DNA of 64,000 nt from Promethearchaeota archaeon. Its GTDB lineage: Archaea > Asgardarchaeota > Lokiarchaeia > Sigyniarchaeales > SOKP01. The stretch covers positions 256,001 through 320,000 of the forward strand of contig JAUVNS010000003.1 in NCBI GenBank assembly GCA_030599585.1, written 5' to 3'. Both the position numbers and the translations under genes were made by a program. The notes under the pieces are model-generated. The model saw nothing but the letters and a program-made list of their open reading frames with translations. It ran no database searches and was not told the origin of the DNA. Below, piece by piece: positions 1-64,000 of the stretch (the first letter of the stretch is position 1; every line of letters starts with the position of its first letter).

Positions 1-3000
1 TTAATTTCATTTAATACTAACTCTGCGCTTCTATAATATTCTAATGCTTTATCGTAATCGGCATGTTTGATATATACTTCAGCTTCGTCAAACAATTCAA
101 AAGCAGCTTCTTTGCGTTTCTCCAAATGTAGTTTAAGGTCTTCTTGCTTCTTAATTTTAATTTGTTTAACTCTCATTTGTTCTTCTTCGTATTTCATGGT
201 ATCAGCAATGGTCTGAAGAAAGTGTTTTTCTTTCTCTTGTTTTCTAATACCATATTCTAATTCTTGTTGTTTGGTTACATTGGCCTCCCGTTTTTTTTCT
301 TGGATTTTTATTATAGTATCTTTTATTATTTCAGTAGGAAACTGAATTTGAATTAAGATCAACTCTGCATCATAATACTTTTCTATAGATTCCTCATACT
401 TCCCTTCTTTTAATAGTTGTTCTGCTTTGTCCATTATGGAAAAAGCTTCCAGCTTTTTTGTCTCCATCAATTTTTTCAGATCTTCTCTTTTAAGAAGCTC
501 GATCTTCTTTGATAGCATTTTTTCCCTTTCTTTTTGAAAACTTTCTGTCACTTTTCTCTCAAATACTCTTTCTTCCTCTACTTGTTTTCGTAGTTTTTCT
601 TTTTCGAGTAATTTTTGGCGCTCTTTTTCGTCTCTTTTAAATTGCAGATTTCGACTTGACTCTTCTAATAATGAAATGTAGTTTCCCGTCCACCCTAACT
701 GTTTAAGTAAATTGAGTGCATTTTGATAAGCTTCAATGGCTTTATCATAATTCTCTTGTGCTAAAAAGATATCAGCGTCTTCAATGATCTTGAACGCTTC
801 TTGTTGTTTTAAAATACTCTGGGAGCTCAATTCCTTTTTTGTTTCTAAAATTGCCCTTTTTTTTTCGATTAATCTTTTTTCTCTTTCTCTTCGGATTTTA
901 AGATTATTAAGAAATTGCCTGTGTTCGGCATCTTCTTTGATTAATTGCTCGAACTCCCTTTGTTTCCTAATTTCTATTTCCTTCTTTTCGTTTTCGATTT
1001 TGTTAATCGTCTGGTTAATAAACACAATTTCTTCGATCCATTGAATTTGAGCGAAAATTTGATTTACATTTCTATAACTTTCAACTGCTAAATCGAATTC
1101 TCCTAATGAAAGATAATTTTGAGCTTCATCCAGGACTTTAAACGCTTCTTCCTTTTGTCTCTCTCTAAAATTAATTTCATTTTCGCGTTCTTTCTTGACT
1201 ATCTCTCTTTCTTCTAGTTTTTTTCTCTTACCTTTCATCTCTTTGATGATTTTTTCTTGAAATCCTCTATCCTCTCTTTCTTTGCTAATAAGAATTTCCA
1301 TATCTCTTTGTTTTTTGAGATAAGCATCCCGTTTTTTATTTTCGATCTCGATTATTGCATTCCCTACTCTTTCCATTTCACCATACCATTGAATTTCAGC
1401 AAAAATACCAGTTACCTGCTGGTAGAATTCAATCACTTTATCAAAATCGCCTTTCTCTAGATAGACTTGAGCATCTTCCAATATCTTAAAAGCCTCCATT
1501 TTTCTCTTCTCTCGATGTATCAATTCCGCTTTTTGATCTCTTAACAAGATTTTTTTGTCTTTTAATCTCTCTTTTTCTAATTGGAGCTGTTTTGATATCT
1601 GTTCCTGAAACTGTTGTTCAACCTTAAATTGCTCTATAGATTTCATCAAATCTTTTTGTTTTGTTAACAATTGTTCTCTTTTCCTATTTTCTAATTCTCT
1701 TATAGAATTTTCAATTAAATGTAATTCATCGTTCCATTGTATGCTTGCGAAGATATTTCCCGCTTCCTGATAAGCAGCTATTGCGTTATCTAACTCAGAT
1801 TTTCTTACGAAATTATCTGCTTCATCTAAAGCTTTATACGCGTCAAGTTTACGAGTTTCGCGTTCTTCTAATTCTTCTCTTTTTTCTTGTAGAACGACTT
1901 CTCTCTGCCTTATTTTTTCTCTTTCCTTTGCTAACTCTATTGATGTGAGCTGCTGAAACTCTATATCACTTTTTCTGCGTTGGTTTAATTTAGTTTGGTG
2001 TTCTAAATCTTTGTCAATTTTGTTTTCTTCTAACTTTTTAATACTTAAAATAGTCTCTTCAATTGTAGGAGCATGAGATTCCCAATCTGTCCCTAATTCC
2101 TTTAGATATCCTAATGCTTCCGTGTACCTATTAATAGCTTTGTTATAATCAGATTCTTCCCGTAGTATTCTATCAGCATCGGTTAAAATTGTAAACAACT
2201 TCTCTTCTTTCCTCAAATTTTCTTTTCTTTTTTGTTCGTATTCTAATCTTAACTTGTCCAGTTCTCTTGCGTTTTCAATAATTTCATCTTTTTCCTTAAA
2301 ATATATCGTATCTTGTAGGAGTTTTAGCTGGCTCTCCCGTTTTTGCCTCAAAATATTCTCTTCTTCTTTATTCGCCTGCTTAATTTCTATATTTTTAATA
2401 AAGTTGATAACTGGTTGAATGTAAGAATCCCATTCAATGGATTTAAACAATTCAATTGCTTTCTGAAATTTATTAACCGCTTGATCGTATTTCTTCTCTC
2501 TTTCCAATTTTTTACCAAAGTCCACTAAATTAAATGCTTCAATTTGTATTTTTTCTTCATCTCTATAGATATCTGTTCTTACCTCTTCGTACTCATCAGT
2601 TTGTTCTTTAGTAAATATTGGTTCTATTCGCTTTTGAGATCTAAATTGCTCAAACTCTTTTTTATCATTTTTTAATTTTTCAATAATTATGTTAATACTC
2701 TTAGTTTGGTCGTGCCATCCTATAGAATTCAATAAATTTTCGGCATTTTCGTAATTCTCAATTGCTTTATCGAAATTTCTATCGGATTCAAAAAATTTTG
2801 CATTATCGATAAACTCAAACGCATCCTTTTGTATTTCCTCCTCTCGCTGTTTCATAGCTTTAAATTTCTTTAATTCTTCTGCTTTTGCTGCACTTTTTTT
2901 AACGCCAAATGCGCTAACAACTTGTGGTTCGATTTCTTGACGAATATTAACTTGTTCTTGACCTTCCCCAATCTTGGTTTCAGTCACTGATTTATGGTGT

Positions 3001-3425
3001 TTTAACTTTTCTGATAATGTTATAAGTTTGCTTTGCAAATTACTTAATTGGGCTTCAGACCAACCTGTTTGAATTAGTAATTTGATTGCTGTATCATATT
3101 GCTCAATTGCATCTCCCAAAAATCCGTCTGTTTCTAATTTTTGAGCTCCATCCAACAAAGAAAAAGCTTGGTCTTGTAATTGCTCAAGTTGATTTTTCGC
3201 TTTCGCTTGATCATATATTATCTCTTGTTTTGCTAAATCTTTTAACTCTTCGATCCTGGAATAAATATCACTTATCTTATCCATCATAAAGCCGCTATTT
3301 TTAAGATAACTTGCTGCTAACTCATAACTCTCCACAGCTTTTTCTAAATTTTTTTCATTCTCAAATTTTTGAGCTAAATTAAGATACTTTAAAGCTTCTT
3401 GAGCAAGTTCTTCATTTCCCAACAT
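1..3425 (-). CDS. Giant alpha-helical repeat protein (>=1141 aa, C-terminus off-window): at least 11 MIT/TPR-like helical modules joined by E/K/R-rich helical linkers
   Basis: Absent from the ORF track because there is no stop in the window. Manual translation from ATG at 3425 (MLGNEELAQEALKYLNLAQKFENEKNLEKAVESYELAASYL...) stays open to the window edge. Repeated motif AFxxLxxAxxxxxxxxYxxAxxxYxxAxxIFxxIxW. Confidence 0.9.
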   Translation of the reverse strand, partial: MLGNEELAQEALKYLNLAQKFENEKNLEKAVESYELAASYLKNSGFMMDKISDIYSRIEELKDLAKQEIIYDQAKAKNQLEQLQDQAFSLLDGAQKLETDGFLGDAIEQYDTAIKLLIQTGWSEAQLSNLQSKLITLSEKLKHHKSVTETKIGEGQEQVNIRQEIEPQVVSAFGVKKSAAKAEELKKFKAMKQREEEIQKDAFEFIDNAKFFESDRNFDKAIENYENAENLLNSIGWHDQTKSINIIIEKLKNDKKEFEQFRSQKRIEPIFTKEQTDEYEEVRTDIYRDEEKIQIEAFNLVDFGKKLEREKKYDQAVNKFQKAIELFKSIEWDSYIQPVINFIKNIEIKQANKEEENILRQKRESQLKLLQDTIYFKEKDEIIENARELDKLRLEYEQKRKENLRKEEKLFTILTDADRILREESDYNKAINRYTEALGYLKELGTDWESHAPTIEETILSIKKLEENKIDKDLEHQTKLNQRRKSDIEFQQLTSIELAKEREKIRQREVVLQEKREELEERETRKLDAYKALDEADNFVRKSELDNAIAAYQEAGNIFASIQWNDELHLIENSIRELENRKREQLLTKQKDLMKSIEQFKVEQQFQEQISKQLQLEKERLKDKKILLRDQKAELIHREKRKMEAFKILEDAQVYLEKGDFDKVIEFYQQVTGIFAEIQWYGEMERVGNAIIEIENKKRDAYLKKQRDMEILISKEREDRGFQEKIIKEMKGKRKKLEEREIVKKERENEINFRERQKEEAFKVLDEAQNYLSLGEFDLAVESYRNVNQIFAQIQWIEEIVFINQTINKIENEKKEIEIRKQREFEQLIKEDAEHRQFLNNLKIRREREKRLIEKKRAILETKKELSSQSILKQQEAFKIIEDADIFLAQENYDKAIEAYQNALNLLKQLGWTGNYISLLEESSRNLQFKRDEKERQKLLEKEKLRKQVEEERVFERKVTESFQKEREKMLSKKIELLKREDLKKLMETKKLEAFSIMDKAEQLLKEGKYEESIEKYYDAELILIQIQFPTEIIKDTIIKIQEKKREANVTKQQELEYGIRKQEKEKHFLQTIADTMKYEEEQMRVKQIKIKKQEDLKLHLEKRKEAAFELFDEAEVYIKHADYDKALEYYRSAELVLNEI

Positions 3426-3606
3426 CTTTATCTAAAACCCTCTTTTAATATTTCTTTAAAAGTATAAGTGAAGCGTGAATTTATTGATTGTTCCTACAAT
3501 AAATTAAACCGATTTATTAATTAAACTTTTTATATTTACATGATTAATTTTATATTAAAAACTAACCTTTAAACTCATTTTCAAAAAATTAAGAAGAGGA
3601 ACATTC

Positions 3607-5571
3607 GTGAAAAGTAAATTTAAGATTACCATCGATATTGAACCGATCTCGAGAAGGCTCTTCTACACCGAAGATGAAACATTATACGAATTACTGATCA
3701 ATTCAGGTATCCATGTGCGGTCCCTTTGTGGTGGTAAGGGAACATGTGGAAAGTGCAAAATACTGGTTCAAGAAGGAATGAATTTTTTAAACACTCCAAC
3801 AAACTCTGAAATGGAATATCTTACGCAGTTGGAGATTAGAGAAAAGTGGCGATTGGCTTGTCAATGTAGAGTAAAAAAAACCCAAATTCAGTCAATTAAA
3901 ACTCATCAACCGCCCCAGATAAGGATATTTCTTCCTAAAGATTTACTATCAGAAGATTTTAAGATATTAACTTCGGGAAAATCTAAAATAATAAACCTTA
4001 ACCCGAACGTAAAGAAAATTTATGTTGAAATTAATAAACCAAATTTAGAAAACCCAGTTCCAGATATTGAAAGAATTATATCCTCACTTTCGTCAATCAA
4101 GGATAATAAAGGGATTTATAGCGATCTCTCGTTTGAAGTCGACACTATAAGAAAAATACCCCTAATTTTAAGAGAAGACCAACATCGTATTTCGTTAACA
4201 GTATACAATAATAAAGAGGTAATAGATTGCGAAGCAGGTAATAAAACCGAAGATTGTTTCGGAATCGCATTTGACATTGGAACTACAACTATTGTTGGGT
4301 ATTTAATCAATTTGCACAATGGAAAAATATATTCAATTGCATCAGCTCTTAATCCACAGACAGCCTACGGAGAAGATGTTATTTCGCGTATAACATACAT
4401 TAAAGACAATCCCGCAGGGCTTGGAAAATTAAATTCTATTCTGATAGAATCTTTGAACTCAATAATAAAAGAAACTAGTGCTATTGCTAAAGTCTTAACT
4501 AGTCAAATATATGAGGCAACAATCGTGGGAAATTCGGTTATGCATCACATATTCCTCAATATAAATCCTACATATATTGGTTTAAGTCCTTATGTGCCTG
4601 CACTGAAGAGTGACTTAAACGTGAAGGCTAAAGATGTAAACCTTGAGATTTCAAAAAGCGGTTATGTTTATGTATTACCGGTAATTGCTGGATTCGTTGG
4701 AGCTGATACAATGGGTGTAATTATTTCATCAGAGATTGATAAAGAACAAGAATTAACATTAGCAATTGATGTTGGAACTAATGGTGAATTGGTTATTGGT
4801 AATAAGGATACTCTTTTTACAGGATCTTGTGCAGCAGGATCAGCCTTAGAAGGTGCTCACATTCAACACGGCATGCGAGCTGCAGCAGGAGCTATTGACA
4901 CCCTAAAAATTGATCCGGGTGATTTTAGTGTTGAATACACCACGATTAATAACAATAAACCAATAGGCTTCTGTGGTTCTGGTATTATTGATGCAGTAGC
5001 CGAAATGTTAAGAGCAAAACTGCTTACCAGAAGCGGTAACTTTAATAAAGAATTCATAGACAACGAGCGTATAATAAAAGAAGAAAAAAACCTTAAATTT
5101 ATCTTAGTAAATAAAGATGACACCCCAATTAAGAGACACATAACGATTTCACAGAATGATGTTAGAGAATTACAAATGGCAAAAGGGGCGTTCTTCTCTG
5201 GAGCTCGCTTGATTTTAAACCACTTAAATCGTGTAAACAATTCTGACCTAAAAATTCAACAAATTCTTCTAGCGGGAGCGTTTGGAAATTACATCAACAA
5301 AAATAACGCGAAATTTATTGGGATGATTCCCGATATACCCGACGATAAGCTATTTCAAATTGGAAACGCAGCAGGAGTCGGAGCGCAAAATTGTTTATTA
5401 AACGTAGATTTAAGAAAAAAAGCTCGAAAATTACAGGAAAAAATACATTACGTTGAAATTGCAGTTGAAAAAGATTTCCAAAAAGAATTTGCTTCAGCGA
5501 TGTATTTTCCTCATTTAAACTTGAATCTATTTCCAAGTCTTAAAGAGTATGCACATATCCCAAAAAGGTAA
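3607..5571 (+). CDS. ASKHA-domain (DUF4445) protein with N-terminal 2Fe-2S ferredoxin; RACo/AcsV-type reductive activator of corrinoid proteins
   Basis: CGGKGTCGKC...LAC 2Fe-2S motif; DIGTTT, NPQxxYGEDVISRI, GFVGAD, DVGTNGE, AGAFG and GNAAG motifs. Confidence 0.92.
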   Translation: MKSKFKITIDIEPISRRLFYTEDETLYELLINSGIHVRSLCGGKGTCGKCKILVQEGMNFLNTPTNSEMEYLTQLEIREKWRLACQCRVKKTQIQSIKTHQPPQIRIFLPKDLLSEDFKILTSGKSKIINLNPNVKKIYVEINKPNLENPVPDIERIISSLSSIKDNKGIYSDLSFEVDTIRKIPLILREDQHRISLTVYNNKEVIDCEAGNKTEDCFGIAFDIGTTTIVGYLINLHNGKIYSIASALNPQTAYGEDVISRITYIKDNPAGLGKLNSILIESLNSIIKETSAIAKVLTSQIYEATIVGNSVMHHIFLNINPTYIGLSPYVPALKSDLNVKAKDVNLEISKSGYVYVLPVIAGFVGADTMGVIISSEIDKEQELTLAIDVGTNGELVIGNKDTLFTGSCAAGSALEGAHIQHGMRAAAGAIDTLKIDPGDFSVEYTTINNNKPIGFCGSGIIDAVAEMLRAKLLTRSGNFNKEFIDNERIIKEEKNLKFILVNKDDTPIKRHITISQNDVRELQMAKGAFFSGARLILNHLNRVNNSDLKIQQILLAGAFGNYINKNNAKFIGMIPDIPDDKLFQIGNAAGVGAQNCLLNVDLRKKARKLQEKIHYVEIAVEKDFQKEFASAMYFPHLNLNLFPSLKEYAHIPKR

Positions 5572-5873
5572 ATCCCTTAATAATTATTAGATGGCTCTTT
5601 TAGAACGAGAAATTGCTCCGATTTTGACTCGGAAAATATTTAAATTTGTAAGATTAATTTTAAAGACCAGAAACGTTTAATATGTTATATATATTCTACG
5701 AAAAGAGTATAAAAGTATTTAAGATATAAATATATAAAATTTTTATCAGAAATAGTATTAATATTATTAATTAAAAAGAATTAAATAAATAGAATTTAAT
5801 AATAAAGATAATAAATTATATTCAATTAATTTTTGTAATAATTTAATTACAATCTTCAAGGTAGAGGTCTTTT

Positions 5874-6401
5874 ATGTCAATTTTTAAATTAAAAGTTTTA
5901 CTTACGGGTGCTGCTGCTGTTGGAAAGACGAGTCTTGTTCAGAGATTTATCAAAAACCGATTTGCGGCGAACTACAAATTAACAGTCGGAGTAGATATTC
6001 TCACCAAAGATGTTGAGTTTAGGCAAGGCGAAGTAGCGACATTGTCGATTTGGGATATTGGCGGACAGCAACGATTCGAATTTATCCGTTCAACATTCTA
6101 CAAGGGAGCTGCTGGCGCACTATTAGTGTTTGATTTAACAAGAGAACAAACTTACATCGAAACAAGGAAATGGCTAACGGAAATACGGCAATTTAGCAAC
6201 CAAAACATCCCATTTGTATTAATCGGGAATAAAGTAGATTTAGTTGAAGATGTCGGAGAAGTAATAGATAGAGAAGAAGCTCGGGCTTTTGCTGAGGGTG
6301 AAGGAAGCATTTACATTGAGACATCCGCAAAAACAGGTATTAATGTTGACGACGCCTTTACTGAACTTACACGTAGAATTGTTGAGTCAAGAACTCAATA
6401 A
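5874..6401 (+). CDS. Rab-like small GTPase (Ras superfamily)
   Basis: G1 GAAAVGKTS, G2 TVGVD, G3 WDIGGQ, G4 NKVD, G5 ETSAK; RabF-like segments; no C-terminal Cys. Confidence 0.95.
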   Translation: MSIFKLKVLLTGAAAVGKTSLVQRFIKNRFAANYKLTVGVDILTKDVEFRQGEVATLSIWDIGGQQRFEFIRSTFYKGAAGALLVFDLTREQTYIETRKWLTEIRQFSNQNIPFVLIGNKVDLVEDVGEVIDREEARAFAEGEGSIYIETSAKTGINVDDAFTELTRRIVESRTQ

Positions 6402-6466
6402 TCCAAATTTATTCCTTTTTTAGTTCCAAAACATAGATTTTACTACTTTTTATAATATAATTTGTT

Positions 6467-7885
6467 TCATTTTTCTTCAAAAATTTCACATAAATCATCG
6501 TGAATAATTTTGATGGCGTCTTCGATGCTTTCCCTCTTTATGACTAAAGAAAGGTTCATTTCCTCAGTGCTTTGAGTTATAGCTTTTACCCGTACCTTTT
6601 TCTTTTCTAAAGCTTGAAAAATCATCACTTTTGTCAAATTTTCTAAGACCTTAAAACCGGTAACATTTATTATTGCGACTTCTTCAGATTTAATTTCAAA
6701 AAAGTCTGTAAAGTAACCTGCGTTTTTTAACGCTTCTACTGCTCTGATGGAATCTGCTTCTTTTACGATAAATGATGTGCTAATTTCCGAAGCACTTTGA
6801 GCAACTAAGGAAACACTAATTCTATTTTTGCTCATAACTTTAAATATTTTAGCTAAAACGCCAGGTACATCAACTAAACTCCCTGAAGATACAGTTATTA
6901 TTACTGCGTCCTCAACAGTGGAAATACCTTTGATTTCATTTTTATCAGTCACAGCAGATATTGTAGTAAATTCAACTCTCTCAAGAGGTTTGTTGAAATT
7001 TCTCAGTTCAAGTGGAATCTTTTCATTTTCAATTGCTTCAAGACATTTCGGGTGGAGTATTTTTGCGCCAAAATTCGCTATGTGTTTTGCTTCTTTGTAG
7101 TCTAAATGTTTTATGAGCATTGATTTTGAGACATATTTTGGATTTATGGCTAGCAAACCGTCTACATCTTTCCATAAAATTACTTTTATGTTCTTATCGT
7201 TCGCAACTTCGTATATCGAATGTGCAAGAATAGTTGCGGTATAATCCGAGCCCCCTCTCCCGAAAGTGGTTGTGTATCCAATTTTATTTCTCCCTATGAA
7301 ACCAGTAATAGAGATTATTATATCTTTTTTAGTGTTCTCTAGTAAAGGAATTATTAATTTTTTTACACGTACATTAGTAAATTCGTAGAAAGGATACGCG
7401 TTGTTAAACTCATCATTTGTTATAATCACTTTGTTTGCGGGAATGTAAACCGATTCTAACCCTTTACTTAAGATATATTGGTTCAGGATGTATGTAGATA
7501 AAACCTCGCCAAAGCTCAGGACATAATCTTTGTAATACGGTTCTAATCCGAACTCTTTAATATCTTCTAAAGTGTCTTCCAATTCACTAAGTCTTTTATC
7601 AACCCAAACTTTCGCTTTAACATAATGCTCAGTATCTTCGTCGAATATTTGTTCAATAGTATTAATATGTTTACTCTCCAAGATAGCAATATTATCATCA
7701 AGAATTTTTGAATTGGAAACATTCAGTGCTGTATTCAATAACAAATCCGTTATTCCATTGAATGCTGAAGCCACAATTATTTTTTTGTCATTCTTATAAA
7801 TGTCTAGTATTTCGAGAATTTTCTTGAAAGCATTCTTATCAATTAAACAGCTTCCACCAAATTTCATAATAACAATTGGAGTCAT
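6467..7885 (-). CDS. lysC: Aspartate kinase with C-terminal ACT domains
   Basis: MKFGGS, VASAFNGITD, TTFGRGGSDYTA, WKDVDG, FGAKILHP; ACT repeats (PGVLAKIF, QSASEIS). Confidence 0.93.
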   Translation of the reverse strand: MTPIVIMKFGGSCLIDKNAFKKILEILDIYKNDKKIIVASAFNGITDLLLNTALNVSNSKILDDNIAILESKHINTIEQIFDEDTEHYVKAKVWVDKRLSELEDTLEDIKEFGLEPYYKDYVLSFGEVLSTYILNQYILSKGLESVYIPANKVIITNDEFNNAYPFYEFTNVRVKKLIIPLLENTKKDIIISITGFIGRNKIGYTTTFGRGGSDYTATILAHSIYEVANDKNIKVILWKDVDGLLAINPKYVSKSMLIKHLDYKEAKHIANFGAKILHPKCLEAIENEKIPLELRNFNKPLERVEFTTISAVTDKNEIKGISTVEDAVIITVSSGSLVDVPGVLAKIFKVMSKNRISVSLVAQSASEISTSFIVKEADSIRAVEALKNAGYFTDFFEIKSEEVAIINVTGFKVLENLTKVMIFQALEKKKVRVKAITQSTEEMNLSLVIKRESIEDAIKIIHDDLCEIFEEK

Positions 7886-8053
7886 AATATACGCTCATAC
7901 AATTTTATATTTGAATAATATAACTTTTTTAAATATAAAAAGAAAAAAAGTCTTATTAGTATGTTGGATTTAAGGTTCTTTATTTGAAGAATTTTTATTA
8001 AAATTCTAAAAATCTTCAAAATAAGTTAGAAAAATAAGAAATTTCAGATAAAA

Positions 8054-10105
8054 TTATCTTCCCAGTAATTTTTCAGTTTCTTTAATTTGTTCATTAATAT
8101 TTTTTTCAATCGTAGATAACTTATTCTTCTTTTCCTCAAGTTCATCTCCAGTAATTTCCCCTGTAAGTTCCTTCATGTCAAAATCTAACGACATTTTGGT
8201 AATGCTCGCTTTCTTTATTTTTAGATCCATCAAAGATTTTTCTAAACCTGCCTTTTGCGCTGCCTCGCTTACTACGGCTTTTGTTGGCACATCAGCTGTA
8301 GTTTCATGGGGCGCAACATCAGGTTGAGTCTTTACTATAGATTCTTTAGGAGGTTTGGGAGGTGTTACTTTTGGTGGAGGTTTAATTAAAGTGGTGGGGT
8401 TCACGGGCATAGGAGGTGGAATGGGTTCTTTTTGTATATCTGACGTCTTAGGTGTTGGAATTTTAGGCGTTTTCTGAATTTTGGGTGGGGTGTTCTTCAC
8501 AGGTGGTACGAATCCCGAAGGCATTTTTTTACTTACTAATTCTGTTGGTGAAATTGGTACGGGTTTTTTTGATACTGTAGGATTAGAGACGTGAGCGAAT
8601 GGTGATGTCTTCAGTTTATTTTTAGCATCTTTAGGTACTACTGTTACACTTTTTGGCCTTTGTTTCACCATAAAATCTGCGGGGTTTAAATTCAATCCTA
8701 CAGCTGGTTTATCGATTTTAGGCTGAATAAGCATCTCAGGTTCATTTAGTTTTGTGATTACTGTTTTTTTTTCTTCTATTGGTTTTGCAGGTTCTTTCAA
8801 TTCTGATTTTTTCTCAGCTACTTCTACTTTTTTAGGAATAAATTGTGAAGTGGCAGCAGGTATTTTTGGCTTCACTAACCCCTCAACTTTAGGGCTATCT
8901 GGTAAATCAGATTTTTTAAGTTTCGGTGGAGCTTCTATTGGTTTAGGAGGTGCTTCTATCGTTTTCGGTGGAGTTCCTGGTGGTTTAGGAGGTGCTTCTA
9001 TCGGTTTCGGTGGAGTTCCTGGTGGTTTAGGCGGTTCTTGAACTGGTTTTGTTTGAGGTGTTCTAGCTGCTTGAATCATGACCTTAATTTTTTGTGATTT
9101 TTCATAAAATTCCTTCCCAAGGGAATCATCTCCTAATTCAATGCATAGATCGCTTATTTGCTCAAAGTACATTGCAGCTTCCTCAAAATTTGTATTTTCT
9201 AAAGCTTTAACAGCTTTTTCTGTTAAAATATCTCTCTCTAACAATGGCTTCAATAGAGGAGAAACTTCTGCGCTCATTTCAAGTATATCAGCAATGATAG
9301 TTATCATTTTATCTCGATTTCCTGAATCCTTTGCAACCATAGAATATGTTTTTAATCCTAATATCTTCTCTATTTGTTCTGGTTTTAAAGCATCGTCTAA
9401 ATCTTGTTTATTACCAATTACGGATGTATGTGCTTGAGCGGCTTGCTCTTTTATGAGTTCTAGGAAGAATTTACTTTTTTCTATATTTTCTAAGGTAGAA
9501 TCTGTTATCAATAAAACAGCATCGCTTCCTTTAATGAAATTATTCCACAAATAGCTGAACTGTTCTTGTCCAGCAAAATCCCACAAATGAAAATGTAGTT
9601 TTCCTATTTTGATTGTAGCGATGTCACCCGTTATGGTAGGAATGTGTTCCATAGGAATTTCTTCAGCTTTGATTAGACGAGTTATTGTAGTTTTCCCTAC
9701 GCCAGAAAATCCTACTAACGATATCTTTGGTCTTAAATTCCTATGAATTGAATCGATTGTAGGGTCAAAAATCTCGAAGGTTTTCTCGTCAAACTTGTGT
9801 TGGAGTATGTCTTCAAATAAATTCAGAAACTCTTTTTTACATTTTATTAATTCTTTTTTAATATTCTCGAAATTATCTGTTAATCCAGTAACAAATAAAA
9901 ACATTAACTCTAAATCTTTTTCCGTAATGTACGATATTCTATATTTGTAATAATCGTGAAATTCTACATTCTTACCTCCTTTGGCGAAAGCATCTTGCAT
10001 TAAATCACTTACTAATGATTCAAAAGCTGCTTTCTTAAGTGCTTTTCCAAAATGACGATAATAGAGTAGTTTACCGCCTCTATAAATGTAAACTTGCCTT
10101 AGAAT
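8054..10105 (-). CDS. Longin-domain / Arf-like small GTPase / helical bundle / proline-rich / C-terminal coiled-coil fusion protein (~683 aa; probable ATT start upstream of the track start at 10000)
   Basis: Frame is open from 10108/10105 (ATT ATT CTA AGG CAA..., LRQVYIYRGGKLLYYRHFG, the first longin beta-hairpin), bounded by an in-frame TGA at 10114-10112 and preceded by AAGGTGAG. GTPase motifs GFSGVGKTT, PTI, WDFAGQ, NKQDL; PPK repeats; C-terminal heptads. Confidence 0.88.
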   Translation of the reverse strand: MLRQVYIYRGGKLLYYRHFGKALKKAAFESLVSDLMQDAFAKGGKNVEFHDYYKYRISYITEKDLELMFLFVTGLTDNFENIKKELIKCKKEFLNLFEDILQHKFDEKTFEIFDPTIDSIHRNLRPKISLVGFSGVGKTTITRLIKAEEIPMEHIPTITGDIATIKIGKLHFHLWDFAGQEQFSYLWNNFIKGSDAVLLITDSTLENIEKSKFFLELIKEQAAQAHTSVIGNKQDLDDALKPEQIEKILGLKTYSMVAKDSGNRDKMITIIADILEMSAEVSPLLKPLLERDILTEKAVKALENTNFEEAAMYFEQISDLCIELGDDSLGKEFYEKSQKIKVMIQAARTPQTKPVQEPPKPPGTPPKPIEAPPKPPGTPPKTIEAPPKPIEAPPKLKKSDLPDSPKVEGLVKPKIPAATSQFIPKKVEVAEKKSELKEPAKPIEEKKTVITKLNEPEMLIQPKIDKPAVGLNLNPADFMVKQRPKSVTVVPKDAKNKLKTSPFAHVSNPTVSKKPVPISPTELVSKKMPSGFVPPVKNTPPKIQKTPKIPTPKTSDIQKEPIPPPMPVNPTTLIKPPPKVTPPKPPKESIVKTQPDVAPHETTADVPTKAVVSEAAQKAGLEKSLMDLKIKKASITKMSLDFDMKELTGEITGDELEEKKNKLSTIEKNINEQIKETEKLLGR
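8921..9036. repeat. Coding tandem repeat of 21-bp units with a 42-bp higher-order repeat, encoding PPKPPGT/PPKPIEA
   Basis: tttcggtggagttcctggtggtttagg occurs twice and ggtttaggaggtgcttctatcg twice; translation EPPKPPGTPPKPIEAPPKPPGTPPKTIEAPPKPIEAPPK. Confidence 0.9.
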
Positions 10106-10110
10106 AATTT

Positions 10111-10118
10111 CTCACCTT
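10111..10118 (-). promoter_or_regulatory. Shine-Dalgarno site (AAGGTGAG) for the longin-GTPase gene
   Basis: Archaeal-type GGTGA SD 5 nt upstream of the in-frame ATT at 10105. Confidence 0.65.
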
Positions 10119-10151
10119 ACAATAGATTGTCTTATATTTTAAATTCTTAAT

Positions 10152-10646
10152 TTATTGCATTGCTATGAATTTTACCAAATCTTTTATTATTTTATATTTT
10201 TTATCGCTACCTGTCTTTTCTTTGAAGGTATCTTCAATTTTTTTAATTTCTTTTGAAAAATCGAATAATGAAAACTCAGTAATTTCTCGTTCTTTATACT
10301 TCTTGTTTAATTTCTTCAAGAACACAGATATGGAGGGCATATACTTAGCTAAATTCATATTTAAACCTAACTTGGAGATCAAAATTAATTCATCACTAAA
10401 TGTAAACAAGTAATTATACTCTTGAGCTTCTAATGCAAATGAATTTATCTTACTTAGTTTTAGTTCATTCGCAATGTCTTTAGAGTTAGAGATAAGTGAG
10501 AGAATCTTGTGGGGGATAACTTTTCCTTTAAAAAACTCTTTTATGTTTGAGGCTAATACAATCCCATATATATTCGCTATTGCGCATTCAGAATTTAGCT
10601 CTGTTTTCAGCTGTGAGATGATTTCATCGTAGTTAATTTGTTTCAT
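10152..10646 (-). CDS. Roadblock/LC7 (MglB-like) domain protein
   Basis: Helix, then ECAIANIYGIVLAS hairpin, helix, three beta strands, helix; lies directly upstream of and co-oriented with the GTPase fusion. Confidence 0.7.
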   Translation of the reverse strand: MKQINYDEIISQLKTELNSECAIANIYGIVLASNIKEFFKGKVIPHKILSLISNSKDIANELKLSKINSFALEAQEYNYLFTFSDELILISKLGLNMNLAKYMPSISVFLKKLNKKYKEREITEFSLFDFSKEIKKIEDTFKEKTGSDKKYKIIKDLVKFIAMQ

Positions 10647-10757
10647 AATTCGATATTTAAAATTTCTGAGTAATTAATAAAGTCGAATTTATTTATATTT
10701 AATTAAATCAATATCTCAAGATTTAAGATCTGGTAATGGATATAATTTAACATAACA

Positions 10758-11546
10758 TTGAAAATATATAAACACCATTTTTTAGAACAAGAATCTGATG
10801 TTACTATAATCTCTGAATCAAAAATTGCTATAAGAGAAGCAAAAAAAAGTCTTGTAAATAATCGTATAATCTTAGAAAAATACCTAAAAAAAAATAATAA
10901 GTTTCTCACATCTTTTTTGCCAATAAGGATAACCACCGAGTTTGAAATTATCAATTTAATGAGTGAAGCCTCAGTATTATGTGATGTTGGACCTATGGCT
11001 GCTGTAGCGGGTGCGTTTGCTGATATTATGTTAAATAAGATGAAATTGGACGATGATCCCGAATATCTTTCTGCAAAGATTGCGTTAGTTGAAAATGGAG
11101 GAGAAATTGCAGTTGACTCTGAGGAAGATATGAAAATCGCCTTATTTGCAGGGTACAACGAGTTAAACTTAAATATTGGTTTTTTAATTGAAAAAAAAAC
11201 CGGGCTTCTTGGAATTGGAACGAGTTCTGCAACCATAGGGCACGCTATTAGTTTAGGTCAAGCAGATGCCGTAACCATATTTGCCAGGGATGCAACTTTA
11301 GCCGATGCTGCTGCTACAAGAATAGCAAATTTAGTTAAAGGGGTTGATGTTGAGAAATCCATAAAAAACGCGTTAGATGCTGTAGAAGATATAGAAGGTG
11401 TTTATGGGGCTTTAATATCTCGAGAGAATAAAGTTGGTCAGGTAGGAAAATTACCAAAGTTTTTTAAAATTGAAGGAAATAAAAATCTCGTGTTAAAAGA
11501 TAAATTTGATGGCGTATTCCCTGGAAAATACGACATTCTTAAATAA
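10758..11546 (+). CDS. UPF0280 / ApbE-like family protein
   Basis: VGPMAAVAGA, VENGGEIA, GIGTSSATIGHAISLGQADAVT, ADAAAT motifs. Confidence 0.9.
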   Translation: MKIYKHHFLEQESDVTIISESKIAIREAKKSLVNNRIILEKYLKKNNKFLTSFLPIRITTEFEIINLMSEASVLCDVGPMAAVAGAFADIMLNKMKLDDDPEYLSAKIALVENGGEIAVDSEEDMKIALFAGYNELNLNIGFLIEKKTGLLGIGTSSATIGHAISLGQADAVTIFARDATLADAAATRIANLVKGVDVEKSIKNALDAVEDIEGVYGALISRENKVGQVGKLPKFFKIEGNKNLVLKDKFDGVFPGKYDILK

Positions 11547-13842
11547 CCCAATAATATGGAAGACTTTCACCGTTTTCTTTTTTAACTGAGAAAATCCTGT
11601 TTAAGTAATTTAATCTGTAATAGCTTTCGTATTGTTCTTCAGTTAGTTCCCCGAAGAATTCCATTTCACCGGTTGTTAAATAATTTTTAGTTAAAAGGAT
11701 GAACACATCCATATTTTTGTGTTCTTTCAACTCCTGTAAAATATTCGTTCCATTATCGTAGAAATGATTATCAGGTACAATTAAGATATTATTGAAGGTG
11801 ATAAAGTCCTGAGTTGTCGCGATAGGAAGAGAACTGTTTTTCTCTTCGTATGGATAATCAAAATAGAGAAAGACGGGATTCCACCCAAATTCTAATACTA
11901 ACAAATTTCTATCTTCAGAGTTTTGTAAATACCATTGCACTGCGGTTAATTCGTTGCTATTAATACTAAAAAAGTCTATAGATGAGAAAAGCTCTAAATA
12001 TGAAGCTGTAGCAGAAAAACTCACAAAGAAAAGAAAAAATAGTTTAATTTGTAATTTTTTAATCTTCCCTGTTTTTATCAATTTATACACATACGAAAGA
12101 AACCCAATTGCGATAATGGGTGAGGCAATGTAAAACAATCTTGAGATGAAACTTAATGAGCCTCGAAGCACATCAGAAAGAAGACCTGCTAAAATTATAA
12201 TGACAAAAGACAATAACCATAAGAATAACGGTTTTCCTTTGGCTTTATTTTGAAATATTACGAGTCCCCATATTGCAAATATGATTATGATAATGACTTC
12301 GAATCCTACAAAAATGGTAATTAAATTTAGGTTCAACCATAATAGGTTAGCAATAAAAAATCCCACAGTAAAGACTAAAGTCACTACGAAAACTAAGGGG
12401 ATAAAATACTTCTCAATTATTGTATAAACTTTTAATTTTTTTCCTATTAAAATTAAATTAAAACGTCCTTTTTCAAACTTGATTTGAGCTCTTAAGAAGA
12501 AGATTAAAATTCCTCCTATAATTGTAATCGAAATCCCCCCTAATAACAGGTAAATCCCGGGTAAAGTGAAAACGGAGTTGAATACTCTCAGATGCCCAGT
12601 ACTTATGTTCGATATGAATAAAATTAGAAAAACAACGAAGAGTATAACACATAGCATAAAATCGAAACCACGTTTAAAGTCTCTAACTAAGTATATAAGG
12701 TAAATCCAAGTAAAAGAGACAAGAAATATTAATGCTATTAGAGAGTGGGAGAGATATAGCGCAATAAAAACTATAGAGACATATAGGTAAGTGAAAGGTA
12801 AATTAGATAAAATGCTTTTCCAAGAAGGTCTCTCTACTTTAATAAAATTTCTTAGTCTAACATATAACAGAAAAAAAATTGTTAATCCTTGAATAAACAC
12901 TATACTGGAAGGCCAATATTGAAATGTTAAATTAATGAAACCTAATGTAGTGATTAACAAGATGAAAATGCCAAATATCGCTAGAGATTTATTTGAAAAT
13001 ACTCTCATTATGATGTTATACACGATTAGAGATGTTAAAGGGATAGTAAACAATACAAAGCTATTAGGGATCAATAATAACTCTATACCTGAAAATAGAT
13101 GAAACACCGCACCAATTATATGAAAACCCATTGCTCCGAAATATTCGTTAAGTGGTAAAGAATTAGCATTTACTATTATTCTAATAATTAAAATATGGTA
13201 CCAAGGATCAGTTCCACCAAAAATTTCTACATTAGCAAGTAAAGCTGTGATAAGCAAAACTGCAAAGATAATTAGCAATATTCCGTTTAAGGAGAGTTTA
13301 TTTTTGATGTATTTAAAAACCTGAAAATCTTTATAGCTATCTAATGAATAGTTTTTCTTAGATATTGACGAATTAGGATTATCGATCTTGCTATTCTTAT
13401 TCAATATTACGCTTATGATCAATAGACCGAAATAGAAGCTAATTAATAGTGAAAAAAAGTAATCTATATTGAGAGCAAACCCTACACTATTTCCAAAATA
13501 TCCTGTAATAATGTAAAAACTCAAATTGATAACTATAGTTAAACAAATCTTCTCTAATGTATTAAATTTGATACTTTTATAGATTGTAAAGAAAATGGGA
13601 TACGATGGTAAAAATAAAATAATGAAAATTGAAGAAATCATAAAACAAAAGCCAAAAAATGAACCAAATAATATATTACCTTCAAAATTAAGAAGAATTT
13701 CAATTCCTATTAACTTTAATAATAAAAAGACTACAGAAATAAGTGATACGGCAAATAGATAGCAATTAAAGTGCTTACGTACGTGTAGAAGTGATTTTAT
13801 CAATCCCAACTTAAAATTGTACATAATCAAGAAGTTAATCAT
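11539..13842 (-). CDS. Large polytopic membrane protein, putative GT-C-fold glycosyltransferase
   Basis: Many TM helices; GGTDPWYH motif in an external loop after a TM helix; soluble C-terminal domain; lies at the edge of the glycan locus. Confidence 0.65.
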   Translation of the reverse strand: MINFLIMYNFKLGLIKSLLHVRKHFNCYLFAVSLISVVFLLLKLIGIEILLNFEGNILFGSFFGFCFMISSIFIILFLPSYPIFFTIYKSIKFNTLEKICLTIVINLSFYIITGYFGNSVGFALNIDYFFSLLISFYFGLLIISVILNKNSKIDNPNSSISKKNYSLDSYKDFQVFKYIKNKLSLNGILLIIFAVLLITALLANVEIFGGTDPWYHILIIRIIVNANSLPLNEYFGAMGFHIIGAVFHLFSGIELLLIPNSFVLFTIPLTSLIVYNIIMRVFSNKSLAIFGIFILLITTLGFINLTFQYWPSSIVFIQGLTIFFLLYVRLRNFIKVERPSWKSILSNLPFTYLYVSIVFIALYLSHSLIALIFLVSFTWIYLIYLVRDFKRGFDFMLCVILFVVFLILFISNISTGHLRVFNSVFTLPGIYLLLGGISITIIGGILIFFLRAQIKFEKGRFNLILIGKKLKVYTIIEKYFIPLVFVVTLVFTVGFFIANLLWLNLNLITIFVGFEVIIIIIFAIWGLVIFQNKAKGKPLFLWLLSFVIIILAGLLSDVLRGSLSFISRLFYIASPIIAIGFLSYVYKLIKTGKIKKLQIKLFFLFFVSFSATASYLELFSSIDFFSINSNELTAVQWYLQNSEDRNLLVLEFGWNPVFLYFDYPYEEKNSSLPIATTQDFITFNNILIVPDNHFYDNGTNILQELKEHKNMDVFILLTKNYLTTGEMEFFGELTEEQYESYYRLNYLNRIFSVKKENGESLPYYWVI

Positions 13843-13939
13843 TTACCATTAAACATAAGGTTTGGTTTTTGCTCTACTTGAACTTAAAAAAAAAAGTCAA
13901 ATAAGAAAAATTCTTATTAAGACTATTTTTAACAATACT

Positions 13940-14905
13940 ATGATTAAAAATAAATGTATACTGATAACTGGAGCGGCGGGCTTTATAGGTTCATCTTTAA
14001 CGGAAAGGCTCTTGAAACACGACAATCTACTTATCTTGTTAGATAATTTTAACGATTATTATCCCGGTAAAGAGAAACAATTAAACGAGATTTTGAGCGA
14101 GTACTCACAAAATAAGGATTATCGGTTAATCAAAGGGGATTTAGTTAACCCTTCAACTCTAACTAACATTAAAGACGAAATCGATTATGTATTTCATTTA
14201 GCTGCTCAAGCAGGTGTGAGATATTCTATCAACAATTCGTCAGCAGTAACATATAACAATATAGTAAGCACTGTTAATGTTTTTGAATATTCAATTAAAA
14301 TTCCATCAATACAAAAGGTAATATATGCATCATCTTCTTCAGTATACGGTAACCCCGTATATTCTCCCGTCGACGAGGAGCATCCAAAAAGTCCTATATC
14401 ACCATACGCAGTTACTAAATTATGTGGGGAAATTTATGCTGATTTGTATTATAAGGAATACAATCTTCCTATTACTTCATTAAGGTTTTACACTGTATAT
14501 GGCCCACGGGGGCGCCCTGATATGGCAATAAGAAAGTTCTTTAATTTAATGCGTCAGAATAAGGAAATACTGATTTATGGTAATGGGACTCAGAAAAGAG
14601 ATTTTACTTACATTTCTGACATAATTAATGGTTTAATCCTCGCAGGAGAGAAAGACAGCGCAAAGGGAGAAGTATTCAATTTAGGGCGTTCTTCTCCAAT
14701 CGAGGTTAATAAACTTGTCGAAAAAATGTATATCATAGCAAAAGTTCAGAAAAAAATAAGATACGTTGAAAAACAAAAAGGAGATGTTGAACTTACACAT
14801 TCTGATATAACCAAAGCTAGGAAATTATTGGGATTTTCGCCAAAAGTAAATATCGATGATGGACTAAAAAATCAACACAAATGGCAAATCTCAAATGGAT
14901 TGTAA
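13940..14905 (+). CDS. NAD-dependent nucleotide-sugar epimerase (UDP-glucuronate 4-epimerase-like extended SDR)
   Basis: GAAGFIG, HLAAQAGVRYS, ASSSSVYG, YAVTK, RFYTVYGPRGRPDMA; ATG at 13940 preferred over the track start at 13862. Confidence 0.9.
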   Translation: MIKNKCILITGAAGFIGSSLTERLLKHDNLLILLDNFNDYYPGKEKQLNEILSEYSQNKDYRLIKGDLVNPSTLTNIKDEIDYVFHLAAQAGVRYSINNSSAVTYNNIVSTVNVFEYSIKIPSIQKVIYASSSSVYGNPVYSPVDEEHPKSPISPYAVTKLCGEIYADLYYKEYNLPITSLRFYTVYGPRGRPDMAIRKFFNLMRQNKEILIYGNGTQKRDFTYISDIINGLILAGEKDSAKGEVFNLGRSSPIEVNKLVEKMYIIAKVQKKIRYVEKQKGDVELTHSDITKARKLLGFSPKVNIDDGLKNQHKWQISNGL

Positions 14906-15036
14906 TTTATTTATAAAACCATCCTTAAATATAGTATTTTAATTGAATTAAGTTTATATTTTATCTCATTAATATTGATTATAGCTTAGATGTAGAAAAA
15001 ACCATAAATCATATTTTAAAATGTAAGGAGCCATTT

Positions 15037-16008
15037 TTGAAAGCTTTAGAATCTAAAAATCATACGCCATCTTTAATAAAAACTTTCGAAGACTCTAGTC
15101 TGATCGATGACCCATTTCTCAATTTGTATGAATTTATTAACCAGTTTAAACCCAAAAATGACCAGATTTTAATATCAATCATTTTACCGATGTATAACGA
15201 GGAACATACAATTGGGAAGGTTTTAGGAAACTTGCCAAGAGGAAATTCAATAGAGATAATTGTAGTTGATGATCACTCTAAAGACAACAGTTTAAAAGAA
15301 ATTGAAAGGATTAACAAAAACAATGAAATTAAAGTGATTAAACACAACAAAAACCGCGGATACGGGGCTGCTATTGTTACAGGAATAAACAACGCGCGGG
15401 GTGATATACTAGTAACTATGGATTCTGATGGACAGCACAGCCCCTACGATCTCTTAGCAATGATTAAACCAATTTTAACCGACGAAGCTGACTACACAAT
15501 TGGTTCACGATATTTAGGATCCTATTTCTATAAACTCCCTGTGTCAACAAGGTTAGGTGAATTACTCATAGAAAAACTGATCCAGATATTCTTTGGTAAA
15601 AAAATAATGAATAATCAAAATGGTTTTAGAGCTTTCAATAGGAAGGTTATATCTATTTTTAAAGATTTCAAATACGAAGGATATGCCTTTTGTACTGAAC
15701 AGATAATCAAAGCTACGATTAAAGGCTTTAGAATTAAGGAATGCCCTATCAAAGTCTACGATCGAAAATATGGAAAATCGAATATCATACTAACTAAATT
15801 AACTATGAACCTCTTCTCTTGCATCCTTCAATATATTCTAGTTAGATTGAATATAACAATTTTCAAAAGATTAAGCACGGGACAGATTCAGATTTACAAA
15901 AAAGCTGTTAAAGGGCCGAAAATTTTCTCCTACGCGCGATATACCAGAGATATAAATACTGTTAACCCTGTGTTCTTTATTGAACGCAATATCAAACCTG
16001 TGTCATAA
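15037..16008 (+). CDS. GT2 glycosyltransferase, DPM1/polyprenol-phosphate sugar synthase-like
   Basis: IILPMYNEE, VVDDHSKD, NRGYGAA, MDSDGQH, IGSRY, GFRAF. Confidence 0.9.
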   Translation: MKALESKNHTPSLIKTFEDSSLIDDPFLNLYEFINQFKPKNDQILISIILPMYNEEHTIGKVLGNLPRGNSIEIIVVDDHSKDNSLKEIERINKNNEIKVIKHNKNRGYGAAIVTGINNARGDILVTMDSDGQHSPYDLLAMIKPILTDEADYTIGSRYLGSYFYKLPVSTRLGELLIEKLIQIFFGKKIMNNQNGFRAFNRKVISIFKDFKYEGYAFCTEQIIKATIKGFRIKECPIKVYDRKYGKSNIILTKLTMNLFSCILQYILVRLNITIFKRLSTGQIQIYKKAVKGPKIFSYARYTRDINTVNPVFFIERNIKPVS

Positions 16009-16290
16009 TTTAAGTAAAAATATTCTTTCTTTTCAATATTTATCTAGCAGGACTAAATCTTTTAAATTCAATTTTGATTCATTAATCTGATTAAAAAATT
16101 ACCCTAAATAATATGTTATCAATGAGAAGTTCCCTCCAAATTTCATTAATGGTTGGGAATAATACGAACTTACAGAATTCCTAAGCGAAAATGATATAAT
16201 TAAATTTAAATTGTATTACGCTCTTTTCTTATTAACTCATTTGTAGTATTTTCTGTTATTACTTAATCAAAACGCTCTTAAGGTTTTAAT

Positions 16291-17157
16291 TTGAAGCTGT
16301 TAAATCGCGTGAATTCTAAAAAAGCTACATTCAATAGTATTAGACCTATCTCTTCTAGAAATGCTTCAGATTTTCATGAGATGTATGAGTATTTAAATAA
16401 ACACCAAAATGCTAGAAAATCCGTTTTGTTATCCATTATATTACCTTTATATAACGAAGAAAAAACTATTCGGTCAATACTGGAGGATCTCCCTTGGGAT
16501 AAAAGTATTGAGATCATAATTATAGACGATCATTCTTCTGATAATAGCTTAAACGAAATCAGAAAAGTAGATGGATACCATAAGTTTAAAATAATCCGAC
16601 ATCTCACAAATAGAGGGTACGGCAACGCTATTATTACGGGAATGCGATATGCAACAGGGGACGTTATCGTAAGCATGGATACTGATGGACAACACAGCCC
16701 TGCTGATATATTTAATCTAATTAAACCAATTTTTGACGGAGAAGCAGATTATACGATTGGTTCACGGTATTTAGGCACTTATCATTACCGTTTACCAATA
16801 GCTACGAGACTAGGAGAAGTTTTAATCGAGAAATTTATTCAATTTTTCTTTGGAATTAAAATTATGAATAACCAAAACGGGTTTCGCGCGTTTGATAAGA
16901 AACTCATCCCACTCTTTAGTAAAGCAAAATTCCTAGGGTATGCATTTTGTACTGAACAAATTCTACAGGCAAAATTATCAGAACTTCGAATTCTTGAATG
17001 TCCTATTAAACTCTTTAACCGTGAGTATGGATATTCGAAAATTATATTAAGGAAACTAACGCTTAATATATTCGCTTGTTTACTTATTTATTATCTTAAA
17101 AAATTTCATCTAAATTTACTGAAAAAAAGGAAGACCATAAAGGGATTTCTTTGGTAA
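16291..17157 (+). CDS. GT2 glycosyltransferase, DPM1-like; tandem paralogue of 15037..16008
   Basis: Same motifs; shares EADYTIGSRYLG, TRLGE, KIMNNQNGFRAF and GYAFCTEQI with its neighbour. Confidence 0.9.
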   Translation: MKLLNRVNSKKATFNSIRPISSRNASDFHEMYEYLNKHQNARKSVLLSIILPLYNEEKTIRSILEDLPWDKSIEIIIIDDHSSDNSLNEIRKVDGYHKFKIIRHLTNRGYGNAIITGMRYATGDVIVSMDTDGQHSPADIFNLIKPIFDGEADYTIGSRYLGTYHYRLPIATRLGEVLIEKFIQFFFGIKIMNNQNGFRAFDKKLIPLFSKAKFLGYAFCTEQILQAKLSELRILECPIKLFNREYGYSKIILRKLTLNIFACLLIYYLKKFHLNLLKKRKTIKGFLW

Positions 17158-17228
17158 CGATTATGAGAGAATTTAGAATGGTTGAAAAGACATAATAAAA
17201 TTATATATAATAAACCCTTTAAGATAAT

Positions 17229-18299
17229 ATGAAGAAAATTGTAACTTGTATCGGAATTAGACCAGATATTATTCGTCTTTCCCAAATTATAAAGAAATTA
17301 GATAAACATTTTAATAACATCATAGTTGACAGCGGTCAACATTACGATTATAACTTGAACAAGATTTTTTACGAGCAGTTAGATGTCCGTCCTTCCGATT
17401 TCAACCTTGATATAAAAAGCGGAACCCACGCTTCACAAGTAGCTAAGTTAATGATCGAATTTGAAAAAGTCTTGATTAAAGAAGCTCCCGTCTTTGTTGT
17501 GGTTTTAGGTGATAATAACAGTAGCTTAGGATTTGCATTAGCAACATCAAAATTAAATATCCCTCTGATCCACATAGAAGCTGGAATGCGGAGTAAGAAT
17601 TGGATAATGCCTGAAGAAAAGAACAGAATAGTAATCGATCATTTAGCAGATATGAACATCTGTTATTTACCTGAACACAAAGAAAATTTGATAAGAGAGG
17701 GAATTAATCCTCGGAGGTGTTGGGTCGTTGGCAATCCAATAATTGAGGTCGTTCACGCTGTGCAACCAACATTTCACCAAGACGACGCTTTTTATTTGGT
17801 CACATGCCATCGAGCGGAAAATTTAGAGATAAAAGAAAATTTAAACAAGGTTCTAACATTCCTAGGGAAACTCTATCAAAAAAAGAACATTGAGATTAAA
17901 TTTATACTAATGCCTAAAGCTAAGAACATGATGGAAAAATATGGGTTTGAATTTCCTGAAGGCATCATACCTATTCCTCCTCAAGGATTTCTAGAATTTT
18001 TAGGAATGGAAAAAGAAGCCAAGCTCGTCTTAACTGATAGCGGAACCGTCGTAGAAGAATGTGCTATTTTTGGTACTCCTTGTATTACGATTAGAGAAAG
18101 TACTGAAAGAATAGACTTAATTGAACTTGGAGTGAATTCGCTTAGTGGTATGGATGTTGATCAAATGCTTGATACAACAGAGATGGCGTTATCACACAAG
18201 ATTGAGCCAGTAACTCATTATGGAAATAATATTTCTGATAAAATTTGTAATATTCTTATTGGAAATTCATTGAATTTCTCAAAAAATTCTAGTAGGTAA
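17229..18299 (+). CDS. wecB: UDP-N-acetylhexosamine 2-epimerase, non-hydrolysing (WecB/FnlC-WbjD-like)
   Basis: GIRPDIIRL, SGQHYD, VLGDNNS, HIEAGMRS, PEEKNR, HRAEN, TDSGTVVEE, RESTER. Confidence 0.9.
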   Translation: MKKIVTCIGIRPDIIRLSQIIKKLDKHFNNIIVDSGQHYDYNLNKIFYEQLDVRPSDFNLDIKSGTHASQVAKLMIEFEKVLIKEAPVFVVVLGDNNSSLGFALATSKLNIPLIHIEAGMRSKNWIMPEEKNRIVIDHLADMNICYLPEHKENLIREGINPRRCWVVGNPIIEVVHAVQPTFHQDDAFYLVTCHRAENLEIKENLNKVLTFLGKLYQKKNIEIKFILMPKAKNMMEKYGFEFPEGIIPIPPQGFLEFLGMEKEAKLVLTDSGTVVEECAIFGTPCITIRESTERIDLIELGVNSLSGMDVDQMLDTTEMALSHKIEPVTHYGNNISDKICNILIGNSLNFSKNSSR

Positions 18300-18318
18300 A
18301 GTGTAAGTAAAAAAATCG

Positions 18319-19224
18319 TTATTTATTCATACGATTATCATTATATTCCTTTAATTCGCCAATTGCTACTTTCATTTCTTTGTTTTCATAGAATCTTTCT
18401 AAAATGTTATACTTTGAGGTTAAAGTGCGGTCCACTTTTTCATCTGGTTTATTGATTTGATTTATTACTAACTCTTTCTTAAAAATCTCATTGAAAATAT
18501 TCATTAACTCATATTTGTTTACTATGGTATTTGGTGTAAAATGATGAACATACGATTTCTCGAGTAGCTCATCGTAACCATTAGACACAATTATTTTTTC
18601 ACAAAGTTGAGCAAATTGAAGCGTAGTTACTCCGTTCCATAAATGATGTTCATATCCTCCAATTGTACCACCTTGAGGCTGGCTAAAAAACCATTCTAGT
18701 AAAAATGATTTCTGATCCTTTGCTTCGGGGCCAATAATCGAGCATCTAATTATTAACGCCGTTCCATCAAAAACTTCTCCTAAACTTTTTGACTTTCCAT
18801 ACACATCTAAGGGATCGTGGGGACTGTCTTCGTTATACAACCCTCCTTTACCAGAATATACACAATCAGTACCAATTTGTATTACTTTAATATCGTATTT
18901 ACTAGCATATTCAGCTAGTTGCCAAGGAAATTTTGAATTTATTGCGATTGCTCGTTTAACTCCTTCAGGATCGTTATCTTTTGAAAAAGGTTTTGTGATA
19001 CCGATACAATTAATGATGTAATCGATTTTCAAGTCGATGAAGTCTTTTTCTTCTAATTGCTCAAAAGTAAAAGCATCAAAGAGTAGATCATTCTCTTGTA
19101 AGTAATCCGTTTTTCTAACAGTTCCATAAATGTTTAAATTAGTAAAATTAGAAAAATAATGATAAACCATTGAACCCAGCATCCCACTTTTACCAAGAAT
19201 TAATACATTAGTCACTTTTAACAC
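18319..19224 (-). CDS. RmlD-like NDP-4-keto-6-deoxyhexose reductase (SDR)
   Basis: ILGKSGMLG, INCIG, IGTDCVYSG, YGKSK, RCSIIG. Confidence 0.85.
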   Translation of the reverse strand: MLKVTNVLILGKSGMLGSMVYHYFSNFTNLNIYGTVRKTDYLQENDLLFDAFTFEQLEEKDFIDLKIDYIINCIGITKPFSKDNDPEGVKRAIAINSKFPWQLAEYASKYDIKVIQIGTDCVYSGKGGLYNEDSPHDPLDVYGKSKSLGEVFDGTALIIRCSIIGPEAKDQKSFLLEWFFSQPQGGTIGGYEHHLWNGVTTLQFAQLCEKIIVSNGYDELLEKSYVHHFTPNTIVNKYELMNIFNEIFKKELVINQINKPDEKVDRTLTSKYNILERFYENKEMKVAIGELKEYNDNRMNK

Positions 19225-19239
19225 CCTTTTCCTTGATAG

Positions 19240-20628
19240 TTATCGATTTTCTATTTCCCAAACTTCTTTTCCCCAATAATCAACCGGAAATCGATAATCA
19301 TCGCCTTTACTCTCTTCCAATGAACTTGTTGAAAAGAATAAAATTCTAGTGTCTTCTTCCAATGGCCTAAAACCATTCGCATATTTTGGTGGAATAAATA
19401 GTACTTGGGGTTTCTTATCAGATAAAATAAAACGATTCACTTTCTTATTCTTTGAAGGCGATTTAACATCGTCTAACTCTACAGCTGCGACTATAGCGGA
19501 GCCTTTTGCCACATAAACGTATTTAGCTTCTTTTAGATGCCCATGAAAAGCTCGGATCGTTGATGTTGAAAAATTTTGGACTTGATAAAAGCGCTTTACT
19601 CCGTAAAAATTAAAATCGTTGGCAAAGTTTAAACACCCTCTATCGTCTACCGCAACCCCTCCAGGAATAAGCCGAACATCTCTCATGCCAATATTTTTAG
19701 CTATGTAGACTCTCTCTGCTAATTTAAAATTGGAATATATCCCTTTATGCATCTCAAGAGCAGTCGGTGAGCTTTTAATTTCTTCAATAGCGTCGGAAAT
19801 AGTAAATTTAAATTCAAATCCGGTATTCAGCAATTTAGAGCTATCTACCATGTAACTCCTTTTATCACTGATGTTCTTATTAATTTCTACTTGACAGTTA
19901 GTAATCTCTTTTACTATTTCACTTAGTTTTAGTAGGCTTAAATTCTCACCTCGTACGTTATAAATTCCATTTAAATTATTCTTGATAACGTGAACAATAA
20001 CTCTCGATATATCTCTTATATGAACAAACGGGCGTTCTTGTTCTCCTCCAAATACGGTTATTTTATTAAATTTTACAGCCCGCGCAGCAAATGTGTTAAC
20101 AACAAGATCATATCTCATTCTTGGACTTAAACCATAGGCAGTTCCTAATCGAAGGATACAGAAATCTTCGCTGCATATATCTCGAACGATTCTCTCTTGA
20201 GTATACTTAGTTTGGCCATAAAAATCAATTGGAAACCCTTCGTTTTCCTCACTTACTATAACATTTGGTTCGCTTCCGTAAATGCTACAAGTACTGATGT
20301 GAACAATTTTTTTGTTATATTTATTACACATTTCAGCAACATGCCTGGTTCCAATACAATTTATATCAATAGCAAGATTTGTATCAATCAAACAAGCAGG
20401 ATCACCAACAACAGCGGCTAAATTTACGACTACATCTTGTTTTTGAATTATCTTTTTGAGATCTTCTTTATTTCTTGTATCAGCTTCGGTAAATATATTA
20501 GTTGGTTCTAACTCCTTATAAAGATGGTTATCTAATATTTCAACATTCCAACCTTCCTCTTTTATTATGTCGTATAAGACACTACCAATATACCCAAGTC
20601 CACCCACAAGTAAAACGTTTGGCGTCAT
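19240..20628 (-). CDS. Extended SDR nucleotide-sugar epimerase/reductase fused to a C-terminal cupin (RmlC/WxcM-like) domain
   Basis: GGLGYIG, LAAVVGDPAC, STCSIYG, YGQTK, SPRMRYDLVVN; C-terminal DDRG...RAFHGHxxE...LFIPPKYANGF cupin. Confidence 0.88.
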   Translation of the reverse strand: MTPNVLLVGGLGYIGSVLYDIIKEEGWNVEILDNHLYKELEPTNIFTEADTRNKEDLKKIIQKQDVVVNLAAVVGDPACLIDTNLAIDINCIGTRHVAEMCNKYNKKIVHISTCSIYGSEPNVIVSEENEGFPIDFYGQTKYTQERIVRDICSEDFCILRLGTAYGLSPRMRYDLVVNTFAARAVKFNKITVFGGEQERPFVHIRDISRVIVHVIKNNLNGIYNVRGENLSLLKLSEIVKEITNCQVEINKNISDKRSYMVDSSKLLNTGFEFKFTISDAIEEIKSSPTALEMHKGIYSNFKLAERVYIAKNIGMRDVRLIPGGVAVDDRGCLNFANDFNFYGVKRFYQVQNFSTSTIRAFHGHLKEAKYVYVAKGSAIVAAVELDDVKSPSKNKKVNRFILSDKKPQVLFIPPKYANGFRPLEEDTRILFFSTSSLEESKGDDYRFPVDYWGKEVWEIENR

Positions 20629-20879
20629 AATTCGATTACCTTCGAGATTTTCTAATTATTATCTACTTTATTCTAAATATTTTTTTTCTAATTATTTCAA
20701 TTTAATAATTTTAAAAATAAAAATTAATGTAAAATCTTTTAATTAGTGAGAATAATAAGAACTTTGAAATCGTTTCATCTCAATTTGATGTTTACTGACA
20801 TATTGGGACTAGGATATTAACTTTTAAATAAATTGTATTTTTTTAATAAAGTAATAGTTAAATTTGATTCGATTAAGAT

Positions 20880-22097
20880 ATGAATATTCTTGGATTGCAA
20901 GAAACTGATTGGTTAACTCGGGGACCGCACACGCAACATCATATATTTGAAAGATTGTCAAAGAACCCTAATTTTAAAGTTACTGTATTTGATTATGATA
21001 TCGATAAAATAATGCGGTTAAAATCGCTAATTATAAAAAAGCGTATTTACTTTAACATAGATCGAGCAGTAGAAAATTCAAATGTTATTATAATTCGAAC
21101 AGCGCACATTCAAGTGCCATATTTAAGAAGATTATCTTCTTTAATAACAAATTTTTTTGGAACATTAGCATTTTTTAGGAGAAATCGGCCAGATTTTATC
21201 CTAGGATTTTCAATAACAAACGGAGCTATAGGGTTATTATTAGCGAAGTTATTTAGAATCCCCTACATATTTTACTATATAGATTTGTTACACACGCTCG
21301 TCCCAGTGTCTTACGCTCAATACTTTGCTAGATTGATTTCACGATTTTTATTTAAAAACTCAGATCGCGTAATTGTTGTTACTAAACCGCTTCAAAAATA
21401 TGTCTTAAACGAAGGCGCTCCTACAGAGAGGGTTAAAATCCTTTTAAATGGGATATCCCTTGAAAATACGATTGTAGATAAACAAAGACTTAGAGCTCTG
21501 AAATCTAATATCTCAAAAGAAGACGATGATTTTGTTATTTTATATCTGGGTTATCTCTATGATTTTGCTGGATTAAAAGAAATAATTGATTATTATAATG
21601 CCGATGTAAAAAGCGGCAAATTAAATATTAAATTTTTAATTGTTGGCGATGGTGGAATTTACAATAGTTTAATTAACCACGTTAAAGAGATTAACGCAGA
21701 TTGGGTAATTCTAACGGGTAAGGTTCCATTTTTCGAAATAACAGAGTACATTGAATTAGCAGATTTATGCTTGATGAGTTTTGAACTTAACGACGTTACA
21801 AAGGACATTACTCCTGTAAAAGTAATGGAATATATGGCAATGAAAAAACCTGTTTTATCAACTAGCCTACCAAGTGTAGTTCGTGAAATAGGAAAAAACA
21901 ACGGAGTAATTTTTGCTCAAAGCCAAAAAGAATTAGTAGAAAAAATTAGAGATTTAACAAAAGAAAAAGAAAAATTAAAAAATATCGGTCTACAAGGCTA
22001 CGAATTAATTAAGAAGCATTATATGTGGCCAAATATTTTGAAAGATTTGAAAAAAATAATGCTCGATTTGATTAAAGAAAAAAAACAAGTAAGTTAA
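20880..22097 (+). CDS. GT4 glycosyltransferase
   Basis: LLNG, IVGDG, PVKVMEYMAMKKPVL. Confidence 0.9.
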   Translation: MNILGLQETDWLTRGPHTQHHIFERLSKNPNFKVTVFDYDIDKIMRLKSLIIKKRIYFNIDRAVENSNVIIIRTAHIQVPYLRRLSSLITNFFGTLAFFRRNRPDFILGFSITNGAIGLLLAKLFRIPYIFYYIDLLHTLVPVSYAQYFARLISRFLFKNSDRVIVVTKPLQKYVLNEGAPTERVKILLNGISLENTIVDKQRLRALKSNISKEDDDFVILYLGYLYDFAGLKEIIDYYNADVKSGKLNIKFLIVGDGGIYNSLINHVKEINADWVILTGKVPFFEITEYIELADLCLMSFELNDVTKDITPVKVMEYMAMKKPVLSTSLPSVVREIGKNNGVIFAQSQKELVEKIRDLTKEKEKLKNIGLQGYELIKKHYMWPNILKDLKKIMLDLIKEKKQVS

Positions 22098-22108
22098 TAT
22101 AGAATTTA

Positions 22109-23299
22109 TTGGAGAACCAAGACCTTATGATTAATGTTGCAATATTAACACCGTTTTTTACTGGCCAATTAGGAGGACCATATAATGTTATGATGGAAAT
22201 TACACCTATCCTTGAAAAGAAAGGAATATCTACCTATATATTTACATCATCATCCATCAAGAAATTTGGACGAAAAAGAACCGAATTTTACGAAGAAAAA
22301 AGTAATAATTTCAAAATTTATCGTTTCAATTCATATTTCAGATTCAAAGAATATAGAATTTCTCTAAGTTTGCTACCGTTTCTATTAAAAGATAAGTTAA
22401 AGATTGATATTATCCATTCTCGTTCTTTAAGAAGCTTTCAAGAAGATATTGGAGCAATAATTTCACTTACTAAAAAAAAACCATTTATTATTACTCCTCA
22501 CGGAGGGATAAATATAAATTGGGATTACGGAGATAAAATTCCAAAAATGATCTCAGATAAAACAATTGGGTATCTTAAGAAAATCTTAAAACCACACTAT
22601 ATAGCAGTATCAAAAATAGAGACACATCTACTAAAGAAGTTTGGTGTTGATGATGACCACATACATTTTATTCCTCATGGTGTAAATACAGATATTTTCA
22701 AGCTTGTTAACTCGAGTAATCTAAAGAAAAGATATAACTTGGAAAATTCTGATATTATCCTTTATGTTGGACGCATTGCTAAAGGGAAGGGAGTAGATAA
22801 ATTAATAAAAATTCTAAGTTTAGTACGTAAGAAAAATAAGCAAGTAAAATTGGTTATAGTTGGAGGAGATGCGGGTTATCTTCATATAGTAAAAAATCTT
22901 ATTCAAATACATAATCTCTCAAAACACGTTATTATTACAGGATATATTCCAAAATCTCAATTGCCAGAATATTATTCCATGGCAGATCTAGTTATTTACC
23001 CCTCTCGGCAAGAAATATTTGGCCACGTGATTTGCGAAGCAATGGCATGTGGAAAGGTTGTAATTGGTTCGGATATCATGGGTCCAAGTGAAATAATTTT
23101 AGATGAAAAAACAGGTTATACTTCTGACTTTAAGAATCTAAATAAAGTTAGTGAAATCATTATAAATTTATTTACTAATAGAGAACTTTTAAATCAAATG
23201 GGAAAGAAAGGTCTTGAACGTGTAAAAAGATATTATACTTGGGAAAAAGCAGCTAATTTGCACCTTGACCTATATAAGAAAGTTCTTAATTTAAATTAA
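22109..23299 (+). CDS. GT4 glycosyltransferase
   Basis: TPHG, IPHGV, YVGRIAKGKG, PSRQEIFGHVICEAMACGK. Confidence 0.92.
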   Translation: MENQDLMINVAILTPFFTGQLGGPYNVMMEITPILEKKGISTYIFTSSSIKKFGRKRTEFYEEKSNNFKIYRFNSYFRFKEYRISLSLLPFLLKDKLKIDIIHSRSLRSFQEDIGAIISLTKKKPFIITPHGGININWDYGDKIPKMISDKTIGYLKKILKPHYIAVSKIETHLLKKFGVDDDHIHFIPHGVNTDIFKLVNSSNLKKRYNLENSDIILYVGRIAKGKGVDKLIKILSLVRKKNKQVKLVIVGGDAGYLHIVKNLIQIHNLSKHVIITGYIPKSQLPEYYSMADLVIYPSRQEIFGHVICEAMACGKVVIGSDIMGPSEIILDEKTGYTSDFKNLNKVSEIIINLFTNRELLNQMGKKGLERVKRYYTWEKAANLHLDLYKKVLNLN

Positions 23300-24287
23300 A
23301 ATTCTTCAATTTATCGCGCAAATATTTAATAATATTTTTGATTTTGGTTGAATAATTTCTTATATTTATTAAATCTTGAAAAATATAATAATAATTAACC
23401 ATTTGAGCTTTTGTAGCGGGTATACTATTTAAATTTATGAAATTTCCTTCTTTACATTTAGTTCCTATAATATTAATATTCCAATTTTTACCGTGGGTGA
23501 CCCATTGATAAGATGTATCAATATGAATTACATTCAAATTACAAAGTGTAAACAATTTGAACAGACTTTCTTCAGAAAAAAAATTGATATGTGTTAAAGG
23601 CTCCATTAAAAATCTCCATTCTCTTACACATCCAAGGGGAACTTCTACATAGATAAGTCCATCATTCTTTAAATATTTGCATAAATAATCCAAAAACTCT
23701 TTAGGATTAATAATATGCTCTAAAGTATGAAGTAAAAAAATAATATCAAATGAATCTTCTTTTTCAAGATGATCTAAATCTTTTCCTAAATATTCTATTC
23801 CATTAGGTAATTTCCATTTACTGTAGTCTACAACATAGCATTTATATTTATTTTTAAAAGGAATAAGGAGATGTCCCCCTGCTCCACCATAATCTAAAAT
23901 TCTTGGTTTAAAATTTGAATTTTGGCTATAAAATTTATTTATTAATTTATAAATTCGCTGAGCTCTAATATCTAAATTATACATTGGATTCTTTTGTAGA
24001 ATGTTTTCTACTGACTTCATTTCAGTGAGAAATGAATATTTAATTTTAAACTCGCCTTCCGAAAATCTTGGATTAAGGAATATAAAACCACATGAATTAC
24101 ATAAAGTTATGTAAAAGTTTGCAGAATTGTTATTACTTAAAATTTTATTAAAAAGTATCCATAATCTTGAATTTATAGAATCATCTAAATAATTCTTAAA
24201 ATCATTGCCAGGATTTCTGAACTTATAATTAATTAATGTTTCATAATTTTGTGAGTTACAAACTGGACAATATTTTGAGAATCTCAT
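23286..24287 (-). CDS. Class I SAM-dependent methyltransferase with N-terminal Zn ribbon
   Basis: CPVC...CNSCG, ILDYGGAGG, HTLEH, YVEVP, HINFFS. Confidence 0.88.
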   Translation of the reverse strand: MRFSKYCPVCNSQNYETLINYKFRNPGNDFKNYLDDSINSRLWILFNKILSNNNSANFYITLCNSCGFIFLNPRFSEGEFKIKYSFLTEMKSVENILQKNPMYNLDIRAQRIYKLINKFYSQNSNFKPRILDYGGAGGHLLIPFKNKYKCYVVDYSKWKLPNGIEYLGKDLDHLEKEDSFDIIFLLHTLEHIINPKEFLDYLCKYLKNDGLIYVEVPLGCVREWRFLMEPLTHINFFSEESLFKLFTLCNLNVIHIDTSYQWVTHGKNWNINIIGTKCKEGNFINLNSIPATKAQMVNYYYIFQDLINIRNYSTKIKNIIKYLRDKLKNFNLN

Positions 24288-24290
24288 TTT

Positions 24291-24376
24291 CTACATTTTC
24301 AATAAAATTTTAGTTTTTAATTAATAATAAAATATCTATATTTTCAATAAAATTTTAGTTTTTTAATAATAAAATA
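24291..24376. repeat. Imperfect ~45-bp tandem direct repeat immediately upstream of the methyltransferase start
   Basis: ctacattttcaataaaattttagtttttaattaataataaaata followed by ctatattttcaataaaattttagttttttaataataaaata. Confidence 0.8.
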
Positions 24377-24455
24377 AATCTTGTGAAATTCTTAATTTAA
24401 CTAATATCAAGTGTTAGTAAATCGTTTGTCGAGAATATTTATGCATTTGCAAAAT

Positions 24456-24554
24456 GAAGCAATGGCATGTAAAAAACCTTTGATCAGATCAAATATTAGA
24501 GAGAGGGTTTCACTAATAAAAAGGTATTATACACACAATAAACATAAAAACTAA
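24456..24554 (+). pseudogene. Relic fragment of a GT4 gene
   Basis: Reads EAMACKKPLIRSNIRERVSLIKRYYT...; gaagcaatggcatgt is identical to the EAMAC-coding sequence of GT4 22109..23299, whose C-terminus contains ERVKRYYT. Confidence 0.6.
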
Positions 24555-24584
24555 TAGAAATCTAATATTTTACCTTGTTGTATT

Positions 24585-25853
24585 ATGAAAAACCAGATTA
24601 TTAGCATTATATGGAACATATTTAATAAAATCCCTAATTTGAAAGAACGCTTATTTAGGTTCTATGCTTGGAAAATCTTCGAGAAAGTTCCAAAACTTAA
24701 GGATTTAATATATAAAATTTATGATAGATTCTGGTTCTTAGAACTTTTAATAGATAACGATCAATTTAACCCTTTAGACCTACAAACAAACAATTATGAA
24801 CTTGATTTGGGAAAAATAAACTTTGTAGTTAACAATTATCAAGCAAATGATATGTCTAAATTACCAAATGAGTGGGATCTTGTTCCAAATATAACCCGAA
24901 TTGAAGATACAAATGAATTTCAATTAATTAAGAAACATTTCACTGATAATGTGGATTGGAAGGAGATTAATGAATATAAATATTTTAGAAATATTTTATC
25001 CAATAACCAGAAGATTCTAAATTGTTCAAATGAGCAAGAATTTATTACATATTTAAAATCATTAGATGATTCATTTCAAAAATTGATGAGAGATGAATCG
25101 ACATCAGTACATTATGGTTTTAAAGTTGGTGTTGGAAGATTTGGAGAGTTTATGCTGCTTGATGATATTTTCCTAATTTCTCTTTTTATAATAATTAGTA
25201 TTAAAAAAATAGCTATAGAGGTAGTTCTTAGACACCCTTTATGGATTAAATTTAGTAGTGAATTTTTAAGATTTCAATCCGTTCACGGCGAACTTTATCA
25301 ACCACTAATACATCCCGATTTAAGATTTGAGTCGTCTTACACAGATCAAAGATTCTTAATTATACTAGAGAACCTTGCTATTACTAATGGAGCGCTATTA
25401 GATATTGGGGCCAATCTCGCCTATTTTTGCCATAAATTCGAAGATTTAGGATTTGACTGCTATGCTGTTGAAATTCGGCCGAGTAATGTTCATTACATGA
25501 AGAAGTTAAGAGATATTGAAGGAAAAAAATTCAAAATAATAAATAAATCAATTTTTGATTTGAATCTAAAACTCGATTTTGATATCGTACTTGCTCTCAA
25601 CATATTTCATCATTTCTTAAGAGAAAAGGAACTCTATCAGAATTTAATTGAATTTTTAGGTAGTTTGAAACTAAAGACGATGTATTTTCAACCACACGAC
25701 CCTAGTGAGAAGATAATGCGCAACGCTTATGTGAACTACGATAACGAGCAGTTTGTCAGGTTTATAATTAAATACTCGTGTTTAAATAAATTTGAACTAA
25801 TAAATAAACAATCTGACGGAAGAAATAGACCAATATATAAGATTTTCAAATAA
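24585..25853 (+). CDS. Two-domain protein: N-terminal degenerate ParB/Srx-like region plus C-terminal class I methyltransferase
   Basis: C-terminal LLDIGANLAYF...FDIVLALNIFHHF; N-terminal VGVGRFGE...VVLRHPLW pattern. Confidence 0.7.
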   Translation: MKNQIISIIWNIFNKIPNLKERLFRFYAWKIFEKVPKLKDLIYKIYDRFWFLELLIDNDQFNPLDLQTNNYELDLGKINFVVNNYQANDMSKLPNEWDLVPNITRIEDTNEFQLIKKHFTDNVDWKEINEYKYFRNILSNNQKILNCSNEQEFITYLKSLDDSFQKLMRDESTSVHYGFKVGVGRFGEFMLLDDIFLISLFIIISIKKIAIEVVLRHPLWIKFSSEFLRFQSVHGELYQPLIHPDLRFESSYTDQRFLIILENLAITNGALLDIGANLAYFCHKFEDLGFDCYAVEIRPSNVHYMKKLRDIEGKKFKIINKSIFDLNLKLDFDIVLALNIFHHFLREKELYQNLIEFLGSLKLKTMYFQPHDPSEKIMRNAYVNYDNEQFVRFIIKYSCLNKFELINKQSDGRNRPIYKIFK

Positions 25854-27195
25854 ATTCTGTTTTTTCTTTAAACACTTCTTTTAGAACTCTCCCGTCGATG
25901 TCAGAAGGTATTGGTTGACTACATAACGCTAAAATTGTTGGTGTAATATCGTACGGAGTTATTTCTTTAGTTCTAAACCCCTCTTTAATGTGAGGTCCAT
26001 TAAATATAAACACTCCGTTGTCTTCCGAATGCGTACCAGTGTGTCCTGGGTTGAAATCGATGATAGAATTTAAACTCGCGGTTTTCTTATTTGGTAAATC
26101 AACTTTTAAACTTTTATTATCTCCAAAAACATCATTTATTCTAATTATTAACTTATTTTCGTAAGATTTGATAGTGAAAAGTTCAATTCCTTCGCATCTA
26201 ATCGATTCAATTGCTTTTTCGAAATCTCTTAACGAGACTAGTGAGTCAGGTCTTGACCGAAAAACCACGCTTTCTGTCATGTAGATGCCGTAAACGTCGT
26301 AATAAAAACCAAGTTCTCTTAATAGATTTAAGATATTGATCGCTCGATAACTTCTTTGATTTTTTTTTTCCTTTATTTTAAATCCATGGTCAGAGCAGAT
26401 AATTAAATGAAAATTGTTCTTTTTAGCATAGCTATTTACTTTTCCCACGAATTTATCTATAATTTTATAAGTATTAGGAACAACCTCAGAATATTTTGAT
26501 TCCTCCCCCTTCTTTCTCCAATATATGTGTCCAAGGGTATCAAACGAATAATCAAAAAATACAGAAAAATCCAAGGGATATTTTTTTAATAATCTGTAAT
26601 ACAAATTTGTATGAATTATTAATTCTAATTCTTTTAAAAGATGCATTCTTTCCTCCAAACCTTTTTTAAAAGCTAATATCATGCTTCTTTTTATTATTTT
26701 AAGAAGCTGTGTTAGTGGTAATCCAAACCTCACAAGTTTCCAAAAAAGTTTAATCATAAAAGATATAGAGTACTTCTCTGATCGTGCTTTTATATCTAAT
26801 TCACCAATAAAATTGAGACTCTGAGGATAAGTACTTTTCTCTAAAAGTAAGGGGTTGGGTACGCAAAAACCGTCAAATTTTTTAGCAGACCAAACACTCA
26901 ACGGTCTATAAACGCCGATTCTGAAGCCCTTTTCGTTTAATAAATCCCATATTTGATCGGTTTTTAAATCTTCCTCTTTAGAATAAAAATCTCGTATTCC
27001 ATGCTTTTCTACTTTTTTTCCGGTAAAAATAGAGCAGAAAATTTTAGGAGAACTTAAAAACCCTTCTGCTCTCATAACAGTGGAAACACCTGTATCGATG
27101 AGTCTTCGAAAGTTTTTAAGTCGGTTGACAGAGAGGAGCTCATCAATCATATTCCAACTAAGACCATCTAAAGCTAAAAATATGACTCTTTCCAT
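25846..27195 (-). CDS. Alkaline phosphatase superfamily protein (type I phosphodiesterase/nucleotide pyrophosphatase-like)
   Basis: LALDGL, SSPKIFCSIFTG, DTLGH, CSDHGF, GTH, DITPTIL, DGRVL. Confidence 0.85.
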   Translation of the reverse strand: MERVIFLALDGLSWNMIDELLSVNRLKNFRRLIDTGVSTVMRAEGFLSSPKIFCSIFTGKKVEKHGIRDFYSKEEDLKTDQIWDLLNEKGFRIGVYRPLSVWSAKKFDGFCVPNPLLLEKSTYPQSLNFIGELDIKARSEKYSISFMIKLFWKLVRFGLPLTQLLKIIKRSMILAFKKGLEERMHLLKELELIIHTNLYYRLLKKYPLDFSVFFDYSFDTLGHIYWRKKGEESKYSEVVPNTYKIIDKFVGKVNSYAKKNNFHLIICSDHGFKIKEKKNQRSYRAINILNLLRELGFYYDVYGIYMTESVVFRSRPDSLVSLRDFEKAIESIRCEGIELFTIKSYENKLIIRINDVFGDNKSLKVDLPNKKTASLNSIIDFNPGHTGTHSEDNGVFIFNGPHIKEGFRTKEITPYDITPTILALCSQPIPSDIDGRVLKEVFKEKTEFI

Positions 27196-27330
27196 AATTA
27201 ACCTAATTAATTTAATTAAAAAAATTTGATAAAATTTACTAAAAAATAAGCTGGAGATTTAAAATATAATAAAAGCCCAAATAAAAATTTTTATTTTATA
27301 TGTTAATTTCTCTTATTTCTAAGATATTGG

Positions 27331-28971
27331 ATGAGATATATGAAGGATTCTGAGAAAGTCGGAATTATTAGCACAGATCATAGAAAATTTGCTAAAAATG
27401 CCTTTTACTCTTTGTTCAATAGTTATGGAATTTTTATTTTTCAAATAATTATTTCTTTTTTTATGGCGAGATTAATTTCGCGAGAATTATGGGGTTTTTT
27501 GCTTTTAGCAATGTCCTACATTAGCATTGTTTCACTAATATTATCTTTTTTTCCTCCAGCTCTAACTTTTTCATTAAATTATTATATTCCAAGATATGTT
27601 ACTTTGAATCAAAATAATAACTTAAAAAGGATGATAAAAGTCGGTCTTTATCTTAAAGCTATATTTGCATTAATAATTTTTTTCATAAGTTTAATTATAT
27701 TTTATATATTGCAACCCTTTTTTGCTACATATTTATTAGACTACACTCATCTTTTATTCCTTTTATCACCTCTCATTTTTATAATGGGCTTAAGTACCTT
27801 ATTAGATTCTATTTACCAGGGCTTATTTAAATATAAACTAATCTTCCTCTTAACCTTATTAAAATTTTCTTTTTATATTACGGCTCTTATAATATGTTTA
27901 ATATCTGGAATAACTAATCTTGAATTAATTGCGATAATAAATTTATTGTCATACCTAATTCCATTTATAATTAGCTGTCTAATTTTTATAAAAATTTATT
28001 TAAATATTAAACCTACTGAAGAACCAAAAGACTCTTTTAAAAAGGTTCTTTCTAAAATGACAAAATATGGAACTCCTTTAAGTATTAGTATATTCTTAAA
28101 TGAAACTTGGAAACAATTTCAGACTCCTATAATAGGTGGGTATGAACCCCTAAGTACAATAACTGGTTTTACTATCTCAAAATATTATTCTCAAATCTCT
28201 CTAACTGCAGCAGCGTCTTTTTCCAACCCCTTAATCACATCTTTTTCCAGTTTAGATATTAAAAATGAACACAAACAAATTGTTCAAATATATAATATGA
28301 CCTTTAAATTTTCGTTATTTTTTATGTTATTAATTTCAGGGGGATTATACATTTTAACTGATTTTTTTCTAATGTTGGTTTATGGAGAATCATACTTAAT
28401 TTACTCAACAATTGTTAAATTATACTTAATAACGATAATTTTTACAATTTTAGGAAACATATTTATACCACTCTTAAATGCAAAAAACAAGATCAAAATT
28501 ATACCCTTATTAACAATTATCAATTTATTCATAATTATACCCTCCTTCTTTATTGGAATTATTTTTTATGGTATAATTGGTGCTATCATTGGCCTTATAA
28601 TCTCAAAATTCATTGTATTCATAATTCAGCTTATATTAAGCATTAAAATTGGAAATGTTAAAATAAAAATCAATAAAATATTTTTCCAATATTTGATATT
28701 TTTTATTTCTTTATTCTCAGCTGTTATTTTGGAAGAACTATTATTCAGAGAGATGCGAATAGATGTTCTCCAAAATCTTAATTTATTATTTTTTAAAAAT
28801 CTAAATGTATTAGGTTTAATATCGTTCCTAATAATATATCTTATTTTGAACATACTTTTTAAAATTTTTTCTCCCAAAGAAATCGAAATTTTAGAAGCTT
28901 TACTAAGTTCTGATAAATTCCAATATCGTTTTATCAAGAAGTTTTTGAAATTCTTAAAAAAAATCCTATAA
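27331..28971 (+). CDS. MOP-superfamily oligosaccharide flippase (Wzx/AglR-like)
   Basis: ~14 hydrophobic segments; N-terminal FAKNAFYSLF...ARLI pattern; KYGTP; VYGESY. Confidence 0.88.
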   Translation: MRYMKDSEKVGIISTDHRKFAKNAFYSLFNSYGIFIFQIIISFFMARLISRELWGFLLLAMSYISIVSLILSFFPPALTFSLNYYIPRYVTLNQNNNLKRMIKVGLYLKAIFALIIFFISLIIFYILQPFFATYLLDYTHLLFLLSPLIFIMGLSTLLDSIYQGLFKYKLIFLLTLLKFSFYITALIICLISGITNLELIAIINLLSYLIPFIISCLIFIKIYLNIKPTEEPKDSFKKVLSKMTKYGTPLSISIFLNETWKQFQTPIIGGYEPLSTITGFTISKYYSQISLTAAASFSNPLITSFSSLDIKNEHKQIVQIYNMTFKFSLFFMLLISGGLYILTDFFLMLVYGESYLIYSTIVKLYLITIIFTILGNIFIPLLNAKNKIKIIPLLTIINLFIIIPSFFIGIIFYGIIGAIIGLIISKFIVFIIQLILSIKIGNVKIKINKIFFQYLIFFISLFSAVILEELLFREMRIDVLQNLNLLFFKNLNVLGLISFLIIYLILNILFKIFSPKEIEILEALLSSDKFQYRFIKKFLKFLKKIL

Positions 28972-28998
28972 GAGATAGAGCTGTTAAGTATCTCTTTT

Positions 28999-29853
28999 TT
29001 ATTCTATCTTTTTATAATAGCTAAATAAATGATCAAAAATAGGGAGTCTGTTAATAAAGGATTTATCAACGAAATACATAAACTTGTTAAACAATGCATT
29101 GATTACTGGTATTCTTTTAAACGGATTGAAAATACCCCCTGAGGAATAATATCTTTTGATAAGTTTAAAATTATACTTATTTAAATATGAATCCAAAAAC
29201 CTTGTAGAGAAAAAGTTAAGATGCTCAGGTGGAACATACATATGCCATCTTTTGTGAAATCTCATTAATAATTTTTCTCTTAAGGATTCATGGGTTGGAA
29301 TCAATATTACTAATAACCCATTTTTATTAATAATTGAGCTTAATTTATCCAAAAAACTGAGGGGGTCAATCAAATGCTCTAAAATGTTATAAGCAGAAAC
29401 TAGGTCATATTTTTTATTAAAATTTATACTTTCAAGATTCTTATTATATATTTTCAAACCTCTCTTATTTGCAATCTCGGTACAATAATTAGAGATTTCA
29501 ACCCCTTCTCTTATTATTGCATCGTTAAAATGCATTAAAAAGTCCCCCGTTCTACAACCAACATCCAATATTAATTTTGGTGTTTTATTTAGTATTTGAA
29601 GGATATACCTTTTTTGATCCTCCCAATATTGGGTTTTTAAAAATGTAATTGATAGGTTTTTTTTACTCAAGGCGAGTTTTTCATACATTTCATTAATTGA
29701 TACATCATGTTGATGTACATTAAAAAATCGGCTTAAGCAATGCTTACATTCATATAAAATATAGTTCTTTTCGGGATAAAAGGGCGAATTTATAGATTTA
29801 GAGCGAATAACATCACTATTATTGCAAAATTTGCATATCATTTTGATATTCAC
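28999..29853 (-). CDS. Class I SAM-dependent methyltransferase with Zn ribbon (start possibly ATG at 29841)
   Basis: CKFC...CKHC, ILDVGCRTG, NILEHL, PPEHLNFFS. Confidence 0.88.
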   Translation of the reverse strand: MNIKMICKFCNNSDVIRSKSINSPFYPEKNYILYECKHCLSRFFNVHQHDVSINEMYEKLALSKKNLSITFLKTQYWEDQKRYILQILNKTPKLILDVGCRTGDFLMHFNDAIIREGVEISNYCTEIANKRGLKIYNKNLESINFNKKYDLVSAYNILEHLIDPLSFLDKLSSIINKNGLLVILIPTHESLREKLLMRFHKRWHMYVPPEHLNFFSTRFLDSYLNKYNFKLIKRYYSSGGIFNPFKRIPVINALFNKFMYFVDKSFINRLPIFDHLFSYYKKIE

Positions 29854-29918
29854 TCCTTATAATTGTTTTCAATATTACATACCATAAATTATTTTTATTT
29901 TACGATTTTATAATCTAT

Positions 29919-31166
29919 ATGAGGATTGCTTTAATAACAGATGCGTTTTATCCATTAAAGGGTGGAATAAGTCATCATTTGAATTCATTATGTAAAGCAT
30001 TTCAAAATAAAGATCATAAACTATATGTCTTCAATCCATATTATAAAAGCGATCGAATTTTTAATAACCTAATTGTAAGTATAAAGCATTTAAAAATTAA
30101 TAAGCAATTTTTTTATTACTTATTTATCTCAATAAATAAATTACTTAGAGATAAAAACACATCATTAAAAGATAAATTAAAGATATTATTTTATTTAGGG
30201 ATTAATCCAAGAAATCTAGTTATCGTTTTTAATAATGTTGTAAATATTATACCTTACTTAAGAAAATCGAATGTTGATATTATAGTTGGGGGATTCCCTT
30301 CTAAAACCCTCCCTTTAATATTTTTCCTCTCAAAGATACTAAATAAAAAAGCTATTTCTTTTACCTATGGAAATGATTTTTTAAAAAATAAGCCCTTAGA
30401 GAAAACCTTTCATTTAAAGACAATTTATTTCAAAAATATTAACAAAGTAATAGTTTTGGGGAATACAACTAAATTTTTCTTTCAAAGAATTCATAATATA
30501 AATGAATCGAAAATCGAAATTCTACCTCTAGCCATCTTTCCAGAAGATTATACAATAAAGGAATCAAGAGAGGAATTAAGAAAAAAATATAATCTCTCAG
30601 ATAAAACATTTTTAATTTTAAGTGTTGGATGGCATGTTCCAAGGAAAAAATTTGATTTGGTGATTAGAGCTATAAAAATTCTTAAAGAAAAGCGACCAAA
30701 TTCAGATATTCAATATTTTTCAGTTGGTAAAGGGCCCTCCACAAAATATTTGAAAAACTTAACTAAAGAATTAGAATTGGAAGATACGATTAAATTTTTT
30801 GGAGAATGTGAGAATAATATTAGAAATGAATTATACAAGTTATCAGATATTTTTGTTATGCCCTCAATTACAACAAATGATTCAATTGAAGGTTTTGGGC
30901 TAGTATTTTTAGAAGCAAATTATTATAAAGTTCCCGTTATTGGTTCATATTCCGGTGGAATTAGAGATGCGGTTAAAAATGGGAATACAGGATTATTAAC
31001 AAAGCAAAATGATTTAGAAGATTTAATTGAAAAGATTTTATATCTATATGACAAAGAAGAAATAAGAATTGAAATGGGAAAAAATGGACATAATAGAGTT
31101 ATGAATGAATTTCTATGGGAGAAACGATATTATGATTTTATTAATATCTTACAGAAAGTAATTTAA
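29919..31166 (+). CDS. GT4 glycosyltransferase
   Basis: MRIALITDAFYPLKGG, EGFGLVFLEANYYKVPVIGS. Confidence 0.92.
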   Translation: MRIALITDAFYPLKGGISHHLNSLCKAFQNKDHKLYVFNPYYKSDRIFNNLIVSIKHLKINKQFFYYLFISINKLLRDKNTSLKDKLKILFYLGINPRNLVIVFNNVVNIIPYLRKSNVDIIVGGFPSKTLPLIFFLSKILNKKAISFTYGNDFLKNKPLEKTFHLKTIYFKNINKVIVLGNTTKFFFQRIHNINESKIEILPLAIFPEDYTIKESREELRKKYNLSDKTFLILSVGWHVPRKKFDLVIRAIKILKEKRPNSDIQYFSVGKGPSTKYLKNLTKELELEDTIKFFGECENNIRNELYKLSDIFVMPSITTNDSIEGFGLVFLEANYYKVPVIGSYSGGIRDAVKNGNTGLLTKQNDLEDLIEKILYLYDKEEIRIEMGKNGHNRVMNEFLWEKRYYDFINILQKVI

Positions 31167-31189
31167 TCATTATTGGATAAATTAGTCTA

Positions 31190-31987
31190 TTAATTAGAAA
31201 TCTTAAATAGAATTAATGAATTTTCTTTAATTTCGCTCGTTTTTCGTTTTATCTCATCCACCTGACTAATTTTTATTGCATGAACTTCAAAGAAATCTAA
31301 TATTACTTTTTTACTGTCAATTAAATGAATGAAATATTCAAGATTTTTTTTAAAGTCCCATCTTATATATGAATATGGATATTTAACACCTTTAATATAA
31401 TTTCTATCATTTAGTCCCTTGTCATAAAGAGATATGCTGTGTAAATCAATTTTATGATTGCAATTTATTTTAGAAATGATCTCATTCATTTCAGGTGTTG
31501 AGGAGTCGTAAATTATGGTATTAATAGAAGTTTCATTCAATTTATTAACTTCGCTATCAAAATCAACTAAAAAAACATATGCTCCAGATAATTTGATTAA
31601 CCTCTCTAATAAGATTGAGAAAAAATTTCTCTTAACAATTGCTATGTTCTGATTCAAAAGAGGCTCTACCTGTCTCAGAATTTTCATAGCATAAGAGGCA
31701 TATGGCAATACTGCGATTAGCTTTTCATTATTGTTAATAGCGATTTTTACTATCTGGTTAGCTGATAATGTTAACTCAGAACTTTGTTTACGCGAAATAT
31801 ATCCAATTAATTCATTGATTTTGAAGTTGTATACCTTTTGACTAATAGATTTAATAATACCTCCACAGAAAATAGGAGTAGTAACGTTTTCTCTGTGAAA
31901 AACAACGTCGTCACTATAAGTAGAAAAAATAGCATACCTATTTTCAATTTGAACCGGATCAATTATGTTATTAGTATTTATCAACAT
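31190..31987 (-). CDS. Degenerate MDR (zinc-binding alcohol dehydrogenase-like) domain protein, paralogous to the N-terminal half of the adjacent oxidoreductase
   Basis: YIKGVKYPYSYIRWDFKKNLEYFIHLIDSKKV aligns with YEGFDYPKNYIPWTEQRNMEYFLTLLSEKKI of 31995..34172; GxGxxG is absent (NIAIVKRNFFS). Confidence 0.65.
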   Translation of the reverse strand: MLINTNNIIDPVQIENRYAIFSTYSDDVVFHRENVTTPIFCGGIIKSISQKVYNFKINELIGYISRKQSSELTLSANQIVKIAINNNEKLIAVLPYASYAMKILRQVEPLLNQNIAIVKRNFFSILLERLIKLSGAYVFLVDFDSEVNKLNETSINTIIYDSSTPEMNEIISKINCNHKIDLHSISLYDKGLNDRNYIKGVKYPYSYIRWDFKKNLEYFIHLIDSKKVILDFFEVHAIKISQVDEIKRKTSEIKENSLILFKISN

Positions 31988-31994
31988 TTTAATT

Positions 31995-34172
31995 TTAATT
32001 AATTTGAATGGGGTTATTTGTTTTTATGGATTCAATTGTTTTAAATACAATATCCATTGATTTCATAGCGTCGTCTATTCCTACCAAAGCGTCTTCAAAA
32101 CCTAAATTCGTCTGAATAATATTTTCTAACTCGTTCTTATGACCTTTATCCTGCTTACTTAAAAGTAAATTTCCAAAATCAAAACCACTTGTATTTAATC
32201 TTATAAAATCGTCAACAATAATTGCTGAATCTCCTGAATAAATTTCTATGCGCTCTTTTGACATTTTTGGACCATTTAAATCTGTATAAATCAAATTCGC
32301 TATAGAGCCATTTTCGAATTTCAGCATAACCACACAACTATCAAAAACTGTTGTATTTTTATGACTCATAGCCCCTCCACGAGCAATTACCTCAATTGGG
32401 TTAGAATTCATTAAATATAATACCAAATCAATAAAATGACAAAATTCACCAATGATTGGCCCCCCTCCTACTTTGGGGTCAAAGACCCAGTGACTTCCTG
32501 GTATGAATTGACTTGAAATTCGATAGTTGATTATGATTGGATTCGAAATATTATGCAATAAATCCTTTGTTATTTTAATTAATGGACTGTATCTTCTATT
32601 AAAGCCAATAGAATAATTCTTTTTGGAACTTTTCACTATATCGTATACTCCTTGACACTCTTCAAGCGTTAAACCCATTGGTTTTTCAACAAAGACATTT
32701 TTTCCCGATTTAATAGCTTCAATTGTGAATTTTGCATGTGAATCATGTCTTGTATAGATGAAAACGGTGTCAATATCAGGGTCCTTCAAAATTTTCTTGT
32801 AATTTGTTGTTGTATATTCCGGTTTATATGTTTGTTTACAAAAATCTGCAGTTTTTTGGGAATTCGTGGAGATTGCCTTTATTTTACAATATGGATTGGA
32901 CAAAATAATGGGAAGATGAGCTCCTTGAGCAAAAGAACCGCATCCAATTAACCCAATTTGCGACTTTTTACGAATTTCTTTATGTCGCCCTTCTTTTTGA
33001 GTTATTATTTGTGGAGTTTCTTCTTTTTCAAATTTTAATAAAATGGCAATGTTTTCTGTTGGATTCATTTCTAATTTCTTATAAGCATCATTAGCATTCT
33101 CTGCGGGAATAATTTCTGATATTAAAGATTTTACATCTATTTTTTTTTCTGATAGAAGTGTTAAAAAGTATTCCATATTACGTTGTTCTGTCCAGGGGAT
33201 GTAATTCTTGGGGTAATCAAATCCTTCGTATTCGTAAGATTCATCATATCGTCCTGGGCCATAGGACCGTGAGATTAATAAATCAGTTTCTTTATAATAT
33301 AATTTATTACGATCAACGTTTATCGGGAAAGCTCCCAACATAACGATTTTACCCTTATCGCGGATTAATTCAGCAGCGTCTTCCAGTGGTTTATTAGTTT
33401 TTGATGAGGCACATATAATAATGGAATCTAAACCCTTACCATTTGTCTTTCTATCAACTACTAATTTTGAGTTATGATAGTTAGGATTGATTATAATATC
33501 AGCTCCTAATTTTTTTGCTAAATTTAATCGGTTATTCATTAAGTCAAACGCAAATACTTTCGCACCTGCAGCTTTCGCTAATTCAACAGTAATCAACCCT
33601 ATTAAACCAGTTCCAATTATTCCAACATTTTCACCTTGTCTAATGCTAGCTCGGTGAACTCCATGTAAAGCTATTGCACCCAAAGTAGTGAAAGCGGCTT
33701 CTTCAAGACTAACATTATCTGGTATTTTTACCGTTAAATTTTTAGGAGAAAATATTTTTTCAGCGTGATAGGAGCCAGCACAAGCTACTCTATTATTTAT
33801 TTGAAGGTTTTCTATATTTGATTCTCCAACAATTCCAGAACAACTGTAACCTATTGATGTTGAACTATTAGATGTTCTAGAATAATTTTTAAAAGAGCTC
33901 CTCTCTTTGTAGATTTTAAATAATTTAAATACGTTTTTTATCGTATTCTTTTTTAATTCCGCAAAAATTCGCTTTCGAATATATTTCGATTTAATAATCT
34001 GTTTATATATTGGTAAATTCATTAATCTATTCCATTTAATTGTAGATAACTCTGTTCCAGAACTTATTAGAGCAAAACTAGTATGAACTATTGCCCCTCT
34101 GGTTTCAATTTGGGGCTCTCGTGCTTCTTGTAAAGTTACTTGGCCATTTTTACTAATTCCCAATTTTTTCAT
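31995..34172 (-). CDS. Bi-domain oxidoreductase (MDR domain plus Gfo/Idh/MocA domain)
   Basis: ISSGTE, GYSCSG, IIGTGLIG, SRSYGPGRYD; IGCGSFA, TRHDSH, FVEKP, GFNRRY, GEFCHFID. Confidence 0.92.
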   Translation of the reverse strand: MKKLGISKNGQVTLQEAREPQIETRGAIVHTSFALISSGTELSTIKWNRLMNLPIYKQIIKSKYIRKRIFAELKKNTIKNVFKLFKIYKERSSFKNYSRTSNSSTSIGYSCSGIVGESNIENLQINNRVACAGSYHAEKIFSPKNLTVKIPDNVSLEEAAFTTLGAIALHGVHRASIRQGENVGIIGTGLIGLITVELAKAAGAKVFAFDLMNNRLNLAKKLGADIIINPNYHNSKLVVDRKTNGKGLDSIIICASSKTNKPLEDAAELIRDKGKIVMLGAFPINVDRNKLYYKETDLLISRSYGPGRYDESYEYEGFDYPKNYIPWTEQRNMEYFLTLLSEKKIDVKSLISEIIPAENANDAYKKLEMNPTENIAILLKFEKEETPQIITQKEGRHKEIRKKSQIGLIGCGSFAQGAHLPIILSNPYCKIKAISTNSQKTADFCKQTYKPEYTTTNYKKILKDPDIDTVFIYTRHDSHAKFTIEAIKSGKNVFVEKPMGLTLEECQGVYDIVKSSKKNYSIGFNRRYSPLIKITKDLLHNISNPIIINYRISSQFIPGSHWVFDPKVGGGPIIGEFCHFIDLVLYLMNSNPIEVIARGGAMSHKNTTVFDSCVVMLKFENGSIANLIYTDLNGPKMSKERIEIYSGDSAIIVDDFIRLNTSGFDFGNLLLSKQDKGHKNELENIIQTNLGFEDALVGIDDAMKSMDIVFKTIESIKTNNPIQIN

Positions 34173-34258
34173 TTTTTTATTGACTTAAAAGTAGTTAGTA
34201 TATTTCTGATGCTTTATTATGTAATAAAATATATTGTAAAAAAAAAATTTTAGTAAAA

Positions 34259-36316
34259 TTAATTGTTTGAGCTATTTTGAAATCTTATTGGTTTTATTTT
34301 AGAGATAATTTGAATTTTATTTTTTTCCTTAAAAGAATGCTTTAAATGAATAACCAATGCAGTATTTTCGTATTTATGACCATACGCTGGAGAATAGTAT
34401 GATTTTTGAATACTCATACTAAATTGTTTATTTGATTTCACAGTAAATAATAATTCATCATCAATTTGCACTGAACTTTTTTCAATTTTTATATTAATAT
34501 CTTTATCAAAATGAAAGTATAGATCAATGTTATATGGGTCTTCATCGAATTTGTTATTGCTTTGAAATACGGTGTCTTTAATTATTATCTTATCAAGGTT
34601 TTTGTTTGTCATGATCTGTCTATTAACTAAAAATCCCTGATAACCATTATGTACGCAACTCAATTCAATCTCAGAGTTTTTTAAATTCACATTTCTCTTT
34701 GTTTTTGGTTTCTTCTCCCAACTAAACCAACCTATTGATTGAGCTTGGTTTTTATTGTTAATGGATAAAATATTGTGCGCCTTACTGCTTCGGAAATACT
34801 TTCTCTCTTTCCACGATCTATTGTAGGAATAATTTCCAGAATCAATAATAATATTCTTTCCATTATAAGAAAAGATAATATTAGTAATGTCACTATGAGA
34901 GTGAGCCGCACCTAATGGACCAAATCTTCCAAAATCTACAAATAAGTAAGATGCTTTTTCTGTCCAATTATTTCTTATAATAAAATATCCTGATTTATCA
35001 AAATATTCAAAATTTTTGGTGGGTTCAATTGATTCTAATTCATTAAATGTCTTAATTCCTTTTTCACCAAATAATAAGATTGAAACTGGGGATATTTTTT
35101 TTGTTATGAATTTCAACTCTTCTTTTCTAAATAAGATAGCACCCATATTTAACAAATCAAAAAACTTGTATTCTTCAAAATTGGTAAGGAGTAAAACTTT
35201 CCCATCATCAACATCCCCAATTAATGGAAATTGAGAATCTGGTTTGATGCTATGAAGTAAATAATCAAACATTTTTTCAATTATAATCCCTTCTGATTCA
35301 TTAATAAGGTTAGGATTTAAAAAAGCAAAAAGAGAAAAAAATTCCAATACAAACTTATGATAATTAACTGATTGCTCTATACCAACGCCATCGGGTCTTA
35401 TTTGTAAGATTATCTGTTTTTTTAATTTTTTAAAGAATTTTTTTTCCCATCTTTTTATTTGTTTAATCTCTTCGAATACTTTAGAAAATAAATAAACACC
35501 AAATAGCTCCCCAATAGTATGATTCAATGAACGCTTTGTATAGAAATATCTAAGATAGTAGGCATGTTGAAACAGAACTTTAAAAATTTTTGAAAAGAAG
35601 TGGTTATTGTTAATTTCTTTTGAATCACCGAAGAAATAGAGCGTGAAAATCCACGAAATTAACCTTATTGATATCTCTAATCCTGAAACCCAATTTATTC
35701 CACATAAAGGAGGATTTTTTTCTATCCAATCAAGAATTAATTTTTTAAATTCTATTGCATATTTCTCATCCTTAGTTATAAAATAAGCAAATCCTAAATA
35801 TGGAAGAAATTGATGACGATTTAACTCCCAAACATATTTTACATCAACAAAATGACTTTTATATTTTGGTCTAATATCTATTTTGTCTGAGTTTTCAAGT
35901 TTCCACCTGAAATCATCGAAGAAGCTATAATGCCAATCAATTTTGTCTTTAAACCTATAATTTTTTTCAAAAATAATAAATTCTTTTGAAATAACATGAT
36001 TTGCGAGTTTTATATATTTGTTTATTGAATTTAAATGATTTTGGTTTAATTCTTCAATTATTTTTGACTTCTCTTTACTATTTGAATAACCAAATATCTC
36101 GTTATTAAAAAAAACTCTTCTAAATTCATCAAAATCTAGATTCTTTCCCAATTTTTTTTTAAAAATATCATCTGACTTACCAGAATTTCTTAAATATAAT
36201 CGATTTTTACTAAGAAAGATGAATTTTAACTTCTTTTCGAATAGGGGGTAATAATAATTGATTATATTGAGATAAGAAACTTTTTTTAAAGATTTAAGTA
36301 CTTTTTGATAATTCAT
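34259..36316 (-). CDS. Heparinase II/III family protein (alginate-lyase-like N-terminal domain)
   Basis: DVKYVWELNRHQ, WIEKNP, NH, EQSVNYH, IGDVDDG, HSHSD, IDSGNYSY, RSSKAHN. Confidence 0.9.
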   Translation of the reverse strand: MNYQKVLKSLKKVSYLNIINYYYPLFEKKLKFIFLSKNRLYLRNSGKSDDIFKKKLGKNLDFDEFRRVFFNNEIFGYSNSKEKSKIIEELNQNHLNSINKYIKLANHVISKEFIIFEKNYRFKDKIDWHYSFFDDFRWKLENSDKIDIRPKYKSHFVDVKYVWELNRHQFLPYLGFAYFITKDEKYAIEFKKLILDWIEKNPPLCGINWVSGLEISIRLISWIFTLYFFGDSKEINNNHFFSKIFKVLFQHAYYLRYFYTKRSLNHTIGELFGVYLFSKVFEEIKQIKRWEKKFFKKLKKQIILQIRPDGVGIEQSVNYHKFVLEFFSLFAFLNPNLINESEGIIIEKMFDYLLHSIKPDSQFPLIGDVDDGKVLLLTNFEEYKFFDLLNMGAILFRKEELKFITKKISPVSILLFGEKGIKTFNELESIEPTKNFEYFDKSGYFIIRNNWTEKASYLFVDFGRFGPLGAAHSHSDITNIIFSYNGKNIIIDSGNYSYNRSWKERKYFRSSKAHNILSINNKNQAQSIGWFSWEKKPKTKRNVNLKNSEIELSCVHNGYQGFLVNRQIMTNKNLDKIIIKDTVFQSNNKFDEDPYNIDLYFHFDKDINIKIEKSSVQIDDELLFTVKSNKQFSMSIQKSYYSPAYGHKYENTALVIHLKHSFKEKNKIQIISKIKPIRFQNSSNN

Positions 36317-36441
36317 TTGCCAAAAGAAAATTTAAGTTGATTATAATAATATTTTTTAAAATTTTATTATTTCTCTTATTATTATTCTTTACCATAATAA
36401 AGATTTTAAATATATAAAATTAAAAACTGATTAAAAATTGA

Positions 36442-37704
36442 ATGTATTTGTCAATGACTAAAGAAATATTATATCTGTCGTACCATTTTCCCCCTTATAG
36501 CAACATCCTTAGTAATAGAGCTACAGAATTCTCCAAAAGATTAATAAAATCGGGGTATAAAATCTTTGTTGTAAGTGCAAAAAATAATAAAAATGCTCCA
36601 ATCGATAAAGAACTCTTAAAAGCTGTTGACTCACCGCTCATTCAAAAAACCCAAGTCTATAATTTAAGTTTTTCTTCGAGCGGTATGGCTTCAAGTATTA
36701 AAAAAATATCAATTTTGAAGGAGTTGTTTAATGTCTTTCTTTTTTTTCACTGGTTGCCGTTAAGTTTCGTTAAAAGCTGCCAAATTATAAGAAAGAATAA
36801 TATTAAAATAATCTATACATCTGCTCCTCCCTTTTTTTCGTTAGCATTAGGGTACCTGCTAAAAAAAATCTTTAAAATTCCGCTTATAACTGAATACAGA
36901 GATCCTTGGTCAGATAATCCATATTTCTTAGGAAATGTTTCCGAATTTACAAAAAAGAATTACGAGAAAATTGACAAGAAGGTATTGAAAACCTCTGACG
37001 CAATTATCGCTATAAGTGAAGGGTTAAAAGAATATCTAATTCAATCTTTTCCTTCAATCATACAAGAAGAAAAGGTTTTTGTTTTACCAAACGGATTAGA
37101 AATGAGTTCTTATTCAAAATCTAATGACAAAATCCTTCCAATTAACAAATTAATTCTGACATTTACAGGAAAACTGTATGGTCTAAGGGATATCAAGCCG
37201 CTTATAAAAATTGTATCCTCTGTCAAAGACTTAGGAAAATTAAAAGGAGTTTCCTTAGAAATAAACATATATGGAAGATACAATTTAGAATACTTATCAA
37301 ATTTAATTCAAAAATATAATGTTTCTGAGTATTTTAGTTTAAACGGATTTATTCCGCGTGATGAATGTCTAAAAAAAATATCGGAATCAACTCTTACATT
37401 ACATATTGGAGAAAACTTCGACTATCCAACAATTAGTTTTAAGGTTTGGGATTACCTAAGCATGAGAAAAAAAATTGTATATTTAGGCAGGGTGGATTCT
37501 TTTACAGCTAGATTTCTAAAAGAATATAATTTAGGTTTCACAATTTCGGTTAATGATCACGAAGCAGGTGTCATGAAATTCATTTCTCTAATTGATAGAT
37601 TGGCATCTAACCAAATTAACTTGGAAATCGATCCAAAGCAGCTATCAAACTATACTTGGGACAATTTGACGCCTAAGTTAATAGATATTTTTAACAAGTT
37701 TTGA
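36442..37704 (+). CDS. GT4-like glycosyltransferase
   Basis: SYHFPP, TSAPP, EYRDPW, LPNG, FTGKLY, KVWDYL. Confidence 0.85.
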   Translation: MYLSMTKEILYLSYHFPPYSNILSNRATEFSKRLIKSGYKIFVVSAKNNKNAPIDKELLKAVDSPLIQKTQVYNLSFSSSGMASSIKKISILKELFNVFLFFHWLPLSFVKSCQIIRKNNIKIIYTSAPPFFSLALGYLLKKIFKIPLITEYRDPWSDNPYFLGNVSEFTKKNYEKIDKKVLKTSDAIIAISEGLKEYLIQSFPSIIQEEKVFVLPNGLEMSSYSKSNDKILPINKLILTFTGKLYGLRDIKPLIKIVSSVKDLGKLKGVSLEINIYGRYNLEYLSNLIQKYNVSEYFSLNGFIPRDECLKKISESTLTLHIGENFDYPTISFKVWDYLSMRKKIVYLGRVDSFTARFLKEYNLGFTISVNDHEAGVMKFISLIDRLASNQINLEIDPKQLSNYTWDNLTPKLIDIFNKF

Positions 37705-37763
37705 TTAAAATAAAAAAAAAGATAATAATATTCTCTCAAGTTAAATTCATTTTTTTATAAATA

Positions 37764-37921
37764 TTCTCCTTTCTCTGGAAGGGCATTCCACATAGTAATC
37801 ATAACAAGACACTTCAGCAAAGTGGAGAACATGTGCTTCTTAACCGAAGGATACATATAACGAAGCACATGTACATGAAGCGGCGCGAATTACACACAAC
37901 CTGGTGTCGTATGATTTTTTT
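37764..37921 (+). ncRNA. Candidate structured non-coding RNA or structured relic element between convergent genes
   Basis: Locally GC-richer. Stems: TTCTCC/GGAGAA, TGGAA-5nt-TTCCA, CACTT-5nt-AAGTG, a perfect 11-bp ACATGTGCTTC (37829-39) / GAAGCACATGT (37862-72), and GCGGCGC/GTGTCGT flanked by ATGA...TGA. Ends in a T-run. Confidence 0.35.
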
Positions 37922-38105
37922 CAAAAAAGAATATCTTTCGAGTTGAAGATTCAAATCATACTCAGCTATTTTCAGTTCTTCAATTAAATTTAAAGTATAT
38001 TTTATCGCTTTTTAACTCAACGGGAGATTTAAAAGAGCCAAATTTATATTAAAAAATGGAATTGACCATCTTAAAAATAAACGGCAAGATCAATAATATT
38101 TGAAT

Positions 38106-39749
38106 TTAATCCTTGAGAAGTTTCTTTAAAAAATTAAGCACCATATTTGTTACTTTAAACAATCTCTTTTCAGATATGAAAAATGACTGCAAATAGTTAA
38201 TATCACTAGTTGTAAGGAGCTTAAACTTAATTATAATAAACATAAAAACAAGAAGAAAAGTTAAAAGACTAAAGATGTTGAAATGTTGAGTATAAAATAA
38301 TCCACCAAAAAGCAATTCATTTATCAAATCCAGTATAAAAAATTCTAAAACTATTGTAATTATTAAAGAGATGAAAAAAGCAATGTATTGAAATATTATT
38401 TTTTTCAAATCTAGTTTGATTTTGCCAACTTTAATTGTTATTATCAAATATATGGCGCTATAAATCGAATTACTTATAATAATGCCTGTTATTGCGTAAA
38501 TTAAATCAAAATAGATCAATAAAAAGAGATATAGCGGTACTCTTATAAGTAATCCAATTATTTTAATGTAAATTAGGAATTTCGTCTTGTATTCTGCTAA
38601 CAGTAAGGAATCAAAGGGACTTGCTAGTATCAGAAAAATGAAAGTAAAAAGATACAATTTAACAATGCCAGAATAAATAACTCTTGATTCGCCATAAATC
38701 AATACAATAAAAAGATCCGTACAGAAGAATAAAATGCCGGTAATTAATGCTATTAAAAAAATCAGATATTTTATTAACAAATCATAAATTGCTACTATAT
38801 TATCCTTTTCATTTTTAGCTATGAAACCTGAAAATGACACCGTCAAGGGATACGAAACTGCAATAGCTGTATTTGATGAAACAGAAAGTAAATCTCGCGA
38901 TATTTTAAATCCTAATACCATTTGTGGGGCAAAAACTCCAATCGATTGGATTTGAATTTCGCCCCAAATATCTTTAAAAAATGTAGCAGTTCTTACTTGA
39001 CCTCCATATTTAACCATTTCTTTTACGTCATGTTTAAAAGTTTGTGTACTTTGATTGTCTGTTTTAAGTTTCCTTATATGAAAGATGACAAACATAATAT
39101 TAAGTATAAAAGGAATCAAAGTAGCTAAAACATAAATAACGCATAATGTATTAAGCTCAATAGAATTGAAAGCAAGGAAATAGAATAATAAAAATCCAAT
39201 ATAAATTGAATATTGGATAATTACCACTAAAAAAGCCCATTTAAACTTATTAAATCCCATATTTATTCCGTTTAGAATGGACTGTATATTGTTTATGATG
39301 ATTAATGGAGATAACAATACAAGAATACCCAATATGTTTACAGGTAAATTAATAGCGAAGATTTCTGAAAATAACACAAAAATTATAGAGCTAATAATAA
39401 ATATAATTATCACAAATATGGTTTTAACCAGAAGAGAACGCAAAATAAACCTTTTTAATTCATTCTTCTTCTGTAATGAGAGATATCGTGGAATGAAATA
39501 ACTTAGAGTTTCTCTTAAACTTGGGGGAAGGAAATTTAAGATAATACTTATAATCTGAATGTAGGATATAGCTATAGCGAAATAACTCCAATTCACATCG
39601 TCTATTATTCTTGCTAATAGAATTGTACTTACTAATGAAAAAATGAATGTTCCATAGGTTTTTAAAAAAGAATAAACTGAATTCCTAAACAATATACCGT
39701 AATTAACAATGGTTGGGGATTCAGAATTATTTTTATTCATGTTTAACAA
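38106..39749 (-). CDS. MOP-superfamily oligosaccharide flippase, paralogue of 27331..28971
   Basis: Shared NxxYSxxxxYGxFIF, FxPPxL, YxIPRY, LLSPL, KYG, WxxxQ and YGES segments; many TM helices. Confidence 0.88.
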   Translation of the reverse strand: MLNMNKNNSESPTIVNYGILFRNSVYSFLKTYGTFIFSLVSTILLARIIDDVNWSYFAIAISYIQIISIILNFLPPSLRETLSYFIPRYLSLQKKNELKRFILRSLLVKTIFVIIIFIISSIIFVLFSEIFAINLPVNILGILVLLSPLIIINNIQSILNGINMGFNKFKWAFLVVIIQYSIYIGFLLFYFLAFNSIELNTLCVIYVLATLIPFILNIMFVIFHIRKLKTDNQSTQTFKHDVKEMVKYGGQVRTATFFKDIWGEIQIQSIGVFAPQMVLGFKISRDLLSVSSNTAIAVSYPLTVSFSGFIAKNEKDNIVAIYDLLIKYLIFLIALITGILFFCTDLFIVLIYGESRVIYSGIVKLYLFTFIFLILASPFDSLLLAEYKTKFLIYIKIIGLLIRVPLYLFLLIYFDLIYAITGIIISNSIYSAIYLIITIKVGKIKLDLKKIIFQYIAFFISLIITIVLEFFILDLINELLFGGLFYTQHFNIFSLLTFLLVFMFIIIKFKLLTTSDINYLQSFFISEKRLFKVTNMVLNFLKKLLKD

Positions 39750-39794
39750 AACAAATTTATTATTTTAATTAGGTATATTTCATCTTCAAACTGA

Positions 39795-40970
39795 CTAAAT
39801 TGGATGTCTTTCTTGGTAAATTTTAATTATATCAGTAACAATCTTTTCCCAAGAATAAATGTTTCGCGCTTTTTTAACATTATTTTCTTGAATTTGAATT
39901 TTATTACTATGAGGTAAATTCAAAGCTTTCAATAATTTTAGACTCAGCTCTTCGATATTTTTTGGTTCGAATAAATAACCATTTTCATTTTCTATTATCA
40001 CTTCTGGTATTCCTCCCGTTTTCGAGGCAACAATGATAAGGCCGATTGAAAGTGCTTCAACTATTGAAAGAGGTAAACCTTCATGTATAGACGGTAAGCA
40101 TAAAATATTTGCTGATGAATAAAAGTCAGGCATTTCCTCTATTGGAATCATATTTAGAAATATAACATGATTTTCAATCGATAGGGATTTTACTAATTTT
40201 TTTAAATAATCTTCTAATCGACCATTACCCAATATAAAAAAACGCACTTTTGGGAAATTATCAATCACATTAGGAACAGATCGAATTAAGTATTCGACCC
40301 CTTTTTGAAGATCTAGACGACCTACAAATATAACTTTTTTGTTCTCGTTCTCTTCCTTTAAAAACTTATTAAGATAAGAAGATTTCTTTTTTTTAAATTT
40401 ATCAATATCAACACCGTTAGGAACAGTGATTAAAGTTTGCAAGGGAACTCGATATCTTATCAACCTTCTTTTCAAGGACGTACTAACACACATAATTTTA
40501 CTAAGCTTAGAGTAAATAAAATATGTAACGATGGCATCAAAGATATTTTCTATCAAACCTGTTAACCCAAATTCTAACCTTCCTTGGATTGATATATACA
40601 TTTTTTTCTTAAAGATCAGAATATTAAGGAAAGCAGATATGAAAGATATTGGAAAAAATCTACCCTCAATATGAATTATTTGAATTTCATGTTTACGGAT
40701 AATTTTCTTTAATTTTACTATCGCTTTTAATGGAATTCCTAAACTTGCTGATTGAGGAAAACCCTTTAGCTCAACTAAATTATAAGATCTATAACGATAG
40801 ATATGAAAACCCTCTAACTTCTCATAGTTAATTTGAGTCCTAAAAACCTTACTCGTTACAACAGTAACTTCGTGTCCTTTTTCTGTTAGTTTTTTTGCGA
40901 TGTTATAGGTTGCAGTTTCAATACCTCCTTTATGTGGAGGGAAAAAATGAGAAATCAAAAGGATATTCAT
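39795..40970 (-). CDS. GT4 glycosyltransferase
   Basis: HFFPPHKGG, VPNGVD, FVGRLDLQKG, PSIHEGLPLSIVEAL. Confidence 0.92.
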   Translation of the reverse strand: MNILLISHFFPPHKGGIETATYNIAKKLTEKGHEVTVVTSKVFRTQINYEKLEGFHIYRYRSYNLVELKGFPQSASLGIPLKAIVKLKKIIRKHEIQIIHIEGRFFPISFISAFLNILIFKKKMYISIQGRLEFGLTGLIENIFDAIVTYFIYSKLSKIMCVSTSLKRRLIRYRVPLQTLITVPNGVDIDKFKKKKSSYLNKFLKEENENKKVIFVGRLDLQKGVEYLIRSVPNVIDNFPKVRFFILGNGRLEDYLKKLVKSLSIENHVIFLNMIPIEEMPDFYSSANILCLPSIHEGLPLSIVEALSIGLIIVASKTGGIPEVIIENENGYLFEPKNIEELSLKLLKALNLPHSNKIQIQENNVKKARNIYSWEKIVTDIIKIYQERHPI

Positions 40971-41081
40971 GGTAATTCAGTCGGTTTGATATTTCTATAA
41001 GTTAGATATTGATATAATTCATTATAATATAAAACATATTAATCTGTAATATGATTTAATTATAAGTAAGAAGAAATCTAC

Positions 41082-42215
41082 GTGTCAAAATTGGAAAATA
41101 AAATTCGAATTCTCTACATAATAACTGGTTTAACTCCGGGAGGTGCTGAGTTACACCTTTCTAAAATTATAAATAATCTAAGTTTAAATGAATTCGAGAC
41201 TGTCGTGTGTAGTCTTACACTGACTAATGACATCCTGCAGAATATAAAAGATACCGCGAGTTCAGTTTACCTTCTCGATGGAAGAAAAAAGAGTCACTTT
41301 ATTAAGATAATTCTAAAAGTGAGAAAGCTGATTAAAATAGTGAATCCGGATATAATACATTGTATAATGTTTCACTCTAATATAGTTGGGAGAATAGCAG
41401 CTTTCGGGTTGAAAAAAGTAATCATATCCTCAATTAGAACGAAACTTATACCCAACAAATTAGGTAATCTCTTCGATTTTATTAGCCAACCTTTAGTACA
41501 TTATTATTTTGTTAATTCTAATGCAGTGGGTAAATTTATATCTCGATATGGGATCAGAAAAACAAAAATTAATGTCATTGAAAATGGAATTAATTTTAAT
41601 GTTTTTTTCCCTACAAAAAGCAAGGAATCCATAAGAAGAGAATTAGGCCTTCCACACCATCCCATTTTGTCCACAGTAGCTAATTTTAAAGCGCAAAAAG
41701 ATTATCCAACAATAATTAAAGCTATAAATTTACTAAAAAATGAAACAGAGTTTACATACTTAATCATTGGAAAAGGGTTAAGATTTGAAGATCAAGGACA
41801 TAGAATCAAGCAATTAGTAAAACATTATAATCTTAATAATGTTATATTTTTAGGATATAGAGATGACATCGCTAATTTACTGTCAATAACTGATATATGG
41901 GTTAGCTCATCAATATATGAGGGCCAATCTAACAGTCTTTTAGAAGCAATGGCTATGAAATTACCTATCATTACTACTGATATCGAAGAGAATAGGGAAA
42001 TTGTACGCCATAATAAAGAAGCAATATTAGTGCCAATCAGTTCACCTCATTTGCTTGCACAATCCATCAACTTATTATTAGAAGATAACCAACTTGCTAA
42101 ATCTATAGCCGAAAATGCTTATTTACGAGTTAAAAAGAAATATAACCAGAAAGATAAAATAACTAAATTAAAGAACGCCTATTACCACATTTATAGTCAA
42201 ATAAAACCATCGTAA
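41082..42215 (+). CDS. GT4 glycosyltransferase
   Basis: ITGLTPGGAE, IENGI, SSIYEGQSNSLLEAMAMKLP. Confidence 0.92.
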   Translation: MSKLENKIRILYIITGLTPGGAELHLSKIINNLSLNEFETVVCSLTLTNDILQNIKDTASSVYLLDGRKKSHFIKIILKVRKLIKIVNPDIIHCIMFHSNIVGRIAAFGLKKVIISSIRTKLIPNKLGNLFDFISQPLVHYYFVNSNAVGKFISRYGIRKTKINVIENGINFNVFFPTKSKESIRRELGLPHHPILSTVANFKAQKDYPTIIKAINLLKNETEFTYLIIGKGLRFEDQGHRIKQLVKHYNLNNVIFLGYRDDIANLLSITDIWVSSSIYEGQSNSLLEAMAMKLPIITTDIEENREIVRHNKEAILVPISSPHLLAQSINLLLEDNQLAKSIAENAYLRVKKKYNQKDKITKLKNAYYHIYSQIKPS

Positions 42216-42235
42216 TTTTAAGAGGATCTAAGGTC

Positions 42236-43360
42236 TTGAAAGTATGTATAATCTCCCATTTTGGATATCCCCTCTATAATGAGGATTTGTCTTCACAATT
42301 TGGTGGAGGATCTGAAGTTCAATTATACCTACTTTCAAAAGAATTTAGAAAAAATGTGAATGTCGAAGTTAATGTCATCACAGGTGATTACGGTGGTATC
42401 AATGATCAAATTGAAATAATTGATAAAATAAAACTATATAAGATACTACCACTGAAAAGAAACTTCTTTAATTATTTTAAATTTCTATTCAAATTTTCCT
42501 TCTATTTAATTAAAATTAATCCAGATATAATAATTCAAAGAGCTATTAGTCCATTAACTGGATTGGCAGCTGTTTATTGCATTTTATTTGGAAAGAAATT
42601 CATCTACTCAATAGCAAACAAACCAGATGTGGATTCAAGTAAAAAAGGTTTGATTCATAAAATATTTAGATTTGGGCTTAAACATACAGATTATATCATC
42701 GCTCAAAATTATGAGCAAATGGATCTATTAAAGAAAATAAAAATAAGAAATCCTTCTCACGCTTTAGTTCTAAAAAGTGGCTCCACTATAAGAAAAAACG
42801 AGCTAGACATTACTAACAAATCAGATATCTTATGGGTTGGAAGAGCAGTAAATTGGAAAAGACCAGAATTATTTTTAAAACTTGCGTTAATCTTTAAAAA
42901 TCATAACTTCAAGATGATTTGTACAAAATATGTGAACCAACAATATTGGGAAAATCTCAAGAACTTAACTGAAAGCATTCCTAATTTGAAATTTATAGAA
43001 TTTGTAAAATTTTCTGAAATAGAGGACTACTTTAAGAAAGCAAAAGTGTATATCAATACATCAATTTATGAAGGCTTTCCGAATACATTCCTTCAAGCTT
43101 TTAATTATGAAACTCCAGTAATAAGCCTTAATGTTAATCCTAATAATATTTTTGATGAAAATAATCTTGGATATTACTGCAATGATAATTTCGATTTGTT
43201 AAAAGAAAAATTATCTGAGTTGATGCAAAATTCAGCACTTCAAGAAATGATTGGAAGGAACGCTTATTCATATGTTAGTAAGTTTCATGATATTGAAATA
43301 ATTGGAAAACGTTGGATAAAGGTAATTAATTTTATTTTGGAGAAAACAAAGAAAAACTAA
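42236..43360 (+). CDS. GT4 glycosyltransferase
   Basis: GGGSE, LWVGR, TSIYEGFPNTFLQA. Confidence 0.9.
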   Translation: MKVCIISHFGYPLYNEDLSSQFGGGSEVQLYLLSKEFRKNVNVEVNVITGDYGGINDQIEIIDKIKLYKILPLKRNFFNYFKFLFKFSFYLIKINPDIIIQRAISPLTGLAAVYCILFGKKFIYSIANKPDVDSSKKGLIHKIFRFGLKHTDYIIAQNYEQMDLLKKIKIRNPSHALVLKSGSTIRKNELDITNKSDILWVGRAVNWKRPELFLKLALIFKNHNFKMICTKYVNQQYWENLKNLTESIPNLKFIEFVKFSEIEDYFKKAKVYINTSIYEGFPNTFLQAFNYETPVISLNVNPNNIFDENNLGYYCNDNFDLLKEKLSELMQNSALQEMIGRNAYSYVSKFHDIEIIGKRWIKVINFILEKTKKN

Positions 43361-43456
43361 TTAAAACATTATTAGAGAAAGAAAATGTGTAGTTTTTCTG
43401 GATTGGATGTTTTTATTATTCAAAACAATGCCAAGCTCTTCAGTAACCTATACAAG

Positions 43457-44251
43457 TTAACTTAAAAATTTTGAGAATTTTTCCATTAAATGAGATAATG
43501 TTAGTATTTCAATTATTCTAATTAAAATTGATAAGATACTTTTTAGTTGGTATTGAGAATGTTTTAAATACCTAAATTTAGTTCTTATTGAATTCACTCT
43601 CTGAATGATAAATTTAGGAATATTTTTATTCAAAAATCTCTCTATTGGCATATTTCTAATTATCAACCTGTCTTTTAAGTTAGCTCCTTTTAAGCCATAT
43701 TTATATATCAAACGACACCATAATTCATAATCTTGCCCATAACGATAAGTTTCATCATATTTGCCATATTTTTCAAAAATTTTCTTTCTGATTCCTATAC
43801 CCGAATGATTAAAACAATTTCTAATAAGTAAATTCTCTCTTATATCATTGAACTCAAAAAAATTGAGTAATTCTTTCTTATTTTGAATAGTGAAGCCATT
43901 AACTCCACAGAAAGCGTATTCGGGATTATTATTAAAAAAAAAAAGAAGTTTTTCTAAATGATTTGGTAAAAAAAAATCATCCCCGTCTTGACGGACTATA
44001 AACTCCCCTTGAGCTATACCAATTCCTTTATTTAATGATTTTGTTAATCCAATATTTTTTTTATTTTTAATTACTTTTATTCTATTATCTTTTAAAGCGT
44101 AGCTGTTCATGACTTCAAGTGAAGTATCTTTACTAGCATCATCAATAATTATAAATTCATAATTCGTATAGGTTTGATTTAAAACGCTTTTAATTGATTT
44201 ACTTAAAAATTTTTTTCCATTATATATTGACATAATTATTGAAAATTTCAA
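43457..44251 (-). CDS. GT2 (GT-A) glycosyltransferase, soluble chain-extending type
   Basis: SIIMSIYN, IIDDASKD, GLTKSLN, RQDGDD, QDYELW. Confidence 0.92.
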   Translation of the reverse strand: MKFSIIMSIYNGKKFLSKSIKSVLNQTYTNYEFIIIDDASKDTSLEVMNSYALKDNRIKVIKNKKNIGLTKSLNKGIGIAQGEFIVRQDGDDFFLPNHLEKLLFFFNNNPEYAFCGVNGFTIQNKKELLNFFEFNDIRENLLIRNCFNHSGIGIRKKIFEKYGKYDETYRYGQDYELWCRLIYKYGLKGANLKDRLIIRNMPIERFLNKNIPKFIIQRVNSIRTKFRYLKHSQYQLKSILSILIRIIEILTLSHLMEKFSKFLS

Positions 44252-44294
44252 CTAGATTACCCCAATTTATAATAATTAACATTATTCATTATTC

Positions 44295-45461
44295 TTATCT
44301 TCCCAAAATTTTTCTGTAGAAAAGATATTCTTGTTGAGCAATAGATTTTAGTGAACAATTTTCTACTATATAATTTCTAGCGTTTTTACCAAGTTTACTT
44401 CTCAAATTTTCATCTGCGCCAAGTTTTTCAATCGCTTTTCTAATTTCAATATGTGAAGTCCCACATAAATAACCATTTTCTTTATGCTTGATAATACTGT
44501 TTATCCCTTGAATATTCGACCCTATACATGCAATACCACAGCTCATTGCCTCTAACAAAGCCTTAGGATTTCCCTCGTAATAAGAAGGTAAAATAAACAT
44601 TTCATATTGATTTAAGATTTCGGGAATTTTATTATTTGGAATTGTACCTAGAAAATTTACATTTAAATCTAATTCTTTTACCATATACATAAGCCTTTTT
44701 GTACAAGGGCCATTTCCAATAATATCTAAACAAAATCCTTTTAAATCCTTAAAAGCTCTACATAAGTTTTCCAAATTCTTTACTTTTTTAATGTTTCCTA
44801 TAAAAATAATGTGCTTTTCTTTCTTCCGTACACTTAACGGTTTGAAAATATCAGTGTCGACAAAATTAATAATAAATTTAATTTTTCCATTTTTATATTT
44901 CTTTTTCAATTTAAAACATTTCACTATAAAAGAGATATCTTCTATATTTGTTAGAATAATTCCATCAGCTAACCTAAAAGCAAAGAGTTCAGTAAGAAAA
45001 ATCCAGATATAATTTATTAAATATTTAAGATAACTCTTGATTCCATTTTTCGTTGCAGAGTCTTTATATCTACTTAACCAATCATAACCTCCTCTTATAA
45101 TAATCTTTTTTCTAAATAGGATTTTTGTAATGCATGCAATCCAACTCCCTCTAATCTGATTTGTTTTAATAACATCAACATCATTTAACAATTTCTTTAA
45201 TCTAATTGGCAATAAGAGAGATTTAATAAAATGGAATTTAGGAATTTGTGATGTAATTTTATCAAAAACGGGAATAATTTCTATTTTTTCTAAGAGTTCT
45301 GAATACTTAAAATCGTTATCTGTCCCGAATGTTAAAAAATAAAATTTATTCTTATTGTTTTCAATTAATTTTTTATATAATGAAATTTCACGCGTTATTA
45401 TTCCTCTATCATTCCAATCATTTAAAGAAACGCCATAAGTAAAAGTTAATAAAACTCTCAT
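44295..45461 (-). CDS. GT4 glycosyltransferase
   Basis: NFVDTDIF, PSYYEGNPKALLEAMSCG. Confidence 0.92.
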   Translation of the reverse strand: MRVLLTFTYGVSLNDWNDRGIITREISLYKKLIENNKNKFYFLTFGTDNDFKYSELLEKIEIIPVFDKITSQIPKFHFIKSLLLPIRLKKLLNDVDVIKTNQIRGSWIACITKILFRKKIIIRGGYDWLSRYKDSATKNGIKSYLKYLINYIWIFLTELFAFRLADGIILTNIEDISFIVKCFKLKKKYKNGKIKFIINFVDTDIFKPLSVRKKEKHIIFIGNIKKVKNLENLCRAFKDLKGFCLDIIGNGPCTKRLMYMVKELDLNVNFLGTIPNNKIPEILNQYEMFILPSYYEGNPKALLEAMSCGIACIGSNIQGINSIIKHKENGYLCGTSHIEIRKAIEKLGADENLRSKLGKNARNYIVENCSLKSIAQQEYLFYRKILGR

Positions 45462-45682
45462 TTTATTTAATTAAAAAATATCTTCTGTTATCAAGTTTAA
45501 CTAAATTGTGTTGATCTGTATTAATTTTTCATAATATTATTTTTATGAATAATAATAAGACTTTTTTTAATATTCCAAATTTTATTATTTTCATCCATAA
45601 GTTAAATATTTAAGCTTAATAAAAGAATCATAATTACGATAATTAGACTTCAAATATCAATTAAGAAATAACAAGAATTAAA

Positions 45683-47560
45683 ATGCGTAATAAACACACA
45701 CATATCATTTTATTTACTCTCATCTATAGCATGCTAATTGGAGGATATATGCTTACCCTCATTTCACCCCGGTTCTTAGGTGCTGATATTACCCCTATTG
45801 AAGATATATTTTATCAAAATTCAAAGATGCCTAAAACATCGGCATTTAATGAATCCATCTTTATTGATGGCAATAACACATTTACTGCTAAGGCAATTAG
45901 TGAGGGGTGGAGTGGAGATGGAAGTCTCGCCGATCCTTATATTATTGAAAACTATACTATTCAAGCTATATCCGAGCACGGAATAGAAATTCGAAATACT
46001 AATCTCCATTTCATCATTAGAAATGTATCCATAACAAATGGCCGTTCAAACTATTATCATGGATTTTATCTCTACAATGTAACTAATGGAGTATTAAAAA
46101 ATAATACCGCAGATAATAACCTCGCTGGTTTTCTCCTAGTAAATTCAAATAATAACACCTTTAGTGATAATGTGGCAATTAACAATCTACAAGGCTTCCG
46201 ATTCTGGTATTCTAATAATAATTCAATTACCAACAGTACAGCAAATAGTAATTTAGAATATGGAATTTATTTAGATAACAGTAACAACAACAGCATTACG
46301 CAAAATACATTATTTTTTAATGAATTAGGAAGTATTTTTGAAGTAGATTGCGTAGGAAATGAAATATCAGACAATGTATACAGTCCTGAAACTTTTTTCT
46401 TAGAATCTGACTCTGGTGGATTCGACGCTGATGGAACGTTCACTTTATCCTGGACTGTTTCGCAAAATGCCGATAATTATACACTATATCAAAATACTGG
46501 GATTTTAGTTGAAAATTTAACCGTAACGGAATATAACATGATAGATTTATCTCTTGGAACTTATGAATTTTATGTGAAGGCATTTAATATATACGGAGAA
46601 GTAGATTCAAACATTATTACTGTGATAGTTAAATTCCATATTAATATTGATGGAAACTTGGATTTTCATCAAACCGCTATCGAGAATAATTTTACAGGGG
46701 ACGGTAGTTTAAACAATCCTTATATTATTGAAAACTATGAAATTTCTGCGACAATAGAGCATGGAGTTCATATTTTGAATACGGATCTTCATTTTATTAT
46801 CAAGGATGTAACTGTTAACGATGGTAAATTAAATAAATACTATGGATTTTATTTAGAGAACGTAACGCATGGAAGATTAGAAGATAATACAGCCTACAAT
46901 AACTTATACGGATTTTACCTCAAGAATTCCTTTAATAATACATTACTCGCAAATACCGCGATTGGAAATACCAATGGTTTAACATTAAATTGTTCCTACC
47001 TTAATTTTTTGACGGCAAATATTATAACAGATAACAGACATGGATTCTCTCTTGAATCATCAGAGAATAATACCATACTAGGCAACGAGGTGAGTGATAA
47101 TACTTACCTTGGATTTTACTTAAGTTCTTCATATAACAATACTCTAACAGATAATCTAGCCACGGGAAATCTCAACGGATTCACTCTCAGCTATTCCGAT
47201 CTTAACACATTTACAAATAACACTGCCAACAATAACGATCAGCATGGATTTAGACTTTTATATTCTCACTATAATAATTTAGTAGAAAATTCCGCTAGAT
47301 ATAATCAAAAATACGGGATATATCTCGAAGATAGTACTTTTAACAGTATTACCGGAAATAGCTTAGAGGATAATGGAATTGGCGCTATTTATGAAAAATT
47401 TACAGATGATACAGACTATCCTGATGTTTTTTTAATCGCAGCTATTATTTTTATAATAGTTTTATTGTCAATAATCCTAATTAAGTTAATTTTTTTTATT
47501 AAAAGGAAAAACATCAAATTTTTTATCCCTAAATTATCCCTAAAGAAGAGAAAGGAATGA
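45683..47560 (+). CDS. Membrane-anchored cell-surface protein: two NosD/CASH-type parallel beta-helix domains flanking an FN3-like domain
   Basis: N-terminal hydrophobic signal; duplicated IDGN...GDGSLxxPYIIENY module; GFYLxxSxNNT repeats; FTLSW...YEFYVKAFN FN3-like segment; C-terminal TM helix plus basic tail; about 19 NxS/T sequons. Confidence 0.85.
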   Translation: MRNKHTHIILFTLIYSMLIGGYMLTLISPRFLGADITPIEDIFYQNSKMPKTSAFNESIFIDGNNTFTAKAISEGWSGDGSLADPYIIENYTIQAISEHGIEIRNTNLHFIIRNVSITNGRSNYYHGFYLYNVTNGVLKNNTADNNLAGFLLVNSNNNTFSDNVAINNLQGFRFWYSNNNSITNSTANSNLEYGIYLDNSNNNSITQNTLFFNELGSIFEVDCVGNEISDNVYSPETFFLESDSGGFDADGTFTLSWTVSQNADNYTLYQNTGILVENLTVTEYNMIDLSLGTYEFYVKAFNIYGEVDSNIITVIVKFHINIDGNLDFHQTAIENNFTGDGSLNNPYIIENYEISATIEHGVHILNTDLHFIIKDVTVNDGKLNKYYGFYLENVTHGRLEDNTAYNNLYGFYLKNSFNNTLLANTAIGNTNGLTLNCSYLNFLTANIITDNRHGFSLESSENNTILGNEVSDNTYLGFYLSSSYNNTLTDNLATGNLNGFTLSYSDLNTFTNNTANNNDQHGFRLLYSHYNNLVENSARYNQKYGIYLEDSTFNSITGNSLEDNGIGAIYEKFTDDTDYPDVFLIAAIIFIIVLLSIILIKLIFFIKRKNIKFFIPKLSLKKRKE

Positions 47561-47564
47561 GGAT

Positions 47565-49496
47565 ATGAGCTATAGATTTAAAAATATCACTATAAAAAAA
47601 ATCAGCCTTTATTATTACATTCTCATTTTAGCTGCTATTATTATCCTATTAGCAAATTATCCCCGTTTATATGGAGTTGACGCATTTCAGGTAATATGGA
47701 TGGCAAAAGCTCTTCAGGATGGAGCTCTAATTTCTGATAAAACTTGGTTAATCTCTCCATTTTCTTATTTTGGGTATTATCCCTTTTCATTTCGAGCGAT
47801 AGGCGTCCCGATGATTCTTGCCTTTCTAATGAGCTTTCTAGATTTTCTTTCCTTAGGCTCATTTGGGTTAACTGAAGCGGTACTAGTTTTCAATATAATC
47901 CTCATCATTGTCATTTATAAGACTTCTCGAAATCTTGGTGATAGACTTTTTGAAGAGGAGTGGAGCCGATTTGTTTTTGTTGCTGCTATGTTATTCTCCG
48001 TAAACGCTATTCAAGATTTTGCTATGACCGTGAGTACAAGAATTATTATAACGATTACTATGATTGTGTTCTTAAATATTAGTATAAAAATGTTAGAAAA
48101 GGGTGCGAAAATACGATTTAAAACTATTATCGTCGTGATTTTAGTCTTTTTGATTGGTGCCTTAGCTCATAGGCTTTGGATGAATTCCTTAATAACGATA
48201 ATATTTCTGATATTTACATTGTTTATCCGCAAATATAAAAAATTATATCAAATCTCTGTGTTTTTAATTATTCCAATAAGCATTTTCGCATTTTTCTTTG
48301 GATTTGAATTTTTTGGATTAAATCGGTATGGATTCAGTGCGGATGCTAATTTTCTTGATACAAGTATTTTTTTAAGTCTATACTATGTGTATGCAATTGG
48401 AATAATCGCCATCTTCTTCCCGGTTGGAGTAATAATAGCATTATATAAACTAACTTTTTCATTTAATGATTTTCATTCATTTTTTAAGAAAAAGAAGAAA
48501 GAGCATCCACAACTTATTACAAATAATCCCAAATTTCGTGACAGCTTTTATTATCTACTTCTTTTTCTAATACCCTTTTTATTTTTCATTTTTACAACCT
48601 TCTATGCAATAGTCGTTTTTTTACCGATAATAGTTATTTTTTCAGTTAAAGGTTTAGCTTATATAAAAAATTTTCTTTCAAACCATACAATCTTTTCTAT
48701 GAAATTAGATTGGCTATTTCCGGTAATCCCCGTATTTATTTTGACTGGTTATTACCTGCTAAGATTGGATTATTATTCAAGAATTGCTTTAGTGGATATT
48801 ATACTTTTATCCCTTGTCTCGTTAGCCTTATTTTTATTTGTATTTCTTATTAATAAACATAATAGCTTTCCTCTTTCATTTTCATCGCTTGATTCCAAGA
48901 AACTGAAAAATTTCCTTTGGATGGTTATATTAACTCTTTCAATTTTAACCTCATCTATTATAAATGTAGAGATTAGTAGATATGATAGTCTCAACAGCCC
49001 CTATCCATGGGACAATAGATATTTAACCAATGAAGAAATCCGAATTATTGAATACTTTAAAGGAGAAAATACAAATGGCTTAATTTTCGTTGCAGACCGT
49101 CATATTGCTGATAGAATTGGAGCTGTGGGATTCTTACCTGCTTTTAGCATACCCATATTAATTGGAACACCCTTGTTTTATGGTATAATCAGCCCCAATT
49201 ATGTTTATGAACACACTAAATTTTCAATTTGGGATTTTTTTAGTTTTACATTTTTCAATTTTACTCAAATAGATCCTATAAAAGAATTAAGGAGTTATAT
49301 TAACAATTTAGACGTAAGAAATGAAAATGACTACAACACCTTACTTTCATACAATATCCAATATATTATAACTATTAACGAAACTTATCAATCAGGGGGA
49401 GTAAATAATTGGTTGCTAGTCCGATCTCTACAACAATCCGAATCATTTGAACCTGTTTTTATTACTCATCATCTTTTGATTTGGCAAATATATTAA
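47565..49496 (+). CDS. Polytopic membrane protein, putative GT-C-fold glycosyltransferase
   Basis: YGVDAF after TM1, WLISPFSYFGYYPFS external loop, many TM helices, C-terminal soluble domain (YPWDNRYLTNEE). Confidence 0.65.
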   Translation: MSYRFKNITIKKISLYYYILILAAIIILLANYPRLYGVDAFQVIWMAKALQDGALISDKTWLISPFSYFGYYPFSFRAIGVPMILAFLMSFLDFLSLGSFGLTEAVLVFNIILIIVIYKTSRNLGDRLFEEEWSRFVFVAAMLFSVNAIQDFAMTVSTRIIITITMIVFLNISIKMLEKGAKIRFKTIIVVILVFLIGALAHRLWMNSLITIIFLIFTLFIRKYKKLYQISVFLIIPISIFAFFFGFEFFGLNRYGFSADANFLDTSIFLSLYYVYAIGIIAIFFPVGVIIALYKLTFSFNDFHSFFKKKKKEHPQLITNNPKFRDSFYYLLLFLIPFLFFIFTTFYAIVVFLPIIVIFSVKGLAYIKNFLSNHTIFSMKLDWLFPVIPVFILTGYYLLRLDYYSRIALVDIILLSLVSLALFLFVFLINKHNSFPLSFSSLDSKKLKNFLWMVILTLSILTSSIINVEISRYDSLNSPYPWDNRYLTNEEIRIIEYFKGENTNGLIFVADRHIADRIGAVGFLPAFSIPILIGTPLFYGIISPNYVYEHTKFSIWDFFSFTFFNFTQIDPIKELRSYINNLDVRNENDYNTLLSYNIQYIITINETYQSGGVNNWLLVRSLQQSESFEPVFITHHLLIWQIY

Positions 49497-49710
49497 ATAT
49501 CTAAATTTAAACAGAATAAGTGGTTTCTTTTTCACATTGTAAAACATATGACTTGAAACATGAATTTATGTAGAACTAAATAAAAACTCAATAATAACAC
49601 AAGGGTTTCAAAAACAATTTGGTGTAAATCTCCAACGCATTTTCTGTAGGGATAATTTTAAGTTAACTTTTATAAAGAAAAGATACATAATACTATTATC
49701 CATAGATAAA

Positions 49711-49727
49711 AGTTGAACAGTTCAACT
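49711..49727. promoter_or_regulatory. Perfect palindrome AGTTGAAC-A-GTTCAACT, possible transcription-factor operator
   Basis: 8-1-8 inverted repeat with a degenerate second copy 30 bp downstream, upstream of GT2 49868. Confidence 0.35.
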
Positions 49728-49867
49728 ATCCGAAGATAAAACTTTAAAAGTTCGACAAGCATATATATAATTCACATCATTAGTTTTATAAATTAGTTAT
49801 TTTATCATAACTATTAGGTATAGAAGGGCAAGTTGGATTATACCAAAAAATAAAAATCAAGAGAACA

Positions 49868-50665
49868 ATGGAAATGGAAACAAAGAGAATTAAACAAACC
49901 ACACAAAATTTTATCCTAAAAGATCGAGTTAAACTAGACGACTTTGAACAAGAAAAGAGTATAAACAAATTTAGCACCCAAACATCAAATAATAAAGTCG
50001 TTATAACTATACCCGCTTATAATGAGGAAGAGAGTATTGGTGCGGTTATCAATGAAATTAAAACTGTGATGGAAAAAACTAATTTCCTTTATCAGATAAT
50101 GATTCTCGATGATGGAAGTGTAGATAGGACAAAAAAAATTACGGAGGAGAATAGAGTACTTTTCTTTTCAAATGGATGTAATATGGGTCTTGCACATACT
50201 TTTAAAAAGGAGATGGAAATTTGTTGCGATTTAGGGGCAGATATCATCGTGCATATTGATGCTGATGGACAATATCCTCCAAAATACATTCCAGAGATGA
50301 TTGAAAGTGTTATTGATGGACACGATTTAGTATTAGGTTCACGATTTGGAAAGGGGTCTTACAATGGATCAATTAGTAAAAAACTTGGAAATATGTTTTT
50401 CGCAAGAGTACTTTGCTTGCTATTGGGAAAAAATATTCATGATACTACTACCGGATTTCGAGCTTTCACTAAAGAGATTGCTCAATTGCCCATTGAAAGT
50501 AAATTTACCTATACGCAAGAACAATTAATTCACGCAATAAGGAGTAAGAAGTTAATTAAAGAAATCCCCATAATCGCTAGAAAGACTAGGAAAAGCAGGT
50601 TATTTGGTAATATATTTGAATATTTTTACAGAGCAACAATTACTATCTTGAAAATATTTATTTAA
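49868..50665 (+). CDS. GT2 glycosyltransferase, DPM1-like
   Basis: IPAYNEE, LDDGSVD, HIDADGQY, LGSRF, DTTTGFRAF. Confidence 0.9.
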   Translation: MEMETKRIKQTTQNFILKDRVKLDDFEQEKSINKFSTQTSNNKVVITIPAYNEEESIGAVINEIKTVMEKTNFLYQIMILDDGSVDRTKKITEENRVLFFSNGCNMGLAHTFKKEMEICCDLGADIIVHIDADGQYPPKYIPEMIESVIDGHDLVLGSRFGKGSYNGSISKKLGNMFFARVLCLLLGKNIHDTTTGFRAFTKEIAQLPIESKFTYTQEQLIHAIRSKKLIKEIPIIARKTRKSRLFGNIFEYFYRATITILKIFI

Positions 50666-50857
50666 ACTGACTTTTTTAACACTTTTTTTCTGAAATTATT
50701 TTTTCTCTGAACCTACTTGACCATCCATAAGCTCCATATCTTAACATTCTTTGTTCATTAAAATATGTTTAGCGAATTTACTTGTAAATATAATAAAAAA
50801 ATCATAGCGAATTTTTTAAATTACTTAACTTTAATTAAAGTAAACTAATCAAAAAAG

Positions 50858-51409
50858 TTGTTAAAATTGGCAAAATTAAGTAAATATCTAACAAGGATAA
50901 GAGAAAATAAAGTTAGACCATATATAAAAGGAAAAGTTTTAGATATTGGATGTGGTGATGCTAAAGCAATTAATTATGAAACGGTAACTAGATATTTTGG
51001 AGTAGATTTAGATTATAAATGTAAAGAATTAGCAAAAAAGTATCCCCTAGGAGAGTTTTATTCAAAAAATTTAGAAAATGATAAAATTAATCTACCAGAG
51101 AAAGTGGATTTAGTTCTTATGACAGCCTTCATAGAGCACATTAAGAACTATGAAAATCCATTTAGACAATCAATCAATAACTTAAAGAGTGGTGGAAGTA
51201 TTGTGATAACAACCCCTACTAAATTTGGTAATTTTATTCATTTCTGTGGTGAGATTTTAGGTTTGCTTCCAAAATCTGTAAGAGATAGTCATAAAATAAT
51301 TTTATCAAAAAGTGATTTTATAAAAATTGGACAAAAATACAATTTAAAATTAATAAAATACAAAAAATTTGAATTGTTTTGTAATCATTTTGTGATTTTT
51401 GAAAAATGA
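50858..51409 (+). CDS. Class I SAM-dependent methyltransferase
   Basis: VLDIGCG, GVD, AFIEH, ITTP. Confidence 0.88.
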   Translation: MLKLAKLSKYLTRIRENKVRPYIKGKVLDIGCGDAKAINYETVTRYFGVDLDYKCKELAKKYPLGEFYSKNLENDKINLPEKVDLVLMTAFIEHIKNYENPFRQSINNLKSGGSIVITTPTKFGNFIHFCGEILGLLPKSVRDSHKIILSKSDFIKIGQKYNLKLIKYKKFELFCNHFVIFEK

Positions 51410-51567
51410 AAAAAGTTGGCTCTTGCATTACCCTTCTTGAGAATGTAATTACATAATGTTTATTAATATTGAATATATCTCAATTTTTCTGTTGAAACCT
51501 CAAAAATGAAAGTTTTAAGAATATTACTTAATTAAAAAAAGGAAGATTAAGATTTTTTAAAATTTAT

Positions 51568-52773
51568 ATGAAGAAAAAATATATTTGTGAATCATCAATG
51601 AATATCAAAATGATATTATACAAAAATTTCATTTCAGATACAAGGGTTCAAAGAGAAGCTATCTGTTTAGCTCAAAATGGATATGAAATTGAAGTGATTA
51701 ATTGTAAAGGTCCTAAAGATAATAATACTAATATAAATAATGATAAACGTATAAAAAATAGTGAAATCATGGAAGTTCAACCAAAAAAACGTGAAACAGT
51801 AAAATCACTGTTAAAATTTTGGATATTGGCACTATTTCATTTAATAAGAGAAAAAACCCCCCCAAATATAATTCATGCTCATGATTTAACAGGACTTCCA
51901 CCAGCAGTTTTATACAAAATTTTATTCCCAAAAGTTAAATTGATTTATGACTCACATGAACTCTTCCCAGAAGCTGCAAAAGACAAACTAAATAAAATCT
52001 ATTGGTTATTTTTTTTATTATTAGAATTTATTTGTAGCAAATTTATTACCGTTCTTATCGGTGCAAGTCCATTACAACTTAAAATTCTAAAAAGAAGAAT
52101 AAATAAACCTCAATTTTGTATTTTGAATGTACCAGATTTAGATTTTATTAAAAAAAAAAAAGATTTTGATTATGAAAATCTTAAGTTTCACCCCTTATCT
52201 CCTAAAAAAGAAAAAAAAGTTAAGATAATCTATTCTGGAGGTGTATATACACATAGAGGATATGACGAATTTATATTGGTTGCTGTTAAAATACTGGAAA
52301 AAAATCATAATTTCGAGTTTTGGATAGTTGGTGGTGGTAATTATTTAAACAATGTAAAAGAGATGATAAAGGGGTATAAAATAACTAATCATTTCATCTT
52401 CACAGGAGCAGTCCCATATTGTGACCTTTTAAAATTAACCTATAACTGTGATATTGCTATTGGTTTATATGAAGATACTGTAAATAATAATATTATGATT
52501 TCAAACAAAATATTTGAATACATGTTGGTCGGAATACCATTTTTATTTACTAATTTAAAGTCATCACAACCATATTTAAAAATGGTAAAAGCAATTAAAA
52601 TAGGCTTTCCTCTTGATATAGAACAAATTGCTGAAAAAATACTGCTTCTTGCGAATAATGAAAACACACAATATGAAATATCAAAAAAAAGTAAATCCTT
52701 AATAATAGAAAAATTAAACTGGAAAAATGAATCAGTAAAATTATTAGAAGCGTATTTAGAAGCTTTAAAATAA
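51568..52773 (+). CDS. GT4 glycosyltransferase
   Basis: DTRVQREA, HAHD, IYDSHE, SNKIFEYM. Confidence 0.9.
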   Translation: MKKKYICESSMNIKMILYKNFISDTRVQREAICLAQNGYEIEVINCKGPKDNNTNINNDKRIKNSEIMEVQPKKRETVKSLLKFWILALFHLIREKTPPNIIHAHDLTGLPPAVLYKILFPKVKLIYDSHELFPEAAKDKLNKIYWLFFLLLEFICSKFITVLIGASPLQLKILKRRINKPQFCILNVPDLDFIKKKKDFDYENLKFHPLSPKKEKKVKIIYSGGVYTHRGYDEFILVAVKILEKNHNFEFWIVGGGNYLNNVKEMIKGYKITNHFIFTGAVPYCDLLKLTYNCDIAIGLYEDTVNNNIMISNKIFEYMLVGIPFLFTNLKSSQPYLKMVKAIKIGFPLDIEQIAEKILLLANNENTQYEISKKSKSLIIEKLNWKNESVKLLEAYLEALK

Positions 52774-52894
52774 TATTTAATTTTTTTAATTAAAATATTT
52801 AAACAAATAAAACAATAACAGTTTAAGTTTTAGAAGTTAGAATAAAGATAGATTAGACATCTTCAATACACTTTAAGAAAGACTCAAGTTAATT

Positions 52895-54103
52895 ATGAAA
52901 TATCTGCACTTTATGATGGATCAATTTTATTCAAGAGAATTTATTGAACAAATTCAATCTAGCTTTAAAATTGAAGAACATTATTTCATTATAGTTAAAA
53001 AAAAGAACAGAAAAAATTATATTATTTCAGAAAATTATCAGAACATTGAAGTAATTACAATTTCGCGTAAGAAAAAAATTTTAGAATTTACCCTTTCGCA
53101 TATAAAGTTCTTTACTATGGAATATAAAAGGATTCGAAAAATGATGAGACAAGCAGAAAATATCATCATTCATAATTTGACAGAAGAAATATCTGGAATA
53201 TTATTCGGATTCAAAGGAAAAGCAAAAACATTATGGGTAATTTGGGGAGGTGACTTATATGATTACATCCCATTAAATTTATATGATCATTACACTTCAA
53301 GATTATTACTAAAATTAGATAATAGAGTAATATCGGGTTTTATAAATTTCTACTATTCTTTTTTCTATGAAATAAAAAAGGCAGTAATAAGAAGACTTGA
53401 TTATGTAATTTCTGCGTATAAGGGAGATCTTACATTATTTATTAAATATTTTAAAACTAGAGCAGAATGCTATACTCAAAATATTTATCCTAATCCTGTT
53501 GATTTTAAAAAATTAGATGCGGGATTAAGTTATTCTATTGACAAAAAGTATTATTTTAAAAAAAAAGGATACAAATTACTCTTACTTGGTAATTCCGGAG
53601 GATCAACAAATAATCATCTCGATTTATTGATCCGGTTATCTGAAATGGAAGAACAAAATTTTAGAATAATCTGCCCACTTTCTTATGGCTCTCCGATTTA
53701 TATTAAGAAGATTATTGAAAAAGGTAAAACGCTCTTTGGAGATCGATTTGTCCCTCTGCTTGAATTTTTAAAACCAGATATTTATTTTCACATCTTAAAA
53801 CAGATTGATTTAGCAATTTTGTATCACAATCGGCAACAAGGGCAGGGAAATATCCAAATTCTTACATATTTGGGGAAACCAATATGCATGAAAAAAACGT
53901 CAATATTTTTTCATCTCAAAGAAAGGGGAGTGTCTGTTTTTTCAACTCAAGATTTAGAAAGATTACTATTAAACGAGATAGAATTTACTGAAGTTATGTC
54001 TAAAAAGAATAAAAAAATCGCATCGCAAAATCTTTCGGTAAAATCACTAATATCGTCAATAGAAAGCGTTTTTAATTTATTAGAAAATAGAAAATTTAGA
54101 TAA
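52895..54103 (+). CDS. WecF/RffT-like (GT56) TDP-N-acetylfucosamine:lipid II N-acetylfucosaminyltransferase homologue
   Basis: WVIWGGDLY, LLGNSGGSTNNH, ICPLSYG, HNRQQGQGNI. Confidence 0.82.
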   Translation: MKYLHFMMDQFYSREFIEQIQSSFKIEEHYFIIVKKKNRKNYIISENYQNIEVITISRKKKILEFTLSHIKFFTMEYKRIRKMMRQAENIIIHNLTEEISGILFGFKGKAKTLWVIWGGDLYDYIPLNLYDHYTSRLLLKLDNRVISGFINFYYSFFYEIKKAVIRRLDYVISAYKGDLTLFIKYFKTRAECYTQNIYPNPVDFKKLDAGLSYSIDKKYYFKKKGYKLLLLGNSGGSTNNHLDLLIRLSEMEEQNFRIICPLSYGSPIYIKKIIEKGKTLFGDRFVPLLEFLKPDIYFHILKQIDLAILYHNRQQGQGNIQILTYLGKPICMKKTSIFFHLKERGVSVFSTQDLERLLLNEIEFTEVMSKKNKKIASQNLSVKSLISSIESVFNLLENRKFR

Positions 54104-54217
54104 GGTTTTGAAAGTAAGATTATAAAAATTATTGAGAAATGAAACCTGTACTAAAAATTATTAATTTCATTGAGTTCAAAGAGATATAATTAAAAAGATT
54201 GATATTGGGAGATTAAA

Positions 54218-55168
54218 ATGAGTAAAAAAATTCTAATATTGGGAGGTTTTGGTTTTATAGGTACAAATCTAATAATAGAATTATTAAAAAATGAAAAATT
54301 TGAAATAGTAGTCTTTGAAACTAAAAATTCTATTTTTGGGGAACAGGAACTTTTAAAAAAGATAGAAGTGCATAAAGGAGATTTTAATAAAGTAGAAGAT
54401 TATAAAGTAATTTTTAAAAATAATAAAATCGACTTGGTTGTCCACTTAATAAGCACAACTATTCCTTCAACCTCTAACAATAACATTAAATTTGATATTG
54501 AATCAAATCTCATAAATACTATAAATCTTTTAGATGTTATGATAAAATATAATTGTAAAAATATTGTTTTTTTCTCTTCTGGAGGTACAGTTTATGGTCC
54601 ATCAAAAAAAAAAACCAAAAAAAAAGAAGAAGATTCAAAGAATCCAATCTGTTCTTATGGAATAATTAAATTAACTATTGAAGAATATATTAAGCTTTAT
54701 GATTATTTATACGATTTAAATTATCTTATCATTAGACCATCAAACCCATATGGAGAACATCATTATAAATTAAATCAAGGCTTAATAAATGTCATTCTCA
54801 GTAAAATTATTAATAATGAAACCGTGGAAATTTGGGGCGATGGTTCTATAGTAAGAGATTACATATATATTAAAGATCTTGCTAAATTTGTCAGGGAGTT
54901 AATCGAGAAAGATATTAAGAAAGAAATTTTTAATGTTGGAACAGGAAAGGGATATTCTATTAATAGGATTATAAATTTCATTCAGAATGAAATAGGAGAT
55001 TTCAAAGTAACATATTTAAAAGAAAGAAAAGTAGATATAAAGAATTTTGAACTAAATATAGATAAATTAAAATCATTTATTAATTTAGATTTGACAAGTA
55101 TTAAAACGGGAATAAAAAAAACATACACATGGTTAAAAAAGATTCATCAAGAAACTAGTGCCTGTTAA
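54218..55168 (+). CDS. NAD-dependent nucleotide-sugar epimerase/reductase (extended SDR)
   Basis: GGFGFIG, SSGGTVYG, YGIIK, RPSNPYG, WGDGSIVRDYIY. Confidence 0.9.
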   Translation: MSKKILILGGFGFIGTNLIIELLKNEKFEIVVFETKNSIFGEQELLKKIEVHKGDFNKVEDYKVIFKNNKIDLVVHLISTTIPSTSNNNIKFDIESNLINTINLLDVMIKYNCKNIVFFSSGGTVYGPSKKKTKKKEEDSKNPICSYGIIKLTIEEYIKLYDYLYDLNYLIIRPSNPYGEHHYKLNQGLINVILSKIINNETVEIWGDGSIVRDYIYIKDLAKFVRELIEKDIKKEIFNVGTGKGYSINRIINFIQNEIGDFKVTYLKERKVDIKNFELNIDKLKSFINLDLTSIKTGIKKTYTWLKKIHQETSAC

Positions 55169-55494
55169 ACCTGAATAATAGTTATAAAAAATAATTTGAT
55201 TTAAGAAATTCCCGATTATTGATGAATTTCAATTTTTTCTCATTCTCAAATCCATAAGTCGAAATTTTATTGATTTCATGTAGATTTGTTTTAATATTTA
55301 TTTTACATCATTCATTCCAGAAAAAAATCAAAATGATATTTTGAATTTAATATTCTCTTATTAATATTTTATTGAAAAAATTAAATTTATGAAAAAATCC
55401 CAAAATTTCACAAAAATCTATAGTCCCATCAGATTCTTAAAAAAAAAGTGATTGGAATATTACAAATATTTACAAAATATATGTATTCTTATAT

Positions 55495-57366
55495 TCAATC
55501 TCTATATTTATTATTGAAAACTTGTTGAAGCCATATTTCAATTGTTAAAGCACGACAAATCTTTTTAGAAGTATTATAATTATAGTCATTAAATAACTTT
55601 TTCAAAATAATTAAAAAAGATTTTTTTGAATCTCGCAACAAATCTAAGAAATATTCTCTTATTGCAAAGAAAATAAATTTTTGCATATTTAGACATCTAT
55701 AAATTAGACTAGAGTTTTTGATAATAGGATTTAAATATTTAACAATAAAATTTATATCAATATATTTTGAATAAAGAGCATTTTCAGGATTTAGAATTTT
55801 TTTTGTCAATTTTATGATCTTGTGAGTTCTTAACCAATTCCCATAATCGGCATAATTTTTCTTAGATTCAATTATTGAAAATTTTTCCAGTAATGTCTTA
55901 ATGATTTCAAGAATTTTTCCATGTAATGTCATTTTTTCCGAAATAGCAAGTCCAGTTTTTTGCCATGGAATTTTTTTATAATATTCAGGATGTTTATACA
56001 ATAAGGTTTTATTATATAATTTACTGTGTAGACGATACTCATCCGGAAGAGAATATATAAATTCAATTAAATCATTGTCTAAAAAAGGTTTTCGCGTTTC
56101 TATTATACGAGATATCGCAAGTTGTCCGATATTTGTAAATCTTCTAGCACGAGTATCGATGAAATATGGACCTTCACGATTTATATTAAAGAAACTACTT
56201 TTTAAATCTGTAAATCTAATTTGATTTCCGAATCTTTTAATAGCCGCTCCTTTTTCAATTCTTTTATTGAGGTTACCAATCCAACTTCCTCCCATAATAA
56301 TGTCCCCCACAAAACCGTCAATATTTATATCACATAATTTTCTAAATTGTTCCTGGGGTAATGGATTGTGCAGATGTAGAAGAGAAACTAATCCATCGGT
56401 GTACCATACAAATTTAAATCTATTGTCCAACCAATTATCTTTATTTAACTCAAAAATATAATGGATATTATTTTTTATTTGGGAAACTAATTTTGCAATC
56501 CTTATATCATCACAATCTTTCTTACCAAAAGTATAGTATACAACATTTAAATCTTCAATTTGATCAATTATTGCCAGATTTAATCTTGAATCCAACCCAC
56601 CACTTATAGAGACACCTAATTTTTTATCAATATTAACTCTCTTTCTTACTGCTCTTTCTAATAATTTACCTAGTTGTATCACCGCTTCGTTAAAAGTTAT
56701 ATTTTGAGGTTTAATTGAGCTCCATTTCCAATAACGCTTCTCTTCCACAACTTTTCTTTTTTCTAAGGAATAGGTTATCACAGAAGATGCATTCATCAAT
56801 TTCACATCTTTAAACCACGTTATTTCACCTATTAAATGTCCAAGATCCATAAAACACTTTATAGCTTGAATATTTATTATTGGTATAAAAGCTTTAAATG
56901 GTAATAAAGCCTTGAGTTCTGATACCCAAGCAAAACAATCGTTATTGTTCCAAATATATAATGGTTTCATCCCATAGCGATCGGATATAAATTTTAGTTT
57001 TTTTTTATCATATAAAATTGCCGAATAAATTCCATCAATCTTTGAAAGCACAGTTTCTAAGTTATTATCTATATATGCATCAATTAATAATTCTGAAAAT
57101 GTCTTTGATTTGTATTTGAAAAGTTTGACAATTTCATTTAGATTATAGATTTCTCCCTCTATCCATGAATAAATTCCTGATTTTTGAAATGGAGTATTTT
57201 TTTCTCCTAAAATTCCTAAATGGACTCTTGAGGCAATAATTTTCTCATCAGAATAGATATCATCAAATTTATCTGAGGATGTATAGCTAATCATCTTCAA
57301 GGCATTTTCAATTTCAACTAATTTAAAATTATTTAAAATATCCACAACACCAACAAGCCCAGGAAT
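55495..57366 (-). CDS. Asparagine synthetase (AsnB)-like amidotransferase/ATP pyrophosphatase; probable ATT start giving MPGLVGVV
   Basis: GEIYN, DRYGMKPLY, SELKAL, ISGGLDSR, RKPFLD; the frame extends upstream of the track GTG (57345) to ATT CCT GGG at 57366, preceded by AAGGTGAG. Confidence 0.85.
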   Translation of the reverse strand: MPGLVGVVDILNNFKLVEIENALKMISYTSSDKFDDIYSDEKIIASRVHLGILGEKNTPFQKSGIYSWIEGEIYNLNEIVKLFKYKSKTFSELLIDAYIDNNLETVLSKIDGIYSAILYDKKKLKFISDRYGMKPLYIWNNNDCFAWVSELKALLPFKAFIPIINIQAIKCFMDLGHLIGEITWFKDVKLMNASSVITYSLEKRKVVEEKRYWKWSSIKPQNITFNEAVIQLGKLLERAVRKRVNIDKKLGVSISGGLDSRLNLAIIDQIEDLNVVYYTFGKKDCDDIRIAKLVSQIKNNIHYIFELNKDNWLDNRFKFVWYTDGLVSLLHLHNPLPQEQFRKLCDINIDGFVGDIIMGGSWIGNLNKRIEKGAAIKRFGNQIRFTDLKSSFFNINREGPYFIDTRARRFTNIGQLAISRIIETRKPFLDNDLIEFIYSLPDEYRLHSKLYNKTLLYKHPEYYKKIPWQKTGLAISEKMTLHGKILEIIKTLLEKFSIIESKKNYADYGNWLRTHKIIKLTKKILNPENALYSKYIDINFIVKYLNPIIKNSSLIYRCLNMQKFIFFAIREYFLDLLRDSKKSFLIILKKLFNDYNYNTSKKICRALTIEIWLQQVFNNKYRD

Positions 57367-57659
57367 AACATTCTCACCTTTGTTCTTAAAGATATTACTT
57401 CGTCTTAATTCTTTATTATTTATTCATATTATAATTAATTTTCATATTTTGTAATTTTCTATAAATATATTCACATTTATGTAGTTTTTTGATTCGCTGA
57501 GAGATCTATCTAAAATTAAATATAATCATTCATTAAATATAAAAAATTGAAATGAGTAAGATAAAAAATCCTTTAATATTATTTTCATTTTAATCCTTTA
57601 AATTGAATTTTAATATATAGAGGATTCTAATTTAAATAAAAAATACAGAATGTTGAAGA

Positions 57660-58937
57660 ATGTCAAGAAATATTCTATTTATAGTACGAAATTTTGAAAA
57701 AGGAGGGGGAGAGGAAAGAACAGCTGCTGAGTTAGGTAGTAAATTTCATAATAAAGGTTATAATATATATTATCTTTCATTTTTAAAGCCGTCTATTGAT
57801 ACTTATAAAGTAAAAGGTAAACATTTTAGTCTCATTGAAACGGTTTATCGATTTGATCTAGGAAAAGGAATAAAAATTGTTCTAAAAGATATAATTAAGG
57901 TTATTAGATTTAAGTTTAGAATTTTTACATATCCAAAAATAATTAAAAATTTTACTAAAAATTATAAAATTGATCTAATTATTTCATTTGGAGAATATAA
58001 TAATCTAGCTTGCTTATTAAGCAAAATTATATTCAAAAATAATACAAAATTAATAGTTTCAATCCGTAATAATCCAGATCTAATGTATACCAAAGATCAA
58101 AGTATATTAAAATATTTCATATTTAAAATAATTACTATAAAATATCTTTATAAAAAGGCAGATGTAATTATACCAAATTTTGAAGCGGATTTTGAAAATA
58201 TATTATATAATTATAATCCTAATAAAAATAATGTTAAATCAATATTTAATCTGTATAATATAAATCATTGCATAAAATTATCCAAGGAGAAAATCCCTTT
58301 CAAATACAATGAAATTTTTGAGAATTCTTTTGTTTTTATTAATATTGGAAGGATTGTTGAACAAAAAGGTCAGATACATTTAATTAAGAGCTTTAAAAAA
58401 GTTGTGGATAAAAATAACAAAATAAAATTAGTTATTTTAGGAGAAGGATCTCTTAAAAATGACTTCGAAAAACTAGTAAAATTATTAAATCTACAAACTA
58501 ATATCTTTTTTATTGGAATTCAATCTAATGTATTTCCATTCTTAAAAAGGTCTAATTGTTTTATCTTTACATCATTATGGGAGGGATTTCCAAATGTTAT
58601 TGTTGAAGCACTTTCAATGAATATCCCGATAATCTCAACGGATTGTAAATATGGTCCTAGAACAATTCTCTGTCCCGAACTAGATATTTCAGAAAAAGTT
58701 AATTATCCATACTTTGGAAAATATGGTATTTTAACCAAACCATTTTTCAATAGGAAAGCTTTAGATTATTTAAAGCTATCTAATGGGGAAAAAATCCTTT
58801 CTAATTTAATGATTAAAATTATTGAAGATCCTCATCTTAAAAAGAAATTTTCTAAAGGAATAATTAGAGCAAAAGATTTTAGTGAGGAAAAAATATTTCA
58901 TGAATGGGAAAAAATAATAAAACAATTGTTAAGTTAG
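57660..58937 (+). CDS. GT4 glycosyltransferase (PglJ/WbnH-like)
   Basis: GGGEER, NIGRIVEQKG, SLWEGFPNVIVEAL, STDCKYGP. Confidence 0.92.
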   Translation: MSRNILFIVRNFEKGGGEERTAAELGSKFHNKGYNIYYLSFLKPSIDTYKVKGKHFSLIETVYRFDLGKGIKIVLKDIIKVIRFKFRIFTYPKIIKNFTKNYKIDLIISFGEYNNLACLLSKIIFKNNTKLIVSIRNNPDLMYTKDQSILKYFIFKIITIKYLYKKADVIIPNFEADFENILYNYNPNKNNVKSIFNLYNINHCIKLSKEKIPFKYNEIFENSFVFINIGRIVEQKGQIHLIKSFKKVVDKNNKIKLVILGEGSLKNDFEKLVKLLNLQTNIFFIGIQSNVFPFLKRSNCFIFTSLWEGFPNVIVEALSMNIPIISTDCKYGPRTILCPELDISEKVNYPYFGKYGILTKPFFNRKALDYLKLSNGEKILSNLMIKIIEDPHLKKKFSKGIIRAKDFSEEKIFHEWEKIIKQLLS

Positions 58938-59035
58938 AAAATTTAATTACTTTAGGCAAAAATAAAATTACAAATCTATATGACAAATTTTTTAATTAAA
59001 GTTAGCAATTTAAGCCCAAACAAAAAGTTGATGAT

Positions 59036-60946
59036 ATGATCAATAAAACTAAAAGATTTCGCCCTTATTACTTAATTTTACTTATCCTCGCCATTATGAT
59101 TCCTTTTCTATGTTATCCTTATATTTTTGGTGTTGATGCATTTGAGTTAATTTGGATGGCAAATGCTATTAAAGAAGGAGCTTTATTTTCCGAAAATACT
59201 TGGTTAATCCATCCAACATCATATTTTGGATATTACCCCTTTTCTCATCGTGCTATAGGAATTCCTTTGATAATTGCATATTTATTAAGTTTTTTAAATC
59301 TCATTTCAGTCGGAATTTTTGGTATTAGTGAAGTAATATTAGTTTATAATATTATACTTATAATAGTCTTTTATAAAGCATCACGTAGTCTTGGAAATAC
59401 ATTATTTAATGAAGAATGGAGCCGATTCATGTTTACAGGTGCTTTATTATTCGCTCCTCATATTATAGATGAGTTTACAATGACCATTTCCACGAGAATA
59501 GTTATTACTATCTTTATTATTCTAATATTAAATTTTAATTTAAAAATAATTTCTGGGGATTACAAAATTAACTATAAAGATATAATCTACATATTATTAA
59601 TCTTTATACTCGGAGCCTTAATACATAGATTATGGTTAGGGATGATTATTCCATTTTTATTTACACTTATTATTTTTATTATTAGAAAAAATAAAAACAT
59701 TCTAAAATTGATTCTTATTTTTATTTTACCCTTAATTATTATCTGTTTTTTCTTGGGATTGTCAATTTTCGGTATTATGCCCCGTTTTGAACTAAATAAT
59801 TCAAGTTTAATTCAAAGTATCCTATTCTTTTTAAATTATTATGGATTTAATTTGGGATTAATCTCTCTTTTTTTTCCAATAGGCATAATAATTATGATTT
59901 ATAAAATATCTATAATATTAAAAAAAAAATATAAAATAGAGTCATCAATTTTTAAAGAAAAAAAGTTTCTTTTATTACAAAAAAACCTCTATTTAATCCT
60001 TTTTATTATTCCATTTATTTTCCTGTCACCCCAATTGTTTTACGCACTAACTCTTTTTTCACCTATGATAATTATCATCTCTATAAATGGTTTAATTTAT
60101 ATTAAGAATTATATTTCATCCATCTCTAAAACCGTAGATAGGTTTTTACCGTCAATTGTATTTTTACTTTTGTTTGGTTTTTATTTGGTAAGAATTGGAA
60201 TTTTCAAGCAAACAAAAATTAATTTAGTGTTTTTATTATTATTTTCAATTGGAATTTTAATAATTTTAATATCAATTTCTATAAAAATTCATCATAAAAA
60301 AAATAATTTTCATCTCAAATTAAGAAAAGAATTTTGGATTATTACATTAATTATTCCATTTCTAACATTTACTATGATGGAGATACAGATGAGAAATTAC
60401 GAAAGAATGAATAGTTCTTATCCTTGGGAAAATAATTATCTTACAAATGAAGAAAAACAAATAATCAATTATTTTCAAAACAAAGATTTAAATGGTTTGA
60501 TATTTGTTTGCGACGATGAAATTTCGGCAAGAATTGGAGGAATAGGATTTTTACCTACTTTTCATGGATTAGAACTGATTGGATTATGCTTATGGTATGG
60601 TGTGGTTAGTCCAGAAGAAATTCACATGGGAACAAAAGTATCATCTTCTCTGTTAGATTTAATAGCTCAGTATTATTATTTTTATAAACCTCTAAATGCC
60701 AATTGGTCGTCAGAATCATGGCCTTTAGAGGTTCTGAAGCTAAAAATTATCAAATTAAACATGACATACTTAATGGATTGCTTACTTATTCAATCTGAAT
60801 ACAATATTCAATATGTAGTTACTATTAAACAAAAATTTACCCATTTCAGTAATGAGTGGATCTTAATAGAATCTTTATACCAATCAGATTTAGAACCAAT
60901 TTTTTCAACTCAACACTTTTTAGTATGGAACTTGCACGGTTTATAG
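59036..60946 (+). CDS. Polytopic membrane protein, putative GT-C glycosyltransferase; paralogue of 47565..49496
   Basis: FGVDAFELIWMA, WLIHPTSYFGYYPFSHRAIG, EEWSRF, STRI, HRLW and YPWENNYLTNEE shared with the paralogue. Confidence 0.65.
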   Translation: MINKTKRFRPYYLILLILAIMIPFLCYPYIFGVDAFELIWMANAIKEGALFSENTWLIHPTSYFGYYPFSHRAIGIPLIIAYLLSFLNLISVGIFGISEVILVYNIILIIVFYKASRSLGNTLFNEEWSRFMFTGALLFAPHIIDEFTMTISTRIVITIFIILILNFNLKIISGDYKINYKDIIYILLIFILGALIHRLWLGMIIPFLFTLIIFIIRKNKNILKLILIFILPLIIICFFLGLSIFGIMPRFELNNSSLIQSILFFLNYYGFNLGLISLFFPIGIIIMIYKISIILKKKYKIESSIFKEKKFLLLQKNLYLILFIIPFIFLSPQLFYALTLFSPMIIIISINGLIYIKNYISSISKTVDRFLPSIVFLLLFGFYLVRIGIFKQTKINLVFLLLFSIGILIILISISIKIHHKKNNFHLKLRKEFWIITLIIPFLTFTMMEIQMRNYERMNSSYPWENNYLTNEEKQIINYFQNKDLNGLIFVCDDEISARIGGIGFLPTFHGLELIGLCLWYGVVSPEEIHMGTKVSSSLLDLIAQYYYFYKPLNANWSSESWPLEVLKLKIIKLNMTYLMDCLLIQSEYNIQYVVTIKQKFTHFSNEWILIESLYQSDLEPIFSTQHFLVWNLHGL

Positions 60947-61104
60947 AAAAACCCCCATTAGGTTAAACCTATATATCAATTTTTATTTTCTTAGATTTTA
61001 AAGAATGAATTAGTATTTAAAAAAATACAAAATGTAATGATTTATTCCATTATCTCATTAAATTACAAAAATTAAAACTTAATCCTAAATTAGCTAGTAT
61101 CAAA

Positions 61105-62268
61105 ATGTCAATGAGAAAAAATATCGGTTTTGTTTTAGCTTCTAAATTATTTGGTGGAGCAGAAACAATAGTTAAGGAAATTCTACGAAAAATAAATCTT
61201 CATGAATTTAATGTATATCTATTCATCGATAAAGATCTTATAAAATTTTTCAAAGATCTTTCGAATATTAAAATAATTAATCTAGGAGATTTAAGAACCG
61301 CTTTACCATTTCATCCAACTATTTTTATTGCGAGAAAGATTCTTTTAAAAAGTGTTAAAAAATATAATATTTCACTTCTAAATTTCCATTTACCTCATTC
61401 ACTCTTCCTAAAAAAAGATAATAAAATAATTAATATCTTTACAATTCACGGAACAAAGTACTTAGATCCTGTTTTTTTTAAATCAAATCAAGCTAAGTAT
61501 AACTATAAGTCAATAAAGAATATCTATTTTTTGATAAGATATTATTTTGAAAAATGGATATATATAAAACAATTAAAGAAAACTGATTTTATAATCTCTG
61601 CGTGTGACTTCTTCTTAGATTTATTATCTAAAAATGGAATTAAGAATAAGAAAGTGAAAATTGAAAATGGCGTTGATTTATCTATCATCAAAAATCGTAA
61701 AAAGATATTGAAAAATCGAGAAGCAATAAGAATATTTTATTCCGGGGGGTCCCGTAATGTAAAGGGTTGGGATATTTTACTAAAGGCAATTAACAAAATA
61801 GCTAAAAAGAGCTATAGCTTTAAAATATTCTTTCTTAGGGAAGTCCCTAAAAGTCATACTATTAGAAAGTATGTTAAGAGCAAAAAATTACAAAATTACA
61901 TTGAATTTATTGGTTTTTGTAAGCGAGAAAAATATTTAGATTATATGTATAGCTGTGATTTTGTGTGCTTACCATCATATATTGAAGGAATTGCTGCTTC
62001 GTTGATGGATTGTCTTGCTTTAGGAAAGCCAATTGTGACTACTAAGGTTGGAGGGACGCCCGAAGTCATAAAGGATGGAGTAAATGGTTTTCTATGCCAG
62101 CCAACTAGTTCAAGCCTTGCTAAGACATTAGAAAAAGCCTTAAAAAACAAACAAAAACTTGAAGAGATGAGCAATAATAACCTTGAGAAAGCCATCGATT
62201 ATAGTTGGGATCTGGTTATCAAAAAGTATGAAAATCTATTTAAAAAAATTATAAAAAATTGGGTATAA
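61105..62268 (+). CDS. GT4 glycosyltransferase
   Basis: FGGAE, TIHG, IENGVD, PSYIEG, GKPIVTTKVGGTPE. Confidence 0.92.
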   Translation: MSMRKNIGFVLASKLFGGAETIVKEILRKINLHEFNVYLFIDKDLIKFFKDLSNIKIINLGDLRTALPFHPTIFIARKILLKSVKKYNISLLNFHLPHSLFLKKDNKIINIFTIHGTKYLDPVFFKSNQAKYNYKSIKNIYFLIRYYFEKWIYIKQLKKTDFIISACDFFLDLLSKNGIKNKKVKIENGVDLSIIKNRKKILKNREAIRIFYSGGSRNVKGWDILLKAINKIAKKSYSFKIFFLREVPKSHTIRKYVKSKKLQNYIEFIGFCKREKYLDYMYSCDFVCLPSYIEGIAASLMDCLALGKPIVTTKVGGTPEVIKDGVNGFLCQPTSSSLAKTLEKALKNKQKLEEMSNNNLEKAIDYSWDLVIKKYENLFKKIIKNWV

Positions 62269-62304
62269 TTCAAATCTATATGTGAAAATAATGAAAACAT
62301 CAAA

Positions 62305-63543
62305 ATGAAGAAAATTAAATATCTCATACTAGGTGCTGGAATTAGTGGTTTATCATTTGCATATTATTTAAAAAGGGATGACTATCTAATTCTAGAAAAA
62401 GAAAACATACCTGGAGGTCTACTTCAGACAATAAAAAAGCAAGGGTTTACATGGGACTATTCAGGTCATTTTCTTCATTTCAAGAATGAAATATTGAAAA
62501 AAAATATAGAGACTTTAATGGGAGAAAAATTATTACATATTTCACCCAAAATAACAAGTATATATTATAAAGGTAGATTTATAGATTATCCCTTTCAAAA
62601 GAACATTCATCAACTGAATAAAAGTGATTTCATCGATTGTATTTATTACCTTTTTAATAAAAAACCTAAAGCTAAATATTCTAATTTCAGAGAGATGCTC
62701 CTAGGAAAGTTTGGAAAGGGAATTTGTGAAAAATTTCTATTTCCATACAATGAAAAACTGTATTCAACAGATTTAAATAATTTAGATGCAGCCGCGATAG
62801 GAAGATTTTTTCCTGACACAAATATTAAAGAAATCATAGAAAATTTTAAGAATCCTGAAAATTCATCCTATAATACTTCATTTATTTATCCTAAAGATGG
62901 AATTTATTCTTTTTTAGAATTATTTATTAAAAATTTAATTAAGATTAAATCAAATGAGGAAATTAGAGGAATAAATATTAGTAATAAAATTGTTAAAACT
63001 AAAAAAGAGGAATACAAATACAAATTTTTAATTAATACGATTCCATTAAATGAATTCTTAAATCTGTGTAATATTCAAACCAATAATATTTTAAATCATA
63101 ATAAAGTATTAGTGTTTAATCTAGGATTTGATTCTGAATCAAATTTTAAAAATCATTGGATCTATTTCCCTGATAAAAATATTTCCTTCTATAGAGTTGG
63201 TTTTTATAATAATATTTTGAATGAAAACCTATTATCTTTATATGTAGAGATTGGTTTTAAATCAAAAAAATTGGTGGATATTAAATCTTATAAGAAAAGA
63301 GTATTATATGACTTAAAAAGGGTTGGCATAATCGAAAATCATAATTTACTAGCTGATCATCATGTTATAATAAATCCAGCATATTGTTTTATTTCAAAAG
63401 ATTCAAAAAAATTCGTTTCTAAAATTGAATCCTATCTTTCAAATAATAATATATATTTGTGTGGAAGATATGCACAATGGATATATTGTTCAATCGAAGA
63501 TAATATTATTAGAGCAAAAGGTTTAGCCAATAAGTTATCTTGA
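62305..63543 (+). CDS. FAD-dependent protein, UDP-galactopyranose mutase-like / protoporphyrinogen oxidase-like fold
   Basis: ILGAGISG, EK...GG, DYSGH, YPFQKNI, PYNEK, FYRV, GRYAQWIY. Confidence 0.75.
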   Translation: MKKIKYLILGAGISGLSFAYYLKRDDYLILEKENIPGGLLQTIKKQGFTWDYSGHFLHFKNEILKKNIETLMGEKLLHISPKITSIYYKGRFIDYPFQKNIHQLNKSDFIDCIYYLFNKKPKAKYSNFREMLLGKFGKGICEKFLFPYNEKLYSTDLNNLDAAAIGRFFPDTNIKEIIENFKNPENSSYNTSFIYPKDGIYSFLELFIKNLIKIKSNEEIRGINISNKIVKTKKEEYKYKFLINTIPLNEFLNLCNIQTNNILNHNKVLVFNLGFDSESNFKNHWIYFPDKNISFYRVGFYNNILNENLLSLYVEIGFKSKKLVDIKSYKKRVLYDLKRVGIIENHNLLADHHVIINPAYCFISKDSKKFVSKIESYLSNNNIYLCGRYAQWIYCSIEDNIIRAKGLANKLS

Positions 63544-63772
63544 TTTTTTTATGAGGTTGTTTTAAATAACTTATTGTTTGAGTATTTCCGTTTTTTTACA
63601 TTATAATAAATAGTTAAACCAAAAGGTAATATTTTTTAAAGCACATTAATAAATTTCCTTCATTAAAATATTTTTATTCTTTACACTTCTAAATAAGAAA
63701 CATTAGGGTTGAAAAAAGCTTAATTTTTAATCGATCAAAACTTTAAAAATTTAATTTATATCAATAAGATTT

Positions 63773-64000
63773 TTGATTCATGATAAAACCGTGAAGGAAA
63801 AATTTATTTTTACCTTATTTTCTCAACTTATTTCAAATTTTGCTAATGTAATCTCTCATTATTTCTTAGCTTTATTTCTAGAGATAGAACTTATGGGAGC
63901 TTGGGCATTATTAAATAGTATAATTAATTTAGGTTTTATATTTGTTAATTTGGGGATTGATTCTATACATTTTCAGTATTCAGGGAAAAAGAATTTTGAT
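63773..64000 (+). CDS. Third flippase-like membrane protein, N-terminal part only (runs off the window)
   Basis: Manual translation (TTG 63773 or GTG 63791): KEKFIFTLFSQLISNFANVISHYFLALFLEIELMGAWALLNSIINLGFIFVNLGID, a Wzx-like TM1-TM2 pattern. Confidence 0.7.
   Translation, partial: MIHDKTVKEKFIFTLFSQLISNFANVISHYFLALFLEIELMGAWALLNSIINLGFIFVNLGIDSIHFQYSGKKNFD

Follow-up and report, generated by a model that had tools for sequence, protein, structure and literature searches.

The MIT domain, the fold by which eukaryotic cells recognize ESCRT-III, folds as a bundle of three helices, about 60-80 residues long, the first two of which make up a TPR-like hairpin. Spectrin rods are built from fixed-length three-helix bundles in which each unit passes into the next through one uninterrupted helix, SAH spacers are charged helices, and nebulin and tropomyosin act as rulers in which a fixed residue count matches a periodic partner. 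Giant rods of many helical-bundle repeats have been described in the staphylococcal proteins Ebh and Embp (PMC7587433). Here we analyze a gene found at the left edge of a 64,000-nucleotide stretch of DNA (the window) from a member of the Lokiarchaeia, a group that has been studied more thoroughly than any other close kin of the archaeon from which eukaryotes arose. For the building of long protrusions and the remodelling of membranes in Lokiarchaeia, this gene family, whose members are very large and predicted to form rods of 100-300 nm, is a concrete candidate. The reading we favor, with about even confidence, is that the product is a cytoplasmic head-rod-tail scaffold specific to the Lokiarchaeales, with MIT-type beads, a unit length fixed by selection, and a presumed register with a periodic or extended partner.

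Reading frame, modules, and their spacing

An earlier note, made from the sequence of the window, had proposed an unannotated minus-strand reading frame of at least 1141 aa, and this is borne out. The frame at window 3..3425 (minus strand) contains no stops, compared to 48-123 in the remaining five frames of the same DNA, and when the frame is followed leftwards along contig C34, in which the window lies, the gene reaches 1.5 kb beyond the window edge and encodes 1641 aa (Table 1). A pseudo-ORF is ruled out by this open frame and by conservation across more than 100 database clusters. In public databases the orthologs go under the names of hypothetical or TPR-repeat proteins, and some carry the JGI label "TPR repeat protein". 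Oligo-T runs located 3' of the stop codon, beyond the window, suggest that the rod gene has its own transcript. The intergenic region upstream, as read by eye, appears to hold a promoter-like stretch rich in A/T, as well as a GAGGG about 12 nt 5' of the rod ATG.

Table 1. Coordinates of the rod gene, its parts, and neighboring features (window positions unless stated otherwise)
Feature	Position	Strand	Remarks
Rod gene, part in window	1..3425	-	residues 1-1141 of 1641; ATG start at 3425
Full rod gene	contig C34:254500-259425 = window -1500..3425	-	1641 aa
Head	2556..3425	-	residues 1-290, modules 1-3
Module 1	3234-3413	-	head
Module 2	3006-3185	-	head
Module 3	2661-2840	-	head
Rod	1..2555	-	residue 291 onward; modules 4-11 within or entering window
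Module 4	2376-2555	-	rod
Module 5	2028-2207	-	rod
Module 6	1680-1859	-	rod
Module 7	1332-1511	-	rod
Module 8	984-1163	-	rod
Module 9	636-815	-	rod
Module 10	285-464	-	rod
Module 11	starts at 122	-	rod, nearly whole in window
Exact 116-aa (348-nt) block	690..2432	-	ends at Trp codons of modules 4 and 9
Possible hinge	825..893	-	linker of modules 8/9; residues ~845-867, contains SSQS
Divergent intergenic region	3426..3606		between rod gene and RACo-type gene
RACo-type gene	3607-5571	+
Ras-family GTPase gene	5874-6401
Longin/Arf-like GTPase gene	8054-10000

A profile made from five modules and searched against the 1641-aa protein recovers 14 modules, spaced by 76, 115, 95, 116 (five times), 117, 114, 114, 117, and 116 aa. 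Modules 1 and 2 form a tandem 76 aa apart, and the two linkers that follow it contain Pro and Gly and tolerate indels. Outside the window, the rod continues to module 14 and then into a 135-aa Lys-rich helical tail. The earlier count of at least 11 copies was fair, since ten modules lie whole in the window and the eleventh nearly so, and all six Trp codons that it listed are confirmed: the TGG codons at 2430, 2082, 1734, 1386, 1038, and 690 encode residues 332, 448, 564, 680, 796, and 912 in steps of exactly 348 nt. The "exact 116-residue period" claimed on this basis stands for these five intervals between modules 4 and 9 but not elsewhere, where spacings of 76-117 aa are found. The units are strongly diverged, as the note had stated, with within-protein identities of 24% among modules and 17% among linkers, and Tandem Repeats Finder reports no 348-nt repeat at the DNA level. 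A recent tandem duplication as the source of the period is ruled out by these observations, and, to judge from their sequences, the repeats are old.

The note had further suggested that length itself is under selection, and comparison with relatives agrees with this. The spacing pattern from module 4 on (116 five times, 117, 114, 114, 117, 116) is identical in every ortholog fetched, down to 39-46% identity, and of 120 database clusters only three depart from it. These clusters comprise classes of 14, 18, 20, and 21 modules, and 17- and 25-module forms are present in the superfamily. Distant relatives in other families of the order, at 23-35% identity, still use the 116-aa spacing, and among 146 superfamily representatives 116 is a sharp modal value (254 gaps). 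Proteins of the family fall into classes of 14, 17-18, 20, 21, or 25 modules and differ in length by whole blocks only. The module spacing thus appears to be under constraint, given its invariance in orthologs and its modal value across the superfamily. Superfamily spacings give a weak signal for steps of whole helical turns, in data that are non-independent and at a level reached by 75 of 2000 jittered sets.

The rod is also nearly free of indels. Thirteen orthologs at 46-89% identity have none from residue ~276 to residue 1641, a span of 1365 residues over which their linkers are only 39-61% identical, and their indels are confined to residues ~155-160 and ~271-275. For comparison, alignments of neighboring enzymes at 44-63% identity contain 2-9 gap positions over lengths of ~520-650 residues. 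A paralogous second rod is present in the same genomes, however, and in matched genomes it too has only three small internal indels, which counts against the scaffold reading and indicates that a scarcity of indels is to some extent general in these proteins. Orthologs of equal length are found in 20 of the 24 genomes of the genus, the unit is present in all 40 sampled genomes of the family, and the head is the portion best kept in distant relatives. The phyletic range found is restricted to the Lokiarchaeales, including cultured Promethearchaeum syntrophicum, and the family is annotated "hypothetical"; localization and interaction experiments should be feasible with the P. syntrophicum member, DSAG12_01611, since its host is in culture. 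Searches of the literature on Asgard MIT, spectrin, giant, or coiled-coil proteins, and on DSAG12_01611, did not find this family. In the favored reading, selection would hold the number of residues per unit fixed and protein length would change by whole units only. Unit length is conserved with unusual rigidity, and copy number differs between genera by whole units. Even without a link to ESCRT, the family would be a clean natural case in which selection acts on the spacing, and not the sequence, of a fast-evolving helical linker.

Predicted fold of the beads and linkers

The AF2 model of a single module (pLDDT 89.6) is an antiparallel three-helix bundle with helices at 2-23, 26-42, and 46-80. 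In a model of four units (482-residue segment, pLDDT 79.7), the bundles are isolated and separated by helices of 91-94 residues, helices being predicted at 50-140, 163-256, and 397-481 of the segment, and helix 3 of one bundle is predicted to be continuous with helix 1 of the next; AF2 does tend to draw long straight helices from charged helical sequence. The pLDDT falls below 50 in a single place, model residues 327-349, which coincides with a broken helix and is the possible hinge of Table 1. These predictions agree with the beads-on-a-rod architecture proposed in the earlier note, and none of the three findings that the note had named as refuting it (a compact TPR solenoid, variable spacing in homologs, or internal stops) was obtained.

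Its comparison of the beads with MIT domains is supported at the level of predicted fold, and in sequence only a TPR-like hairpin aligns. The best Foldseek matches of the single module are the MIT domains of CdvC/Vps4, katanin p60, MITD1, NRBF2, and VPS4B (probability 0.9-1.0, TM 0.55-0.66), with E-values of only 0.08-0.5. A wide VIA search with the same module gave Z scores of 9-10 against many unrelated three-helix arrangements, a level common to unrelated helical proteins, so that VIA does not separate MIT from other bundles. The best-scoring Pfam family is likewise MIT (PF04212), with 72.3 bits summed over seven stretches (E 3.4e-20), although single modules score 17.7-24.6 bits or nothing against a gathering threshold of 30 bits. 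In a PDB profile search, module positions 8-57 align with residues 7-57 of the VPS4A MIT domain (E 0.0036), and hhalign against the MIT profile of the organism's own Vps4 gives 85.6% probability over 31 columns comprising the end of helix 1 and helix 2. Most modules align with columns 2-37 of 66 of the Pfam MIT profile only, which confines the sequence likeness to the hairpin. The beads are predicted to be MIT-like by fold, each perhaps formed by a single TPR-like hairpin and a capping third helix that together make an MIT-type bundle.

In its hairpin each bead shows the core of the TPR consensus, G-D-[FY]-D-x-A-I-x-x-Y-x-x-A, and the protein could on this account be an ordinary TPR-repeat protein, a compact solenoid that serves as a chaperone or adaptor, in line with its label in some databases. 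Pfam TPR_1 (40.7 bits), TPR_2 (45.8 bits), TPR_12, and related families all match, and the module profile reaches E 5e-37 against consensus TPR proteins. The E-value against consensus TPR proteins is, however, reached by summation of a 22-residue alignment in every module, and the hairpins are solitary and, in the rod, some 116 residues apart rather than adjacent 34-mers. A compact solenoid is ruled out by the 76-117-residue spacing of the hairpins together with the separate bundles modelled on 90-residue helices, and we consider a TPR protein of the ordinary kind extremely unlikely.

The linkers do not conform to the E/K/R/Q-rich single-helix spacers described in the earlier note. They are 48% E+K+R, but 27% of their residues are bulky hydrophobics (V/I/L/M/F/W/Y), with conserved hydrophobic positions that include an invariant aromatic residue at Trp+42, and an ER/K single alpha-helix (SAH) is thereby ruled out. 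As to a canonical coiled coil, a one-per-heptad hydrophobic stripe is visible at Trp+50, +57, +64, and +71; in a summed spectrum of ten linkers (3.3-3.8 band), the heptad signal is at a level reached by 81 of 500 shuffles and is not significant.

A rod with these features may instead be a spectrin-like skeleton, in which the bundles have no ligands and only stiffen and punctuate the rod, staggered or antiparallel copies of the protein assemble with one another as a lattice or filament beneath the membrane or in cell protrusions, and the period serves self-registration alone. This explanation, which is possible but somewhat unlikely in our view, would accommodate the predicted continuous helix between bundles, the strict period with whole-unit length changes, and the paralogous second rod, and the sparse conserved linker stripe, including the Trp+42 aromatic, could provide lateral contacts. 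It would also be consistent with the finding that, averaged over modules, bead surfaces and linkers evolve at similar rates. Conserved surface patches nevertheless differ from module to module, with modules 4, 7, 11, and 13 among those whose surfaces are conserved, and strongly conserved polar surfaces such as that of module 7, where helix 3 has seven polar residues that never vary, look more like specific binding sites. The heptad signal expected of coiled-coil pairing is not significant, a Pfam search at E up to 1 returned no match to spectrin (PF00435), and no domain for binding membranes or actin was detected.

In the scaffold reading, by comparison, helix 3 would pass unbroken through a ~55-residue linker and become helix 1 of the bead that follows, as in spectrin, giving a stiff rod with one bead per about 11 nm and a total length of roughly 120-170 nm, as estimated from helix geometry. 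The beads may then keep register with something periodic or extended. This partner could be the rod itself, in copies that are staggered or antiparallel, or, alternatively, a polymer or array of proteins that dock short helical motifs on the beads, for which the MIM-type tails of ESCRT-III would be the leading candidates.

Gene neighborhood and candidate partners

Vps4 is encoded in the genome along with two ESCRT-III proteins, at C22:67718-68347 and C40:330050-330766, both of which end in MIM1-like Leu-rich C-terminal helices, and MIT-MIM binding by Asgard Vps4 has been measured by ITC (PMC7240154). Genes for a ubiquitin-system E1 and E2 adjoin the rod gene, with an E1 also nearby in a second family within the order, and linkage of ESCRT genes with ubiquitin genes is known in Asgard archaea (PMC10936438). 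The candidate ligands and the E1/E2 neighbors count in favor of the scaffold reading too. Combined with MIT as both the best structural match and the best Pfam family, this could suggest a multivalent ESCRT-III adaptor, as raised in the earlier note, in which every bead is an MIT domain that binds MIM tails and the rod bundles, measures, or recruits polymers, possibly with a tie to the adjacent E1/E2 system. We regard such an adaptor as unlikely. Sequence similarity to MIT ends after helix 2, the rod gene lies on another contig than the Vps4/ESCRT-III locus, the passages searched of a survey of archaeal ESCRT systems describe no such protein, and synteny inside one order is weak evidence. The modules are also non-equivalent: module 9 is poorly conserved, and the module-specific nature of the conserved patches makes 14 equivalent binding sites improbable.

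The Ras-family and longin/Arf-like GTPase genes of Table 1 are still near the rod gene in another genus. In another family, the seven-module relative has a gene for a RagA/Arf-like GTPase in its vicinity. Along with the rod-like length of the protein, this would fit a golgin-like tether that captures membranes or vesicles under the control of these GTPases, an explanation we consider quite improbable. Small GTPases are so abundant in Asgard genomes that their proximity is expected by chance. The RACo gene separates the rod gene from the GTPase genes, an aspartate-kinase gene lies between the two, and the GTPases are on transcripts other than that of the rod gene. Pfam detects neither GRIP nor GRAB nor any further domain known to bind GTPases, and golgins are dimeric heptad coiled coils, whereas the rod linkers give no significant heptad signal.

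A bolder extension of the scaffold reading, which we offer as a rather unlikely possibility, is that the family represents a new class of Asgard cytoskeletal ruler, with beads in register on ESCRT-III or Lokiactin filaments or on staggered rods. If so, the genus-specific 9 to 25 units (about 100-280 nm) might set a cellular dimension, for example the width of protrusions or necks. Such a protein would do in the archaea most closely related to eukaryotes what spectrin or nebulin does elsewhere, as a functional analog made from the same MIT bundle that reads ESCRT-III in eukaryotes.

Comparison with known systems

A comparison of the rod with its nearest analogs shows both shared and distinct features. 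Like spectrin, alpha-actinin, dystrophin, and plakins, it is predicted to consist of bundles joined by a continuous helix with a fixed unit length, and a plakin fragment of plectin is among the VIA structural matches. Unlike spectrin, in which all helices are about 30 residues long and there is no free linker, the rod would expose ~55 helix residues per unit; it is archaeal, shows no sequence relationship to spectrin, and is without an actin-binding or PH domain. The four-unit model as a whole has only weak helical-repeat matches in Foldseek (E 0.04 or worse, TM about 0.1), and an ESM Atlas search with a three-unit segment (residues 635-990) gave values of 0.86 or less, with bacterial TPR proteins as the only named clusters. 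Ebh and Embp are bacterial, extracellular, cell-wall-anchored adhesins that share neither a sequence relationship nor a TPR/MIT-like hairpin with the rod, and SAH spacers differ in lacking the conserved hydrophobic positions of the rod linkers.

The hairpin shares with TPR (PF00515/PF07719) the core of the 34-residue helix-turn-helix consensus, but TPRs are adjacent repeats in a superhelix while each hairpin of the rod is solitary and would carry its own third-helix cap. Modules 1 and 2, at their tandem spacing, resemble the tandem MIT pairs of Vta1/LIP5, calpain-7, and Atg1, and Vta1/LIP5 is among the VIA structural matches of the single module. Unlike MIT proteins, the rod has no attached ATPase, protease, or kinase domain, and in place of one or two MIT copies rods of the family have 14-25 modules, each below the Pfam threshold, with a helix 3 that is predicted to run on as a connector of ~90 residues.

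Reading frame and predicted architecture of the rod protein

A minus-strand ORF of at least 1141 aa had been proposed at the left end of the window, and the frame at positions 3-3425 is indeed open over all 1141 codons, versus 48-123 stops in the remaining five frames of the identical DNA. As the window represents positions 256001-320000 of a 370-kb contig (C34), the gene could be extended past its left edge, which yielded a complete ORF of 1641 aa with no internal stops. The gene is flanked by promoter-like and terminator-like stretches of its own. A profile made from five modules located 14 modules, or beads, across the whole protein, with Phe or Tyr standing in for the conserved Trp in three of them. 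The TGG codons at 2430, 2082, 1734, 1386, 1038 and 690 correspond to residues 332, 448, 564, 680, 796 and 912, and the Trp-to-Trp spacings along the protein are 76, 115, 95, 116, 116, 116, 116, 116, 117, 114, 114, 117 and 116. The exact 116-residue period described in the earlier note therefore holds for five consecutive intervals but is only near-exact along the remaining rod.

Three regions can be distinguished: a head (residues 1-290) with two tandem beads 76 residues apart, a third bead, and Pro/Gly-containing linkers of variable length; a rod comprising beads 4-14; and a helical tail of about 135 residues (25% Lys). The head is the best-conserved part of the protein in distant relatives. 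AF2 modeling of residues 519-1000 with 17 orthologues produced a four-unit model (mean pLDDT 79.7) in which each unit starts with helix 1, turns into a 17-residue helix 2 and, after a second turn, continues as a helix of 91-94 residues made up of helix 3, the linker and the first helix of the following module. The sole low-confidence break falls at residues ~845-867, and a single module modeled with 124 aligned modules is a three-helix bundle (pLDDT 89.6). The modeled arrangement, with bundles joined by 91-94-residue helices, is not a compact TPR solenoid. At 1.5 Å per residue, less the overlap of helix 1, each unit would advance about 11 nm, and helix geometry would put an 11-unit rod at roughly 120 nm, longer with the head and tail included.

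The linkers had been described as E/K/R/Q-rich helices. They are helical in AF2 and contain 48% E/K/R, but 27% of their residues are bulky hydrophobics, unlike ER/K single helices. They have conserved positions, including an invariant aromatic at Trp+42 (counted from the conserved Trp) and a stripe at +46, +50, +57, +64 and +71. No significant heptad periodicity was detected in the linkers, which may stand alone as helices, pair with a second chain or pack against a partner. Conserved polar surfaces differ by module, lying for example on helix 3 in module 7 and on helix 2 in modules 11 and 13, although the surface values of modules 5 and 13 are less reliable because their register is shifted. 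Module 9 is poorly conserved.

Conservation of unit length

Among 24 other genomes of the genus, a whole-protein search identified orthologues in 20 (39-89% identity), with full-length proteins of 1640-1650 aa and a long form of 2331-2340 aa and 20 modules. From module 4 onward, every fetched orthologue shows five spacings of 116 followed by 117, 114, 114, 117 and 116; in the long form a six-unit block is repeated with its internal spacings unchanged. When 13 full-length orthologues (46-89% identity) are aligned, indels appear only at residues ~155-160, ~271-275 and the C-terminal end, leaving 1365 residues between the latter two with none. Orthologous linkers are just 39-61% identical. The indels in the head linkers indicate that such changes do arise and are tolerated where structure permits. 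One orthologue (G019, C15:33344-38261, locus L018) is split by in-frame TGA and TAA stops, leaving frames of 1284 and 370 codons; a pseudogene or an error in the assembly may explain this.

The period is also kept in more distant homologues. The 120 database cluster representatives (37-94% identity) fall into classes of 14, 18, 20 and 21 modules, and their core spacings depart from the pattern in just three instances (95, 111 and 113). Relatives from other families of the same order retain it at 23-38% identity, including proteins of 1288 aa (spacings 129, 129, 116 six times, 75, 75), 891 aa (ending in 117, 118, 116) and 593 aa (ending in 117, 116). A 116-aa whole-unit profile run against 1.8 billion representatives matched 1461 proteins at E ≤ 0.001, of which 109 reach E ≤ 1e-30, and a single protein can hold as many as 25 units; spacings in 146 of the matched proteins have a sharp mode at 116 (254 gaps), with minor classes at 114, 117, 127, about 76, and 153.

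For neighboring enzymes at the same loci, which are 44-63% identical, tblastn alignment lengths give 2-9 gap positions per ~520-650 residues, a rate that predicts several to a few dozen gap positions in the rod, versus none found. The same genomes encode a paralogous giant rod whose roughly 12 MIT/TPR-like modules belong to another subtype. Its spacings fall from 134 to 116, and its length ranges from 1221 to 1825 aa among same-genus orthologues. In five matched genomes this paralogue has 3 small internal indels versus 0 in the 1641-aa family core; few small indels are thus partly general to these helical rods, among which the 1641-aa family is the extreme case. Whole-protein searches found no 1641-aa family orthologue in two same-genus genomes, G010 and G011 (86% and 100% complete), where the paralogue is unusually long (1754 and 1825 aa); this could be coincidence or compensation. 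Two smaller proteins of the source genome also carry rod-type modules (see table).

Tandem Repeats Finder detected no 348-nt repeat in the rod gene, and identity between units within the protein is 24% for modules and 17% for linkers, in keeping with the strong divergence remarked on earlier. Each module is much closer to its orthologous counterpart in other species than to its neighbor in the same protein, and so each bead has kept its own identity without concerted evolution. Judged from these sequence comparisons, the repeats are old.

Bead identity and gene neighborhood

The best Pfam family for the whole protein is MIT (E 3.4e-20 over seven stretches), with TPR families next. The match of the module profile to consensus TPR proteins spans a 22-residue core, and its matches to the MIT domains of VPS4A, Sulfolobus CdvC, calpain-7 and Atg38 are weak but longer; hhalign against a Lokiarchaeal Vps4 MIT profile gave 85.6% probability over 31 columns. 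The top Foldseek matches to the single-module model are nearly all MIT domains (prob 0.9-1.0, E 0.08-0.5), and VIA-align returns MIT domains at Z 9-10 intermixed with TPR ends and other three-helix units. The proposal of an MIT-like module is supported at the level of the predicted fold. Single modules score 17.7-24.6 bits against a Pfam cut-off of 30 and align mainly to profile columns 2-37 of 66. An ordinary TPR protein could account for the TPR matches but is at odds with the AF2 rod model, which contains no solenoid. We read the bead as one hairpin of TPR type with a helix capping it, the structural make-up of an MIT domain. The assignment is one of structure; MIT in the functional sense would mean MIM binding.

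At E ≤ 1e-8 the unit profile has a match in every sampled genome of the family (40 of 40) and of a second family (3 of 3), and in none of 157 genomes representing 25 further families of the phylum. Named members are all "hypothetical proteins" of Promethearchaeota or Lokiarchaeota, including DSAG12_01611 of the cultured Promethearchaeum syntrophicum. Module number is genus-typical, with protein lengths of about 1078, 1643-1671, 2071, 2125-2130 and 2927 aa.

Features of the rod locus and related genes
Feature	Location	Strand	Description
Rod gene	C34:254500-259425	-	1641 aa
UQ_con E2, ferredoxin-like, HAD hydrolase, ThiF-type E1	L002:8406-12204 = window -5594 to -1796		169, 290, 205, 526 aa
Ras-family GTPase	window 5874-6401	+	175 aa
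Longin/Arf-like GTPase	window 8054-10000	-	648 aa; Arf/Roc-like G domain
ORF	window 10152-10646	-	164 aa; no Pfam match (E ≤ 0.001)
ORF	window 11539-13842	-	767 aa; no Pfam match (E ≤ 0.001)
Small relative	C34:178121-179482, outside window	+	453 aa; 4 rod-type modules
Small relative	C32:16951-18354, outside window	+	458 aa; unrelated N-terminal part, 2 rod-type modules
Paralogous giant rod	C40:168733-173586 (locus L069:733-5580), outside window	-	1616 aa
Vps4	C22:66288-68347 region, outside window		406-codon frame; MIT 52 bits; divergent to adjoining ESCRT-III gene
Second ESCRT-III gene	C40:330050-330766

Directly downstream of the rod gene on the same strand lie genes for a ThiF-type E1, a HAD protein, a ferredoxin-like protein and a UQ_con E2, and no ubiquitin-like gene was seen within this stretch. 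The E1, HAD and E2 genes remain close to the rod gene in two other genera. On the 5' side, in divergent orientation, are a RACo-type gene, a Ras-family GTPase, aspartate kinase and a longin/Arf-like GTPase; both GTPase genes stay beside the RACo gene in another genus. A 7-module relative in another family has genes for E1 (53% identical), RACo and one GTPase close by, with a subtilase lying between it and E1. This neighborhood bears on a rival explanation, in which the rod would be a putative GTPase-controlled tether.

Both ESCRT-III proteins of the source genome have C-terminal Leu-rich MIM1-like helices. For Asgard Vps4, binding of MIT to MIM has been measured (PMC7240154), and in Asgard genomes the ESCRT system is linked to the ubiquitin system (PMC10936438). 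The leading candidate ligand of the beads is the tail of ESCRT-III proteins, and the rod may alternatively be viewed as a putative dedicated ESCRT-III adaptor.

Proposed role and known rods

A parallel in-register homodimer alone would not demand that unit lengths be equal or conserved, since any change affects both of its chains. A fixed number of residues per unit, kept after block duplications and reused in distant paralogues, suggests registration against something else. The beads would be held in register with staggered or antiparallel rod copies, or with a periodic or extended partner. Staggered or antiparallel copies would also suit a rival explanation, a purely structural, self-assembling skeleton. 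The best-supported statement is that the rod is a scaffold or spacer of defined length whose beads are specific to their position.

In the literature, for which journal coverage was partial, we found no account of this Lokiarchaeal rod family, nor of arrays in which 9-25 MIT-like bundles sit on continuous helices at a fixed 116-residue period. The bead fold is already known, and spectrin is a known rod of linked three-helix bundles. The Lokiarchaeal rod protein is predicted to share this construction, as it would with Ebh/Embp, also known rods of linked three-helix bundles (PMC7587433).
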